DNA of 63,976 bases, filler included, from Lenisia limosa (taxonomy: Eukaryota > Protista > Breviatea): NCBI GenBank assembly GCA_001655205.1. It is 17 parts of 17 records of this genome, joined end to end, with 100 filler letters (N's around TTAATTAATTAA, not from the genome) between each part and the next. Parts side by side here need not be neighbours in the genome. Positions count along the whole stretch, not along the records: positions 3,766 to 9,438 come from LPNZ01009506.1; 16 more parts are not named here. One strand, 5' to 3'. The position numbers were made by a program, and so were the translations under genes. Shown piece after piece: positions 1 through 63,976 of the stretch (within the stretch, counting starts at the first letter, position 1; the number at the start of each line of letters is the position of its first letter). The notes under the pieces were generated by a model that did no database searches, was not told the origin of the DNA, and worked only from the letters and a program-made list of their open reading frames with translations.

Positions 1-73
1 TCAAACGAATATCATCACCAGCCCCACCCCCAAAATTAGATATGATGTATTCATTGGTTAACACCAGCCCCAC

Positions 74-1559
74 CGGAATCGCTTCCACTGTCCGATGACG
101 ATGAAGGTGATGCTGACCGTGAGCGTGTCCGTGAGCGATCTGATACTTGTTACGGGTAATAGATAATGATATGCGTTGGGATGGGGGTATCATTTGGGAA
201 AATTTATGAAACAAAAAAGCCCAAAATCAACTCTGTTGGCAACAGAAGACGTAAAACGAAGGAGATTTTGAGGGGGGGGGGGGTAATAGTTGTTAACGAT
301 AAAGTTAGTGGCAACAGTTCTGAAAGGAGTTCACCACAACATGTCCCATTTAAAATTGAAAGCTCTCGTTACTGTCTCGAGAATTCAGTCTTTTTTGGAA
401 CCAAAAGTGAAGCCCTAAAAGATACTCACCTTTCTCAGGGGTCCGGCTGCGGGATCTTCTTTCACGTAGAGGAGTCCTGTGGGGTAAAACAAAATAACAA
501 AAATAAAAAAGGAATGCTCGAAAAATAATAAAAAAACAAGAAGGTGGGAGGGTTTGGGAAACATATTATATGAATAATAAACAAGTCTTGCCATTTCAAC
601 CTCCTCATCCTGAGCACTTTTAACATCATGCTTACACTGACCGCGATAAGTCCTTATACTGACATTGAGCTTTAACTTTAGTCAATCATATCAGTACTTA
701 TCGCGGCCAATAAACATATTAATAAAAAGCCTTGGAGTGCCCACCTTCGTCTTGGCGATCTTGAGCGTCTACGGGGTGATCTTGAGTTTCTTCTGGGTGA
801 TCTTGAGTATCTTCTAGGCGATCTAGATGATCGTCTCCGAGGGGACCGGGATCTTCTAAGAGGTGAACTGGATGATCTTCTTCTGGGTGATCTTGAACGC
901 CGGGGCGAGGACCTTCTTCTTGGAGAGCGGGATCGTCTTTTGGGCGATTTGGAATATCTTCTTCTTGGTGATCTGGATGATCTTCTTGGCGATCTGGATG
1001 ATCTTCTTGGCGATCTGGATGATCTTCTTGGGGACCTGAGTTGTTTGAGAAAATGACAAGTCATTCATTTACCTAACAAACTAATGTGATTAGAACTATA
1101 TGATATAGAGATGAGAAATAAAATAAGGTTGTATCAGACCAAAGCCGTTCACACCATCACTCGTATTAAAGATTACATACTATAATAATGGATTTTTTCT
1201 ACGTCGTAGCTATCTTCTACCTTCGTATACACGAATGCTATTGGTCTTTATACATACTGAATACCGTATACATGTACAGTCTAGGGCTTCACTTTCGGTT
1301 CCAAAAAAAACTGAATTCTCGATAAATCCTCGAAAAATATCGATATTTTACAGGTGTTTCGGAACCGAAAGTGAAGCTCTAATAATACATACACTATGTA
1401 TTATAACATATACATGTATTATAACATGTTGTTACTGGTGAAAATCCAAGCATAATTAAAAAAACACAACGCTATTATTCATTCACTACTCTAACTCTTC
1501 ACTGTTCTAAAACAAACCTTGAATAATGGCGGCTCCCTCTTCCACGTCTCTCCGGAGCC
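74..1559 (-). CDS. SR/RS-repeat protein (splicing-factor-like low-complexity region), partial, >=4 exons
   Basis: Exons 1518-1559 (APERRGRGSRHYSR), ~745-1036 (RSPRRSS repeats), ~430-478 (RTPLRERRSRSRTPEK) and 74-139 (DRSRTRSRSASPSSSS) join in frame through GT-AG introns. No RRM is visible and the gene is truncated at both ends. Confidence 0.72.
1111..1185 (-). repeat. Dispersed repeat family C (atgagaaataaaataaggttgtatctggccgaagccgtccacaccatcac...)
   Basis: Matches copies at ~14206, 15208, 16408, 17061, 27830, 30592, 42850, 45258 and 46242. Confidence 0.75.
1283..1380. mobile_element. MITE family B (~95 bp, TIR AGGGCTTCACTTTCGGTTCC), intronic
   Basis: Left agggcttcactttcggttcc and right ggaaccgaaagtgaagctct are inverted repeats. 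The copy reads TA|GGG...CTC|TA. The same element recurs ~20 times in the window. Confidence 0.85.
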
Positions 1560-1632
1560 CTAAAATGTCAAAAAAACCAAATACTGGGGGTTTGAGATTA
1601 AGACAATAAGCATGAGAGCGGAGGATAATAAT

Positions 1633-2066
1633 AGGAAAACAGTATGCATGAGAGTAGAGAGGAAAACAGTATGCATTAGAGTAGAGGAAAACAGTATGCA
1701 TGAAAGTAGAGAGGAAAACAAAACAGTATGCATGAGAGTAGAGAGGAAAACAGTATGCATGAGAGTAGAGGAAAACAGGAAAACAGTATGCATGAGAGTA
1801 GAGGAAAACAGTATGCATAAGAGTAGAGAGGAAAATAATATGCATAAGAGTAGAGGAAAACAGTATGCATAAGAGTAGAGGAAAACAGTATGCATGAGAG
1901 TAGAGAGGAAAACAGTATGCATAAGAGTAGAGGAAAACAGTATGCATGAAAGTAGAGAGGAAAACAAAACAGAATGCATGAGAGTAGAGAGGAAAACAGT
2001 ATGCATGGAAAACAGTATGCATAAGAGTAGAGAGGAAAACAGTATGCATGAGAGTAGAGGAAAACA
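1633..2066. repeat. Intronic minisatellite, 25-27 bp unit GAGGAAAACAGTATGCAT(G/A)AGAGTA(GA), roughly 16 copies, runs into a gap
   Basis: Directly visible tandem array. It explains the repetitive ORFs called in several frames. Confidence 0.95.
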
Positions 2067-2110
2067 NNNNNNNNNNNNNNNNNNNNNNNNNNNNNNNNNN
2101 NNNNNNNNNN

Positions 2111-2122
2111 TTAATTAATTAA
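2111..2122. other. Artificial contig linker N-TTAATTAATTAA-N (six-frame stop spacer), first of 16
   Basis: An identical 12-mer centred in ~100-nt N blocks at 2111, 3710, 9483, 10674, 12351, 16836, 19658, 25551, 27026, 28132, 31300, 41391, 46186, 48760, 60903 and 62121. Confidence 0.97.
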
Positions 2123-2166
2123 NNNNNNNNNNNNNNNNNNNNNNNNNNNNNNNNNNNNNNNNNNNN

Positions 2167-3665
2167 AAGTTCGCAAATCCAAAGGCTGAGTCACTTGCGA
2201 GGTGTGTGAGGGTAGAAGGTAAAGGTAAATGTGATGATGCAGAAGGTACTCCAGTGACAAGGCCATAAGGCGAGATACATGTCCGTCAGTGATGAGTGCG
2301 GCAGCGGCATCCGGTGGCAGGTTGAGCTGACGGCGCTTGGCCTCAACTGCAGGGACGAAGTAGTCATGTACCCAGGTACAGAATGATTCGCAAGTCTGAA
2401 TTATGAAATGCAGCCCCGGTAATATTTTCCAATAATAATCACTCACTTGCCATCCATTTGGTGATTCGATGACCTTCGCGGAGTTGGTGTCGAGAATCGT
2501 CTTCTCAGACGAAACAGTCTTTTGGCCAAGCAAAAAGACAGGAGGAACCCTCGCATCATCGATAACAGTAGAATGAGAGCTAAACGTGTAACAATGGGAT
2601 GGATATTTAGAACCTCAACATTGGTATAGCTTACCCAATTGTGCCAATCAAAGTGATGTGGTTGGGAGGTGTAGCTGCTTTGGCGTAGGTTTTAGTTGCT
2701 TCAGCAAGAGTGATTACCTTGGTAGATGTTTCACTGGATACGTCAACCATACTCTCATCCATATTCCAGATCAATGAGGCGTTGATTTCAAGTTCATCAA
2801 TGGTTTTGCTCAGTGCATTCACGTGTTGCATCAGCCGCTCGGGAGTCAAAGCCTGTTCTCTTGACTTATCGAGTCGATTGGGGGTCTGTAATAAGTGAGA
2901 CAGCACACTTAGTATATGATTATAATTTATCCAAACATAATTTCCCAGCATACCACCACCTTAAAAACATCAGAATACTTGTCCATGAATGTCTTCAACC
3001 ATTGTTTAGTCGGAGGTGCGTCAGGAGGATCGGCAGAGTGTGTCTTGCAAATGTCAAAAACCTACAAGTTGTCATTCACCATATCTTAAATAATGAGGTT
3101 CATTTAACAATAAACCCTACCAGTTCACGGGTCTCTTTCATTGACAAGCTTTCGCCTCTCACAATGGATGAGGTGATATCTCGCAACACCATCTCAATGA
3201 GGTCAGGGTGCACATAAGGTTGCCCCCCATGCTTCTTGCGGATTCCAGTGTCCTTGTATTTTCTTATTTGCTTGCGACTGACCTGAAACCATTAAGATCG
3301 GACATGCTGGGGTTTTCTTATATCCTATTACAATGTACCTTGAGGAGAAAAGCGGCCGTTCTTTGACTAAGGTCTGAGTTAGTCACTCTTGCAAGGTGAA
3401 AGAGGGAACATATCTGTTCTTCAATTGCCATTTTGTAGAAACCCTCATTATGTCGGATTTCAATGCGAAGAGCTTCAAGTTTATGGCAGTCCTGTAATTG
3501 TAAAAATATCTACAGAGGTATAATAAAAACTAAACAGTACCCACATAATATTTGTATGGGACAAGAAGTAGCACATTACCTTTTGGGGAAGGAGATCAAA
3601 TCTATGAATTCCAACTCTATCGGCCATAATTGATGAATCGGATTCGTCGTTACAACTATATTAGT
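2167..3665 (-). mobile_element. pogo/Tigger/Fot1-like transposase (CENP-B-type HTH + DDE_1), intron-containing, truncated by contig ends
   Basis: Spliced protein has ...PTKQWLKTFMDKYS (HTH_Tnp_Tc5-like), IWNMDES, NGWQ|TCESFCTWVHDYF, LITDGHVSR and LYLLPSHTSQVTQPLD, which are DDE_1 catalytic motifs. Six GT-AG introns splice in frame with no stops (e.g. 2396-2446, 2580-2634). Confidence 0.85.
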
Positions 3666-3933
3666 NNNNNNNNNNNNNNNNNNNNNNNNNNNNNNNNNNN
3701 NNNNNNNNNTTAATTAATTAANNNNNNNNNNNNNNNNNNNNNNNNNNNNNNNNNNNNNNNNNNNNGAAACTGTATCACACCAAAAAAGGGGGTAAATGGG
3801 ATGAATAAAGACTGAAGAATTTAGTGTATTTGATCACCATTTGAGAAAAAAAAGCAAAACATTTACGAGTGTGAGCGATAACGGTATCAACTACCCTTCA
3901 CAGGCCAAATCCAATAGGTATTTAAGGGCAAAC

Positions 3934-6900
3934 CTGGGGAGACGTTACATTGGCAGGACCAGGAATACCATCATTGTCGATGTCGTTGAAGTNNNNNNNN
4001 NNNNNNNNNNNNNNNNNNNNNNNNNNNNNNNNNNNNNNNNNNNNNNNNNNNNNNNNNNNNNNNNNNNNNNNNNNNNNNNNNNNNNACACCTGAGATTGGT
4101 GTGTGCATCTAATGTAGTAAATAATAGGAATTTGTGTTGGCGCTGGAAGATTGTGATGCGACTGGTATAATCAATTGTATAGCTTTGGTGTACCCGAAAT
4201 GATAAACATAGCCCATCTTGTATCACAGGTGTCACCAAGGCCCCATAATAATTATAAACATACTATGCATACTTTTTTTTATTATTATTATTATATGATA
4301 TTAAAATATGTATACTATCATATATCATATGACATGCAAATATATTATATACTACTACATCAACTCCCGCCTTGTACATCAACTCCCACCTTGTTATCAC
4401 AGCTGTCACCGATGCCATCCCCGTCGAGGTCACTTGCCTCAAGGCCGTCTTTCACTCCACACAGATCGAAACACTCAATCCCGTCTCCTTTGTAGGGGGC
4501 TGCGGGGGGTAAGCGATTGGGGATAAGTAAGAGATTGTAGAGCAAGGAAATCGTTTTGAAGCGAGAAAACACAGCATAGATAAACAAAGCATATGGCTAG
4601 GTAAACATGGAATACATAGAGATAAACAAGGCATATCTGATACTATTACGATAAACAGAGCATAGTATTAACGACCCACAGTCGCATTCGCAGTAATGTC
4701 CGCCCGGGGTGTTGTGACACGTTGCATTGACCGCACATCCTCCATGGTTGATCTGGGGAGGGGGNNNNNNNNNNNNNNNNNNAAAACCCAAAATCAACTC
4801 TGTTGGCTGATAACACGTGACGGTTAATAACAACAAAACAAACAAAGCCCATGCCAGTCGCTTCTACAGCCGTTATTATCGTACTTCTGGTTATATAATC
4901 TCACGGATACGGGATTAACGCTACCCCCCCCCCATACATCACATTCATTGATGTCCTTGCAGGTGGTGTTGGCGGGCACTGACGGGTCCAATTCATAGCC
5001 CTCCGCACAGATACAATGGAAAGATGCGACTGGGGGAGAGGGGGTAAGATGGAAATTTATAGCTAAAAAGAGTCCAAAATCAACTATGTTGCTGACAACA
5101 CACGACGGTTGAAAATAAACAAAGCCCAAACCAGACGCTTCTGCAGCGCCGCATCCCATAATTCCAGCGGGGGAAACAATTGGATGACTAGCCCCACCCT
5201 CACCATCATTAACGCAAATAGCCTGAGAATCTAGGTCACAAGTGTGCATGAACTCAGGCTTTACAGTGGTGCACTCGTCAATATCAACACAATCTCTCTG
5301 ATTATCCACAAGCTCGTAGCCCGGATCGCAGGAACAAACGAAGCCGATTGTTGGGTGGTCAGGGTTGTCAAGCTCGTTCGGACATGACGTGTCACCGGGG
5401 AGGGGGACGCAGTTCTGGTAGGAGTAAAATTGGAAAATGAAACAAAAAAAAAACCCTCAACTCTTTTGGCTGCCAACACACGACGGTTGATAACAACANN
5501 NNNNNNNNNNNNNNNNNNNNNNNNNNNNNNNNNNNNNNNNNNNNNNNNNNNNNNNNNNNNNNNNNNNNNNNNNNNNNNNNNNNNNNNNNNNNNNNNNNNN
5601 NNNNNNNNNNNNNNNNNNNNNNNNNNNNNNNNNNNNNNNNNNNNNNNNNNNNNNNNNNNNNNNNNNNNNNNNNNNNNNNNNNNNNNNNNNNNNNNNNNNN
5701 NNNNNNNNNNNNNATATTGAATTATAGTATTTGCCTGACTACAACTCTGCAAACATAATATAATATACTATGATATAAACTAGTATGTATGAACATCACT
5801 TCTATCCAATAACATCACCACCCACTGTGCACTGATGGTGACAGGTTCCAAGCCCGTCATTAAAGGCACAGTTGTCAATGTCCTCGCAGGTGAAGCCGTC
5901 TCCTGTGTATCCCTGGGGGGGGGGGGNNNNNNNNNNNNNNNNNNNNNNNNNNNNNNNNNNNNNNNNNNNNNNNNNNNNNNNNNNNNNNNNNNNNNNNNNN
6001 NNNNNNNNNNNNNNNNNNNNNNNNNNNNNNNNNNNNNNNNNNNNNNNNNNNNNNNNNNNNNNNNNNNTTTTGAATAAAGACAATAGCACAGCTACAATAC
6101 CAATATTTCCAAAGAGAGAAATGACCAACAACATAATAAATAATCCTACCTGGGGGCACGGTGCGCAGTCGAAATGCCCTCCGCAGGGGTAGTTCCAACA
6201 CTCCAGGCTGGTGGGGTGAAGGGAAACTTTAAACAACTCACAATCTTGTGGGTAAAAAGTGAGGAACATGGAAAGAAATAACAACATAAAGCAAAACAAG
6301 GATAGTGGTGGATATGAGCTAGAACCAGCGATTCCCTCGTCGATAATTTATCTGTCTTAGAGAAGCTCTGGATATAACGAAGATAATTTTGGAGTTGAAG
6401 ACTTGATGATACAAAATGGCAGTAGCAGCAATTGCACTTTTACAAACAAGGAGCCACATACAAGCAAGGGTTGGGGTCACAATAGTCAATATCGACACAA
6501 TGGTTGGTGGAGTTCATTTCCATATGTTCAGGACAAGAACAAGAAAACATAGGCACGAGGTCGGAGCAAATCACTGAGGTGTTGGTACATTGTGAGATAG
6601 CATTGCAGTCGTGAGTACCCGTGGAACACTCGTCAATGTTCTGGGGGGNNNNNNNNNNNNNNNNNNNNNNNNNNNNNNNNNNNNNNNNNNNNNNNNNNNN
6701 NNNNNNNNNNNNNNNNNNNNNNNNNNNNNNNNNNNNNNNNNNNNNNNNNNNNNNNNNNNNNNNNNNNNNNNNNCAAACACGAGCAACCAACGCTAGACAA
6801 AAACTAGATGACAAAAATACAAAAACTCAGTATATTACCACTACTGTCTACACGTTGCCCAAAAAGCAAGAGGGGAGGAGAAGCAAAATTGGCATACCAG

Positions 6901-9438
6901 GCATTCAGTGAGATCAGTCAGCTCATAACCCTCGTCACATGTGCAGTAGAAGCTGCCAGGCGTGTTGTGGCTAAATTTGTCAATGTTGAAAGTCTCATTA
7001 AATCCTCTCTAAATATTGCTATTTTGACAATCTTTTTTGGACCATAGGGAAGCCTTAATTATTGGTCTTTATCATTTGCCTAGACTAATACGTAACAAGA
7101 ATAGGGGTCCACCAACAGAGTTTTGCTTAATTTCAGAAAAAGACTGAATTTCTCGATAAAACTGCGAAAACAATCGATACTTTACTAGTCTTTACGGGTA
7201 CAAAGTTGAAACCCTTCCAACCAGTTGTGTGGCTGACTGCACTTATTAGCGCCAATGGGGTCAAGTTCGCACTCGTCAATGTCCGTACTGGGGGGGGGGG
7301 GGGNNNNNNNNNNNNNNNNNNNNNNNNNNNNNNNNNNNNNNNNNNNNNNNNNNNNNNNNNNNNNNNNNNNNNNNNNNNNNNNNNNNNNNNNNNNNNNNNN
7401 NNNNNAAAGTTGCAACTCCAAGTGGAACAAACTCTCCTCAGCAGTATACCCCCCCACCAGGTAGCGGTGTAAGAGTCGCCAACGTATCCCTCGGGACACG
7501 GCGGGCAAATATACGACCCAATTAAGTTCTCGCAGACAACCTGGGGGTGGGGGTGACATAACTAAGAAGGAAACGCATAAAATCAATAAAATATACAACA
7601 GTAAGCAGAATGTCAGCAGAAGATCCAATACTCAGTAGAAGATCCAAGACTCAGCAGAGTATATTAAATAGTCGTCCCCCTTACCAGAGCGTCACATCCA
7701 CCATTATCTGTTTGTGTGCACTCGTTGATGTCTTTACAGGCGGTTTTACCTATAAGATCAGAGAGCTTCCTATTTGGATAAAAATATTGCATCAATTCGA
7801 ATACGATATATTTTCATTTTGATCCAAAACAACCCATTCCCATTCCCGCAGTTTCATACTATTATTTCAAATAGTCCCCGTAATGATCTGAAAAGTGACG
7901 TGCAGAGGAGGTACTTGATATTAATCTCTCAAAGTTTTCACAAATAAGTTTACAGACTACAAAAGAAGTGAAATGTGGTGTAAGGGAAAGTACGTCGCCG
8001 CAGTTCTGATGATGCTGTTTAGGCTGTGGTAGGAGGATGATGATGCTGTGTAAGCCACCATCCCTACCCGATGATATTAAATTCCCCAAAGATTCACCTC
8101 CATTCCCATTGCCAAAGATTCATACCCGTTCCAGAGTAGCCGTCAGGACAGGGTGAGCACTCGAAGGAGCCTGCAGTATTGGTGCAGTTGGTCAGAACGT
8201 CACAGGGGTCCAGTAAACACTCGTCGTCGTCTGGAGGGTGAGGTTTGGGATACGATGTGGGATTATGTATGGGGAGGGCGGGTAAAACTGATTTATCTAC
8301 TTCCCAGCCCATACCAATATGTGATATGCATACCGATACAGGTGAACAGGTCGGGTTGCAAGGTGAATCCACTATTGCATTCACAGGAGAAAGTTCCGGG
8401 GGAGTTCACACAGACCTACAGACGTTATCATTCTTCATAATGTATAATATAGAGAGATGTATCAAGTCATTATTTGCGTCTTATTCTGTTTTTTCTTTGC
8501 TTTGTTGTTCTCAGCCCTTGTGTGTTGCTTGCCAACAGAGTTGATTTTGGGCTTTTTTTGTCTCATGAATTTTACAATTTTACGTCCTCTCCCCTCCCCC
8601 TTGTTTTGTTCCATAATTCCGCCCACCTGGTCACAGATATTGAGAGCCTCATCGGCACACTCATCGATATCGACACACGAGTCCTTATCCAAGGGGTCGA
8701 CTGAATAGCCCTCGTGACAGGAGCAGATGTAACTTCCGGGTGTATTCTCACATATCTAAGGGGGGGGGGGNNNNNNNNNNNNNNNNNNNNNNNNNNNNNN
8801 NNNNNNNNNNNNNNNNNNNNNNNNNNNNNNNNAACCAAATAATCTGAAACTCCAAACACAAAACAAAACAAAAAAACACACAGTCATATTTATGAGGGTG
8901 CTCATTTGATGTGAAATTGCAGGGGTGATGGTTCATAATACTTTAAATATGATAATCTTCGACAGTCCCCCCTCCCACTTGTCTGCAGGGAACTTCAAGT
9001 ATGCATTCATCACGTTCGATACAGATGGACCCGTCGCCGTCGTAACCCGAGGGGCATGGCGAGCATGTTCCTGACGACGTGGTGTACATGAAGGATAACT
9101 CTTGGATTGCTGATAGTCTGGGGGGGGGGGGNNNNNNNNNNNNNNNNNNNNNNNNNNNNNNNNNNNNNNNNNNNNNNNNNNNNNNNNACAAATCAGTTGG
9201 CTGACAACACACAAGGGCTAATAACAACAAAACAAAACCAGTCAAATTGGTAAATTTTGAAAATCAAGGTCCAAAATCTACTCTTCTCTAAAAAAACAAC
9301 TCGATTGACTATAAAATTGAGAGAGTGCTCGGTAGGTTTAGCCAGACCCACGAGTTAGTAACACCGACGAGGGCATTTGGAGAGAACGGTGCCATTGAGG
9401 TCAGTTTGAGGCCTTCTCCCAGTGAGCCGGCAGGGGCT
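3934..9438 (-). CDS. Large extracellular protein with many Ca-binding EGF repeats followed by thrombospondin type-3-like Asp-rich repeats, partial
   Basis: Spliced exons give repeated DIDEC/DINEC...C..N...G.(Y/F).C.C..GY units, e.g. DINECD|[23 protein letters not shown] and [35 protein letters not shown]. Exon 4390-4499 has [13 protein letters not shown] and exon 3934-3992 has NDIDNDGIP. Confidence 0.87.
4753..4872 (-). mobile_element. Family A repeat ending at 3' splice acceptor (intron 4753-4937)
   Basis: Minus strand: ...gcgactggcatgggctttgtttgttttgttgtt...gccaacagagttgattttgggtttt[N]ccccctccccAG|atcaaccat (exon INHGG). Confidence 0.8.
5030..5169 (-). mobile_element. Family A repeat, near full length, ending at acceptor (intron 5030-5203)
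   Basis: gctggaattatgggatgcggcgctgcagaagcg...taaatttccatcttaccccctctcccccAG|tcgcatct; the exons join in frame as D-V-A-S-F-H-C. Confidence 0.85.
5415..5498 (-). mobile_element. Family A repeat ending at acceptor
   Basis: ...ttttccaattttactcctaccAG|aactgcgtc (exon NCVPLPG). Confidence 0.8.
8495..8601 (+). mobile_element. Family A repeat, antisense to host gene, G-rich end close to the donor
   Basis: Plus strand gccaacagagttgattttgggc...ttttacgtcctctcccctccccc inside a minus-strand EGF-gene intron whose donor lies ~25 nt from the run. Confidence 0.8.
9118..9245 (-). mobile_element. Family A repeat ending at acceptor (centre in gap)
   Basis: C-run+AG at 9118; the element body (ttggctgacaacacacaagggctaataacaacaaaacaaa) resumes after the N gap. 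Confidence 0.7.
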
Positions 9439-11339
9439 NNNNNNNNNNNNNNNNNNNNNNNNNNNNNNNNNNNNNNNNNNNNTTAATTAATTAANNNNNN
9501 NNNNNNNNNNNNNNNNNNNNNNNNNNNNNNNNNNNNNNGGAAATGAGAGGCCATAGATGGAAAAAGAAGCTCGATGTTACCAAAGCTATCTCCCCACAGC
9601 CTCATCTTATACAATATTTGTTATTCAGAAATACAAGGTAAGGATCTCAAAAACACTTCCAAGGGGGAAACATTCTATGCCTCATTAGTATTGGTCCAAT
9701 ATGATGGGGAACAAAAAATAACAAAGACTCCTCAAACCTCTCTCACTCGGCCTCAGCCTTGGACTTGAACACTTATGAAGAATCTGAGTTTGGGGTGTGT
9801 GGCCTTCTTGGTTTTACTTTCAGCTTGTTGATGCAAAAAAGACGTGTTGTGGTAAGGGCAAGCAGAAGGGGCGCGGGTGGGAATAGATTGACTGTTGACT
9901 TTTCAAGATCGAATAACAACGAATGTCAAGACAATGGGTTCTTTATGTGTGTCTCAACCGGAGAGTCTGACTCTAATAGCGTTGATTAGTTGATTGCTTT
10001 TATGCTAATATGCTAATTCTTAAATTGTGAATCGTATAAAAAGGGGGGGGGGGAGAACAAGGGGCGAGCAGCGATCTGGCCATTCAAATTATTTGCAAAT
10101 TATTCCTTGTTTTTTGTTTTTGTTTCTAGTAGAGTGTTGAGGGAGTGGGGGGGAAGAAGGTGTTTGGGTGTTTGAGTCATAATGATTTTGTGTGTTTGCG
10201 TGCAATGCCAAGTACACAACCATTTTGATCTGAATCTCTGAATCAACATAAAAGACAATCTTATCGGCAAGGCGGCTTATCTGTGTCCCTTGATGTTGTA
10301 TATAGTCGTCATATCATATCACTTTTGGATCGTGTGAACTAACATTTTCCATGCAGTGATAGGATTGATACACTCGGAATGAACCCTCGTGTTATTTTCG
10401 TTCATCATTTCGACTCGAAAGTCGGCCACATGATCATCTCACCATATGTTTAGAGACATAGTTAACAATTGTATCCACATGTACTAAGCTCTCATATCTA
10501 CATAATTTATCAAACTAAGACAACCGAAACAGGGGTGTCTATATCCACTTGGCGACAGGTGAAGGAAGGGTCACCTCCAGGGGTCGTAAACAAAGTGCAG
10601 GAATGTGGGTTTTGAGGGGCGTTATAGCCNNNNNNNNNNNNNNNNNNNNNNNNNNNNNNNNNNNNNNNNNNNNTTAATTAATTAANNNNNNNNNNNNNNN
10701 NNNNNNNNNNNNNNNNNNNNNNNNNNNNNTGGTGTTTTCAACCCTACTGTGTAGCCAACAGAGTTGATTTGGGCTTTGTTTCATATATTTTCCAGTTTTA
10801 CTCACCCCCCCCCCATAATACATCCAAATCTTCCACCTCCTCCTCATACCACCCTCCGCCTTCCGACATCATATTTTATACCATTTCCAAATCAGGACAA
10901 CGATTTAGTAATCCAACGATTCAGTATTGCCATGTATACCACCTGCGAAGATGGCAATTAAAAATCGAAATTTAACGGTTTGTTATTCATTTTCTTGGTA
11001 AAATAACCCTGTTTGAGTGACAGATTTTATCTTCTGTAAATATTCTCATGTTATTTGCAGTGTAATGTAGTGTGTTGACGTTTTTGATCTAGTGGTTAAC
11101 CAATTTTAACATTTTTTAAATAATAATGATGTTGAAAGTCGTTCGTCCAAGGGCCTGGCCCCCCTGCCGTGCGGGCGTAAAAAACCTTGGGAGAGCTTAA
11201 GTCTTAATGGGGGTCTATATGTCAGTTTTAGACATTATTTATCATCGTAAGAAGGGTAAAAACTCGTTTTATGGGAACATCATATATCATTAGTAAAGTG
11301 TATTGACCTCTTCTTTTGCCTTTTGCCGTCCATTGTGTG

Positions 11340-12206
11340 TGAAATTTGGTGAAACGTCTATTTTGAGTGCCAGGAAAACGTTGCCTTACCACTGACCTTA
11401 CCCCAAGTATGGGAAGGAAATGAGAATGCTTCTTTCACGAAATTCCTCTTTGCATAATTTTTTTGCCAACGGCGTTCTCCTCACTAAACATTGGAAGGTA
11501 TGCTTATAAAATATGGGGCAAACGTATTTGGCCACTCTTAGTTTTTCATAGTTTAAAATGACATGATACCATTGCCACAAGCATAACGTTAATTGTTCCT
11601 TCATCATGAATGAGAGCTTGGTTGCGAAAGTGGGTTTTTTTGAGCTTAAAGTGTTGAAGTGAGCTGAACAGTTACTCTTTGGAATCCGATAAGAGTATAA
11701 CAATATAATGAGGAAAATCCTGATTTGTTGTCACAGCGAATGAAGCTGGAGCTTGGAGGTGAGACTACTTCATTTATTGTGGCATCCTTTTTCCAAATAT
11801 CTCATCAAGCCAGTTGTCTAAGACCAAGTGAAGGCAATAGTGCCATATTTTGTCAAAAAAGGAAGTTCAGAAGAAAAAAAGCCGTAGATGACTGGGATGA
11901 TGTGTCATGGTTCGTGTTTCTTACGTGCAGACGTGAACGCACCAGCGGCGGCTCTCCCTCATGTCGTACGCCTTCAGTATCTACCTGAAGGGTCAAGGAA
12001 TGGCCAGCAATGTGGACATTTCTTTTTCTGTGACTATTAAGCTGATTGATTCGCTGTCCAAAACTGGTATGACTATGACGTCTGGCCACATCAACAAGGT
12101 CCACACCTGTATTGCCCGCCTTAAGACCGGAGCTGACGCAGAGTCCCTGAAGGACTACCACGCGGCGATATGCTGCTACGACAACCTCAGGATTGCAGGC
12201 GTTTGA
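11340..12206 (+). CDS. Hypothetical multi-exon protein, unknown function
   Basis: GC-richer segments bounded by AG/GT, ending in ORF 11961-12206. No family recognised and the splicing is uncertain. Confidence 0.33.
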
Positions 12207-12425
12207 GGGACAATTTATATGACACATGTAATAGTACATATCATAACATATGCTGCTGCACGGAAACCGTGTCATTTATGAGAAACCGTGTCATTTATGA
12301 TTTTTCNNNNNNNNNNNNNNNNNNNNNNNNNNNNNNNNNNNNNNNNNNNNTTAATTAATTAANNNNNNNNNNNNNNNNNNNNNNNNNNNNNNNNNNNNNN
12401 NNNNNNTCCATTACCCCCCTCCCAC

Positions 12426-15400
12426 CATAGGTATTCTCCTTATTGCAGACGATGTTGAAGTAACCGTTCTCATTCTACAAGGTAAAAAGAGCATGGCAAT
12501 CGGTCTTTATAGAATCCCTATGTATTTATTGTTTCCCAAGATTTTTTTTGTGTATTTCTCTTTTTCAAAAAAATTAACAACTCACAGAAAGCCCTCAAGG
12601 GTTTTCATGAATTCCCCTTTTCAGATTAAAAAAAAAAGAGTTTTCATGACACCAAACAACAACAAAAATCACAACCAAAAGAAGCAATAATGCCACTATG
12701 TTGGCTTTGGAGTAGGTTTGGAATGAAAAAGTTGGCTCGGATATCCGAAGCACGCAATACTTTTTTTGTGCGCGTCATATTAAATGAACTGAACTGACTG
12801 CACTGGACTGAACTGGACTTGACTGGGCCTATCAACCTACCTCACAGGGGCGTGTGCTGATGGAAAGGCCGGTTTTGACAACGTGCTGGTTGATGGCTGT
12901 TTTGTCGAAGTCAAGCTGTACGGAGAATAATTGGAAAATTAATGAAACAAAAAAGACCAAATCAACTCTGTTAGCTGACAACACCAAGGGTTGATAGCAA
13001 CAAAACAAATAAAGCCCAAGCTGTGGGAGGGTTATCGTTGAAATCGGTTAGAGACAGTTTTTATTCAGAATTAATAGAGGGCTTCACTCCGATCCAAAAA
13101 TGACAGAACTTCTAGAAAAGTCACAGATAGACAGTGAACAGGATAAGTCTAGATCGATTGTCCTTGGGAAATCATAGAGCAAATCGATCAAGCCTTATCC
13201 AGTTCACTGTATTTCGATAGTTTACCAATATTTTTTCAGACCAGAGTGAAGTCTTAAGTGACATCGTTTTCTGTAAAACGGATTCTCTTCAGCCCGAAAA
13301 CCCTCAAAAATAAATATAGTTTTTTGATTTAAAAGATCAACCAACTTAGAAACAAAACAAAAGTATACTAAGGTAAGAAGGATGTGTACAGTGTATCACT
13401 TGCAGTTATTTGATATTGTCTTTATCAATATATCTCATGATGATTAATAAAGCTCACGTTGAGACGGATGAGGTGCATGCTTGCGAGGAAGATATGGCCA
13501 GCGCTTTCGGCTCTGAGGTAGGACAGAATCGCCTTCTGGTTGCAGCCTAGGCCATGAGCAGGAGTATAGCATATTTTACTCGTTATCGGACCGAAGTGAA
13601 GCACTAACAAGGTGGTTCCTTTCTTAATCGATCCTGTTATTCCTTTCCTTAACTTGTACTGATACAAGGGCTTCACTTTGGTTCAAAAAAAGAGCACTAA
13701 AAATATCGATACTTTTCGAGGATATATTACATGGCTATCTGTCTACATTTACACCTTACCTTTCCGAGCATAGAATTCGAAGCCGTTCTCGACGGCAAAA
13801 AGACCGCCGATAAGACTCATACAGTGACCATACCATTTCTTACGAATCACCGCTGCGGTGTGAGGGCGGTGGAGTAAAATTGGAAAATTTATGAAACAAA
13901 AAAGCCGAAACCAACTCTTTTGGTTATTACACAGTTGATAACAACAACACAAACAAAGCCCAGGCCAATCGCTTCTACAGCCCCGAATCCTATCAATTGG
14001 AGAATATTGGTATGCGGGGGGTATGGCGCAATTAGAAGTAAAAAAAAAGAAGGTAGTAGAACCTGGTCGAAAAAGTCCACAAAATCCCGTTTATAAGAGA
14101 TATTGAGTTGAAAATTTGTCTATGTGCTATAGAAACTCGGTTCAGGAGAAGCGCGGGTAACATATTTTAACCTTTTATTAAGAAATTTCTATAATTATAT
14201 CTAGCAATGAGAAACAAAAAAATAAGGTTGTATCTGGCCNNNNNNNNNNNNNNNNNNNNNNNNNNNNNNNNNNNNNNNNNNNNNNNNNNNNNNAATTGCC
14301 TTACAACTCTGATTAACATTACAAATGTGTGTGTGTGGTCAGACTAGTGGTAATACATAGCTTCACCCACCCAGGATGTCTTTAATAAACTGCACCGAGG
14401 GCGCTTGGAGAATCAGGCGGCACAAACGGGCAATATCTAATGGAAGTTCTGAAACGTAAGAGCAAGTTGGATTGTTTTTAATACTATTATTTGAAGTCAA
14501 GTCTGGCATTTCATATTTAAACTCCTCTTCCCATTAAGATCAGACACTTAGGAGTTTTTCGAAAAAATCCTTATCCCCATGAAGAAAAGCAAGTCGAATC
14601 TGATGAAAAAACAAAACCCGTGTCATATTAAAGCACCTCTACTGAAGAATCACAAGTCCGTAATAGGGTTGCCTTGATAAGTCTTGACCGATTTTCCCTG
14701 GGAAATCATATAGCAAATCGGTCATGACTTATCCCGGTCACTGTATAAAACACCTGTAATATTTCAACACCTCTAACCGTTAAGATGGCGAACAGAGTCA
14801 TCAGGCATAGCCATGGTCTTAATGAGCTTGGCTGGTTCCGCGGTTACTCTGATCAAGTCAGATAGATATAAAAAGGGGGTCAGACAGATAGGGTTCAGGC
14901 ATGATTTTGTGTTTATCCATTACCCCATACCCATCACTCTGGGGGAGGCTAACACCAAGACGCGCGAGGCAGGAGCGGAGGTTCATCTTCTTATTGACCT
15001 TTCCCGAGTACATGAGGCACATGTCCTGGTAGGCTGCTTTAAACTACAGGCCAATTAGGGGTAAATTGGGAAGACGCTGTAATTTCGGAACCAAAAGTGT
15101 GAAATAGTGATGTTTATCGAGAACATTCTCGAATATTTATCACTTGTTATAATCGTTCATGCGCGATCATTCAAATTTGATAGCATTTGTGGTTTGTTCA
15201 ATGACCAGATGATAAATAAAGCAAGGTTGTATCTGGCCGAAACCGTCCACACCATCATGCTTATAAGAGATATTGAATTATAGTATCTGGCCGAAGCCGT
15301 CNNNNNNNNNNNNNNNNNNNNNNNNNNNNNNNNNNNNNNNNNNNNNNNNNNNNNNNNNNNNNNNNNNNNAGATAGTGGATTATAGACGAAAAAATTTGTT

Positions 15401-16290
15401 TTGCCTTACAACTCTGTGCACACAGCTTTCTCCGTGCCTCCCCAGCTAGAAAAAAATAAATATATAATTCACCCAACCATTTGCCCTACAACTCCCAGGC
15501 TTCCGCGTGCCCCCATACGTGATATTTGATAGCTGCCTTCTGGCCAAAGAACGGTGTCTCAAGGTTGCCACTGAAAAGTAAACACAAAAACAGAGAAAGT
15601 TGTGCAAAAATGGAGGGCTTAGAAAGATAGGGTTCTATGGGGGGAGTTGATAAAAATAGCTATTTTTTTCTAAAAAATAAAAATAAATAATAAAATAATA
15701 TATCACACCGTTCATANNNNNNNNNNNNNNNNNNNNNNNNNNNNNNNNNNNNNNNNNNNNNNNNNNNNNNNNNNNNNNNNNNNNNNNNNNGAGTCTCAAA
15801 ATGAATAGTTCCGTAACAAATACACAAGTTGCAATATGTATACATGTTTAAACCAACTTAGAGATTGCTTAGGAGAAAATATATTATACAAGAAAGACTA
15901 CACACAAGAGTTGTATCCTGAAACGGACTATTTAGATTGCTCCTCTGCGTCCTCTTCCACGACCACGAAGTTGTTTTTCTTGGGATGAACACAAATATTA
16001 AGTCGCTGACTAGCTCAAAAATGACTTTAAATCGGTTTTTGAGAACCTTTTTTTGAAAAAAGAAACACATTTAGTTTAAAAAACACATATTTATGAATGG
16101 TGTGCTATATAATAACCACCCTTAAATCAAGTCCCCCCCCCCCTTCCCCCCATACAAAGAGGCTTCAAACGATGGTCTTCGAACAAAGTCCATCTCCCGC
16201 TCCAAGTCGGTTTCAATAAAGAACTGCAAATCTTCGTGATCACTGGGGAGGACCGTTTTGGTCTTGGCTTTGGGAGAGGATGATACTGGG
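12426..16290 (-). CDS. Unknown multi-exon protein (>=8 exons), partial
   Basis: AG/GT-bounded stop-free exons: NAPVSSSPKAKTKTVLPSDHEDLQFFIETDLEREMDFVRRPSFEAS, GNLETPFFGQKAAIKYH, FKAAYQDMCLMYSGKVNKKMNLRSCLARL, VIRKKWYGHCMSLIGGLFAVENGFEFYARK, GCNQKAILSYLRAESAGHIFLASMHLIRLN, LDFDKTAINQHVVKTGLSISTRPCE, NENGYFNIVCNKENTY. Confidence 0.55.
12916..13022 (-). mobile_element. Family A repeat ending at acceptor
   Basis: ...ttttccaattattctccgtacAG|cttgacttc. Confidence 0.78.
13078..13255. mobile_element. MITE family B interrupted by a nested family G MITE
   Basis: B left TIR agggcttcactccgatcc at 13078 and right TIR accagagtgaagtctt ending 13255; G element inside at 13132-13209. Confidence 0.7.
13132..13209. 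mobile_element. MITE family G (~78 bp, CAGTG...CACTG ends)
   Basis: cagtgaacaggataagtctagatcgat ... atcgatcaagccttatccagttcactg|ta. Confidence 0.8.
13853..13985 (-). mobile_element. Family A repeat ending at acceptor
   Basis: ...taaattttccaattttactccaccgccctcacaccgcAG|cggtgattcg. Confidence 0.82.
14667..14743. mobile_element. MITE family G copy
   Basis: gataagtcttgaccgatt...aatcggtcatgacttatcccggtcactg|ta. Confidence 0.75.
15208..15301 (-). repeat. Family C repeat (partial tandem)
   Basis: aaggttgtatctggccgaaaccgtccacaccatcatgcttataagagatattgaattatagtatctggccgaagccgtc, then a gap. Confidence 0.78.
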
Positions 16291-17060
16291 GCGTTCTAAA
16301 TGCATCCATCATTTCTTGAGCTTCACTTCGGTTCAAAAAAGAATGTTTTTCGATAAATCCTCGGAAGCTATCGATATTATTCTGGTCATAGTATTATATA
16401 ATATAGCAATGAGAAAAAAAAAATAAGTTGGTATCTGACCGAAGCCGTCNNNNNNNNNNNNNNNNNNNNNNNNNNNNNNNNNNNNNNNNNNNNNNNNNNN
16501 NNNNNNNNNNNNNNNNNNNNNNNNNNNNNNNNNNNNNNNNNNNNNNNNNNNNNNNNNNNNNNNNNNNNNNNNNNNNNNNNNNNNNNNNNNNNNNNNNNNN
16601 NNNNNNNNNNNNNNNNNNNNNCTTGAAAATGCAACAAGATCAGGGTGTGATCTCTAAAAAAATTGTGCCCAGTAAAAATACACTTTCCCCCCTTTTTTTA
16701 AAAAGTCATTTTTCAAGCTCATTATCCTTTAAGTTTGTACTCTTATTGATAATATTGTCATTTTGCTAGAGAAATACGAAAAACAAAGTCCNNNNNNNNN
16801 NNNNNNNNNNNNNNNNNNNNNNNNNNNNNNNNNNNTTAATTAATTAANNNNNNNNNNNNNNNNNNNNNNNNNNNNNNNNNNNNNNNNNNNNGCTTCTGCA
16901 GCACCGCATCCCATCACTCCAGCGTAATCGGAATATTTATGAGAGGGGTAGTGCAATACTATATTTGTGATATGCAGTGTATGGGGGGTCAACTTCAGAG
17001 GAGATTGTGCTTTTTGTATCAACGAAACCGTCCATAACATCACGCTTTGAAGAGACACAT

Positions 17061-17190
17061 TGAGATGAAAAATAAAACAAGGCTGAATCTGGCTGAAGTT
17101 GTACACACCATCACGCTTATAGAAATAAAACAAGGCTGAATCTAGCTGAAGCCGTACACATCATCACGCGTTATAAGATATGTTGGAATA
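17061..17190 (-). repeat. Family C repeat, two tandem units
   Basis: aaataaaacaaggctgaatct(g/a)gctgaag...acaccatcacgc twice in tandem (~60 bp unit). Confidence 0.78.
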
Positions 17191-17270
17191 TAATATAATA
17201 CTAATTCAACCAAACATTTGCATTACCCCAGCTTTTAGCTTGCCTCCCAAAATAGCTAGATAAAAAGGTA

Positions 17271-17366
17271 GAAATTCACTTTCGGTTCCAGAAAAAGACT
17301 GAATTCTCCATAAATCCTCGATAAATATAGATACTTTCCATGCCCTTTAACCGAAAGTGAAGCTCT
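17271..17366. mobile_element. MITE family B copy
   Basis: ttcactttcggttcc...aaccgaaagtgaagctct with the family B core (agactgaattctc..taaatcctcga). Confidence 0.75.
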
Positions 17367-17377
17367 CTAACAAGGGC

Positions 17378-19613
17378 TTACTCAGAGGGAGTGGATGAGT
17401 CCGTTTTGGCGTCTTCTTGCTCAATTATCGAAAATGCGGATACAGTGTCATCACCTTGCTTCTGGTTCTCCATTTCTCCTTCTTTCTTTTCCTCTTCTTG
17501 TTCTTCCTCTTTCTTTTCCTCTTCTTCTTGTTCTTTCTCTTTCTTTTTCTCTTCTTCCTCTTTTTCTTTCTTGTCATCTTTTTCCCGTTCCTCTTTAGCA
17601 GTGTCTTCGTTTTCCTTTTCCTCTTCCTCCTCTTCCTTATCCAATTTTCCGGTTCTCACTCCGGGAATGATTTCAGCCTCTTCTCCCATCTTCTCTTCTT
17701 CTCCCATCCTTTCCTTTTCTCTTTTCTCTTCTTCTTGTAACTTTTCGCTCTTCGAAAATTCGAATATCTTCATCTCTTCCTTACCTTCCTGCTCATCTTG
17801 GCCTTCTTCCTTCTTCACCACTATAACCTCATCTTCCTTCTTCACAGATTCTTCCTCCTCAATAATCTCTTCTTTCATTCCAATCTCATCATCAATAATC
17901 TCCTTTTCCACACCAGCCTTATCATCATGTCTACGTGCTGCAATAACAGAGGTAGCAACACAGGCGACAGCCACTACTCCAACCGCTCCTCCAGCAGCAA
18001 TCATTTGGGTTTGGTTGGAGTGCGAGGCTTCTTGATTTCCTTGCTCTTTGTCGTCATCTTTTTCTTCTTCATTGTCTTCTTGCTTCTGTTCTTGTTCTTT
18101 GCCTTCTTTCTCTTCTTCGTCGACTTCTTCTTCCTTTTGATTATGTTCATCTTCTTGTTCAATTTGTTCAACCTGATCACCTTCAAGCTTTCTTTCTTCA
18201 TCTTCTTCTTTATTGCCTTGTTTCTTATCTTCTTCAAACTTATTTTCTTCTACGTTTTCTTTCATTTCCTCCTTTATTACCTCCTTTATTACCTCTTTTT
18301 CTTCCTTCCTTTCTTCTTTCATCTCCAACTCAGCATCTTCTTCTTCAATCTTCTCAACTTCTTCAACTCTCTTCTCCTCTGCTCCAGTCTTCTTTTTCTT
18401 TAGAGCCAACAGTATATCAGGTCCAACTCCCGGCATCATGCACACACCGCCCGCGGGCGGTTTAAACCGCTTTTTAGCCCCAGTTTGCACTTCTCCTGTC
18501 TTTCCCTCATGATTTTGCTTAAGGTTGTCGACATGATTTTCCTCTGGTTCTGCGAAGCTTCTGCCAAAAGCCGTCTACGTATTCATTAATNNNNNNNNNN
18601 NNNNNNNNNNNNNNNNNNNNNNNNNNNNNNNNNNNNNNNNNNNNNNNNNNNNNNNNNNNNNNNNNNNNNNNNNNNNNNNNNNTATATTATATAGAAAAAA
18701 TAAAAATATATCGATATCTGATATATATAATATATTATATGATATTATATGATATATAAATAGTAGTGTCGAGGAATGAATATTCATTGTTGAGAAAAGA
18801 TTTGAAATATACTAGGGTGTTGTCGATAACTTTCAGCGACATTTTCACTGTCGCTGTATAGCAATTTTTAAATCGCATAAAATCGTGTACCTGGGGTTTC
18901 GAACGAGTGGGCTGCCGTCTTTTCGGTCCACGCGGCCGCTGAAGGTGTAAGAACTGTAACCAAGGGAACTGCTGTGTTTAGTTGGCTTGTGGTCAAAATC
19001 TTTTCTCAACAAAAGAAAAGTTATTGACTTGATCGATCATCATCCGTTAGGGTTCACTTCTGCCATAAAAAAGAGACTGATTTGGGCGAATGATCCTTAA
19101 TAAATATTGATTATTACAGGTCTTTTTCGGAAGGAAGTGATGATCTACTTAACGGTCACGTAAGAGTAGTGAATGCCCAACCTTGTTTCCTGAAGATTGG
19201 AGCAGAGCAGTTGACAGTACGGGAGTTGCAGCTGGACAGTACAAATCATGGCATTTGTTGGTGTTTCTTTCTTTGGCTTCTTCAATTCTCTTCTTCTGTG
19301 CTTCTTCTTCAATACTATTTCTCTCAGCCTCTTCTTCTTCAAGTCTCTTCCTCTCAGCTTCTTCTTCTATAATTCTCTTCTTCTCTGCTTCTTCTTCTTC
19401 TTCCTTCCTCTTTTTCATAGCTTCTTCTTTTTCAAGTCTCTTCTTCTCAGCTTCTTCTTCTTCAATTCTATTCCTCTCAGCTTCTTCTTCAAGTCTCTTA
19501 TTCTTCTTCTCCGCTTCTTCTTCAATTCTTTTTCTCTCAGCTTCTTCATCAAGTCTCTTCCTCTCAGCTTCTTCTTCTTCAAGTCTCCTCTTCTCAGCTT
19601 CTTCTTCTTCAAG
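17378..19613 (-). CDS. Highly charged Glu/Lys-rich coiled-coil protein with a CPI-like motif, N-terminus missing
   Basis: Coding repeat AERKRLEEE (19280-19613), then a small exon FLHLQRPRGPKRRQPTRSKPQ (~18891-18953), then a long terminal exon (~18575-17378) containing KRFKPPAGGVCMMPG and an acidic tail. Confidence 0.7.
19049..19146. mobile_element. MITE family B copy (degenerate)
   Basis: agggttcacttc...aaaaagagactgatt...ttttcggaaggaagtgatgatct. Confidence 0.6.
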
Positions 19614-19739
19614 NNNNNNNNNNNNNNNNNNNNNNNNNNNNNNNNNNNNNNNNNNNNTTAATTAATTAANNNNNNNNNNNNNNNNNNNNNNNNNNNNNNN
19701 NNNNNNNNNNNNNCACTCTTGTGATCCCCCCCCCCCCAC

Positions 19740-23212
<3,473 letters not shown>

Positions 23213-23644
23213 TATGTTCCCACTTGATTAAAAGGAAGGATTCACCGGACTTTTTTTAGTGAAAAGGAATAAAGTAATCATTGATTACTTTCCTTTTTTT
23301 GGTGAGTTGAAACAATAATTGTTATTGCAGGCAGAATAAGCGAAAAGTAATCAGACACATATTTTCATATTTTAGTGGCTTGTTAGGAAAGAAAGGTGAG
23401 CGAAAGGCAGTGTTCGGCAAATAACTCTTTAAATGCCTAGCCCTCTCAACTATTGCTGGGTAAGCTGGATTAAGAGATTCCGGACATGTTTTGTTGAATT
23501 TACTTTTTCTGGTCCCTTAGGCATGTATATATCCAACTGTCCAATCTCGCTTTTTCTCAGTTTTTTTTTTATTCATTTTGAACTTCTGGGTTGATACTAC
23601 CATTTCCAGATATATAGTAATTAATCTGAATCTTACTGTTGTAG

Positions 23645-25145
23645 GTTATACTAGCTTTGATCCTGGCGGCAGCATCAGCAATTGCTCAGATCAGGTATGG
23701 TTATCTACATAACCTAGGAATTTAGATTATGCACTATTCATACTCCTCCTAGACATAACCAGTCCCATTAATTTTTTTGTGATGTTTTCATCTGTTGTTG
23801 TTAATGTTTAGTCAACGGTTTTTTTTTATTTTTAATTTTTCTTTCCACCTTACCCGCTCAATACTCTGCGTGTTTGCTTCTTTTGAATGCTGACGTGATG
23901 GGATGTGGTGCTGCAGAAGCGACTGGGCTGGACGTTGTTTTTTTTATTGTTATCAACGCCAGCAGAGTTGATTCGTGCTTTTTTATTTCATACATTTTCC
24001 AATCTTACTCCCCGTAGGCTTCCCGAAGGAACTACAGCAAGTCCGCCAACTGGACCCAATGACGTTATCCCTTATGAGACCCTAACCGCTGCTATAGAGG
24101 AGGTGGGTCCACTGGGGATAATGTCTCATTATTGTGATTTATTTTGTTTGTTAATGATTTTGTTTTTGGAATAAAGATTAACAAAATATGTACTATGTGT
24201 ATATTTTTAGATCTCCCACTCAAATAACTGACCCCATCAGCTCCGCGCTACCATAAGTGAAATGAATTCTACTCTCAATTTACTTAAGGTGGGCAGTTGC
24301 TTGAAGAATTATTGTCAGCCAGAGTCATTGTACATCACCGTGTACACATTTTATATTTTTAAGTCGGTTTCTCAATATTCTAATTTAAGCTGACTTGCTG
24401 CCCCAGTACCAATGGAACACTAGTGACAGTTCTTTTAGTTCATGCCTTTCTATCAAAAATGAACATGACGTGTTGGGACGTAAGAGGGTTAATTATCGAC
24501 ATTGCTGTTGTCCGTTTAGCTTGACATTGGAGTGTTGTCTTTTTTATATTTCACGAAAATAACAGAGAGGTGATGTTTTGTATGATTTGTTTTATTTTCG
24601 CAGTTACTATGGAGAGCAAAATGTACTACATTAAACCCACGGGTTTCGCAAAAGTGAGTGGGTACTGTCAGAGAAGGTTTAGAGGATGTATCTGAATATG
24701 GCTTTGTTTTATTGGGAGGAAATGTATGTTTTGTCACTCTCATTTGCTGTTTATACCATCAAATGTGTAAATATACATGTACATATCATATATTAGTGCG
24801 TTTCAGCATTATAATCGTTCACTGATCCAGGCTATCCCGGCCTACTGTGATGCGGACGAGGACGGTGGCGGATGGACCCTTGTATTGAACTACAATATTC
24901 TGAATGGTGTTACTAACCCTTCATCAGTCAGCGGGTTGTCAGTTTTTTTATTATTATTTGTTCCCTTCTGCAGCGAAAGCATTTCGAAATTTAGATCAAA
25001 TTTGTTTTCAGAGGCCCCTAATAAAGAGAGTAGTCTTATTGTATCCACCATTCTCAGTTCCATTTGTTAATAGGATGTAGCTTCTTGACGTTTTTCCCAT
25101 GTTTACCAGTACTGAGCTTGGCTATGACGGCTATTCGACTCCCTC
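23645..25145 (+). CDS. Secreted protein with fibrinogen-related (FReD-like) domain, partial
   Basis: Hydrophobic signal-like exon VILALILAAASAIAQI, coiled exon LRATISEMNSTLNLLK, then SSCLSIK and AYCDADEDGGGWTLVLNY, matching the fibrinogen C-terminal YCD...GGGWT motif. Confidence 0.62.
23889..24017 (+). mobile_element. Family A repeat, full length, ending at acceptor
   Basis: gctgacgtgatgggatgtggtgctgcagaagcgactgggc...ccagcagagttgattcgtgc...ttttccaatcttactccccgtAG|gcttcccgaa. Confidence 0.87.
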
Positions 25146-25365
25146 GGTTGGGGGGATAAATTATGAGAATTGACAAGTAATAATTCAATTAATTTCATAA
25201 GTATAATATATTATATCATCCATTCTACAGCTACAAAGCCCTTGCGTTCGGGAGCAGCAGGGAGATTATCAAGTGAATTAAAACGTACAGTGGAGATGCG
25301 GAGTGTCGACGCTTTTTTCACGGAGAAGATCGTGAAAACTGGAATGTTAAAGACTACTCATGACT

Positions 25366-25464
25366 GGCGGTCCCTTCTGTTTGGAAAAAAAAGACAGAAT
25401 TTCTCGACAAATTGTTGAAAACTATTGATATATTACAGGTCTTTTTCAACCAGAATGAAGCCCT
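25366..25464. mobile_element. MITE family B copy (degenerate)
   Basis: Family B core and right TIR aaccagaatgaagccct|a. Confidence 0.62.
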
Positions 25465-25607
25465 AATCATGGCAGATTACCATTTTGGAAAGGCTGTGTA
25501 GTGTCTNNNNNNNNNNNNNNNNNNNNNNNNNNNNNNNNNNNNNNNNNNNNTTAATTAATTAANNNNNNNNNNNNNNNNNNNNNNNNNNNNNNNNNNNNNN
25601 NNNNNNA

Positions 25608-26980
25608 GAATAGAGCAAAAGAGTGACGAAAGAATAATTTTCTATGGAAGAAAAACTGGTCGCCCTGCTATTGAAAAGAAGACAATCAAGGAGGGCAAAT
25701 TAGCAGTCCGAAGAATGATTGCAGTGAGTGGGGGGATTTGTTGCATTGTTCTTTCTGAAATCAATAAACATCTAATTATTATACATAATTACATGTATGT
25801 ACATGTATAATATTGTATGTAATAGTTCAACTTACACTTTAACTGTGGAGATGGGAGTAAAAGTAGACCCCAAGATTGTCAAGAAACAGATCCAATTGTA
25901 TGATAAAAACAACGAGGCTCTCTCACTCTTGCGAGAAGGATTATGGGTGAAGAGAAGGAACCCTCAAAATTAGACAAGAACAGGCAGATGGTTTTCTTGA
26001 TATATTTGTGAAATAGTTCCACACCTATGAGTACTATTCTCTTGTTTCTGATTGTTTGAGTATATTTCGTGTAATTTTACAATTCTCTCAGTTTCCCCTT
26101 CAATAACTGTCTAGCCCGAGAAAGTGCTTCAAATGGGCAGGCTCTTCAACAGTGGGAGAAGGATCTGGTCACATTGCCGTGAGGTTAACTCGAGGTCTGT
26201 CAACCAAGACATTTTGCAGCGGGCGGGTATTCGCGCATTTCATGTTACCTTAACGATGGAGGCCTTAGCGGCAAGAATAATAGAAGCATCAAGATGCTGT
26301 ATGGATCAAGAATATTTGAAAGGTATGTGGGGTTCTCTTGTTTTTGTGGAAAGATGAATGGCCACAAGTGTGTTTTAACTACTTAGCCTCAGAAGTATTC
26401 CGCGAACCGATTGCTCAATTTTATCAGCAGTTCGAGCGTGAAGCTCAGAAGAAGTTTGGAAAGAGTTGGAAGCAGATCAATGCCCAGTGTGAAGAAGTAT
26501 GTGGTCTTGCTTCATTCAAAAGTTATCTTTCACGACTTGAAACCTTTGGCTAATTTTCATCTAGATTATCCGTAAGAAGAATGGTGATTTAGCATTTGGG
26601 TTGGCCGAAGCGACGGTGGAGATGCTCCGAGACTCTACGCATCATTGAATGCCTGTTATTACACAGTTAAAGGTTATCAACCACTGCTGATTGACAACAA
26701 GGTTTACGAGCAGGGAAGAATATACAGACCACTCCCAAAAGATGATTACCCAATCCCCAACACCAAGTTTTGCAAAAAGTTGTTCTCACCTACCAATTTG
26801 AATGCTCCGTTTAAGGCACCAAACTTGTACCCCAATTTACCTGCCTGGCCTAAGATGCTACAATCATCTCTTTTGGGCAAGGCACATTGTACCACCGAGC
26901 TTCAGACTGTCAAAGAGGAAGGCACTATTGCATTTGAGCAGGCTGTTTCTCTCCAAGCATCGGATAGACTCAAGGAGAAT
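25608..26980 (+). CDS. Unknown multi-exon protein fragment
   Basis: Stop-free AG/GT-bounded segments (MGVKVDPKIVKKQIQLYDKNNEALSLLREGLW; SEVFREPIAQFYQQFEREAQKKFGKSWKQINAQCEE; long ORF ~26595-26980). No family recognised. Confidence 0.45.
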
Positions 26981-27137
26981 ANNNNNNNNNNNNNNNNNNN
27001 NNNNNNNNNNNNNNNNNNNNNNNNNTTAATTAATTAANNNNNNNNNNNNNNNNNNNNNNNNNNNNNNNNNNNNNNNNNNNNCCCCCCCCAACACACACAC
27101 ACCTTCGCCAGTATTCTTCATTGGAATTTCCTTGTTT

Positions 27138-27215
27138 TACCACAGAGTTGATTTGGGTTTTTCTTGATTCACAAATTTTCCAATTTACCCATTTACTCAT
27201 TTACCCCACACACAG
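27138..27215 (+). mobile_element. Family A repeat (3' part) ending at probable acceptor
   Basis: accacagagttgatttgggttttt...caaattttccaatttaccc...ttaccccacacacAG. Confidence 0.68.
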
Positions 27216-27598
27216 CCCTGACAGCCGTCTCCACTTCGAGTGCAAGCTTCATATGCCGCTATCGCGACGCTCATGTTGTGGGTCCCCTGTAGGATATTAT
27301 GCTAATACATATCGATATATAGTATTATATATTACATGTATATTGTATATCACAATATATTATAATATTGTATCACATATCATATCATATAATGAGTAAA
27401 ATGATATAATAATTACATTAATGCTTGATATGATTGTTGGAATGGTTCACACTGCTGGATTTGTGCCCTCTGTATTTTTCTAACTGTTATTTTCTCCTCA
27501 AGGATTAATTCAAAATCTGATAATTCTAGGACAGCACCACTGAACGAGTGGACTGGTTCGCTTTCGCCGTCGGTACCAATGAGATTGTGTACCCCTAG
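27216..27598 (+). CDS. 3' exons of an unknown gene
   Basis: Exon ..LTAVSTSSASFICRYRDAHV and terminal exon 27530-27598 DSTTERVDWFAFAVGTNEIVYP*. Confidence 0.4.
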
Positions 27599-27991
27599 CA
27601 ATTGTTCATGTGATATTATTTATTCTGTTTCTTTATCAAATACGACTGGATCCTTATCTATACTACTTCTTCTTCATTTATTAATACAAATAGGATTAGT
27701 CTCGTTATACATTGGGCATTGCAGTAAAACCACTACAATTTGTGTCCTTGGTTATGTTTAGTTTGAGATTGTACATCTCCAATTATTTACAGAATTACCA
27801 ATCAGCATTATGTGTCTTCCTTCTTTCTTCTTATAAGCATGATGGTGTAGACGGCTTCGGCCAGATACATCCTTGTTTTAATTTCTCATTGCAAAAGATG
27901 GATTATATCATATATCATATCATATTATCGATAAATGAGACAGCAAAAAAGAAAAAGAAAAAAAAAAAAAATCACAGAAACACCGGGCGGG

Positions 27992-28087
27992 CTAGATTGT
28001 GGAATAGCCACGCTTTTTCTTGACGAAGAAAACGTAAAATGTGGCACCACCAACACCAAGAATTATGAGAAGCACCAGGGCGGCTGG
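27992..28087 (-). CDS. C-terminal transmembrane helix and short tail of a type I membrane protein (fragment)
   Basis: PAALVLLIILGVGGATFYVFFVKKKRGYSTI*: hydrophobic helix, basic stop-transfer segment and a YxxI-type tail. Confidence 0.55.
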   Translation of the reverse strand, partial: PAALVLLIILGVGGATFYVFFVKKKRGYSTI

Positions 28088-29148
28088 NNNNNNNNNNNNN
28101 NNNNNNNNNNNNNNNNNNNNNNNNNNNNNNNTTAATTAATTAANNNNNNNNNNNNNNNNNNNNNNNNNNNNNNNNNNNNNNNNNNNNCCCAAAAAGACTG
28201 GCAAAATATCGATATTTATCGAGGATGTTTCAAGAAATCCAGTATATTCTGGGACCATAGGGAAGCCGTAGGTTGGCATATATTTGTTAGTGTGCCCCAT
28301 TGATCCTATACTGGCTCTCAAACTGTCTGGAAATATACTTCAATTGCAGCCTCGTATGCAGCAAATGGTTGCTATTTAACGATGATAATCGCAAACAGCG
28401 AACCGCAAAGCTTTTTTGCCCAAAAACAAAAACAGATTCCATTTTACTGAAAATCAGGTATCTGAGGAATATATGTCATAAAAACAAAGAATAGCCTCCC
28501 CATTGGTAGAAAAGTATACGCAACCCCAAATTAATTACTTTACAAAAGAAGCCATTCGTAAATCTGGTATTTACGATTAAAAACAAAACATAACAAATAA
28601 AATAATAATAATAAAAAAACTCAACCATTTACTACGAATTCACTCTCACTTGCAAATAAGAAAGCAACCACCACCAACCAGGCGCCTTGTCTTCTGCTTT
28701 CATCTCCGCTTCAAAAGTTTTCTGGTGTCTAAATCTTGAAAAGTCAGCCAGCGAGGGGAATGGAGAGGATATCTGAAACAGGAAAGATGAGAAGTGTAAA
28801 CTCGTTAATGTCAAAATCTGGTTGAATACATTTGTTGATCACAGTTTTTCCACCTACATATCCTCAGAAGGAAGCTGGTGGGGATTCGGGGATTTGCGTG
28901 AAGGTAATAGGTTTGCTATCACACTATCTGCTCAGGTTTATTGCTTAAGTGTTTGAAAATCTGTTTTTTTAACCACGAGTTCATAAGAGAAACGCGTTAA
29001 ATTTGAAAATGACAAAAAGGCACAATAATATCGATTATTATCGAGTGAAATATCGATATTAATGTCATTTTCTTCAAACCCCCCTTCTTCCCCCTGCTTA
29101 AACATATTTAGAGTCATATAAGTAAAAGGAAATTGAATTAGTTCGGTA

Positions 29149-31119
29149 ATGCGAGATTTTTTAGTTATTCTCTCGGAGGCAATCGGATGGTCTTATTTCA
29201 CTCTCTGGACCTTCTCATTCTTCCCTCAAGCCTACATTAACTTCAAGAGGAAGAGTGTTGTTGGCCTATCGTTCGATTTCATCCTGTATAATCTCATTGG
29301 TAGGCTTTTTTTGCCGCTTCCCATGATCTAATCTTTTAGGGTTTTCAGCATATGGAGCGTATAACTACACCTTGTATTTTGATCAGGGCACGAAGGATCA
29401 ATACTTCAAACATAATGGTAAGGCCGTATCATATTTTTATTATTAGACGGCTCAAACCCGGTCCATATTAACGATATCGCGTTCTGCACGGTTGCCTTCA
29501 TCATGACGTGTGTACAAGGCCTTCAGTGCTTCATGTTCGAGGTGGGCTACTTAACTTGGAGGGTTGAGTTTTTTAGGGTTAATGATAGCAGTATGCTGAG
29601 TTTCGTATAGTTTGTAAAGCAGTCACGGTGTTTTAGGCTCATCTTGTCAATAATAATGGCAGTTGCTTTTGTCGTAGTAATGATGATGATGATGACGAAT
29701 ATGATAAAAATCACAACATTTGATGGCGCTTAGGTATTGTGATGATATGAAATGAAAATTATATGATATTGTGCATAGTTAAGGATTCCCTTTGATCGAA
29801 ACAGACCGACAGAGTATCGATATTTATTTATTAAGGATTTATGGAAATCAATCTTATTTGGGACCTTAGAGAAGCCCTAATAATAAACATGATTAGTGTT
29901 TATGGTGATGTTAGTGATAATGGTGATCTTAGTCATTTTTGAGCAAAGTAATGACCCATGTGGTATTAGGGAATCCTCTCCGAATATAGCGTATACACTG
30001 GAGGTAGATGAAAGTTTCGATAGAGAGTTTTCTCCACCCCCCCCCCCCNNNNNNNNNNNNNNNNNNNNNNNNNNNNNNNNNNNNNNNNNNNNNNNNNNNN
30101 NNNNNNNNNNNNNNNNNNNNNNNNNNNNNNNNNNNNNNNNNNNNNNNNNNNNNTCAGAAAGGCAACCAAAGAGTGTCAAAGCCGACCATCCTCATCAGCT
30201 CCTCCCTGTATGAGCGTTTTTGCTAATTTAGGGTCGTCTTTGCCATGTTTTGCGCTTACGCCTATTTCACGGGATATATCAACTCCTTCACCTTGATTAA
30301 TCTCCTGGGCTTCATTAAAATCACAGTGACCTTGATCAAATACATCCCCCAGGTTTGTTTTGTTTGTCTAACACTGGCAATTATGAACTTCAAACGCAAG
30401 TCGACGGAGGGGTGGTCAATCGAAAATGTGTTATGCGACTTTGGTGGAGGTGTGTTTTGCTTTGAGGAAATGATGCTATCGTCAACATCTTGGGGTCTCA
30501 CTTCGGTTCTTGAAAGTATCGATAATTTTCGAGGATTTATAGATGAATTCAGTCTTTATTGAACCGAAGTGAAGCCCTGTCCTCTTTATACGTGATGGGG
30601 TGGACGGCTTCTGCCTTGCTGTTTCTCATCTTATGAAAGTCCAATAGAAAATACCCTCAATAATATTCATAGAAAATTCTCTTAGTATTGTTTTGACGTT
30701 TAGGATTCCTTTCATTGGTGCAAATGTCGCTTGATGCATATATTCATGGTTTGTGGAAAGGACTTGTTGCTCTTTTGGGATCAAGACAATACAACAAAAA
30801 TAGAACTCCGTATTCTAGATTCAGTTGTAATATTACCCAAAAGAGGAAAATTGTTCTTGGTTTAGTTTGTTTCCTAATTGCCTAGAAAGTTGGGATAATG
30901 TGACCGGAGACCTTCCGAAACTCGGCCTTTCAGTCATCGCCATTTCTTTCGATTGCCTTTTCATGTTCCAGCATTACATCCTGTGGGTTTTGTTTTCTCT
31001 TTTTTCCCGTTAATCAGTTTTCTGTTAGTTTGATATATAATCCTTTTAGCTTCAGACACAAGGGCGAGGCTCTCCCGCTTCTTCGAGAGGATGGTGAAAA
31101 GGATGAGTGTTTTGTGTAA
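29149..31119 (+). CDS. CTNS: Cystinosin (PQ-loop lysosomal cystine/H+ symporter)
   Basis: IGWSYFTLWTFSFFPQAYINFKRKSVVGLSFDFILYNLIG; NPVHINDIAF; IKYIPQ..MNFKRKSTEGWSIENVLCDFGGG; GDLPKLGLSVIAISFDCLFMFQHYIL. The tail EALPLL fits the [DE]xxxL[LI] lysosomal sorting motif. Confidence 0.94.
30492..30578. mobile_element. MITE family B copy in cystinosin intron
   Basis: ggggtctcacttcggttc...gaaccgaagtgaagccct. Confidence 0.8.
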
Positions 31120-31509
31120 GTATTATTATGGTAAAATATTTAGTCATCTGTTTCCTGTTTCAAAATGTAGAAGAGTTCCAGTTTCCCCAAGTTTCAAAGT
31201 GAGGAGGCGATTGGCCTGGGCTTTGTTTTGTTGTTTTCCTCTCGTGTGTTGTCAANNNNNNNNNNNNNNNNNNNNNNNNNNNNNNNNNNNNNNNNNNNNT
31301 TAATTAATTAANNNNNNNNNNNNNNNNNNNNNNNNNNNNNNNNNNNNNNNNNNNNTATTAGTACTATGTTGTGTAGTGAGGAACTTGTGGTTTGATACTG
31401 CGCCATTTGTTTAACGCATTAGTTTTGTTTATCGAACCGAAGATGATCTAGATGAAAGCTCGTTTCTTGGTGGGGGGGGGTGGGGGGTGGGTGAAAACTA
31501 AGATGATTT

Positions 31510-34500
31510 CCTCCATTCCAATACCTCTTGTGGCCAAGCGCTCATTTTTAGGCAAATTTGCGACCTATCCTGGTGGTGGCTTTGTTGTTGACTTACCAAT
31601 CCATCACAATGAGTCTCTTGCCCTTATTCAAAACTTGAAGGTTGGAATGGACTGTACTATGAGGATGCCATAGTATTCTTGGATTGCTTAATAATAATAA
31701 TAAAAATCAACGCTTTGAATTTAATCAAGTGATTGCTTTAGAAAGATGAGTGGCTGGATGCGCAGACCAGAGCCATCTTTGTTGACTTCACCCTTTATAA
31801 TCGTGAGTGTTGCCATGAATTAGTGATGTTTTTCAAACTATTTCATTTCTGCTCAATTTTTCTCATTTTTCTCTTTTTTGGAGCATTGACCTGTTCAAAT
31901 TTATTTTGGCTTAATCAAACAGCCAATCTCAACGTGTTCTGCATTGTTCGCCTCCTAACCGAGCATCCAACAACTGGAACTGTCCACCCCGGGTCCACAT
32001 TCAGAATCGCCAAGTTCTACAGGGATCTTAACAACAGCGAGAAGGTGGGTATTCCTGGGGGACTGGAAGAATGTCTTTCTATCGAAGCCTGGGTGCTCAT
32101 GTTTTCAGATTATCACATATTTGGAGTATGGCTTGGCAATTGCGGTGCTTTACTTCATCATCAAAGAAGTCATTACGGTTATCAAGGCCGGCAAGGAGGT
32201 ATAGCGGCGTGGACAAAGCTTCACTTTCACATTCGGTGTAATTGTTTAGTACTTCAAAGTTCCGTGGTCCTACCTTGAGATGATTAACCTCTCTCTTTTC
32301 TTTGTTGTGATTTGCATCCGCATCTACCTCCTCAAAACGTTCGACAGTATGACTTTCAGTGCCGTTAACCACGAAGAGGTGAGTCTTGCCGGATATTGAA
32401 TCTTTCAATCCTTGATAAATGATTCGATATGTAACGTAGTTTTTTTTTAGTTAGAGAGTCACTAAAATCTATGGACACAGAAGAGTATGGCACATAAAAA
32501 TAAGTATCATTCCTCATTTCATTCAGTATGTGTCATTCCAAACTGTTGGCTTTTGGTCCGATCAAGAAAGGAATGTCAACTCAGCCAATGCGATCCTCAC
32601 TATCATCAAAATCTTCAAGTACCTTCAAAGTTTGCATGTGACTCTTCTTTGAGAAAGCGAATTTTCAAATTCTCTTTCTAAGTTTTTAGTGTCTCCTCGA
32701 ATGAATCAGTTGTCTCGCACTCTTGAGAAGTCAGCAATCAATCTCTTCTTCTTCTTCATTATGTTTTTGATTGTCTTCACTGGTGGGGGGTAAGAAGTGG
32801 GCTATTGTCCGTTGGCAACCAGGCTTTTCCCAAGTCAGCCCGAAATGTAACTGAATTTTCCGGTTCATTCTTATACTATCAAGTTCTTTTCGGACTATCG
32901 GCAAGCCCAACTGAAAACATTTACAATATAGGACTGTCTCTTTGTGGCTTCATGGCTTTTGGTGTGGACATGGAGGTGAGCTGTTTAGACATTTTGTTTT
33001 TACAATAGCAATTTTAGCCTACAAATATCAGTTTATTGTTCTGTCTGACAGTTTAGGATTTCCGATCTCTTCCAGATGCTATGTTTACTCTCTTCTCCTC
33101 AATTCTGGGTTGGTTTAATATGACTGATCCATATGTTTTATGTGGTGTAATATTAATAATTGCGCCATGAAGGCAATGCAGAAAAGACCGGAGTTGGGGG
33201 TAAATAGAGGGATCGGGCTTGGTAATGGATGGTGGGGGGAGATGCTGAGGTAATGGATGGTGGGGGTGAGTAAAGAGATGGTAATTATTATGATGAATTT
33301 GTGTGAAGGTACTACACCCAATAATTTGACATGTTATGATTTTCAATAAGTGTGTGATAAATAAACAAAAAGCAAATCTAATTTACAAAGGCATCTTCGA
33401 CCTTGATGAAATTCGGCTTGCCAACCGCTACCTTGGCCCTTTCTTCTTTGTTTCGGCTCAGATCCTACTTCTCTTCATTATGATGAATATGTAGGAGGAT
33501 GGAGTTTAACTATTTTTTTTATTTTTTTTTTCGAAGAAGGTTTCCTTTGTTATTCCGCTATCTTTGTATGACGATATCTAATGAGTCATTGTGATGGCCT
33601 TTGTTTTCTACTTTTTGTTTTGAACCCGTATGTTTCTCAAATGTTTAGCTAACATTTTGGGGTTTTATTGTGAAATAAATTGTCCATTTTTACTCCCCCA
33701 GGTTCCTTGCCATCATCAACTCTTCCTTCCTGGAGACACAGGAAGAAGTCACACAGGTGAGTGGTTTGGCTTGAGTAGGCGCAGTCAGGGAGTTGAAATG
33801 TTGAATGGTTTTGATTTATCTGCCCCCTTTCCAATCTTATCTCTTTACGTTGACAGCTTATTTCAAACGAGCAAGAATCAAAGTTCACCTCGAAGCTGAA
33901 AGCATTCTTTTCAAAGAAATCTCGACGAGTGGAACAGGTTTGTGAGAGTAAACCAAATTGTATCAGCTAGGCTTAATTGAAAATTCAAACCTGATCTGTG
34001 TTAAATATCAGGCTTTTCTCCAGTCTAGAAAGGCCTAGTATATAAAATGTCGATATGTTTCTATGATTTATCCCAGAAGCCTACCAAAGATTACGCATTT
34101 AGCTACAGATATCAAATATATACAAAGTATACATTTTATACCATATTATATATAGTATATGGTATATTTTGTTTCATGCAACCCCAGGTACAATCTGAGC
34201 TTGACGCCTTCGGAGCCGATGATATCCGAAAAGCCGATGTGGCCGAACTGTACCGAAAAGACAGCCAGTTTGGACCAGTGAGGGGCTTCTCTCAATTCTG
34301 CTTAGGGTCTCACTTCGGTTCGAAAAATACAAGTAAAATATCGATAATTTTCGAGGATCCAGTCTTTTTTTGAACAGAAGTGAAGCCCTAATTCTGCTCC
34401 ATTTTTCATCATCGCATTTCTTTTATAAATACAATGATCAACCACTTTTCCACGCAAGGCTGTCATTGACCATCCAGCTGACTGGAGCGGAGAACGCTGA

Positions 34501-35013
34501 CGACTTCATGTCAAAGTTTGACCGTGACAAGTCTGGCGCGGTTGGGAGGGTTAGTTTATTATTATTATTATTATTAAATATTATGTTCTTGACTGATCCT
34601 TTTTCTGTATTCCTTTTTACAACACAACATCATAATTGCCTTAGATTGATGGCGATGAGCTTCTGCCTATCACAGCGAGGCTTGAGAAGGAAGCGTCAGC
34701 TCTTCGAAAAGCCGAAGAAGGGCTCATGAAAGGCGAACAGGTGAGAAAGGCGTTCTCAGGATGATTTAAAATCGAGAAGCAAGCATTGATCCCTTTAGAA
34801 AGCTATTCAAAGTGCCATGTCGTTCTTGTACCACCGGGTACGCCTCTTGTCAGAAGCCATGGACTCTATTGACGCAGCTGATAGGTGTGTTTATCCTCCT
34901 TTGCGATACTTTATTTTGGTGACTTTTTTTCTGCTGACTGATATTGTTTTAGGAACAGTCCAGTGCAAAAGTTTGATTCTGCGTTGCCGGGAGTTGTTGA
35001 CTCTACTAAATAG
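31510..35013 (+). CDS. PKD2: Polycystin-2 (TRPP) cation channel, N-terminus missing
   Basis: FATYPGGGFVVDLP; WLDAQTRAIFVDFTLYN|ANLNVFCIVRLLTEHP; IFDLDEIRLANRYLGPFFFVSAQILLLFIMMN; FLAIINSSF; C-terminal EF-hand-like DRDKSG. Confidence 0.92.
33648..33701 (+). mobile_element. Degenerate family A 3' end forming a PKD2 acceptor
   Basis: ttttggggttttattgtgaaataaattgtccatttttactcccccAG|gttccttgcc aligns to the family A terminus. Confidence 0.6.
34304..34389. mobile_element. MITE family B copy in PKD2 intron
   Basis: T|AGGGtctcacttcggttc...gaacagaagtgaagCCCT|A. Confidence 0.82.
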
Positions 35014-35545
35014 CTTCATATGGTGCGGTTGTGGTGTAATGGTCCTTTCTTAATCTTGTTTTGGGATTTCTTTCTGACACATTTAGGTTGGGTTTTCTTA
35101 TTTTTTTTTCTTAATATGTTTCTTGTATAGTATTTGTTTACTATGTACACTGTTTTCAAACAAATGTGCCTTCCCTGGAAACAATGGTTCAATCGTTTGT
35201 CCAATTGGCTATCACTTTTATCTTCCAATAATGAACATCAATACATTTCCCTTTACATTCCTCCAACAATAATATAATAATAAGATAATAAGATTTTAAT
35301 TCTAATCAGAAAAAGCAAAAAAGCAAATGCATGGCAAATGGCAAAACCTCGGTTGTGCAAAGGGGGGGGGACAAGTAACAAGTAAGCACAAGTGATGTGC
35401 TTTTTTTTTTGGAGCATCTTTTTCATTGTTTTCATTTTCCCACCTTTTCACACACAAATACTACACAACTACACAAAAACGCTCCAACAACGTGACTACA
35501 GCTTACGCTTTGACTAAATAAAGACGGGGACAAAGCAAATCCACC

Positions 35546-38500
35546 ATGGCTCGAAAGAAGCGTGATGCTCCAGTCGAGGCAGAGCCCCTTGAAAGTGATG
35601 TACGTGTTCCATTTGTTCAGAAATAATGCTTTTCTTAGGATGAAACCGTTTCAGTTGACGAAGAAGCAGAGGAAGAGGAAACTATAGAGTTGGGGGGCTT
35701 CTGTCGTGCGCCTAAATTCATTATTTTATGTTTATTAATGGTAAACATGGAGAATAATTGCATATCTTTGCAGATCAATTGATGTGGCTTTTGATTTGTG
35801 GTATCGCATGGTGTTCATAGCTCGGGTTTACTGGGGGTGAATCACGCAACTGAAGTTTCTTCTATTTGCATTGCACCAAATAAACCAAGTCCTTTTTACC
35901 GTTCAGTCCGGATGTTGACCGTTACCATGCCGCTCTCGAGGACCTGAGTGCTAAGAGGTGTGCCAAGCTGGTCTATATGATATTAAAAACGAGAATTGCT
36001 CGTGTTTCTTTTTAACAATAATGACGAAGAGTCTATTTTGTTGTACTAATGACTCGTTATTCTGAACATTTCTGAAATGATAAATTACAATATGCTATGC
36101 AGTAATCCATTATCACATAAATTGCCTCAGATCTACATATGATATAATCATACTGAGAGTTTATTAGGGGCTTTAGAACATGCTCACGGTCTGTAGAGGT
36201 TCAGTCAAGACCAATGCTGCTCATTTCATCGCTTCTCTCCTCTCAAGGAAATACTGCATAGAAGTCATTGACAACACGTAGGCCTGGAATCTTTCAGTTT
36301 CTAAGCATAATGTCCATTTAAAGTGTCGTATTTTTTTTTTTGATATTGGAGTCTTGGCCCACTAATATATAACTAGAATTGAAACACTTGCCTCCCAAGT
36401 CAAGAAGAACCTAAGCAAGTCATCTTGTCCTGAACACTTCAAAATCGTTCAGCGTCTTGCATTAACTTTGGGACCTGGTGGGGGTTGGATGCAGTTGTTT
36501 TGAGGCTTGTCTTTGTGGAGTTTTTCTTAACTGCTAAGAGAGCACAAAGATCCACGATGACCTTGTCCCGGTTCTCATGACTCACACCAAGAAGAAGGAT
36601 CCTGAGGTAACCTGCACTATGTAGCTCTCATTGTTGCACTTTCATAGATATATCTACCTATGTTTCATATTTTTGAGTTCTGCCCATTGTTGTTTTCTCA
36701 TATTCAAAGAAAGTTTTGTCTCCCCTACTCTTTTCTTTTCAAACACTTTTCTTTGTCTCAACTATCTTGCTATTTGAGACAAAGAAAAGAGTTTTAATTA
36801 GGGTTATTTGTTGCATAAGTTTCTTTCGTTTTACCCCCGTACCCCAATGCAGTGCTGCAGAAACGACTGGCCTGGGCTTTGTTTGTTTTAAATTGGTTTT
36901 GGCTGTTTTTGTTTCATAAATTATCCAATTTTACTCCCCCCCCCCCCTCTCAGGCGGTTCGTGCGNNNNNNNNNNNNNNNNNNNNNNNNNNNNNNNNNNN
37001 NNNNNNNNNNNNNNNNNNNNNNNNNNNNNNNNNNNNNNNNNNNNNNNNNNNNNNNNNNNNNNNNNNNCTAACACAGCATTACTTAATTACTTACGGATTA
37101 GCTGAAAATGTTGACTTCTGCTTTGCTGCAGCCTCAACGCTTCTGCTGTTAACCACTTGCTTACCTGCGGAGTACAGAGATCAGGCTATTGAAACGTTAG
37201 TCAGAGCGCCTATAATATTCTCTCAAATCAACTGTTATTTGTTTTATTTTACAGTTATTAATCTGTGTAGCTGTAAAAATAAGGGACAGGAAAGGGCGGA
37301 TTTTGATGTTTTTGCGTCTTTGCTCTGAATAGTTGTGAAGCCCTTGAGCTAACAGTTTTAGATGGTTTGAGCTTGTGGAGCGCCTTCTTGATCACGATGA
37401 TCTATCATGCCGAATTGTCGGCGGCCGGATGGCATCCTACCTCAAGCATCTTGAGAATGAGGTTGGCTTCCTCTTGTGCCTCCATCCCCCTCCTCTTTTA
37501 TAGTATTTTCTTTTTCCTCTCTCCCCGATATTTCCGTCTCGTTTTTAATATTTTAGGGCGTGTCGCCCGTTGAGGGCCGTTTGGATGAGATTGAAGATAT
37601 GATTTCCGTCCTTGCCAACGACGCCACCACCGGGAAGAGCCGCAAGGTCAAGGCCGAGCAGAGGGGCGTGTTCAAAGAGTTCCAGGCCACTTTCGAGGTG
37701 GGTAACGTGGCGGGAGTCTTTTATGCATGATACATATACTATGACATAGTATATATGATATATAGTATGTAGTATTTCCCAGTGCTTTGGTGTGCACTTA
37801 CAGATGTATTTTGAACATTGGATACAATGCAATACAGCGGGAATGCCCTCTATACAATTTTTTATCTCAACTTTTGTCGAAAATCCAGAGTCATTTGGGT
37901 TTTGGATTCAGGCTATCTCTTACCATTTTCTTGGTGATTCTAGTTGCCATTTTTGAACATGTTTAGGAAGATATTGAGCCGTCTGAGAAACTGAAAATCG
38001 GAAAGGCCCAACTTCTTATTTCGGTAAGTGGTTTGACGTAATAATGAACAGCAGGGCTTGCAAAAAAAAAACAAGTGAAATAAATACCCGCACATAGTAT
38101 TGATATCATATACTAAAAAGCTTGTTCATTCTTGAAAATGGCGTTACTTTGTTCCAGAAATGGCCAAAGGTGATTCAGCTCTCTTCCTTCCGCACCGCCC
38201 TGACCGGACTCGATCAGCATCTGAAGGTTAGGGAGAGGGTATCTTTTGTTGCAATGTGGCAAGGACGTCACCACGATATGGAAGCAGCTTTCCCTAGAAA
38301 ATTGCTGCATTGTCCTAGGAAAACAACTGGAAAAGTAGAAAAAATCCCTTCCAGTGTTTTCCATTGAATTGCCGCTTGTCTTCCTTTTGTTACTCGGAGT
38401 TTTCTGTTGATGAAAACTCCTTGTACAAAAAAAGACTGGACAGAATCCCTATTATCGTATTGATAAGTTTAATGTCCTATATTAAAAGAAGAAATGCATA

Positions 38501-39080
38501 GTATGGCTTGAGTCCAATAATTGATTTAGATTGTCTGAGTTTATTGATTCGCTTTAAGTCAGTTTTCATGCTCGCAGCACAATGAGTTCCTTGGCGAAGT
38601 GTTCAACATCCATGGCGATTGGGGGGTGTCTTCACCTCATCTCACCAAAGACGAGCTCAGGTAGTATCCAATTAACGTTATTGATAATTTCCCTTCCCTC
38701 GGTTTGGTTTTTCTAAAAGTAGTTTTTATCATGTTTTGTATTCCTCTTCTGGTTGTTGATTTCTCTTTATACATATTTCCTCATCTTTCATTTTTATTTC
38801 TGCATTTTGAAGTTCTCACTCCAGAAACAAACACCCCAGACTTGTCCTTCATTCTTTAGAGTGGCCAAGGCCGCGCGCCAGCGTTCAATAGGTATTGGCA
38901 TTATGGGGGTCAAAGTAGTTAGGTTGAATAATGTTAAATGATAAAAACAAAATTATTTAAAGGATATTAGAGGAAGTCGGTAAATTAATTCGCAATTAAC
39001 TGAACATTGGTTATACTATGGATGATTTTAATCTACCAGGAAATGACAGGCGAAATGCAACCCTCAGCAAATTCTTCTAA
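35546..39080 (+). CDS. IFRD1: Interferon-related developmental regulator (IFRD1/2) homologue
   Basis: ATG in CCACCATGG context; LEDLSAKR; SVLANDATTGKSRKVKAEQRGVFKEFQATFE; WPKVIQLSSFR; C-terminus KAARQRSI|GNDRRNATLSKFF*, resembling the basic IFRD tail ending in FF. Confidence 0.85.
36847..36953 (+). mobile_element. Family A repeat ending at IFRD acceptor
   Basis: atgcagtgctgcagaaacgactggcctgggctttg...taaattatccaattttactc(c)n tctcAG|gcgg. Confidence 0.83.
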
Positions 39081-39688
39081 GGTGAGTGGTATATTATGTA
39101 AAATTTTTTTTTAAAAAAAAACCTATCTAAAACAAGTACCAAATTCTACCTGTAACTCATGTTCAGTCTGTTGCCACACAATAATTTTACAGTCTTGAAT
39201 CATGGGATAGAAAAAAAACAATCAACTGCAATCACACCCTGATTATTTGTTTTTACGAATATAGGAAGGAGTTGTACAAATTATTTATGGTAGATGTTGG
39301 AAAATGCAATGGTGTTGTTCGAAATTGGAGGCCAAATATCTCAGGTTTAAAACAAAATGTTGTCCATGACACATTCTCCCCGAGAAATAGTTGAAACAGC
39401 ACAGTGGTTTTTTTGGAAATGGTGAGGTGAACAATCAATCGAATAGACAATTACACAAACAATACCTAGAGAGCTTCATTAACCTCTTGAGAATTTCCAT
39501 CCCACTTTACCGTTATAAATTAATCCCTGTTCTTTGGTTTACAATCAATTCTGTTAGGTTGATACAAAGTAGTTAGGTTGAATAACGTTGAGCGCGCTGA
39601 TGACCCATGGTGGCCGAAGCCAGTGCGAATTCCGAACAAGTTTACATGGTATTGTACTGATACGATACTGGGGCGTGCACGACTAAGC

Positions 39689-41030
39689 TTAGTACGGGCC
39701 GGGGCGAGGTCCTCCAGGGGGCCCTGGAAATCATTAATCAAACCAAGGGAGGCAGGCCAAGGTACTCTTCGAGCTTGGGTTAACTTGTTGAGATTTAGAA
39801 TGGTGAAGTATCTGGAGGACTAGTGACAATAGCACCCTGGTCTTTTCTGTTTTATGAGGCAAGAGAAATAGTTTCACCAGGCCTAAGGGTGTCACTTCAG
39901 TCCGAAAAAAGACCGATTTCAAAGAATCCCTTTTAGAAAACCGGTCTTTTAACGTACTGAAATGAAGCCCTTACCATTTACCATCTCTGACACGACAGTT
40001 TATTGAGGTAATATAAGTTTTGCGGTAAAAAAGTTCGGAATAGCGAATGGTGGGTCAACAGCAATATCTCAGGCAAATGGTTGAAACGAGAACGATAGAG
40101 TTGTGGTTGTTGGTTGAAACGCTACACGTATCGATGTGTCATTATGTAGCTACCGCAAAAGAATCAGATTATATAACTTGACTACTTTAATAAAACTAAT
40201 ATAACGTTAGCCTAATGCTGTCACCCCCCCCCCCCAAANNNNNNNNNNNNNNNNNNNNNNNNNNNNNNNNNNNNNNNNNNNNNNNNNNNNNNNNNNNNNN
40301 NNNNNNNNNNNGGATAACCAAACATCAACAGAGCAAACCAAAACCAATGAGTTATTCGTCCACTATTTGAAATGCTACTTGATGCTAAATGCCAGAACGC
40401 AACAAGAGCTAATTCATGAATTGACTCAGAAAATCGACATAATTCTCTTACTAATTGCAATCGAATTCACGAAAGCTGATCTACGGTTCGAGGTGCGTGG
40501 TTGACTAGAAAGGTTGGCAACAGTGACTACTTTTATTCCAATTGCAGTGCCCATCGACAAATCAAAATCCGTTCTGTCTCAGTGCGGCTTGTCATAATAC
40601 TACGTAATCCTTCTTCGCTGCATGTCGTGTGTCTGTGGAGGGGGAGGGGGGGGTATATACATTCGCAGACATCCGTGTTCTTCCAAAGAAAAAAAAATTA
40701 AATATCTTTAAAAACTAAGTAATTATCTTGAGCAGGTTCTAAAGAGTACAGGAGCTGTTTATCCGGACAACTTTAAACTTGTGAGCAATTACCAAAAACA
40801 AAAACCACTCCGAATCTTGTGGAGTAACACACACGTCTTGTAAACATTCTTCATATATTAAGAAACTTAGTGATTGTTCGCTTAAACATGCTATTCATTG
40901 CTTTAGTCTATCCCTGACAGTTCTATCAAGATTACAATACTCAAATAGTGTGAAGAGGTGAAATGGAAGGAGAATCATGGATGACCGCGTCATCCAATAC
41001 GGGGGGGAGCTTCCGAAAACGGTTACCCCG
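39689..41030 (-). CDS. Possible 3' part of an unknown gene convergent with IFRD
   Basis: Terminal exons ..SSRYFTILNLNKLTQARRVPWPASL|GPPGGPRPGPY*; the upstream exons are uncertain. Confidence 0.33.
39886..39971. mobile_element. MITE family B copy
   Basis: agggtgtcacttcagtccg...gtactgaaatgaagccct. Confidence 0.75.
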
Positions 41031-41446
41031 CTGTTTAGTACCGCGTGAGCTGACTCGCTCAGTAGGAAGAAGATGGAATATGCCTCGGATTCAAAAAAAC
41101 CAAGTAGAAAAGCCAACGGTGTTATGGAGAGGGTGTCCCAGGCTCAGCAAAAACTAAAATACGCCAAAACGATATCTAATTAAATATGGATACCAGGAGC
41201 TCACTAAAGCTATCATCGTCTGGGAAAAACTGTTACATTCTTGAACTTTTGGAATTCACATGATCGCAAAACATAACAACCAACAAAAAGCACAGCAACA
41301 ACACACAACAAAAGCACAAAGCAGCAAATATAGTTCCCACATGTTTNNNNNNNNNNNNNNNNNNNNNNNNNNNNNNNNNNNNNNNNNNNNTTAATTAATT
41401 AANNNNNNNNNNNNNNNNNNNNNNNNNNNNNNNNNNNNNNNNNNNN

Positions 41447-44400
41447 CCAACAAGGCGTGGTCTCCACCATCATCTGGTTGTAGAGCTGAATGTACTGCAG
41501 ACGGTCTTGCCGTCTCTTTACTATAGAATCCCACTTGTACGCCGAGCGTCTATGAGATGGTAAGTGGGGCTTCACTTTGGTTTTAAAAAAGTCTTTTTCT
41601 GATCATATAGTAATAATAATAGACCCATTATACGTTTACACTCCATCATATCTAGGGATTCACTTCGGTGAAAATATAATGAATGTCTCGATATGTCCTC
41701 GATATTTATACCCCCTTACACACACACCTAGATTTGATAAACCTTGGATTCCCTACGGTCCCAAAAAAAAAGACTGATTATCTCGATAAATTCTCAATAA
41801 ATTCTCGATAAATATCGCTAATTGACCGGTCCTTTTTCGGACCGCAACCAAGATAAACTTGATCGTTTTCATGACCCCCCAATTACAACTTATATGAGAA
41901 GCATATACACAATGACTCTCCCCACCCCCCCACCTGGATTTGATTGTTCTGATCGTTTGCTCAATTGCGTGCCCCCACCATCTCCGAGGGTTCATTTTGA
42001 TAGATACAGCTGGACGCGTGTCTAGATACTGCGGGGTGAAACGGTTTACGCTACACAACCCCTTATTACACTGACATAATCAGTTTTACCCCCTTCTTAC
42101 CTTAGCTCGTTTATGGGTCACAATCAAGCTCGATGTCAAGTTGTCAACACTCGTTACCGCACGAGATGATACACCAGCTTCCAGAGCCCCACAGTTGATT
42201 GTGATGTCCTGGAGGGGGGGGGGGGATAAAGGGAATTTTCTTACAGTGNNNNNNNNNNNNNNNNNNNNNNNNNNNNNNNNNNNNNNNNNNNNNNNNNNNN
42301 NNNNNNNNNNNNNNNNNNNNNNNNNNNNNNNNCATAATCAACAACGAAACAAATACTATTACAGTATATCTCTCAAAAACAAAAGAAAAAATACTATTCC
42401 ATTCTTTCGCATCCAAATCATCCCAAACTAATCATCCCTCCCCTCCCTCTCACCTGCAGGCAAATTCCCTTGGCAGTCGCGTCTCTTTCTCGATATTGAA
42501 CCACCTGCGGCGGTCAGACTCACAGTATACTCATATACATATTGCATACATACTATCTGATATATATTATACATCCATATATACAGTGACCTGGATAAGT
42601 CTTGTCCAATATACCTTGGAAATTCACATAGCAAATAGGTCAAGACTTATCCTGGTCACTGATTAGCTATATGAAATATATATATGATATATACATATGA
42701 TATATATATCGATATATATATACAGCTCCCCTTATGCTCCCCTCAGACCTTGGCTTCGGCTGAGAAGGGGCGGAGAATGGGGGCAAAGGTACATTGATCA
42801 ATCTGTGGAAATAAGGATGGTGATATATGATATACATAGCAATGATAAATAAAGAAAATAAGGTAGTATTTGGCCGAAGCTAAATAAGGTCTGGAAATAA
42901 GAGTGGTAATATCTAGAAATAAGGAGTGGAAATAAGATCTAAATGCATAAAATCCTGCCATACCAATTTGATGATACATATTCTGTAAATCCCATAATCC
43001 TCTGAAAATCCACTCCAAGAGATAATATCCAGGGCACCTGGCAATTAATTGCGATTATTGGCAATAATTGTATTTTTGAAGCAATTCATGGAAATCATTT
43101 GCTCCTTGCTATAAATTGCAAGGAGACCTAATAATACCCCAACTTCATGCTGCATATTCTGGAAATCCTATAATACCAGGAGATAATATCCCAACCCACT
43201 TCATGCTGCATTTCAGAGCAGAACTCCTCCCGAGGGCAATTGGCGAAGCTTTGGCCCAGGTCGTCGAAATAGAGGGAGAGTCCTTCGATTCGGAAATCCT
43301 GGGAGGATTTTGATGAAAAAAGTAAAATTGAACAATTTATGCAACCAAAAAGCCCACAAACACCAGATCATAAATACGTATCATATCATATAAAAACACA
43401 CCGCCCACCTTATACTGCAGCCCCTTCTTGTTGGAAAATGCGGGCGTCCAATCTGGGGTGCACGATACTGCCGTTACTGACCGCACAAAGGCCCCGGCAC
43501 AGAATGGCTGCGGGGAGTAAAGGGAGATTTGCGCCCAACAAAGGGCTAAAATGTACTGTATTTGATTTGAAAACGAAAGAGAGAAACAAAACCCTAGTTA
43601 TCTGCGATGAAGGGGTATTATGGTACAGAATGGTTGGGGGGGGGGGGGGNNNNNNNNNNNNNNNNNNNNNNNNNNNNNNNNNNNNNNNNNNNNNNNNNNN
43701 NNNNNNNNNNNNNNNNNNNNNNNNNNNNNNNNNNNNNNNNNNNNNNNNNNNNNNNNNNNNNNNNNNNNNNNNNNNNNNNNNNNNNNNNNNNNNNNNNNNN
43801 NNNNNNNNNNNNNNCAATTGGTTATTGGTTTACACAGGGGGTATATTACCCTTTTTCATCATTACACCCCCCACGAGAGTGGATGATACGTCATCTTCAA
43901 GTCGAATGTGCACATTCGTGACATTAAGCTGAAAAGTGAAGAAATAGGTAAATTAGGGCTAATACACATGTATATATGTGCACATTCGTGACACTGGCTG
44001 AAAAGAGACGAAATACTCAATTTATGTGTTTGTGTGACATAAAGTTGAAAAGTAAAACAATCAAAATTTGGGGTGAAGGTTGCATTTGTGATATTGAGCT
44101 GGGATGGCGACCACGGCTAAAGTGTGTGAATAGACTAATTAGGGATGATTATTGTGAAGAAGGAATAGGAATAAAATCATGTCAAAAGAGCCAATTGAAC
44201 TGTGCGAATACTTGTAAATTGTTCATCCCCCCCTCCCACCTGCAAATTGTTCAGGATTGCAGCTAGCAATTTGGCTGTGTAACCGTCGTCGTCCTCTTTT
44301 TGCGACTTATGAGCCCGATTTTCGCGTTGTTGCGTACNNNNNNNNNNNNNNNNNNNNNNNNNNNNNNNNNNNNNNNNNNNNNNNNNNNNNNNNNNNNNNN

Positions 44401-45932
44401 NNNNNNNNNNNNNNNNNNNNNNNNNNNNNNNNNNNCTGTTGGCTAGCATTTGGGAACCATCCAAGGGTTAAAAACAACAAAACAAACAAAGACCAAAGAA
44501 GGGGGTGGGGGTGCAAGTAAATCGATAAGTATGGGCTTCAATATTTTCAAGTTTAAACCCCTTCCCTTACCTCAATATTCTCAAGCTTCAGCTTTTTCCT
44601 CTGCCACTCCCGTAACTCTATTGCTTCAGCAGAGTACTGAGAGGTCATATGATGATTATTAAGGGTGACAATAAAGGAGCATAATTTGGGCTTCAGTTCG
44701 GTTCGAAAAAAGACTCGATTTCTCGATAAATCCTCGAATTTTATCGATATTTTGCCGGCATTGTTCGAGCCGAAGTGAAACCCTGTATAAAAAAAATTAT
44801 GTAAGAGGGCCATCGTCATATAGTATAAAAGCTTTTTTGGCTAGGTAGGGTAGTCAGAAGGCAACATCATCAAATGTATATATAGAGGGGTAGGGTGGGA
44901 GGGTCCGAGAGCAATTGTACTGTAAAACAATTTCCGTATTTTTCGGTATTACACTGATATGACCGAATGAAGTTGTCAGTGAACCTCTGGCTGTTGACGA
45001 AGCCGCGTTGAACATCTGTCACGCAGATAACTCAGCTCTTCTAACGATATATTTTGCTCATACTTTTTGGAAAATTTCAATACTGTTTTTCATAAAACGT
45101 ATATATGAGGGTNNNNNNNNNNNNNNNNNNNNNNNNNNNNNNNNNNNNNNNNNNNNNNNNNNNNNNNNNNNNNNNNNNNNNNNNNNNNNNNNNNNNNNNN
45201 NNNNNNNNNNNNNNNNNNNNNNNNNNNNNNNNNNNNNNNNNNNNNNNNNNNNNNNNNAGAACTAAAAAAAGGCTGTATCTCATCATGATTTGAATCGATA
45301 TTGAATTATAGTATAAAAATTAATTCACACAACCATGTGCCTTACAACTCTGTGCACACACCTTCCTGTTTACCTCCGTAGTAATACTGGTAATGGATAA
45401 TTAAAGGTTAATAGTTTTAACGTTGATTGCTAGTGTTTGTTTGTTTGTTTGTTATTGCTTTTTTTGTGTTTGTTGTTTGGAGCAGATTATTCGGTTCGTG
45501 ATTAGTACATTTACGCCAATATTCTTCATCGNNNNNNNNNNNNNNNNNNNNNNNNNNNNNNNNNNNNNNNNNNNNNNNNNNNNNNNNNNNNNNNNNNNNN
45601 NNNNNNNNNNNNNNNNNNNNNNNNNNNNNNNNNNNNNNNNNNNNNNNNNNNNNNNNNNNNNNNNNNNNNNNNNNNNNNNNNNNNNNNNNNAAAAAATCAA
45701 CTCTGTTGGCGAAATCGCAAACTCCCGATAAATAAAGGATTATTAAAAGTCATAAAGGTCCACCCCCTCGCCCTTCACCCCAATTAAATATCGATATTTA
45801 TATCGATACTTTTTGGTCATTTAGCCGAAGATTAAGCCCGTTACCGCCTACCCTGGGATATTTCGAGATGATAGCCTTGGTCCAAAAGACAATCCGGGCG
45901 AACTTTCAGATCTTGGAGCTTGACATCCCCTG
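41447..45932 (-). CDS. VPS13: VPS13 family lipid-transfer protein, N-terminal (Chorein_N) region, partial
   Basis: GDVKLQDLKVRPD; YTAKLLAAILNNLQ|LNVTNVHIRLEDD; PFCAGAFVRSVTAVSCTPDW; DFRIEGLSLYFDD; ILRPFSAEAK; YKWDSIVKRRQDRLQYIQLY. Confidence 0.87.
42584..42661. mobile_element. MITE family G, best copy (78 bp, ~27-bp TIR)
   Basis: TA|CAGTGACCTGGATAAGTCTTGTCCAAT ... ATAGGTCAAGACTTATCCTGGTCACTG. Confidence 0.85.
43299..43368 (-). mobile_element. Degenerate family A end near VPS13 acceptor
   Basis: tttgtgggctttttggttgcataaattgttcaattttactttt...cctcccAG|gatttc. Confidence 0.62.
43508..43560 (-). mobile_element. Highly degenerate family A end at VPS13 acceptor
   Basis: ttttagccctttgttgggcgcaaatctccctttactccccgcAG|ccattc. 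Confidence 0.45.
44688..44784. mobile_element. MITE family B copy
   Basis: gggcttcagttcggttcg...cgagccgaagtgaaaccct. Confidence 0.82.
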
Positions 45933-45985
45933 GAACAAATAAATCGATAGAGAAAAAAAACGCCTCTCATTTTTGGACGTATCGG

Positions 45986-46049
45986 TATAAGCCTTGACCA
46001 ATTTTGGAAAATCACGGACCAAATCGATCAAGACTATTCCAGGTCACTG
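45986..46049. mobile_element. MITE family G copy (left end eroded)
   Basis: ataagccttgaccaatt...aaatcgatcaagactattccaggtcactg. Confidence 0.65.
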
Positions 46050-46395
46050 CATTTCATATAATATAAATATATCATATGACACTATCATCATCATCACCCC
46101 CACATACACATATACATATACCAAAAATATATATATATGTANNNNNNNNNNNNNNNNNNNNNNNNNNNNNNNNNNNNNNNNNNNNTTAATTAATTAANNN
46201 NNNNNNNNNNNNNNNNNNNNNNNNNNNNNNNNNNNNNNNNNGATACAACCTTATTTTCTTTCTCATCTCTATATGATATAGGATATATTACAAGTATATT
46301 ATACCCTCAGCACAAGGAAAAAAGTACATGTACAAAGTCTGGCATACCTTGAAATTGAAGCGCTCTCTGTTGACCTCCTGGGCCCTCTGCATATA

Positions 46396-48715
46396 CTATG
46401 GCAACCGGCGGATATGCGGGATCAGATCCTCAACGTTGATCTTATCCTGGGCAATAAGAGGAAAACGAATGTATTAAGAAGAGATACAAGTAAAGACAAA
46501 ATGGATCAGGATGCTGAGGGAAGGAGAACAAAAACAGTCCAGCACTCCCACCAATGCACACAGCAGTTTTATGAATACATCACCAAATAGTACCCCACCC
46601 CCAACCCTTGACCTCGGGTCGTCGCCACGGCAGTTCCACACTCCAGCAGGTAATCGGTCCAAATGGCTTGGCGCCTGCGTTATTGTGCGCTGGGAAGGGG
46701 GGGGGGGGTAAATTGGAAAATTTATGGAGCAAAAAAATAAAGCTCAAATCAACTCTGTTGGCTGACAACACACAAGTCGCTTGCAGCACCGCNNNNNNNN
46801 NNNNNNNNNNNNNNNNNNNNNNNNNNNNNNNNNNNNNNNNNNNNNNNNNNNNNNNNNNNNNNNNNNNNNNNNNNNNNNNNNNNNNNNNNNTAAAGATGTT
46901 GATTAGCACTCTTAAAGAGAAATGCGAAATAGAGAAAAGAAAACGACAGGAACTGTCCCTACATCTTTCTCCATTCGGGGCATGCAGTAAACGCTCTTAA
47001 AGGAGACTTCGTCAATCGTCCATCGACCAAGAATATACGACACCGTCACGGGGCGAATCTGGCCTGAGAGGTGACTGCAAGGGGGAAGGGGGCAATTTCG
47101 TGAAACAAATCTGAATTGTTTTTTTTCAAGTGGGGTGGTTGGGTTTCCATATCAAAAAGGAGCAAAAATGGGTAAGATAGCAATGTAATCAAGGGAAGCT
47201 ACTGGGGCCTGAAGTGAAAGAAACACAGCATAAAACGGAGTAGAAGTTCCACCCCTGCAAACCAATTCGATACACACGATCCATAGCCTGCTTGTCAAAT
47301 GCCATGTTTTCTTGCGATTCCACTACAATGTCAAGGGATGATTACTTGTAAAGCTTCACTCCAGGACGAAAAAGATCGGTAAATTATCGAAATATGTCGA
47401 TGATTTATCGAGAAACTCGTTCATTTTCTGGAGCAAAAATAAAACTCAAGCAACAGAGTACGATAAGTCGATCTCCCTTTGCTCGAGCAGCTATGAATGT
47501 TGAAAAATTTCTTCCCATGCCACCTTCTTTCGCGACTCCTACAAAAGCTACAGCCACCCCTCCACCCCCAAACAAAATTCCCCAGAACCTGTGAAGAGAA
47601 CCTTGTTTGTCAGTCCCTCTACTCCCTCTGTTCAACAACCCCCAAGTCAGCCAGCAGCCGCAAAGCAGTGACGCGCGACACGATGTTAGCATTAATCAAC
47701 AAGCCGCTGAACAAAACAGATATTTCGATTAATATGAACGAAACTTATCGCACCGCATATTGAAACCGGCGAAAGTGACTGCCTCTGCTGCGGCCGGTAT
47801 GTATAGAATCATATTTTGGCATATAGAAGTGGTAAATCTTTTGTTTTATCCTGATATTTTTTGTTATTAAGGTTAATGGGGATATTGACATCCAAATTTC
47901 TGATACCCCCAACCTTGCCAAAGACAAGACAGACTTTGTTACCTTTTTCCACGTTGACACTTCCGGCAATTGATTCGCCTTTAATGTTCCGATACTGCGG
48001 GGTCAGAAGGCGGGACTGACATAAGCTATCCTTGCATAGGATGTACTGTAATGTACATATGTAAATGAGGTGTTGATAGTATATTGGTAGGGCAATGTGA
48101 CCCATGGTGGTGGAAATTAAGATTGCCGTAAATGATAGGAGGAATAGTGGGGTCGAGATTGCCGTAAATGATAGGACGAGATTGCCGTAAATGATAGGAC
48201 GAGATTGCCGTAAATGATAGGACGAATAGGGCGTCGAGGTAGGAAAGTACTACTTAGATTACATTGTAATTGTGTTCCATCTTGTACCACATATCCTCAT
48301 TCCAGCTCACTTGACAAAGGTCACTCACTAGATTGGACCTGAAGGAGTCAGTGCATGAAAGATTTTTTATCGCCGTTCTAACTTGTAAATCTACATGTAT
48401 GTATCTATTACTTTTCAAAAAGAAAGAGGAGGTTAGACTGAAGAGGAAACAACCTGAATAAGATGGTTGAGAGACAAGAGCTATTGATACAAAATAACTA
48501 CATTAACTCTCAGAGAAAAGAGGACTAATAGCGGATATTACCTAGGACCATTATGTCTCATAAACGAGCTAGATTTACTCCTACTTACCCCCCACCAGTT
48601 TGGCGTCAGTAATATCAGCCGAGGGAAGTTGGGAGGCAACTGCGGTATCAAGCCACCAGGGCATATCCGACTGCTGGCGGGAGCGGAGATGTTGTGTATC
48701 TCCTTAAGTGCGACG
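46396..48715 (-). CDS. SNF2-family helicase-like C-terminal region, divergent, partial
   Basis: AFDKQAMDRVYRIG|QIRPVTVSYILGRWTIDE resembles the SNF2 QAxDRxxRIGQxxxVxVYRL...TIEE motif. KGNKVCLVF resembles G.KVLIFSQ. Confidence 0.6.
46690..46792 (-). mobile_element. Family A repeat ending at acceptor
   Basis: gcggtgctgcaagcgacttgtgtgttgtcagccaacagagttgattt...ccaatttac(c)n ttcccAG|cgcac. Confidence 0.83.
48120..48224. repeat. Intronic tandem repeat, 23-bp unit AGATTGCCGTAAATGATAGGACG, 4 copies
   Basis: Three contiguous perfect copies plus one separated by a short G-rich insert. Confidence 0.92.
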
Positions 48716-48814
48716 NNNNNNNNNNNNNNNNNNNNNNNNNNNNNNNNNNNNNNNNNNNNTTAATTAATTAANNNNNNNNNNNNNNNNNNNNNNNNNNNNN
48801 NNNNNNNNNNNNNN

Positions 48815-51308
48815 NCCCCCGCCTCCACCCCCCAGGTAAGGCGCTTTTTTATTTGTTTGGAAACTTACCTTTTGTTTCCTACGTTAGTCTTGAGCTAGAG
48901 CTTTGATTGCATAATCCTACTTATATTGTGTTAACTTTCGCGATAAATATTGGTATTCACGGTCCTTACGAATCAGATCACTCCCCAACCAGCCCAACAA
49001 GTCCAGCAGCAGCAGCAGCAACAGGTTTGTTCCCCTGAGGGTTTGGTCCTTTTCGTGTTTGTTCTTTGCTTATTTTTTAAAAAAAAAATAATAAAAAAAA
49101 CATTATTAATACAAATGGACAAAACACTCACGTGATAGATGATGCAACAACAACAGCAGCATCAAATGCAACAACAGCAACAGCAGCAGGTTTGTCTACA
49201 TAAGCAAGCCAAATATGTTTCTTTACATATCATATGATATACATATTTCGAGTTCCTCCATGCAAACAGGTGTAGAACAACGACGATCAGATGGCAACTA
49301 CCCTGCCTGATGATGACGGAAGACAACGCTCGCTCTCAATGGCGCAGAGCCCGGACTGGGAAATCGAATTCAGTGAATTGGAGCTCGGCAAGCTGATCGG
49401 AAAGGGAGGGTATGAGGGCATCTTTGCGAACATGTTTCCCTGGTTTTTGATGCTGCCTTTTGTATTTTCTGGCCTGTAATTCTCTACCTTTCATTCGCCT
49501 CGGCCTTTCCATTTTTCTGGGGGGCAATACAATACTCCCTTGGATATTCTACCAGTGTTTTTTTCAACTCCCTGTAATGAACCGAGTTGTGATGACACTG
49601 CAGATACGGAGAGGTGTTCCAGGCCTGGTGGAGAGGTACAGAAGTTGCGGTCAAGAAGCTGCTGGTCCAGAAGATGGAGAAGAAGCACTTGAGAGAGTTC
49701 AGGAACGAGATCAGTCTCATGAGGTTGGCTTAATAGGCATTTTTCATGAGGTTGGCTTATTAAGCCTTCCTCATGAAAAATCAAGAGCACTCGAAAAATA
49801 AATCCTTTGATCATATCTATGAGTAGTCAATATTCAAGTCATTCTATTTCTGTATCTCATAAACCCATTTGTCACCCCCCCCCTCCAGTAAGCTGCGTCA
49901 TCCCAACGTGGTCCTCTTCATGGGCGCTGTGACACAGCAGCCCAACCTCTGCATCGTCACGGAGTTCCTGCAGCGCGGCTCCCTCTTCGCGGTTCTCAGG
50001 GACAGAACCATCAACTACGACTGGAGACTCAGTAGGGGGGGGGNNNNNNNNNNNNNNNNNNNNNNNNNNNNNNNNNNNNNNNNNTGAGCTTAGTCAGCAT
50101 TTCCCTCACTTTTTAGTGGTAAAAATGGCGACGGATGCAGCCAAGGGAATGAACTACTTGCACTGCTCCAAGCCCCCTATTCTCCACAGAGATCTGAAGT
50201 CCCTCAATCTCCTTGTAAGCCCCCCCCCCCCCNNNNNNNNNNNNNNNNNNNNNNNNNNNNNNNNNNNNNNNNNNNNNNNNNNNNNNNNNNNNNNNNNNNN
50301 NNNNNNNNNNNNNNNNNNNNNNNNNNNNNNNTGGCTTTTGTTTTCCTCCTTTCCATTTGGAGTGAAAGCCGTTGTGAACCAGAGCAAAGTTCTCAATCAG
50401 AGGCTTATACTTTAGGTGGACGATAATATGAACGTCAAGGTCTGCGATTTCGGCCTTACCAAGGTCAAGCAGCGCACCTATATGATCACCCGTGTTGGCA
50501 CTCCCCAATGGTTGGCCTTTACCAGTCTCCTTTTCAACGATTTAATTTGCTTAATTATCGAGTTTATTACTGGTAGGATGACTTTTTTGTACTTAAAATT
50601 TTCTGTTTTATTGTGTTTGACAAGTTACCATCCTTCACCCCATCCCCAGGATGTCCCCCGAAGTGCTGCGTAACGAACCGTACAACGAAAAGGCTGACGT
50701 GTTCTCCTACGGCTGTGTGCTATGGGAACTGTACACCCGACAGGACCCTTACAAGGGCATCAATGCTATGGTGGGCTGGACGGATGGGGAACCCTTAACA
50801 TGCAAGTTATTCTTCTTTTTTGTTTGCAGTTTTAAAGGGTACAGCATTCATTTGATACCCGAGCAGCTTGATTCTATTTCCATCCCACTATTTACATAAA
50901 TAAAATTAAGAAATACTTACATATATTTTTGCACGCGTCTCGTCCGACATGCAACTTTCGCTGGATTAACTGGTACAGGAGGTCGGACGACGTGTTGTGA
51001 CTGAGAAGCTGCGTCTGCCCATCCCCCAGCAGTGCCCGCCAATCCTGGCATCTTTGATGCGCCGGTAGGGGAGTAACGAAGATAATTTCTTTCGATGATG
51101 TTGGAACTATTCACCCGTAGTATACCAAACAAAAATATAATAGCCAAACACTCATTTACGGGCACACTGGATAGCATAGGAATAATAATCTGAGTAGCTT
51201 CAGTCAAAGTGTCCCTAGTATAAGCACTAACGGCCTAGATGTTGGGACGAGAAGCCTGACAACCGTCCATCTTTCAGGAAAATCCTCGAGGAGCTGCGTT
51301 CGTTCTAA
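48815..51308 (+). CDS. Raf-like tyrosine-kinase-like (TKL) MAPKKK with polyQ N-terminal region, start missing
   Basis: GKLIGKGG|[19 protein letters not shown]; [14 protein letters not shown]; [12 protein letters not shown]; VCDFGL; GTPQW|[21 protein letters not shown]; [12 protein letters not shown]. Confidence 0.94.
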
Positions 51309-51580
51309 GATTGGGTGTTGTCAAGGGTGTTTTCTTTAATTGATGTTTTTCTTTTTGTAGATCAAATCGGTGTTTTTTCATGCGAGGAAATAGCTATCGA
51401 TCGAATTGACCATTGGTAATTGTTGAGAGAAAAGAAAGCTCCAATTATGCGGAATGTGCTTCCATCGGTTTGGCCTCTGGCGCTGGTATTGTATCAAGCA
51501 CTCAAAATTCAAAATCCACAAACAAATGTTGTCCAACTCTCAGAGCCAGCGACAGGAGAAAAAAACTTGCATCTGGACCA

Positions 51581-55681
<4,101 letters not shown>

Positions 55682-56171
55682 TGTGTTGATCTCAAAAAAA
55701 AAAAGGTGATGCACGTGGTTTCACTCAAAATATCCTATCCTCCTTGATTTAAAGAAAACTTTTATTTAATGGTACACAATTGTTCAAAAGGTTGACACTG
55801 GGTTGTCATGGTTGTGAATTTTTTTCGCTGCTATCTTTATGTGATCTATTGATCTACCGAAACTCTGAGTTTTTTTAGTAAGTTCAAAAATGAGAGTTCA
55901 AACTCAATTCAAACTGCAATCAAGTCAATAATAACAAAATAACGACAACAATAATAAAAAAAATACCCCTCCACACCCTCCCCAATTGGATTAGTAGTTT
56001 TGATCAGTTGTTCAGTGCAGCCAAGTTCAGCCCTTAATTTTCTTTGGTATGTCAATAGCTATATGATCTTCTTGTACTATTATTGAGTCAAAATGGTTCA
56101 TGAATTAACAATTCCACATGTTACCATTTTTATTGACCAGGAAAAATTAGCCTTACCCTCCAAGATTTGGG

Positions 56172-59100
56172 ATGTTCAGCATCAGTGGAGATGCTATTGA
56201 GGCCACCCTGCTCGCAATGGCCGAAGTGGTTGTCATGGCCCTTGCTGGGGTCTTCATGGCAAGACGAGGGCACTTGAACTCGAAGGGGTTGAAGAACTTG
56301 ATTATGGTAGGGCACCCCACCCTCTGAGAATTATTTGGTGAACGCTGCTAATGGAACTAGTTGCTCTTCTATCTGATCCTCCCATGTCTTCACTTCTCAA
56401 AGGTTTGGAAGGATTTTGTATAAGTATAATGTTGGGGAACTGGGGTAATGAAAGTCACACTTAAAACTTCATATTATAACCACAAGTACTTACCAAAAAC
56501 AAAAAACGGGATTAGAGTTACAATTTGATCTTGATTTTACTCCTAATGTTGTTGGTAGGGAGTAAATAAATTGAAACCAAGAGAAAGACATGCTATAATG
56601 TCAGGAAAGATAGGAAATGGAACATGTACATATAATAATACAATCAACATCAACAATAGGTGTCTGAAGTTGCTGCTTAATGAGAACCAATTGAATCGTT
56701 GATTGTTTTATTATATCATATATTCTACCAATCTGTCAAGTACTTTTTTAGACGGTGTCTTCTGTTGATGTTAGCCGCTTAATTGGAGGGCTATGGCTTC
56801 TTCCCTTCTTTAGTCTTGCCAGCATCCTGATTCTCATGGGACTTGGCATCTTGCTCAGGTTTCTTCTTGGCGACCGAACAGGCAATTTCGGGCGCGGTAT
56901 GCCGCTGATCATTTTCATTCGAACTGTCCAAAGCGAAGAGACATCTTTTCTTGAGATGCTCAGACCAAATTGAGAGTTTAAGCCATTTCTTGTCTTCTTG
57001 AATGAAAATAACCCTTTTAGGAATGGTGATATCAATTGCCTTTGGTAATGCTGGTGAGTCTTGATTAATCCCCAATCCCATAACAAAATTTTCAATAGAT
57101 AAAACGATATAGTTTGTATATTTTGATGATTGTCCAGTGGTACATTGACATTTCTAGTCTAATGATATTGGTTGCGTTCTTTTCATTTGACAGGTTACCT
57201 TCCTTTGGCGCTGATGGCTTCAATTGGAAGAATGTCTGGTCCTTTTGGTGAATTGGCAAGAAAAGGAGAGTAGGCAGTTCTCTTAATTTTTGTTTGTGTT
57301 AATATTGTTGGTAGATATCATTGTACTATACTTCTGAAAGATATTTGCTCTGATATTGTTATTGTAGTAAACCTGTGCTTTTATTAGGAGTTTTTTTTTC
57401 TCCACAGTTTCCATAAACGAATCGACAGTTTCCAACGTCTTGTTGATAACTTCAAAAATGGGACACAGATGAGATGCTAACTAACTATTCACCCTGGTTA
57501 GGTACGATGGCGATAGCCAAGAAACAGCCCTTGCATACGTATCAATTTACCAAGTTGGTGGATACGGGACACAATTTGTTAAGTATTCTAACCCGTGGCG
57601 GCTTGACTTTCCTCCAGGAATGAAGTAACAAGAACTTTATACTTTTATCCATTACCACCCAGTCCATTATGTCGGTCTTTTTCTGGGTACTCGGATTCAC
57701 TTATGCGCAATTGGACGGGCCGCCGCCGGCGTCATCAGTTTGAGGATGCTTGTTTTTGATGAGGTGTTAAATTGAGCTTCAGTTTTTGCTATCTTCCAAG
57801 TTTGTACTATCACCTCCCGGATTGCATTCTTGATAACTCTCACCCTATGTCTGAAAAGACTTGAGCTTTACTTTGGTCCAAATAGATATCCTCAATGATA
57901 CCCGAATAGTGCCCAAAAATATCTCAATAAATGATTATATTCTAGCTTTTAGATGAATTGGATCGGTATGTATTTATCCATTCAGCAAACCTCAGCGGTT
58001 CCACCTAGAATTCCCAGCCCCATCACTGGCGATGTTGAACTGGTTGGGTAATGCCAAGAGATAACTACTTCCTTCCAAGCTCTTTGTATGTAATATATGT
58101 ATGACATTCCTAGAATGCCTGTATGAAGAAAATGGGAAGCGCTGACAATTTGGCTCAATTGCACAGTATTGGCCCGGATACCCCGTCAGCGCCAGCCACT
58201 CCAGTCACGCCCTCAGAAGCTACAAGTAAGAATACATGCAAATAGCTCTTTTCAGGACTCGATGATTGCTGGATGAATAAATTATATAACTATCGAGAGA
58301 TATAATATAGCTATCATATATCATTTCTACATACGATATCAGCAAATACCATTGGAGAATGCAAAAGGATACTTCGAAACGCTGATCAACTTCTGTAATT
58401 TTTGAGTAATAAACTGATTTCACCAGTATTGGGGTACCTGCTTAATCCAATGTAGCTGAAAACGAACCCAAAGCGAGCCCCACATTCACAAATGAGGTTC
58501 AAGATGGCTCTAATCCTCCTCCAACAACTGTAGGAAATCTTGAAGATCAGATATAACATATCAAGCATTTCATAGAAAAGAAAAACTCTCCTCTTTTTAT
58601 CTACAGACACCTGGTGAAGCAACTTACGGTGTAGTCGGTGTTAACATGGCGACAGAGGCTGAAGAAGATTCTCACTCCACCAGTCATCGCGTTCACCAGT
58701 GCTGTTATCTGTGCTCTAATCACCCCTGTTAAGGTAGCTATTTGTATTCTTTAAGCTACTCTGTTTTTTTTTTTGGATGACTGTTTTAGGAAGCCATAAC
58801 TACCAGTTTCCTTTTTTCAGTTCCAGAAAACTTGGCTGTAATGGCTGTCCCCGTGGTGAGGGTAGCCTTATATTGTCTCATATCGTGTTACATGGCATTG
58901 GTTATGGGAAGGGCTACTTTATATTCTTCAGTCTTATGTAATAATGGGATTGTATCAAATATTACCGACATCTTATAACGACGTAGTCTCAGATTGTCCT
59001 TGGAGGTAATTTGTCCCAAAAGCTCTCAGGAGCCTGCCCGCCTTGTGTCATGGTTTCTGTCATCGTGATAAGGTAAGGTTGTTGGTTTATTGGTATTATG

Positions 59101-59895
59101 AAGTTGTCTAAGAAAGGATTCTAAAATACAAAACATAACAACAAAATAGACACTCAACTTCTGTGATCTTTGTTAGTAATAGTCTGTTATTTCTTCAGAT
59201 ACTTGATATCCCCACTCATGAACATCGGCGCTCTGATGCTGATGAAATCCTTTGGTTGGGTGCCGGATGACCCGCTTCTGAAATTCGTCATTCTTCTTGA
59301 GGTGCGTCCTTTGAGGATAGAGTCGGTCAGATGCATACTTTTTCATTGTTACCACGAGATCATACTGTTCTGAATTCTATATGATATTCTGATCCTTTAG
59401 TCAGCAATGCCAACAGCTTTTGTCGTTTTGACTGCATGCCAAATCCTGGGTCAGTTCAGGGCATTTGTCAATCACAAGACTAAGATGTTGATGAGAAAAA
59501 ATCTACAATTTTACATGCTGTAAAGAGATGGAATCATGATTCTCATTTTTTTTTTTTTTTATGCAACTGTCTTCTCCGTAACTGANNNNNNNNNNNNNNN
59601 NNNNNNNNNNNNNNATGCGAGCAGCCTCGTCCCTCATTTTTTGGTCCTATTCAATTGGAATTGTGGTTGTGAGTGTAAGCAGAATTGCAGACTTGTTGAA
59701 TAATATTTTGTGTGTTACTGTAAGAGAGATCATACTTAAAATTATTTTATTATGTAGAAATGAGAAAACAAGGTAGTTATTGGATTATTGTATAATTTAA
59801 CACACCAAATCATTTACCTTATAATAACCTAATATATGTAGATGTGGGTTGCATTTTTCCTCCAAATCACGACTGGCGATGATGCCTGGCTTTGA
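56172..59895 (+). CDS. PIN-LIKES / auxin efflux carrier (Mem_trans) family transporter
   Basis: LAMAEVVVMALAGVFMARRGHLNSKGLKNL..LLFYLILPCLHFSK; AFGNAG|YLPLALMASI; ISPLMNIG; SAMPTAF; SSLIFWSYSIGIVV|MWVAFFL. Confidence 0.85.
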
Positions 59896-59949
59896 CCCGA
59901 ATGATAATTCTTTCCATGGTAAAAGTAAGCAAACAGTACCTTTATTCTT

Positions 59950-60858
59950 ATTCATGAAGTAGGGACGAACGAGTGGTTTGCCCCGGAACTGACAAGATGA
60001 AATAGTCTAGATAATATTCATCACAACTCTGAATGAAAAAGAGAAAAATTATACGCAACTGAAAAAAAACCATGGTAAAACGTCAAAAAGTAAGGAAGAA
60101 ACTAAAGCACAGGGGCTTGTCGAATATCAGGCATGGAATGGACGGGGAGGGGAGAGGAATCGAATTGTTTGTCTGCAAAATAAAAGGTGCAAATGGGGCT
60201 CAGACATTTTTTGTATGAAAATTTAGATCAACGAGAGGTGTGATATTATTGGGTGAATAATTGAATCGCAATGAGTCACTCGTAAAATGATCTTGTTACA
60301 AGAGACAGAGAATATCCAAAGAAAGCCAAATAACATGAAGTTGTTCAGAGCTTATTTATTAAACCAGCCCCCGCCCCCCCCCCCCAACGCCTATGGTCGT
60401 AGAGAACGCTATGCATGTGCTCAACGTCTGGAGTAGGGCTGTGGTAAATGGGCTGTAGGGGCTCATCAAGAAAGTCTATCAGGGATGGTGGAACGTATGT
60501 TGGGTCATCCAGGTCCTGATTGTTAGAGGGAGGGGCGGGGTGTATCTTTGATTCTTCATATCAACCCAAGCTCACTAGAGGTCCACCATGGACTATGTCA
60601 AGGCGTTCTAGGAAATGAAACATGAAAATGTGAATGCTGCAATTAAAAAAAGACACAAAATAAATTACAGGGATTACATGAAGGAAACCTTGTAGCACAC
60701 CTTCAGCCAGGCCGCCTTGCTCAATTCCCCTTATGGAAACTATCTCGTCATCACCGCCGCCACTCGACACCCAGGAGTTTGGGTAATGCGGACGCCCGCG
60801 CTCATCGTAAATGGGGTTGACAGGAGTGAGGAGGTCCCAGGGCATAGGTACGTTTTCT
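59950..60858 (-). CDS. 3' part of an unknown Pro/Asp-rich protein
   Basis: Stop-free exons PMPWDLLTPVNPIYDERGRPHYPNSW.. and DLDDPTYVPPSLIDFLDEPLQPIYHSPTP.. Confidence 0.42.
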
Positions 60859-61227
60859 NNNNNNNNNNNNNNNNNNNNNNNNNNNNNNNNNNNNNNNNNN
60901 NNTTAATTAATTAANNNNNNNNNNNNNNNNNNNNNNNNNNNNNNNNNNNNNNNNNNNNCTCAAGTACCCGTTGCTTCCGCTATCAAAAGACCTCGTCCAA
61001 ACTTTGCCAAATTATCCAATCATTTGACAAACCAAAGGTGCCAATTTTGATTTGAATTGTATTTACCATTCAGACCAAACTTACTGGATGTTAATAGCTA
61101 CCCCACATTTGAACCAGATATAGTCTTACAAGTCCTGAGGTTTGTGGTGGTTATTTATGTTACATTGAGAAGACTCTTAGTTATAATGTAGCCTGAGGAA
61201 ATCTTCTCAAGTGAACACGATTTCAAT

Positions 61228-61738
61228 TTGACTATCGAAATATTTGATGTAATTGAGATGGCAAGAAGTCGGCCAATTTGGGGGAAGTTTGCAGTTGGGA
61301 AGTTGACTGAGAAGAACACACTTTTCCCCGATACTGTCAATGTCAATAAAGCTGATGAGGCTGACTTAGACAAGGATGAAGTCTCACTTTCTCCTTTTGA
61401 ACCGGAAGTTGTCACTGAAAGAGAAGTAATCGAAGACGAGAGTTGTAAAAACCATGAAAATGGCATTCAAGAAGATGAAAAGCAAGATATCAGTTGATCA
61501 CGAAAAGTTGGTATCATGCCTCTCATTCATGTATTTTAGAATTGATGACCTCCTTGAAGTTCCTCCTGACTTGGATGACTTACTTGACCTGGATAATGAC
61601 TTTGGTATATAGTAAATAAAATATAGATCTTTTGGGATGCTAAACCACACCATTAATTTTTGTAGATCAAAATGCTCAAGTTCAGGAGCCAGATGTCTCA
61701 AATGATGATCTTGATGATTTAGAGGTTTGTAATTGTTT
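61228..61738 (+). CDS. Unknown acidic protein fragment
   Basis: ORF 61228-61497 plus AG/GT-bounded exons IDDLLEVPPDLDDLLDLDNDF and DQNAQVQEPDVSNDDLDDLE. Confidence 0.45.
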
Positions 61739-62402
61739 TGCACAAATAATTGTGGCATTACTTAACAATCATATAAATTTTTTTGTTGAATTGAATGAAC
61801 TATATATATTATAATGGCGAAGTGTATAGGTTAAACCAATGAGTTTCGTTTAAGAAAAATTAGACAATATTATATAGTGACATTTGTATTGCACCACAAT
61901 TAATCTCATTACTGCCTCCATCCCCATCCCATTTCAGAAATTTATTGTTCAGCAAGACATGGGCTTCTCCCAATTCAGCTTCTAAAATCACAGTTGTATC
62001 TATGGTAATGTGTAACTATATGCTCCCGAACAAAAACTGTGACGGTTTTGAAAAACTGTGACGGTTATGAAATATGNNNNNNNNNNNNNNNNNNNNNNNN
62101 NNNNNNNNNNNNNNNNNNNNTTAATTAATTAANNNNNNNNNNNNNNNNNNNNNNNNNNNNNNNNNNNNNNNNNNNNTTAAGATTATTCGGTTCGTGATTA
62201 GTACCTTTACACCAATATATACATATGATATATATATCATATATATATAATTATATATATACATATAGTATAATATATATATATATCTGCTGCACAGAAA
62301 CCGTGTCATTTTTGCGATATTGTGATACATAAGTTACATGATATGGATATACATGTACTATAATGCATGTATCATATGTATCATAGAAATAAGGTTATGT
62401 AG

Positions 62403-63253
62403 GACGGAGCTAGAGACTCGTTGTGATGACATACAGAATTCCCTCCAAAATCTCACAAATTTGTCAGCAGAAGTTGCAAAAGTGAAGTTCAGGTGGGTAA
62501 AGGGTCTGAAATGGCGTTCTTGTTACATTATGTTTTACTCACGGAGTCTTGGTTTTTGATATGACCACCTTATGCAAGAAGAATCAAATCACCAAGAAAA
62601 TAGTTATTTTTTGAGTAACTAAAGCTAATACGCAAGATTTCATTCTTGTCCGAAAAAGTCCTTTATAATATCGAAAGTTATCGAGGTTTTATTGAGGAAT
62701 ACTGTCTTTTTTTGGACAGAAGTACAGCCCTACTAATAAATCTCATGACATACTATCTATCATTATGCTCCATCCATGCCCTTTTCATTGTCGCTTTTAA
62801 CGTACAAGGAGCACCCAGAGGACCCCTATCTAAGCCGTGCGGACGTCTTCCCTCCAGACCCCCAAAACATGCCTGAACGCAGCCGACAGGACGCACTGCT
62901 ATTGGCCCAGGAGGCACTGGACGAAGCCCTTCAATGGTGAGTTGGGAGCTCGGATCCGAATTGTAAGATAATATCAATTTGTTTCGTTTTAGTGCAGAGC
63001 TGTGATCATCGTTATTTTAGTTGAGAGTAAGCCAACAGAGCTGATCCCGGGATTTTTGTTTCATAAATTTTTCCATTTCACTTNNNNNNNNNNNNNNNNN
63101 NNNNNNNNNNNNNNNNNNNNNNNNNNNNNNNNNNNNNNNNNNNNNNNNNNNNNNNNNNNNNNNNNNGATGCTCCTCTCGAGCAAATTCAAGATCTGAGCG
63201 ATTTACTGCGAAATAAGTTCCGAAAAGCTTCCCGCAGCTTTGAAGGGTTGTAG
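62403..63253 (+). CDS. 3' part of an unknown coiled-coil protein
   Basis: Exons TELETRCDDIQNSLQNLTNLSAEVAKVKF, EHPEDPYLSRAD..QEALDEALQW and DAPLEQIQDLSDLLRNKFRKASRSFEGL*. Confidence 0.5.
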
Positions 63254-63830
63254 CTCAAAGCTGCCTATCGTTCTGTCTACCTTGTTTCAGATCATCCTGC
63301 CAAGAGGGTGTACATAATTTGTAGTGGTATTTTGTAAGTTGAAAGTGACCTAAGATTGTTTTTTTGTCAGCTGACTGAATCAATTTATTTCGATTTCTTA
63401 TCGTTTTGGCAGAATTGATGAGTTGGAGAGTTGGAGTATGAGTGATGATCCAGCCTAGGGAGTTGAACAGTTGAAAATAAAAAGTTCACTCAATCTAAGT
63501 AAAAATGCCTTATTGATATAAATCATAAATAACTTGCAGGGAACGTATTTAGAGAACTTTTAAGATATGAGAACTCGGTTTTGCTCTCTCGCAGTAAGGT
63601 AAATTACATAATAAATAAAAGTGTGGTTTACAGCTCGGTTTACAGCTTCCTGATGGGAGTAATATAGACCTAAAACGTGAAACTGTGAGGAATTCATGCG
63701 GTTACTAATGCGCTATAGACCTCAATACACCCCTCAATCAATCTTCATCATACCAACACCCATCAACAATCACCGTCCAATACAATACCACACACACACA
63801 CACACAAATACCCCTTTTACCCCCTCCCAC

Positions 63831-63916
63831 ATCAACTCGGGTGGGCACCACGTGTCCCGATTTGCCGACGAAATGCAGAGTCGAGCCGCCAGGGAGGAAC
63901 AGAGCCAGCGACCGGA
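63831..63916 (-). CDS. Internal exon of an unknown minus-strand gene
   Basis: RSLALFLPGGSTLHFVGKSGHVVPTRVD, bounded by a family A acceptor and a GTGGGAGGGGG donor. Confidence 0.45.
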
Positions 63917-63976
63917 CTGGGGGGGGGAGTAAAATTGGAAAATTTATGATACAAAAAAACCCAAATCAACTCTGCT
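63917..63976 (-). mobile_element. Family A 3' end at acceptor (cut by window end)
   Basis: agcagagttgatttgggtttt..cataaattttccaattttactc(c)n cAG|tccgg. Confidence 0.82.

Follow-up and report, generated by a model that had tools for sequence, protein, structure and literature searches.

The window analysed here is a 63,976-nt stretch joined from parts of 17 records of the Lenisia limosa assembly GCA_001655205.1. The piece under study (positions 3,766 to 9,438, from LPNZ01009506.1) carries a gene for a multi-EGF protein, whose introns hold copies of several repeats, referred to as families A and B and repeat C (Table 1). Removal of the 14 introns, all of which are GT..AG, joins 1552 nt into one stop-free reading frame of 517 aa, and the product is an unbroken array of EGF and calcium-binding EGF (cbEGF) modules with a thrombospondin type-3 repeat at its end, single exons matching the Pfam families cEGF and EGF_CA. 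The original prediction, made from the sequence alone, had within this piece placed splice acceptors at 4753, 5030, 5415 and 9118, each supplied by a dispersed element (our family A); all four positions proved exact, and the frame is restored across each. In RNA run X2, the sole RNA run of the study, the exons of the EGF gene had no coverage and only element-bearing contigs were shown.

An independent contig from the same sample (L001; ENA ERZ3820729 NODE_5171) is 100% identical to the piece in every shared block and fills four of its gaps, among them 4765-4782, which turns out to be continuous intronic sequence that contains a family-A tail and leaves the reading frame unaffected. The introns ending at 7288, 8756 and 9118 were read in part only (gaps 7304-7405, 8771-8832, and 9132-9187), and a search of ENA for a contig spanning 6774-9438, made through the ATG-started ORF 8457-8705, returned no record. 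Since six of the eight internal gaps abut a C run, the combination of repeat and C runs might be taken for an assembly artefact, i.e., for mis-joins made at homopolymers. We find this scarcely credible, however, as the contig of an independent assembler (metaSPAdes-style NODE naming) matches the piece at every shared base and continues across the four gaps, the junctions give back the 517-aa frame, and the same architecture is present in nine other contigs.

Table 1. Coordinates of the EGF gene, its repeats and two filled gaps (positions in the window unless L001 is named)
Feature	Position	Strand	Description
Host gene	4390..9117	-	multi-EGF/calcium-binding EGF protein; 15 exons
Exons 1-5	9117-8979, 8755-8627, 8415-8334, 8230-8126, 7749-7685	-	
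Exons 6-10	7540-7458, 7287-7222, 6970-6898, 6640-6462, 6207-6150	-	
Exons 11-15	5912-5826, 5414-5204, 5029-4938, 4752-4680, 4499-4390	-	
Family-A copy, sense, 5'-truncated	4760..4870	-	3' end of intron 4937-4753; L001 1908/1926-2045; 91% to consensus
Family-A copy, sense, full length	5040..5170	-	3' end of 174-nt intron 5203-5030; 80% to consensus
Family-A copy, sense, full length	5420..5498 (visible 3' part)	-	L001 1239-1376; 89% to consensus
Family-A copy, sense, in gap 5927-6067	L001 727-847	-	5'-truncated at consensus position 17-21; 3' end of intron 6149-5913
Family-A copy, sense, visible middle part	9189..9236	-	intron before exon 9117-8979; 91% over 44 nt
Family-A copy, only one antisense to gene	8492..8581	+	inside intron 8626-8416; 87% identical
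Family B	6642..6800	-	3' end of intron 6897-6641; partly in gap 6649-6773; L001 1-125
Family-B fragment (GTGTTTGGAGTTTCAGATTATTTGGTT)	8756..8860	-	then gap 8771-8832, C11-TTAG; 3' end of intron 8978-8756; compared with B copies of contigs L004 and L008
Repeat C, high-copy	7030..7171	+	inside intron 7221-6971; antisense to gene, towards donor
Assembly gap	4765-4782		really 27 nt (ttttgtttcatacttttttcaatttta); L001 2014-2040; flanks 100% identical
Assembly gap	5927-6067	-	really 168 nt, filled by L001 701-868; conceals one more sense family-A copy

Family A in the introns of the EGF gene

Five family-A copies lie sense to the EGF gene, at the acceptors ending 9118, 5913, 5415, 5030 and 4753, and the visible ones stop 5-20 nt ahead of the AGs ending 4753, 5030, 5415 and 9118. 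The copy closest to the last exon matches clearly from about consensus position 23, with the HMM reaching weakly to position 8, and its tail lies in gap 4765-4782, followed by CCCCCTCCCC and the AG (4754-4753). Next, 34 nt of unrelated sequence, beginning GTGAGGGTGGGG, lead up to the copy at 5040-5170, after which come CCCCCTCTCCCCC and AG (5031-5030); the sole contig there has single-copy depth and offers no alternative joint. The copy visible at 5420-5498 has its 5' 59 nt within gap 5499-5713, forms the 3' end of intron 5825-5415, ends in TTTTACTCCTACC-AG (5416-5415) and has ~270 nt of unrelated sequence upstream. The copy concealed in gap 5927-6067 is flanked by a direct duplication (ATACATCCCCCTCCCC / ATACATGTACATTCCCTCCCC), with C14 and AG (5914-5913) after it, while the tail of the copy at 9189-9236 falls in gap 9132-9187, ahead of C12 and AG (9119-9118). 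One intronic antisense copy had been predicted, at 8495, and it is indeed there: the C-rich end of its tail (8582-8600) comes to within ~26 nt of the donor GTGGGCGG, in an intron whose acceptor is ctgtag, with no C run. Element-free, unique introns of the same gene also finish in a C run and AG (7542, 4501).

The other two repeats are related to family A in part. Family B, at 6642-6800, has the 5' region TAGCGTTGGTTGCTCGTGTTTG and a tail ...TTCTTCATCGAAATTTTCATCGGTTTT that runs into C12 and AG, and shares with family A only the last ~30 nt, as SINEs with a common partner LINE do in their 3' region; the same family-B sequences adjoin A copies in L004 and L008. Repeat C contains the core CCAACAGAGTT, as does family A, reaches a summed depth of 11,800 (vs ~28 for single-copy sequence), and is joined to family-A sequence in other contigs.

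Abundance and anatomy of family A

Family A is present in thousands of copies, its core having a summed contig depth of ~112,000 against ~28 for single-copy sequence. We read 40 copies in 87 kb (nine stretches) and 3 in L009, i.e., 43 in 95 kb, and identity to the family consensus ranges from 66 to 96%, which bears out the predicted spread from near-consensus to eroded copies. As with introners, near-identical copies are found in unrelated genes, including those for the EGF protein, a kinesin, a guanylate cyclase, and an ankyrin protein. The family-A peptide (E≤1e-3) was found in 547 representative ORFs or ORF clusters of public protein collections, while a family-A 24-mer gave no match among JGI metagenome contigs and an ORF reading through one copy matched only itself in the protein collection. 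Two side observations concern the databases: public collections contain hundreds of spurious "protein" clusters that are translations of family A, and a bacterial genome bin includes host contigs that carry it.

Among the 40 copies, 12 start at consensus position 2-3 and the starts of the other 28 are scattered between positions 7 and 96, some copies of ≥90% identity being among these, and 30 of the 40 reach position 128 or beyond. Thus, the family has the constant 3' end (...CATAAATTTTCCAATTTTAC) and variable 5' truncation of a SINE. Head-to-tail joints carry 0-2 extra bases (TTTTAC-T-TACGC, TTTTAC-TG-TACGC), and there are partial 5' re-starts (e.g., consensus 11-54 followed by 4-91); the enzymes of target-specific non-LTR retrotransposons such as R2 make end-to-end template jumps that give rise to head-to-tail joints. 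Flanking duplications vary in length, from 16-21 nt (intron ending 5913) to CCCCAC (L004:3401), C12 (L008:3888) and CCCC (intron ending 5030), and only the first is long, the rest being short and C-rich such that most could be chance. In about half of the stacks, the newer copy follows the older tail with no intervening C run and no duplication, and in 3 of 3 stacks the copy on the acceptor side is the younger (identity 73 then 96%, 75 then 92%, and 77 then 94%). Target-site duplications and insertion polymorphism had both been suggested as checks: the former gave this one long and several short C-rich cases, and the latter gave no presence/absence allele, with no such joint seen at 4783-5498 at 98% likeness.

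Not every feature is that of a classical SINE. A search of Rfam with L001, which holds four family-A copies, yielded no match at E≤1 and no tRNA, 7SL or 5S homology, so that family A has no internal Pol III promoter derived from these, and its T7-10 runs would stop Pol III, which argues against Pol III transcription. Also weighed was a DNA transposon of the non-autonomous kind (MITE-like or rolling-circle) that prefers C runs or the TTTTAC motif as its target. Most introners classified so far are terminal-inverted-repeat DNA elements (PMC12130899). Rolling-circle elements are known for tandem head-to-tail copies, and the ends GGAGTGATGGGA and TCCAATTTTACTCC bear a weak inverted resemblance (11 of 14). 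This resemblance lies inside conserved ends, and terminal inverted repeats as such are absent from family A; the conserved GTAYGCT reaches beyond the putative repeat, for which reason the terminal-inverted-repeat reading of the ends was dropped. Nor is there a duplication of fixed length as in MITEs, the strong 5' truncation and constant 3' end are seen even in young copies, and the element lacks the TC...CTRR termini typical of Helitrons, all of which makes a DNA transposon unlikely.

Composite introns and C-run acceptors

Family A sits sense to the gene, within the C-rich tract directly before the acceptor AG, the gene strand being independently proven at only four loci. Beyond the EGF gene, Pfam homology starts 0-3 residues past the C run and AG in the kinesin (P0003), guanylate cyclase (P0055) and ankyrin (P0117) loci, and in 55 of 78 read-through ORFs the residue after the proline run is compatible with (C)n followed directly by AG. 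Random insertion could lead to the same picture if selection kept only sense, acceptor-adjacent copies as a harmless or helpful pyrimidine tract: the last 42 nt of the sense strand are T/C-rich and AG-free, the antisense strand has AGs and a GTAAAA donor-like site, and in mammals selection is known to bias the orientation of repeats within introns (PMC3088655). Insertions in the interior of an intron are usually tolerated; even so, ~28 of the 33 copies with an intact 3' end lie ≤50 nt from a C-rich tract and AG, young copies (92-96%) show the pattern already, and the age order in stacks, together with C runs on both flanks, points to a site-specific event. We consequently hold an origin without targeting to be improbable.

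The C runs themselves are far more widespread than the element. In the 87 kb, runs of at least six Cs number 134, against 9.8 expected (~14-fold), and a family-A tail lies upstream of only 19 of the 134. As runs of C ahead of AG, and of G behind GT, far outnumber the element genome-wide, family A probably gives the branch-point region and not the AG, which, like the C run, appears to be contributed by the target. The proposed takeover of branch point, tract and acceptor thus most likely stands for the branch-point region and part of the tract, and not for the acceptor dinucleotide. Targeting of homopolymers is likewise not the whole explanation: among unoccupied runs, those of G behind a donor, which would present an identical target on the opposite strand, outnumber those of C by about two to one (29 vs 13), yet such G-run sites hardly ever carry a copy (1 antisense copy in ~40), so that C-run availability or homopolymer targeting alone does not explain the orientation bias.

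In teleost introns, (GT)n and (AC)n at the two ends pair and thereby bring the splice sites together. The introns studied here are similar in having complementary simple sequences at their ends, although these are homopolymers and the pairing is predicted, with the G run after GT folding onto the C run before AG. Against shuffled sequence, the two folds gave z = -2.2 and -0.9; as only one of them exceeds the shuffles, pairing as a selected structure was dropped.

Element-bearing introns are composite. Between donor and element, 34, ~66, ~100 and ~270 nt are found in the EGF gene and ~215 nt in the kinesin intron; all five proven introns of the EGF gene have a leader of unrelated sequence (34 to ~270 nt, where ~35 to several hundred nt had been predicted); these leaders are also unrelated to one another and, where assembled in the window, have single-copy depth. 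Introners, described in Micromonas, Aureococcus, dinoflagellates and fungi (PMC9860276, PMC12130899), are like family A in being short, non-autonomous elements that lie sense in the introns of unrelated genes with a splice-relevant end, and in occurring as thousands of copies of differing age, here apparently in an aquatic eukaryote. An introner, however, is a whole intron created on insertion, whereas family A is the 3' segment of composite introns and stacks within one intron.

If family A were nonetheless a true introner, it would land in an exon, make an intron with its own branch site, tract and AG and recruit an upstream GT, and the unrelated 5' parts would have arisen through later insertion or through divergence of element sequence. 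Many unrelated genes do have introns that end in similar sequence, 6 of 11 full-length copies start with GTAYGC, a plausible donor (GTATGC serves as donor elsewhere in the EGF gene, at 8333 and 6897), a full copy with C run and AG would be a complete 155-nt intron, and introners that bring just one splice site have been described (PMC9860276). Set against this, no exon directly adjoins the 5' end of any of the 11-12 full-length copies, as one should in a whole-intron introner, whose ends bear the splice sites, and the leaders described above are in all five proven introns. In addition, the EGF modules lack no coding sequence across element-bearing introns, and in two neighbouring EGF repeats an intron interrupts the same site in the same phase (CRQ|IC, CDQ|VC) with differing repeat content, which suggests that the intron is older than the repeats. 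Finally, two or three stacked copies in one intron cannot each have made that intron. An introner is therefore improbable here, and of the two options in the original prediction, an introner or insertion into the polypyrimidine tract of an intron already in place, the composite introns, C-rich duplications and stacking favour the second, as the prediction itself did, though most likely without its takeover of the AG.

Possible routes of insertion and their meaning

Constant 3' ends with 5' truncation, variable duplications, head-to-tail joints and younger copies on the acceptor side fit LINE-type retroposition into a pre-existing C-rich tract, and the anatomy as a whole points to ordinary retroposition of this type with an unusual target. 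We thus lean, with modest confidence, towards family A being a ~140 nt non-autonomous, SINE-like retroposon aimed at the ends of existing introns, and not an intron creator. The introns would predate the insertions, and integration would proceed by target-primed reverse transcription through a putative LINE enzyme, which would nick the bottom-strand G run and prime at the C-rich 3' terminus of the element's RNA; the partner LINE would be expected to end ...TTTTACTCC(C)n. New copies land between the older tail and the C run, building stacks in which the youngest adjoins the exon. A promoter of its own would probably be unneeded, as thousands of sense copies would be transcribed within host introns. 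The element body contains several AGs, the last ~42 nt from its end, and by the rule that the first AG after the branch is used, the branch point must fall in its last 40 nt, where TTCAT and TTTTAC, both common to family B, are candidate sites. Accordingly qualified, the element would take over the branch site and lengthen the pyrimidine tract, while the C run and AG would remain the host's.

Known systems offer partial parallels. Target-specific non-LTR retrotransposons of the R2 and Utopia types and their SINEs, which go into simple repeats or multicopy RNA genes (PMC4640811, PMC5035012), insert in one orientation into a defined repeat and have 5'-truncated copies, as family A does, and integration of such retrotransposons into simple repeats is established (PMC4640811). 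Family A differs in that its target would be a C homopolymer doubling as the pyrimidine tract of an acceptor, which makes the inserted copy part of the splicing signal, and in that its partner and endonuclease are putative. Antisense Alu exonisation and the canine merle SINE (PMC2330237, PMC7349775) resemble family A in that a homopolymer end before AG influences a 3' splice site, but these are single loci or accidental antisense exonisations via poly(A), whereas family A is family-wide and sense, and has a C run and constitutive acceptors. Our literature search found no paper describing an acceptor-stacking element like family A.

A related scheme, which we consider possible though doubtful, is that family A is a retroposed excised intron, that is, a self-propagating intron 3' end and parasite of acceptor sites. 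This idea comes from the donor-like GTAYGC at the 5' end and the branch site with (C)n-AG at the 3' end, the very features that an intron RNA has at its two ends after splicing. Thousands of host introns would supply such RNA at no cost, and a LINE enzyme might copy it back at other acceptors, the (C)nAG end pairing with CT(G)n of the bottom strand, in a genome where G runs and C runs frame the introns.

Returning to the putative SINE-like retroposon, work on mobile elements and introns has centred on introners, which create introns, while family A colonises, in one orientation, the last 150 bases of existing ones. The occurrence across the genome of long runs of G following GT and of C preceding AG is an unusual intron architecture that may be the target or the product of element activity. 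If the reading is confirmed, family A must have displaced the branch site in thousands of introns of its host, and the splicing signal itself would be a safe harbour for a retroposon. Screens that compare intron ends could then take such families for introners, and the copies would provide natural material for asking to what extent a spliceosome copes when both branch site and tract are replaced wholesale.

Host gene and the repeats that close its introns

The minus strand of positions 3766-9438 appears to carry one gene, its exon ends set by sequence: 15 joined exons (9117-8979 down to 4499-4390) total 1552 nt, in which just one frame is open throughout, with 517 stop-free residues predicted to form EGF and calcium-binding EGF modules in uninterrupted succession and then a thrombospondin type-3 repeat. 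Each of the 14 introns has GT..AG ends, the Pfam domains cEGF and EGF_CA are matched by single exons, and 10 of 15 donors read GTGGG or have a longer G tract. The acceptors originally placed at 4753, 5030, 5415, and 9118 are correct and agree with this model, and the single antisense copy reported at 8495 is present. On the 3′ side of exon 4499-4390 (4086-4389, minus strand), the next type-3-repeat-like coding piece, GLGDTCD at ~4225-4245, has no canonical in-frame AG acceptor, and the gene model is provisional beyond that exon. The repeat-free intron 4679-4500 holds ~4 tandem units of ~20 nt (ATGCYTTGTTTATCTMTATG...) at 4560-4660 (minus strand).

Family A, the dispersed repeat at intron 3′ ends, has a 140-nt consensus built from 17 long copies and running from GTACGCTGGAGTGATGGGATGCGG to CATAAATTTTCCAATTTTA; the genomic sequence then continues with (T)C, a run of Cs, and in most cases AG. 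Family B, a second repeat, has only its last ~30 nt in common with family A, also closes with a C run and AG, and is stacked with family A inside the same introns. A third high-copy repeat extends towards the unusual donor GTTGGAAGGG of its intron and is joined to family-A sequence in contigs elsewhere.

Positions of acceptors, repeats, C-run gaps, and homology starts
Feature	Position	Strand	Remark
Host-gene acceptors (AG ends)	9118, 8756, 8416, 8231, 7750, 7541, 7288, 6971, 6641, 6208, 5913, 5415, 5030, 4753, 4500	minus	exon ends by sequence
Sense family-A copies at intron ends	AGs ending 9118, 5913, 5415, 5030, 4753	minus	sequence and L001
Antisense family-A copy	8492-8581	plus	near its intron's donor
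Family B (...GGAGTTTCAGATTATTCGGTTCGTGATTAGTACCTTTATGCCAATATTCTTCATCGAAATTTCCTTCGTTTTAC)	6642-6800, 8756-8860	minus	ends two introns, acceptors 6641 and 8756
Family B, other contigs	L004 9280-9461; L008 1726 onward		sequence
Third high-copy repeat	7030-7171	plus (antisense)	intron 7221-6971; summed depth ~11,800 vs 28
C-run gaps	4765-4782, 5927-6067, 6649-6773, 7304-7405, 8771-8832, 9132-9187		six of eight internal gaps
Kinesin	profile positions 127-187, from residue 63		Pfam homology after proline run
Guanylate cyclase	profile positions 118-156, from residue 49		Pfam homology after proline run
Ankyrin	from residue 164		Pfam homology after proline run

Intron 5203-5030 is 174 nt long, a multiple of three, and stop-free, so a 161-aa ORF crosses it and was entered as a cEGF protein by a metagenome gene caller. 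Through an ORF crossing this intron we found L001, a 3000-nt contig of an ENA metagenome assembly (ERZ3820729, NODE_5171) that matches the window at 100% identity in each of the five blocks they share and spans four of the gaps. Gap 4765-4782 is truly 27 nt, continuous and intronic, contains the element's tail, and has no bearing on the frame; gap 5927-6067 is 168 nt and conceals a further sense family-A copy; and gap 5499-5713 is 216 nt and contains the first 59 nt of the copy that ends at 5420. The scaffold's gap estimates are wrong (18, 141, and 93 nt vs true sizes of 27, 168, and 29 nt). Most internal gaps adjoin a sense-strand C run, starting exactly at the run before the acceptor, and every fillable one of these conceals the tail of a repeat copy; homopolymer and repeat together evidently caused the scaffold breaks.

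Copy anatomy, abundance, and age

Nine stretches (87 kb) held 40 family-A copies, a density that is overestimated as the loci were picked for containing a copy. Starts lie at consensus position 2-3 in 12 of the 40 and anywhere from 7 to 96 in the remaining 28, among them copies with 90% identity or more to the consensus (starting at 8, 11, 14, 39, 42, 50, and 96), while 30 of the 40 extend to position 128 or beyond. Where copies are joined head-to-tail, 0-2 extra bases and no C run lie between them (TTTTAC-T-TACGC, TTTTAC-TG-TACGC, TTTAC-A-CGC), and re-starts of part of the 5′ region are common in DNA and ORFs, with one such joint in a contig of the RNA run. Template jumping is a property of non-LTR reverse transcriptases, and these joints and re-starts match it. 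The anatomy thus points to retroposition. Flanking direct duplications range from 0 to ~16-21 nt. We found no inverted termini of family A that hold up, no Rfam match, and no empty site (an allele without the element) for window 4783-5498 at 98% likeness. Target specificity of non-LTR elements is described in PMC4640811; a literature search for any such acceptor-end element found nothing of the kind.

In contigs of the DNA run, the family-A core reached a summed depth of ~112,000 vs ~28 for single-copy sequence, and 4,000-6,800 vs 33 at 98% likeness. Element-bearing RNA is present in the RNA library of the same study, where the host-gene exons are uncovered: a poly(A) RNA contig at a loose end at window 4870 carries two copies joined head-to-tail (…TTTTACAATTTTACTCCCC then TGGGATGCGGTGCTGC…). 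Searched against 1.84 billion proteins, a profile built on the open frame of the element matched 547 representative ORFs at a cut-off of E ≤ 1e-3 and 216 at E ≤ 1e-10. At least 547 public "protein" clusters are translations of the repeat. Three further copies, with C-run acceptors, lie on a 10.5-kb contig (CBDLPA010000039.1, from ERZ3820729.1608) filed in the bin "uncultured Colwellia sp. isolate SRR2018010_maxbin2_1", which is used as a species representative; this is eukaryotic contamination of a bacterial MAG.

Identity to the consensus spans 66-96% (median 86%) and therefore indicates long-lasting activity, bearing out the earlier suggestion of repeated activity over time. In all three stacks with both copies datable, the acceptor-side copy is the younger (73 then 96%, 75 then 92%, and 77 then 94%).

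Probable insertion into existing introns

The original prediction left two possibilities, an introner that creates introns or an element inserting at the acceptor tract of existing ones. Across five modelled introns, the sequence ahead of the element measures 34, ~66, ~100, and ~270 nt, and in the cut first intron it is 130 nt or longer; these 5′ parts are mutually unrelated and at single-copy depth where the window assembles them. No exon abuts the 5′ end of any of 11-12 full-length copies. No part of an EGF module is missing where introns interrupt it, and therefore no coding sequence was converted to intron. Neighbouring EGF repeats share intron place and phase (CRQ/IC and CDQ/VC, the slash marking the intron), with family B closing one intron and antisense family A lying near the 5′ end of the other, which suggests that this intron predates the mobile repeats. 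On these sequence grounds, family A would not be an introner in the strict sense, and insertion into existing introns is favoured by the unrelated 5′ parts and exon-free 5′ ends.

The AG after the C run looks like an acceptor at other loci too. In three unrelated genes, Pfam homology opens mid-domain, 0-3 residues past a proline run encoded by the C run, and for kinesin the upstream exons were found on the same strand, giving an intron of ~368 nt with the element as its last ~150 nt. Among 78 ORFs with at least three prolines in a run after the element, the next residue is compatible with (C)n directly followed by AG in 55 (Q in 24; S or R in 18; G, A, V, or D in 13), and where the 3′ end of a copy is intact, a C-rich tract and AG follow within 50 nt in ~28 of 33 cases.

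Homopolymers, orientation, and the predicted branch point

A census of both strands of 86.9 kb, with expectations from shuffles, found 134 C runs of at least 6 (9.8 expected) and 65 of at least 10 (0.06 expected); 18 are directly followed by AG (0.8 expected) and 30 by AC (0.86 expected), i.e., GT(G)n donors of the opposite strand, and GT followed within 6 nt by at least six Gs occurs 66 times (4.2 expected). Introns are framed by these homopolymers at positions 3766-9438 and in L001-L009, the contigs with copies: a G run directly follows the donor GT, and a C run leads straight into the acceptor AG. All five host-gene introns with a long donor G run have a C run at their 3′ end as well, and the two runs are paired in predicted folds. 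A family-A tail lies in the 45 nt upstream of just 19 of the 134 runs, and C runs characterise the genome rather than family A. Since they far exceed family-A tails and repeat-free introns of the host gene likewise end CACCCCCACCCCC-AG and CTTACCCCCCGC-AG, the C run and AG would most simply belong to the host, against the earlier proposal that the element supplies the acceptor. Insertion would then fall within the host C tract or at its 5′ edge.

Targeting of homopolymers is insufficient by itself, because it predicts many antisense copies beside donors: runs without a family-A tail are of donor type in 29 cases vs 13 of acceptor type, those with a tail in 1 vs 5, and a single copy out of ~40 runs antisense to a proven gene, with gene strand independently proven at four loci only. 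The enzyme may recognise CT(G)n rather than GT(G)n, the terminal AG of the element RNA may count, or selection may purge antisense copies, which would base-pair with the numerous sense copies sharing their transcript. Six of 11 full-length copies start with GTAYGC, a donor form of the host gene itself, and since this start and a (C)n-AG end are the ends of an excised intron, the element could be a retroposed excised intron, a reading we consider unlikely.

For copies inserted into existing introns, acceptor choice by the standard first-AG rule would locate the branch point. AGs occur in the element body and its last 42 nt are AG-free, so a copy-bearing intron would have to branch inside those last 42 nt, where the candidate branch motifs TTCAT and TTTTAC belong to the part common to families A and B.

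Follow-up and report, generated by a model that had tools for sequence, protein, structure and literature searches.

The question raised by this locus of Lenisia limosa is why several introns open with a run of G behind the GT donor and close with a run of C before the AG acceptor, the two ends being near reverse complements of each other. A sequence-only reading of the window (the whole stretch of DNA analysed, 63,976 nucleotides) regarded this as a feature of long introns and offered three options, namely the terminal inverted repeats of an intron-generating DNA element, an RNA zipper that brings distant splice sites together, or a separate pair of signals. In this work, the piece LPNZ01009506.1 (positions 3,766 to 9,438) was studied. 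Genome-wide counts refer to the 49-Mb fragmented assembly, and repeats and flanks were compared in a non-redundant genome sample of 163 kb.

The flagged intron lies in an EGF-repeat gene on the minus strand (4390..9117), which was modelled in 15 exons from GT-AG introns and a joined open frame. Exons E1-E5 are at 9117-8979, 8755-8627, 8415-8334, 8230-8126, and 7749-7685; E6-E10 at 7540-7458, 7287-7222, 6970-6898, 6640-6462, and 6207-6150; and E11-E15 at 5912-5826, 5414-5204, 5029-4938, 4752-4680, and 4499-4390. All 14 introns are GT-AG and the joined frame has 517 codons with no stops. Because the exon model is open in one frame, the splice sites of this gene are fixed. Single exons matched the Pfam profiles cEGF (E = 4e-9 and 5e-9) and EGF_CA (E = 2e-7), and six-cysteine modules with D-x-D/N-E-C starts are visible in the exon translations, which identifies the product as a calcium-binding EGF repeat protein. 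The 36-aa last exon, which we take to resemble a thrombospondin type-3 repeat, gave no Pfam match. The introns occupy homologous positions in successive EGF modules, and a myosin intron with a C12 acceptor lies at HMM position about 379 (378-380), common to four paralogues; introns at such positions are thus older than the repeats. Calcium-binding EGF proteins, myosins, kinesins, and a canonical U1 are all present in the genome and mark it as animal-like. COX1 was not found, the myosin loci yielded no long coding frame, and a 473-aa open frame from L050 has no relative but itself among 5.8 billion proteins.

The G-run donors and C-run acceptors that had been noticed in long introns are real. 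Of the 22 runs of five or more G or C, 15 are no farther than 15 nt from a splice site (expected 9%; binomial p = 2e-11), and the polarity of these 15 is strict, every donor-side run being of G and every acceptor-side run of C. The previously noted GTGGGAGGGGGG donor at 8978 and the donor at 4937 (GTATG10) were both found in the sequence, as were acceptors at 4500, 5030, and 7541, which read TTAC or TCAC, then a C-run, then AG. Three introns said to carry both runs (4937..4753, 5203..5030, and 7457..7288) do so, and two more were found (8978..8756 and 7684..7541). The flagged intron, I6 (7288..7457, minus strand), lies between the in-frame exons E6 and E7. Its donor at 7457/7456 is GT followed by G7 (C-run 7449-7455 on the plus strand), and its acceptor AG at 7289/7288 follows at least 14 C (G-run 7290-7303 on the plus strand), a run that is ended by a gap; the C-run length is therefore a lower bound, and the nominal intron length of 170 nt includes the 102 N of the gap. 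The 51 resolved interior bases of I6 have no repeat match in the 163 kb sampled. I1 (8756..8978, minus strand, with a 62-N gap) runs from the GTGGGAGGGGGG donor to a C11+TTAG acceptor, and its interior at 8833-8876 matches a repeat related to a variant called family C. I5 (7541..7684, minus strand) is gap-free, with a GTAAGGGGG donor and a TCACCCCCACCCCCAG acceptor; no interspersed repeat was detected in it, and it thus shows cleanly that both runs can occur where no mobile element is recognisable. I12 (5030..5203, minus strand), also gap-free, has a GTGAGGGTGGGG donor, a sense copy of the repeat family A (about 5030-5169), and a TTACCCCCTCTCCCCCAG acceptor. I13 (4753..4937, minus strand) has the GTATG10 donor, a sense family A copy, a CCCCCTCCCCAG acceptor, and an 18-N gap. 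Genome-wide, there are 2,351 C8+AG sites and 2,988 GT+G8 sites, and GTGGGAGGGGG occurs 560 times vs 214 for the reversed word.

Runs and assembly breaks go together. The gap in I6 (7304..7405, 102 N) begins directly behind the homopolymer and is wholly intronic, so the reading frame across it does not matter; since E6 and E7 fit one open frame in the 15-exon model, its two sides follow one another within a single gene. Of the nine gaps inside the piece, seven start directly behind a G/C run (the pattern seen at 7304 recurs at 4765, 5927, 6649, 8771, and 9132), and run lengths are consequently lower bounds. Genome-wide, unique sequence followed by a run is 1.6-2 times commoner than the reverse complement, a strand asymmetry that points to an assembler placement bias general in this genome. 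It might be argued from these two observations that the homopolymers are artefacts of failed base calling or gap closing. However, the runs start exactly at frame-validated splice sites with a G/C polarity strict to the gene strand, many are crossed with unique sequence on both sides (e.g., C10 at 4924-4933 and C7 at 7449-7455), and left gap edges carry both C-runs and G-runs, so that an artefact is scarcely credible. A G-only dark-cycle artefact was ruled out, because C-runs behave like G-runs, also at the left gap edges. Being long and hard to sequence, the runs account for the assembly breaks at intron ends, and about one in two of the long ones terminates a contig. Any gene models or intron statistics drawn from this assembly are therefore biased, and gene finders trained on U-rich tracts will mis-call C-run acceptors.

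Family A is an interspersed repeat of roughly 146 nt, present in about 6,000 copies; a search for it gave more than 720 candidate matches, and the count of a 12-mer taken from its 3' module is 1,449 vs 6 for the control. In 24 copies aligned with their flanks, homology starts at GCTGGAGTGATGGGA and ends at TTTTAC plus a C-tract. The 3' end reads ...TTCCAATTTTAC and then a purine-poor C-tract; variant C has the same 3' module, which can be written for both as ...GATTTTGGGCTTTTTTGTTTCATAAATTTTCCAATTTTAC(C)n. C makes up 80% of the tail, whose median length is 7 nt. The purine pair that first follows it is AG in 34% of copies vs 10% in the control, and about 35 of 55 tails inspected by eye run up to a YAG. 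All sense copies in genes with independently fixed exons end at an acceptor, four of them in the window (one behind a gap) and two in myosin genes (contigs C9437 and C9077). The repeat spans positions 35-174 of I12, 68-155 of I13, and 328-408 of I11, with the donors in unique sequence; genome copies align to I12 only from position 35, the first 34 nt with the G-rich donor lying outside the repeat. The sense 3' part in I11 (5415..5498, minus strand) ends TTTTACTCCTACCAG at the acceptor, and a further sense copy in the intron upstream of E1 (9188..9242, minus strand) is followed by a 56-N gap and C12+AG (9118-9131). In I2, a copy is antisense to the gene (8492..8600, plus strand), so that 25 nt downstream of the donor its C-rich tail (8586-8600) appears as a G-rich tract.

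In its simple 3' tail and in having its 3' end kept (63 of 74 copies) and its 5' end variably missing (present in 30 of 74, with a second class starting near position 80), family A is SINE-like. The SINE label is provisional because no polymerase-III head and no consistent target-site duplication were found. ARAGORN and Rfam gave no tRNA or Rfam match in full-length copies; a weak A-box-like GCTGGAGTGATGG is visible by eye. C-rich direct repeats surround about 6 of the 24 aligned copies and not the others (L010 CCCCCGC, L008 TCCCCT, L023 ACCCCC, and I12 CCCCC are examples), a C-rich stretch precedes some copies, and tandem A-A arrays exist. Family A and C 3' ends adjoin 15 of 37 acceptor-type C-runs vs 5 of 46 donor-type runs, and the exact family A 12-mer is found beside 3 of the first 100 C8+AG sites listed, which scales to about 13% with a wide error. 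In good part, the tail accounts for the 3' C-runs, roughly a fifth to a half of them; only a minority of the genome-wide C8+AG sites can be tied to family A. Another repeat, family B, lies in two pieces (7126-7196 and 6993-7062) in I7 (6993..7196). It is a TA-flanked, palindromic, Stowaway-like miniature transposon with both the terminal inverted repeats and the target-site duplication of a TIR DNA transposon or MITE. It was rejected as the carrier of the G-runs, being an independent element whose distance to the donor is variable.

The G-run donors take the forms GT(GGGA)G5 or more, GTATG5 or more, and GTAAG5 or more. The sequence inside the run is unique in 39 of 46 donor-type runs, and the interiors next to the G-runs are unrelated to one another. 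Among the tiny myosin introns, 3 of 16 have a G-run donor and none a C-run acceptor, YTNAC standing ahead of the AG; G-run donors also occur in introns of 55-70 nt. The restriction to long introns holds for the C-runs only. An altered U1 fitting the G-run donors was rejected, as the U1 snRNA is canonical with the 5' end ACUUACCU. The idea that the inner end of the G-run forms a second donor was likewise rejected, for the +3 position is a purine in 23 of 24 cases, but +5 is G in only 4 of 21 (by eye).

One option for the complementary ends is an intron-generating element with terminal inverted repeats. According to this explanation, each intron is a DNA transposon bounded by GTGGGAGGGGG...CCCCCTCCC(AC)AG, and the intron was made on insertion. 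The near complementarity of the ends would follow, the L022 acceptor, CCCCCCTCCCACAG, is exactly complementary to the donor word apart from the added AG, the donor word is frequent as counted above, and introners are known from many transposon classes (PMC12130899). However, no target-site duplication was found at any of the five validated double-ended introns, the sequences adjoining the G-runs do not resemble each other, most of I12 recurs in other places but its 5' 34 nt do not, no unit length from G-run to C-run is characteristic, and the introns lie at homologous EGF-module positions and at the myosin position common to four paralogues. Furthermore, the repeat beside the C-runs is tail-bearing, often lacks its 5' part, and has no inverted termini, its ends GCTGGAGTG... 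and ...CCAATTTTAC not being complementary. Family A is not classed as an introner, as it covers only the 3' part of validated introns and, in a comparison within this genome, the host introns are not at new, lineage-specific positions. An origin of the introns by such insertion is therefore very unlikely; a mobile element is involved, but at the 3' end only and of another kind than the element first proposed. A different possibility is that both runs are orphan tails of one retroelement system, sense at acceptors and antisense at donors, left by C-tail-primed insertions whose 5' truncation mostly spared no more than the homopolymer and a handful of bases. Accordingly, the two bases on the inner side of the run mirror each other at the two intron ends, with TA or CA before C-runs and TA (16 of 24) or TG (7 of 24) after G-runs; antisense family A lies directly behind G-run donors in L046, L032, and L015, and near the donor in I2; the I5 and I14 acceptors keep a ...TCAC or ...TTAC remnant like the A/C 3' module; and the tandem arrays fit as well. 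On the other hand, recognisable family A is beside few donor-type runs (the 5 of 46 given above), the expected TAAAAT continuation behind the TA is mostly missing, G-run donors are present even in the 55-70-nt introns, and the exact seating of the runs after GT and before AG is explained by nothing but survivorship, so that we consider this origin improbable.

The zipper proposes that the 5' G-run and the 3' C-run were selected to base-pair and so to join distant splice sites, perhaps also bypassing U2AF on a C-rich tract where the spliceosome is tuned to introns of 30-70 nt. It is physically plausible: the minimum-energy folds predicted for the gap-free introns I5 and I12 close the intron by a G-run:C-run stem, which the I12 centroid fold keeps, and there is precedent in the (AC)n/(GT)n bridged introns of fish and in the co-occurrence of G-triplets and C-triplets in human introns (PMC4691745). 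The fold energies of these two complete introns are, however, no better than those of shuffles (z = -0.56 and -0.36), so that pairing is predicted but an excess stability is not. In the EGF gene, a C-run acceptor accompanies 5 of 5 G-run donors vs 3 of 9 others (Fisher p = 0.028), but 5 of 8 for the same intron vs 2 of 7 for the next intron gives p = 0.31; the co-occurrence is suggestive and not distinguishable from clustering by gene. Moreover, of the five G-run donors among 26 myosin introns, at most one is paired with even a C-rich (not C-run) acceptor. No covariation is seen between the interruptions of the two runs, G3AG6 being found with C11 and G10 with C5TC4. Genome-wide, the intron-like order G7..C7 at 120-150 nt was counted 337 times vs 836 for the exon-spanning order C7..G7 (not normalised for exon and intron lengths), and in the 163 kb an acceptor-like run within 600 nt lies downstream of donor-like sites in 13 cases and upstream in 17. 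Since donors and acceptors alternate, equal G-to-C and C-to-G counts are expected under any model, and order statistics of adjacent runs are uninformative for this question. By comparing these points, selection for bridging appears doubtful, with some chance left to it.

We hypothesize instead that two separate things meet in these introns, a SINE-like C-tail at the acceptor and a G-extended donor that is a signal of its own, and we give this explanation an even chance. Of the three options first offered, the separate pair of signals is the best fit, since tiny introns can have a G-run donor and lack a C-run, C-run acceptors also occur without G-run donors, and U1 is canonical. Family A sits in the sense direction with its tail running straight into the AG. 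The tiny introns of this genome have a YTNAC motif 8-20 nt before the AG, so TTTTAC plus the tail mimics the native layout of branch site and pyrimidine tract, and could provide the lengthened intron with its 3' splice signal. The element was probably copied in from its tail via target-primed reverse transcription and, judging from the flanks only, may land preferentially in C/T-rich tracts. Such tail-primed landing would account for the sense orientation at acceptors, the tandem arrays, the C-rich stretch before some copies, and the few antisense copies beside G-run donors. The G-runs would be the conserved +3/+5 G of the donor extended into unique intron sequence, in tiny and long introns alike, acting by analogy as donor-proximal G-tract enhancers or being tolerated as slippage-prone expansions. 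A G-run and a C-run in one intron are predicted to be able to pair, and nothing here indicates selection for pairing. Several observations count against this explanation. All five G-run donors of the EGF gene have C-run acceptors, which pure independence does not predict; I5 has both runs and no repeat; few of the C8+AG sites can be linked to family A; and GT(A/G)(A/C) precedes 9 of 17 full-length family A copies, as would also be expected if the element were an intron in its own right. A bolder combination, which we regard as decidedly improbable, is that a C-tailed retroelement homes to acceptor C-tracts and, in antisense, to donor G-tracts, every insertion extending the tract and so feeding the process, and that the pair of runs then zips the enlarged intron. 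Zipped ends would keep enlarged introns within reach of a spliceosome that is tuned to 30-70-nt introns and has a uridine-preferring U2AF, and this would be a transposon-driven, structure-assisted route from tiny to long introns.

If the reading of two separate signals is right, the tail of one short repeat would form 3' splice sites by the thousand in a compact genome of tiny introns, and a mobile element would be supplying constitutive splice signals on a genome scale and not disturbing them. This would provide a natural system for studying how a C-only pyrimidine tract is recognised and whether donor G-tracts help or pair, and it may reveal how tiny introns turn long.

Introners are transposons that generate introns (PMC12130899; 10.1101/2022.06.06.494994). 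Like them, family A is a high-copy family in introns of unrelated genes with splice-signal-like ends; unlike them, it gives the 3' end only, its host introns are at old, common positions, and its splice sites are not formed by target-site duplications. In the teleost (AC)n/(GT)n introns and the human G-/C-triplet introns, complementary tracts lie at opposite ends, and co-occurrence across introns and not exons, stability above shuffles, and U2AF2 independence were shown (Lin et al., 2016, PMC4691745). The Lenisia introns share with them a G-rich tract close to the 5' splice site, a C-rich tract close to the 3' splice site, and the predicted pairing of the two. They differ in that, as far as the data allow, excess stability is not found and intron-specific co-occurrence is no more than suggestive, and in that each tract is a true homopolymer, from 5 to more than 14 nt long. 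G-triplet intronic splicing enhancers lie downstream of 5' splice sites in short vertebrate introns. Such enhancers are also mentioned in PMC4691745. The G-tracts described here likewise lie within the first 10-40 nt of the intron, but they are single long homopolymers that begin at donor +3 or +5. The R1 clade of non-LTR retrotransposons includes elements specific for simple repeats. Family A would resemble these in that its 3' tail matches the simple repeat entered and tandem arrays result, the targeting of C-tracts being deduced from the flanks. Antisense Alu poly(U) tracts serve as the pyrimidine tracts of new 3' splice sites. The canine Merle SINE lies at an intron/exon boundary, and its tail length governs splicing (PMC7349775). 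The likeness is a short retroposon homopolymer tail, unstable in length, that acts as or disturbs the pyrimidine tract of a 3' splice site. The Alu and Merle cases are poly(A) read antisense as poly(U) and lead to exonisation or disease, whereas the family A tail is C-rich, lies in the sense direction, and appears to serve constitutive acceptors at thousands of introns.

In the contig at window positions 3766-9438 (C9506, of a 49.0 Mb assembly in 11,727 contigs), a minus-strand gene of EGF repeats was resolved into 15 exons set by coordinates, with GT-AG at every intron. The joined exons give a single open frame of 517 codons with 0 stops, and the remaining two frames contain 50 and 10 stops. 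This joined model served only for the stop count; Pfam searches were run exon by exon, and single exons matched cEGF and EGF_CA. The last exon, which resembles a thrombospondin type-3 repeat, gave no match in the Pfam search. The sequence-only reading had placed G-runs and C-runs at intron ends, and the gene model bears this out: 15 of the 22 G or C runs of at least five in this piece fall no more than 15 nt from a splice site (expected 9%, p = 2e-11), and on the gene strand all 15 have the same polarity, with G-runs at donors and C-runs at acceptors. Genome-wide, C8 followed by AG occurs 2,351 times, GT followed by G8 2,988 times, and GTGGGAGGGGG 560 times vs. 214 for the reversed word. In the 163 kb of genome that was read, part of which was picked for GTGGGAGGGGG or for the abundant repeat family A, C-runs of at least seven followed by AG or by AC, the complement of a GT donor, are far above the base-composition expectation. 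The flagged sixth intron of the gene (minus strand) extends in the frame model from 7457, with GT then G7, to 7288, with at least C14 then AG, and encloses a 102-N assembly gap (7304-7405). Its flanking exons, E6 and E7, are consecutive EGF pieces in a common frame, so both sides of the gap belong together irrespective of the frame across it. The real C-run length and about 100 nt of interior are lost in the gap, and the 51 resolved interior bases matched no repeat in the 163 kb sampled. Two other introns of this gene hold short internal direct repeats unrelated to known repeat families, CTGAGTNTTGGATCTTCT in two copies in I5 (7541-7684) and TGCYYTGTTTATC in three copies in I14 (4500-4679).

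Seven of the nine gaps within the piece begin right after a run, and window gaps preceded by a homopolymer run lie at 4765, 5927, 6649, 7304, 8771, and 9132. At the sampled loci, gap-adjacent runs of both G and C are all at the left edge of the gap and none at the right. Furthermore, for both kinds of run, the order of unique sequence followed by a run is 1.6-2 times commoner genome-wide than its reverse complement, with word-orientation counts of 1,575 for CTG8 vs. 776 for C8AG, 1,833 for GTG8 vs. 1,155 for C8AC, and 1,671 for CAC8 vs. 923 for G8TG. This asymmetry is a placement bias of the assembly. It follows from the left-edge placement and the orientation excess that about half of the long runs were not traversed by the assembly and that run lengths are lower bounds. 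Counts of one word in its forward and its reverse orientation therefore differ up to two-fold, biasing any strand-symmetric statistic on this assembly. A poly-G base-calling artefact was rejected because run starts coincide with frame-validated splice sites and many runs are fully traversed.

The donor G-run begins at +3 (GTGGG…) or at +5 (GTATG…, GTAAG…), the conserved donor G, and the sequence downstream of it is diverse. In the 163 kb sample, the sequence next to the run is unique for 39 of 46 donor-type runs and belongs to family A for only 5. Genome copies of the twelfth intron of the EGF gene align from position 35 on, which places the G-rich donor of this intron outside the repeat. Nine U1 snRNA genes with an identical score of 69.6 bits were located in this genome (G000; contigs C6437, C7580, C7678, C8279, C8595, C10933, C11617, C6443, and C9322). 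The U1 5' end is canonical (ACUUACCU / AAACUUACCU), and an altered U1 matching the G-run donors was therefore rejected. The runs had also been proposed as a feature of long introns. Among 26 introns of myosin genes, picked regardless of runs and classified by eye, the majority are 28-68 nt with ordinary ends. The proposal failed for G-run donors, present in 3 of 16 tiny and 2 of 10 long introns, and held for C-run acceptors, which were confined to long introns (one C12 with the 3' end of family A or its variant, family C, and two weak cases). An inserted repeat that supplies the run while also lengthening the intron would lead to such confinement. Exon tables of conserved genes (myosin, kinesin) show mainly tiny introns of about 28-68 nt, several Pfam matches run through tiny introns with in-frame stops (C5834:52577-52606, C2344:13342-13381), and intron lengths appear to be bimodally distributed.

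A query with a 174-nt intron yielded more than 720 candidate matches of family A. A 12-mer taken from its 3' module has 1,449 occurrences vs. 6 for a control and is carried exactly by about a quarter of the aligned copies, which together point to roughly 6,000 copies. The consensus from 24 copies aligned with flanks is 146 nt, from GCTGGAGTGATGGGA to TTCCAATTTTAC and then a C-tract, and homology ceases on either side of it. The 3' end is reached by 63 of 74 copies and the 5' end by only 30; a second class begins near position 80, and family C has a different body with a similar end, …CATCGAAATTTCCTTCGTTTTAC and a C-run. The compared termini of family A are not inverted repeats, and it gave no tRNA or Rfam match. 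The tail has a median length of 7 nt and a C content of 80%, AG is the first purine pair past it in 34% of copies vs. 10% in controls, and about 35 of the 55 tails read continue uninterrupted into YAG. Where exons were independently fixed, sense copies all end at the acceptor, in two myosin introns and four window introns, one of the latter copies lying across a gap; the only antisense copy of the window is 25 nt from a donor. Tiny introns have YTNAC 8-20 nt upstream of AG, and the TTTTAC and tail of family A match this native 3' layout. In the 163 kb sample, 15 of 37 acceptor-type C-runs adjoin A or C family 3' ends, and genome-wide the share of family A among C8AG sites is lower, about 13%, a rough value scaled from three coincidences among the first 100 listed sites. 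Thus, family A accounts for a substantial share of the C-run acceptors and not for all of them; I5 carries both runs without a detectable repeat.

We hypothesize that the C-tail of family A would prime on the G-rich strand complementary to a C/T tract, and that the repeat would home into existing pyrimidine tracts. Such homing, as we infer it, fits the tail-first copying pattern with 5' parts often absent, the tandem A-A junctions, the pyrimidine-rich or C-rich sequence immediately preceding many copies, the C-rich direct repeats around about 6 of 24 copies, and the orientation, which is sense at acceptors, a small number of copies being placed in antisense exactly at G-run donors (loci L046, L032, and L015). 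A reading in which family A elements are introns in their own right is kept alive by GT(A/G)(A/C) preceding 9 of 17 full-length copies and by two loci, L003 and L013 (about 1490-1505), in which a full-length copy directly follows a complete intron 3' end as …TCTAACCTCTGCAG/GTACG…. The junction …TCTAACCTCTGCAG/GTACGCTGGAG… was seen at full-length copies in L003, L013, and L029, with AG/GT like a zero-length exon or a recursive splice site.

For the pairing of G-runs with C-runs, the sequence-only reading had offered terminal inverted repeats of an intron-generating DNA element, an RNA zipper joining the intron ends, or a separate signal pair. In the EGF gene, a C-run acceptor accompanies 5 of 5 G-run donors vs. 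3 of 9 other donors (Fisher p = 0.028). However, the G-run donor is in the same intron as the C-run acceptor in 5 of 8 cases vs. the next intron in 2 of 7 (p = 0.31), so clustering by gene explains the co-occurrence equally well. In the 163 kb sample, an acceptor-like run lies no more than 600 nt downstream of a donor-like site in 13 cases and no more than 600 nt upstream in 17. In the predicted minimum-energy folds, the two gap-free double-ended introns are both closed by a G:C stem, but shuffled sequences reach equal energies, and run interruptions at the two ends do not covary; the zipper is possible but unsupported. The inverted-repeat transposon was rejected, because the five double-ended introns have no flanking target-site duplications, introns of the EGF gene occupy homologous positions in successive EGF modules, and the G-to-C unit has no preferred length. 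We therefore prefer to regard G-run donors and C-run acceptors as two separate features. Genome-wide at 120-150 nt, the across-intron order G7…C7 was counted 337 times vs. 836 for the across-exon order C7…G7 (raw counts unadjusted for exon and intron lengths), a 2.5-fold excess of the arrangement in which a C-run acceptor and a G-run donor bracket an exon. In principle, exon looping or back-splicing could be promoted by such complementary runs on either side of an exon.

A second abundant repeat, family B, is a Stowaway-like palindromic miniature transposon of about 110 nt with termini GGGCTTCACTTCGGTTCGAAAAA… and TA flanks (window 6993-7062 and 7126-7196; loci L031, L035, L038, L039, L040, L056, and L058). 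Many long introns contain it, at a distance of 10-60 nt from the G-run donor and not joined to it. A 473-codon open frame at L050:794-2212 (minus strand) has no Pfam match and matched only itself among 5.8 billion proteins; the lineage seems poorly sampled.

Alu tails act at 3' splice sites. A short repeat with a C-tail that lies in sense at thousands of acceptors was not found described in a literature coverage that is incomplete, and a genome paper may mention it. Among SINE tails, those of poly(A)/poly(U) are known to act at 3' splice sites (PMC7349775). Many transposon classes, non-LTR retroposons among them, are known to give rise to introners (PMC12130899). Bridged introns with complementary simple repeats have already been published, and in human introns G triplets at the start co-occur with C triplets at the end (PMC4691745).
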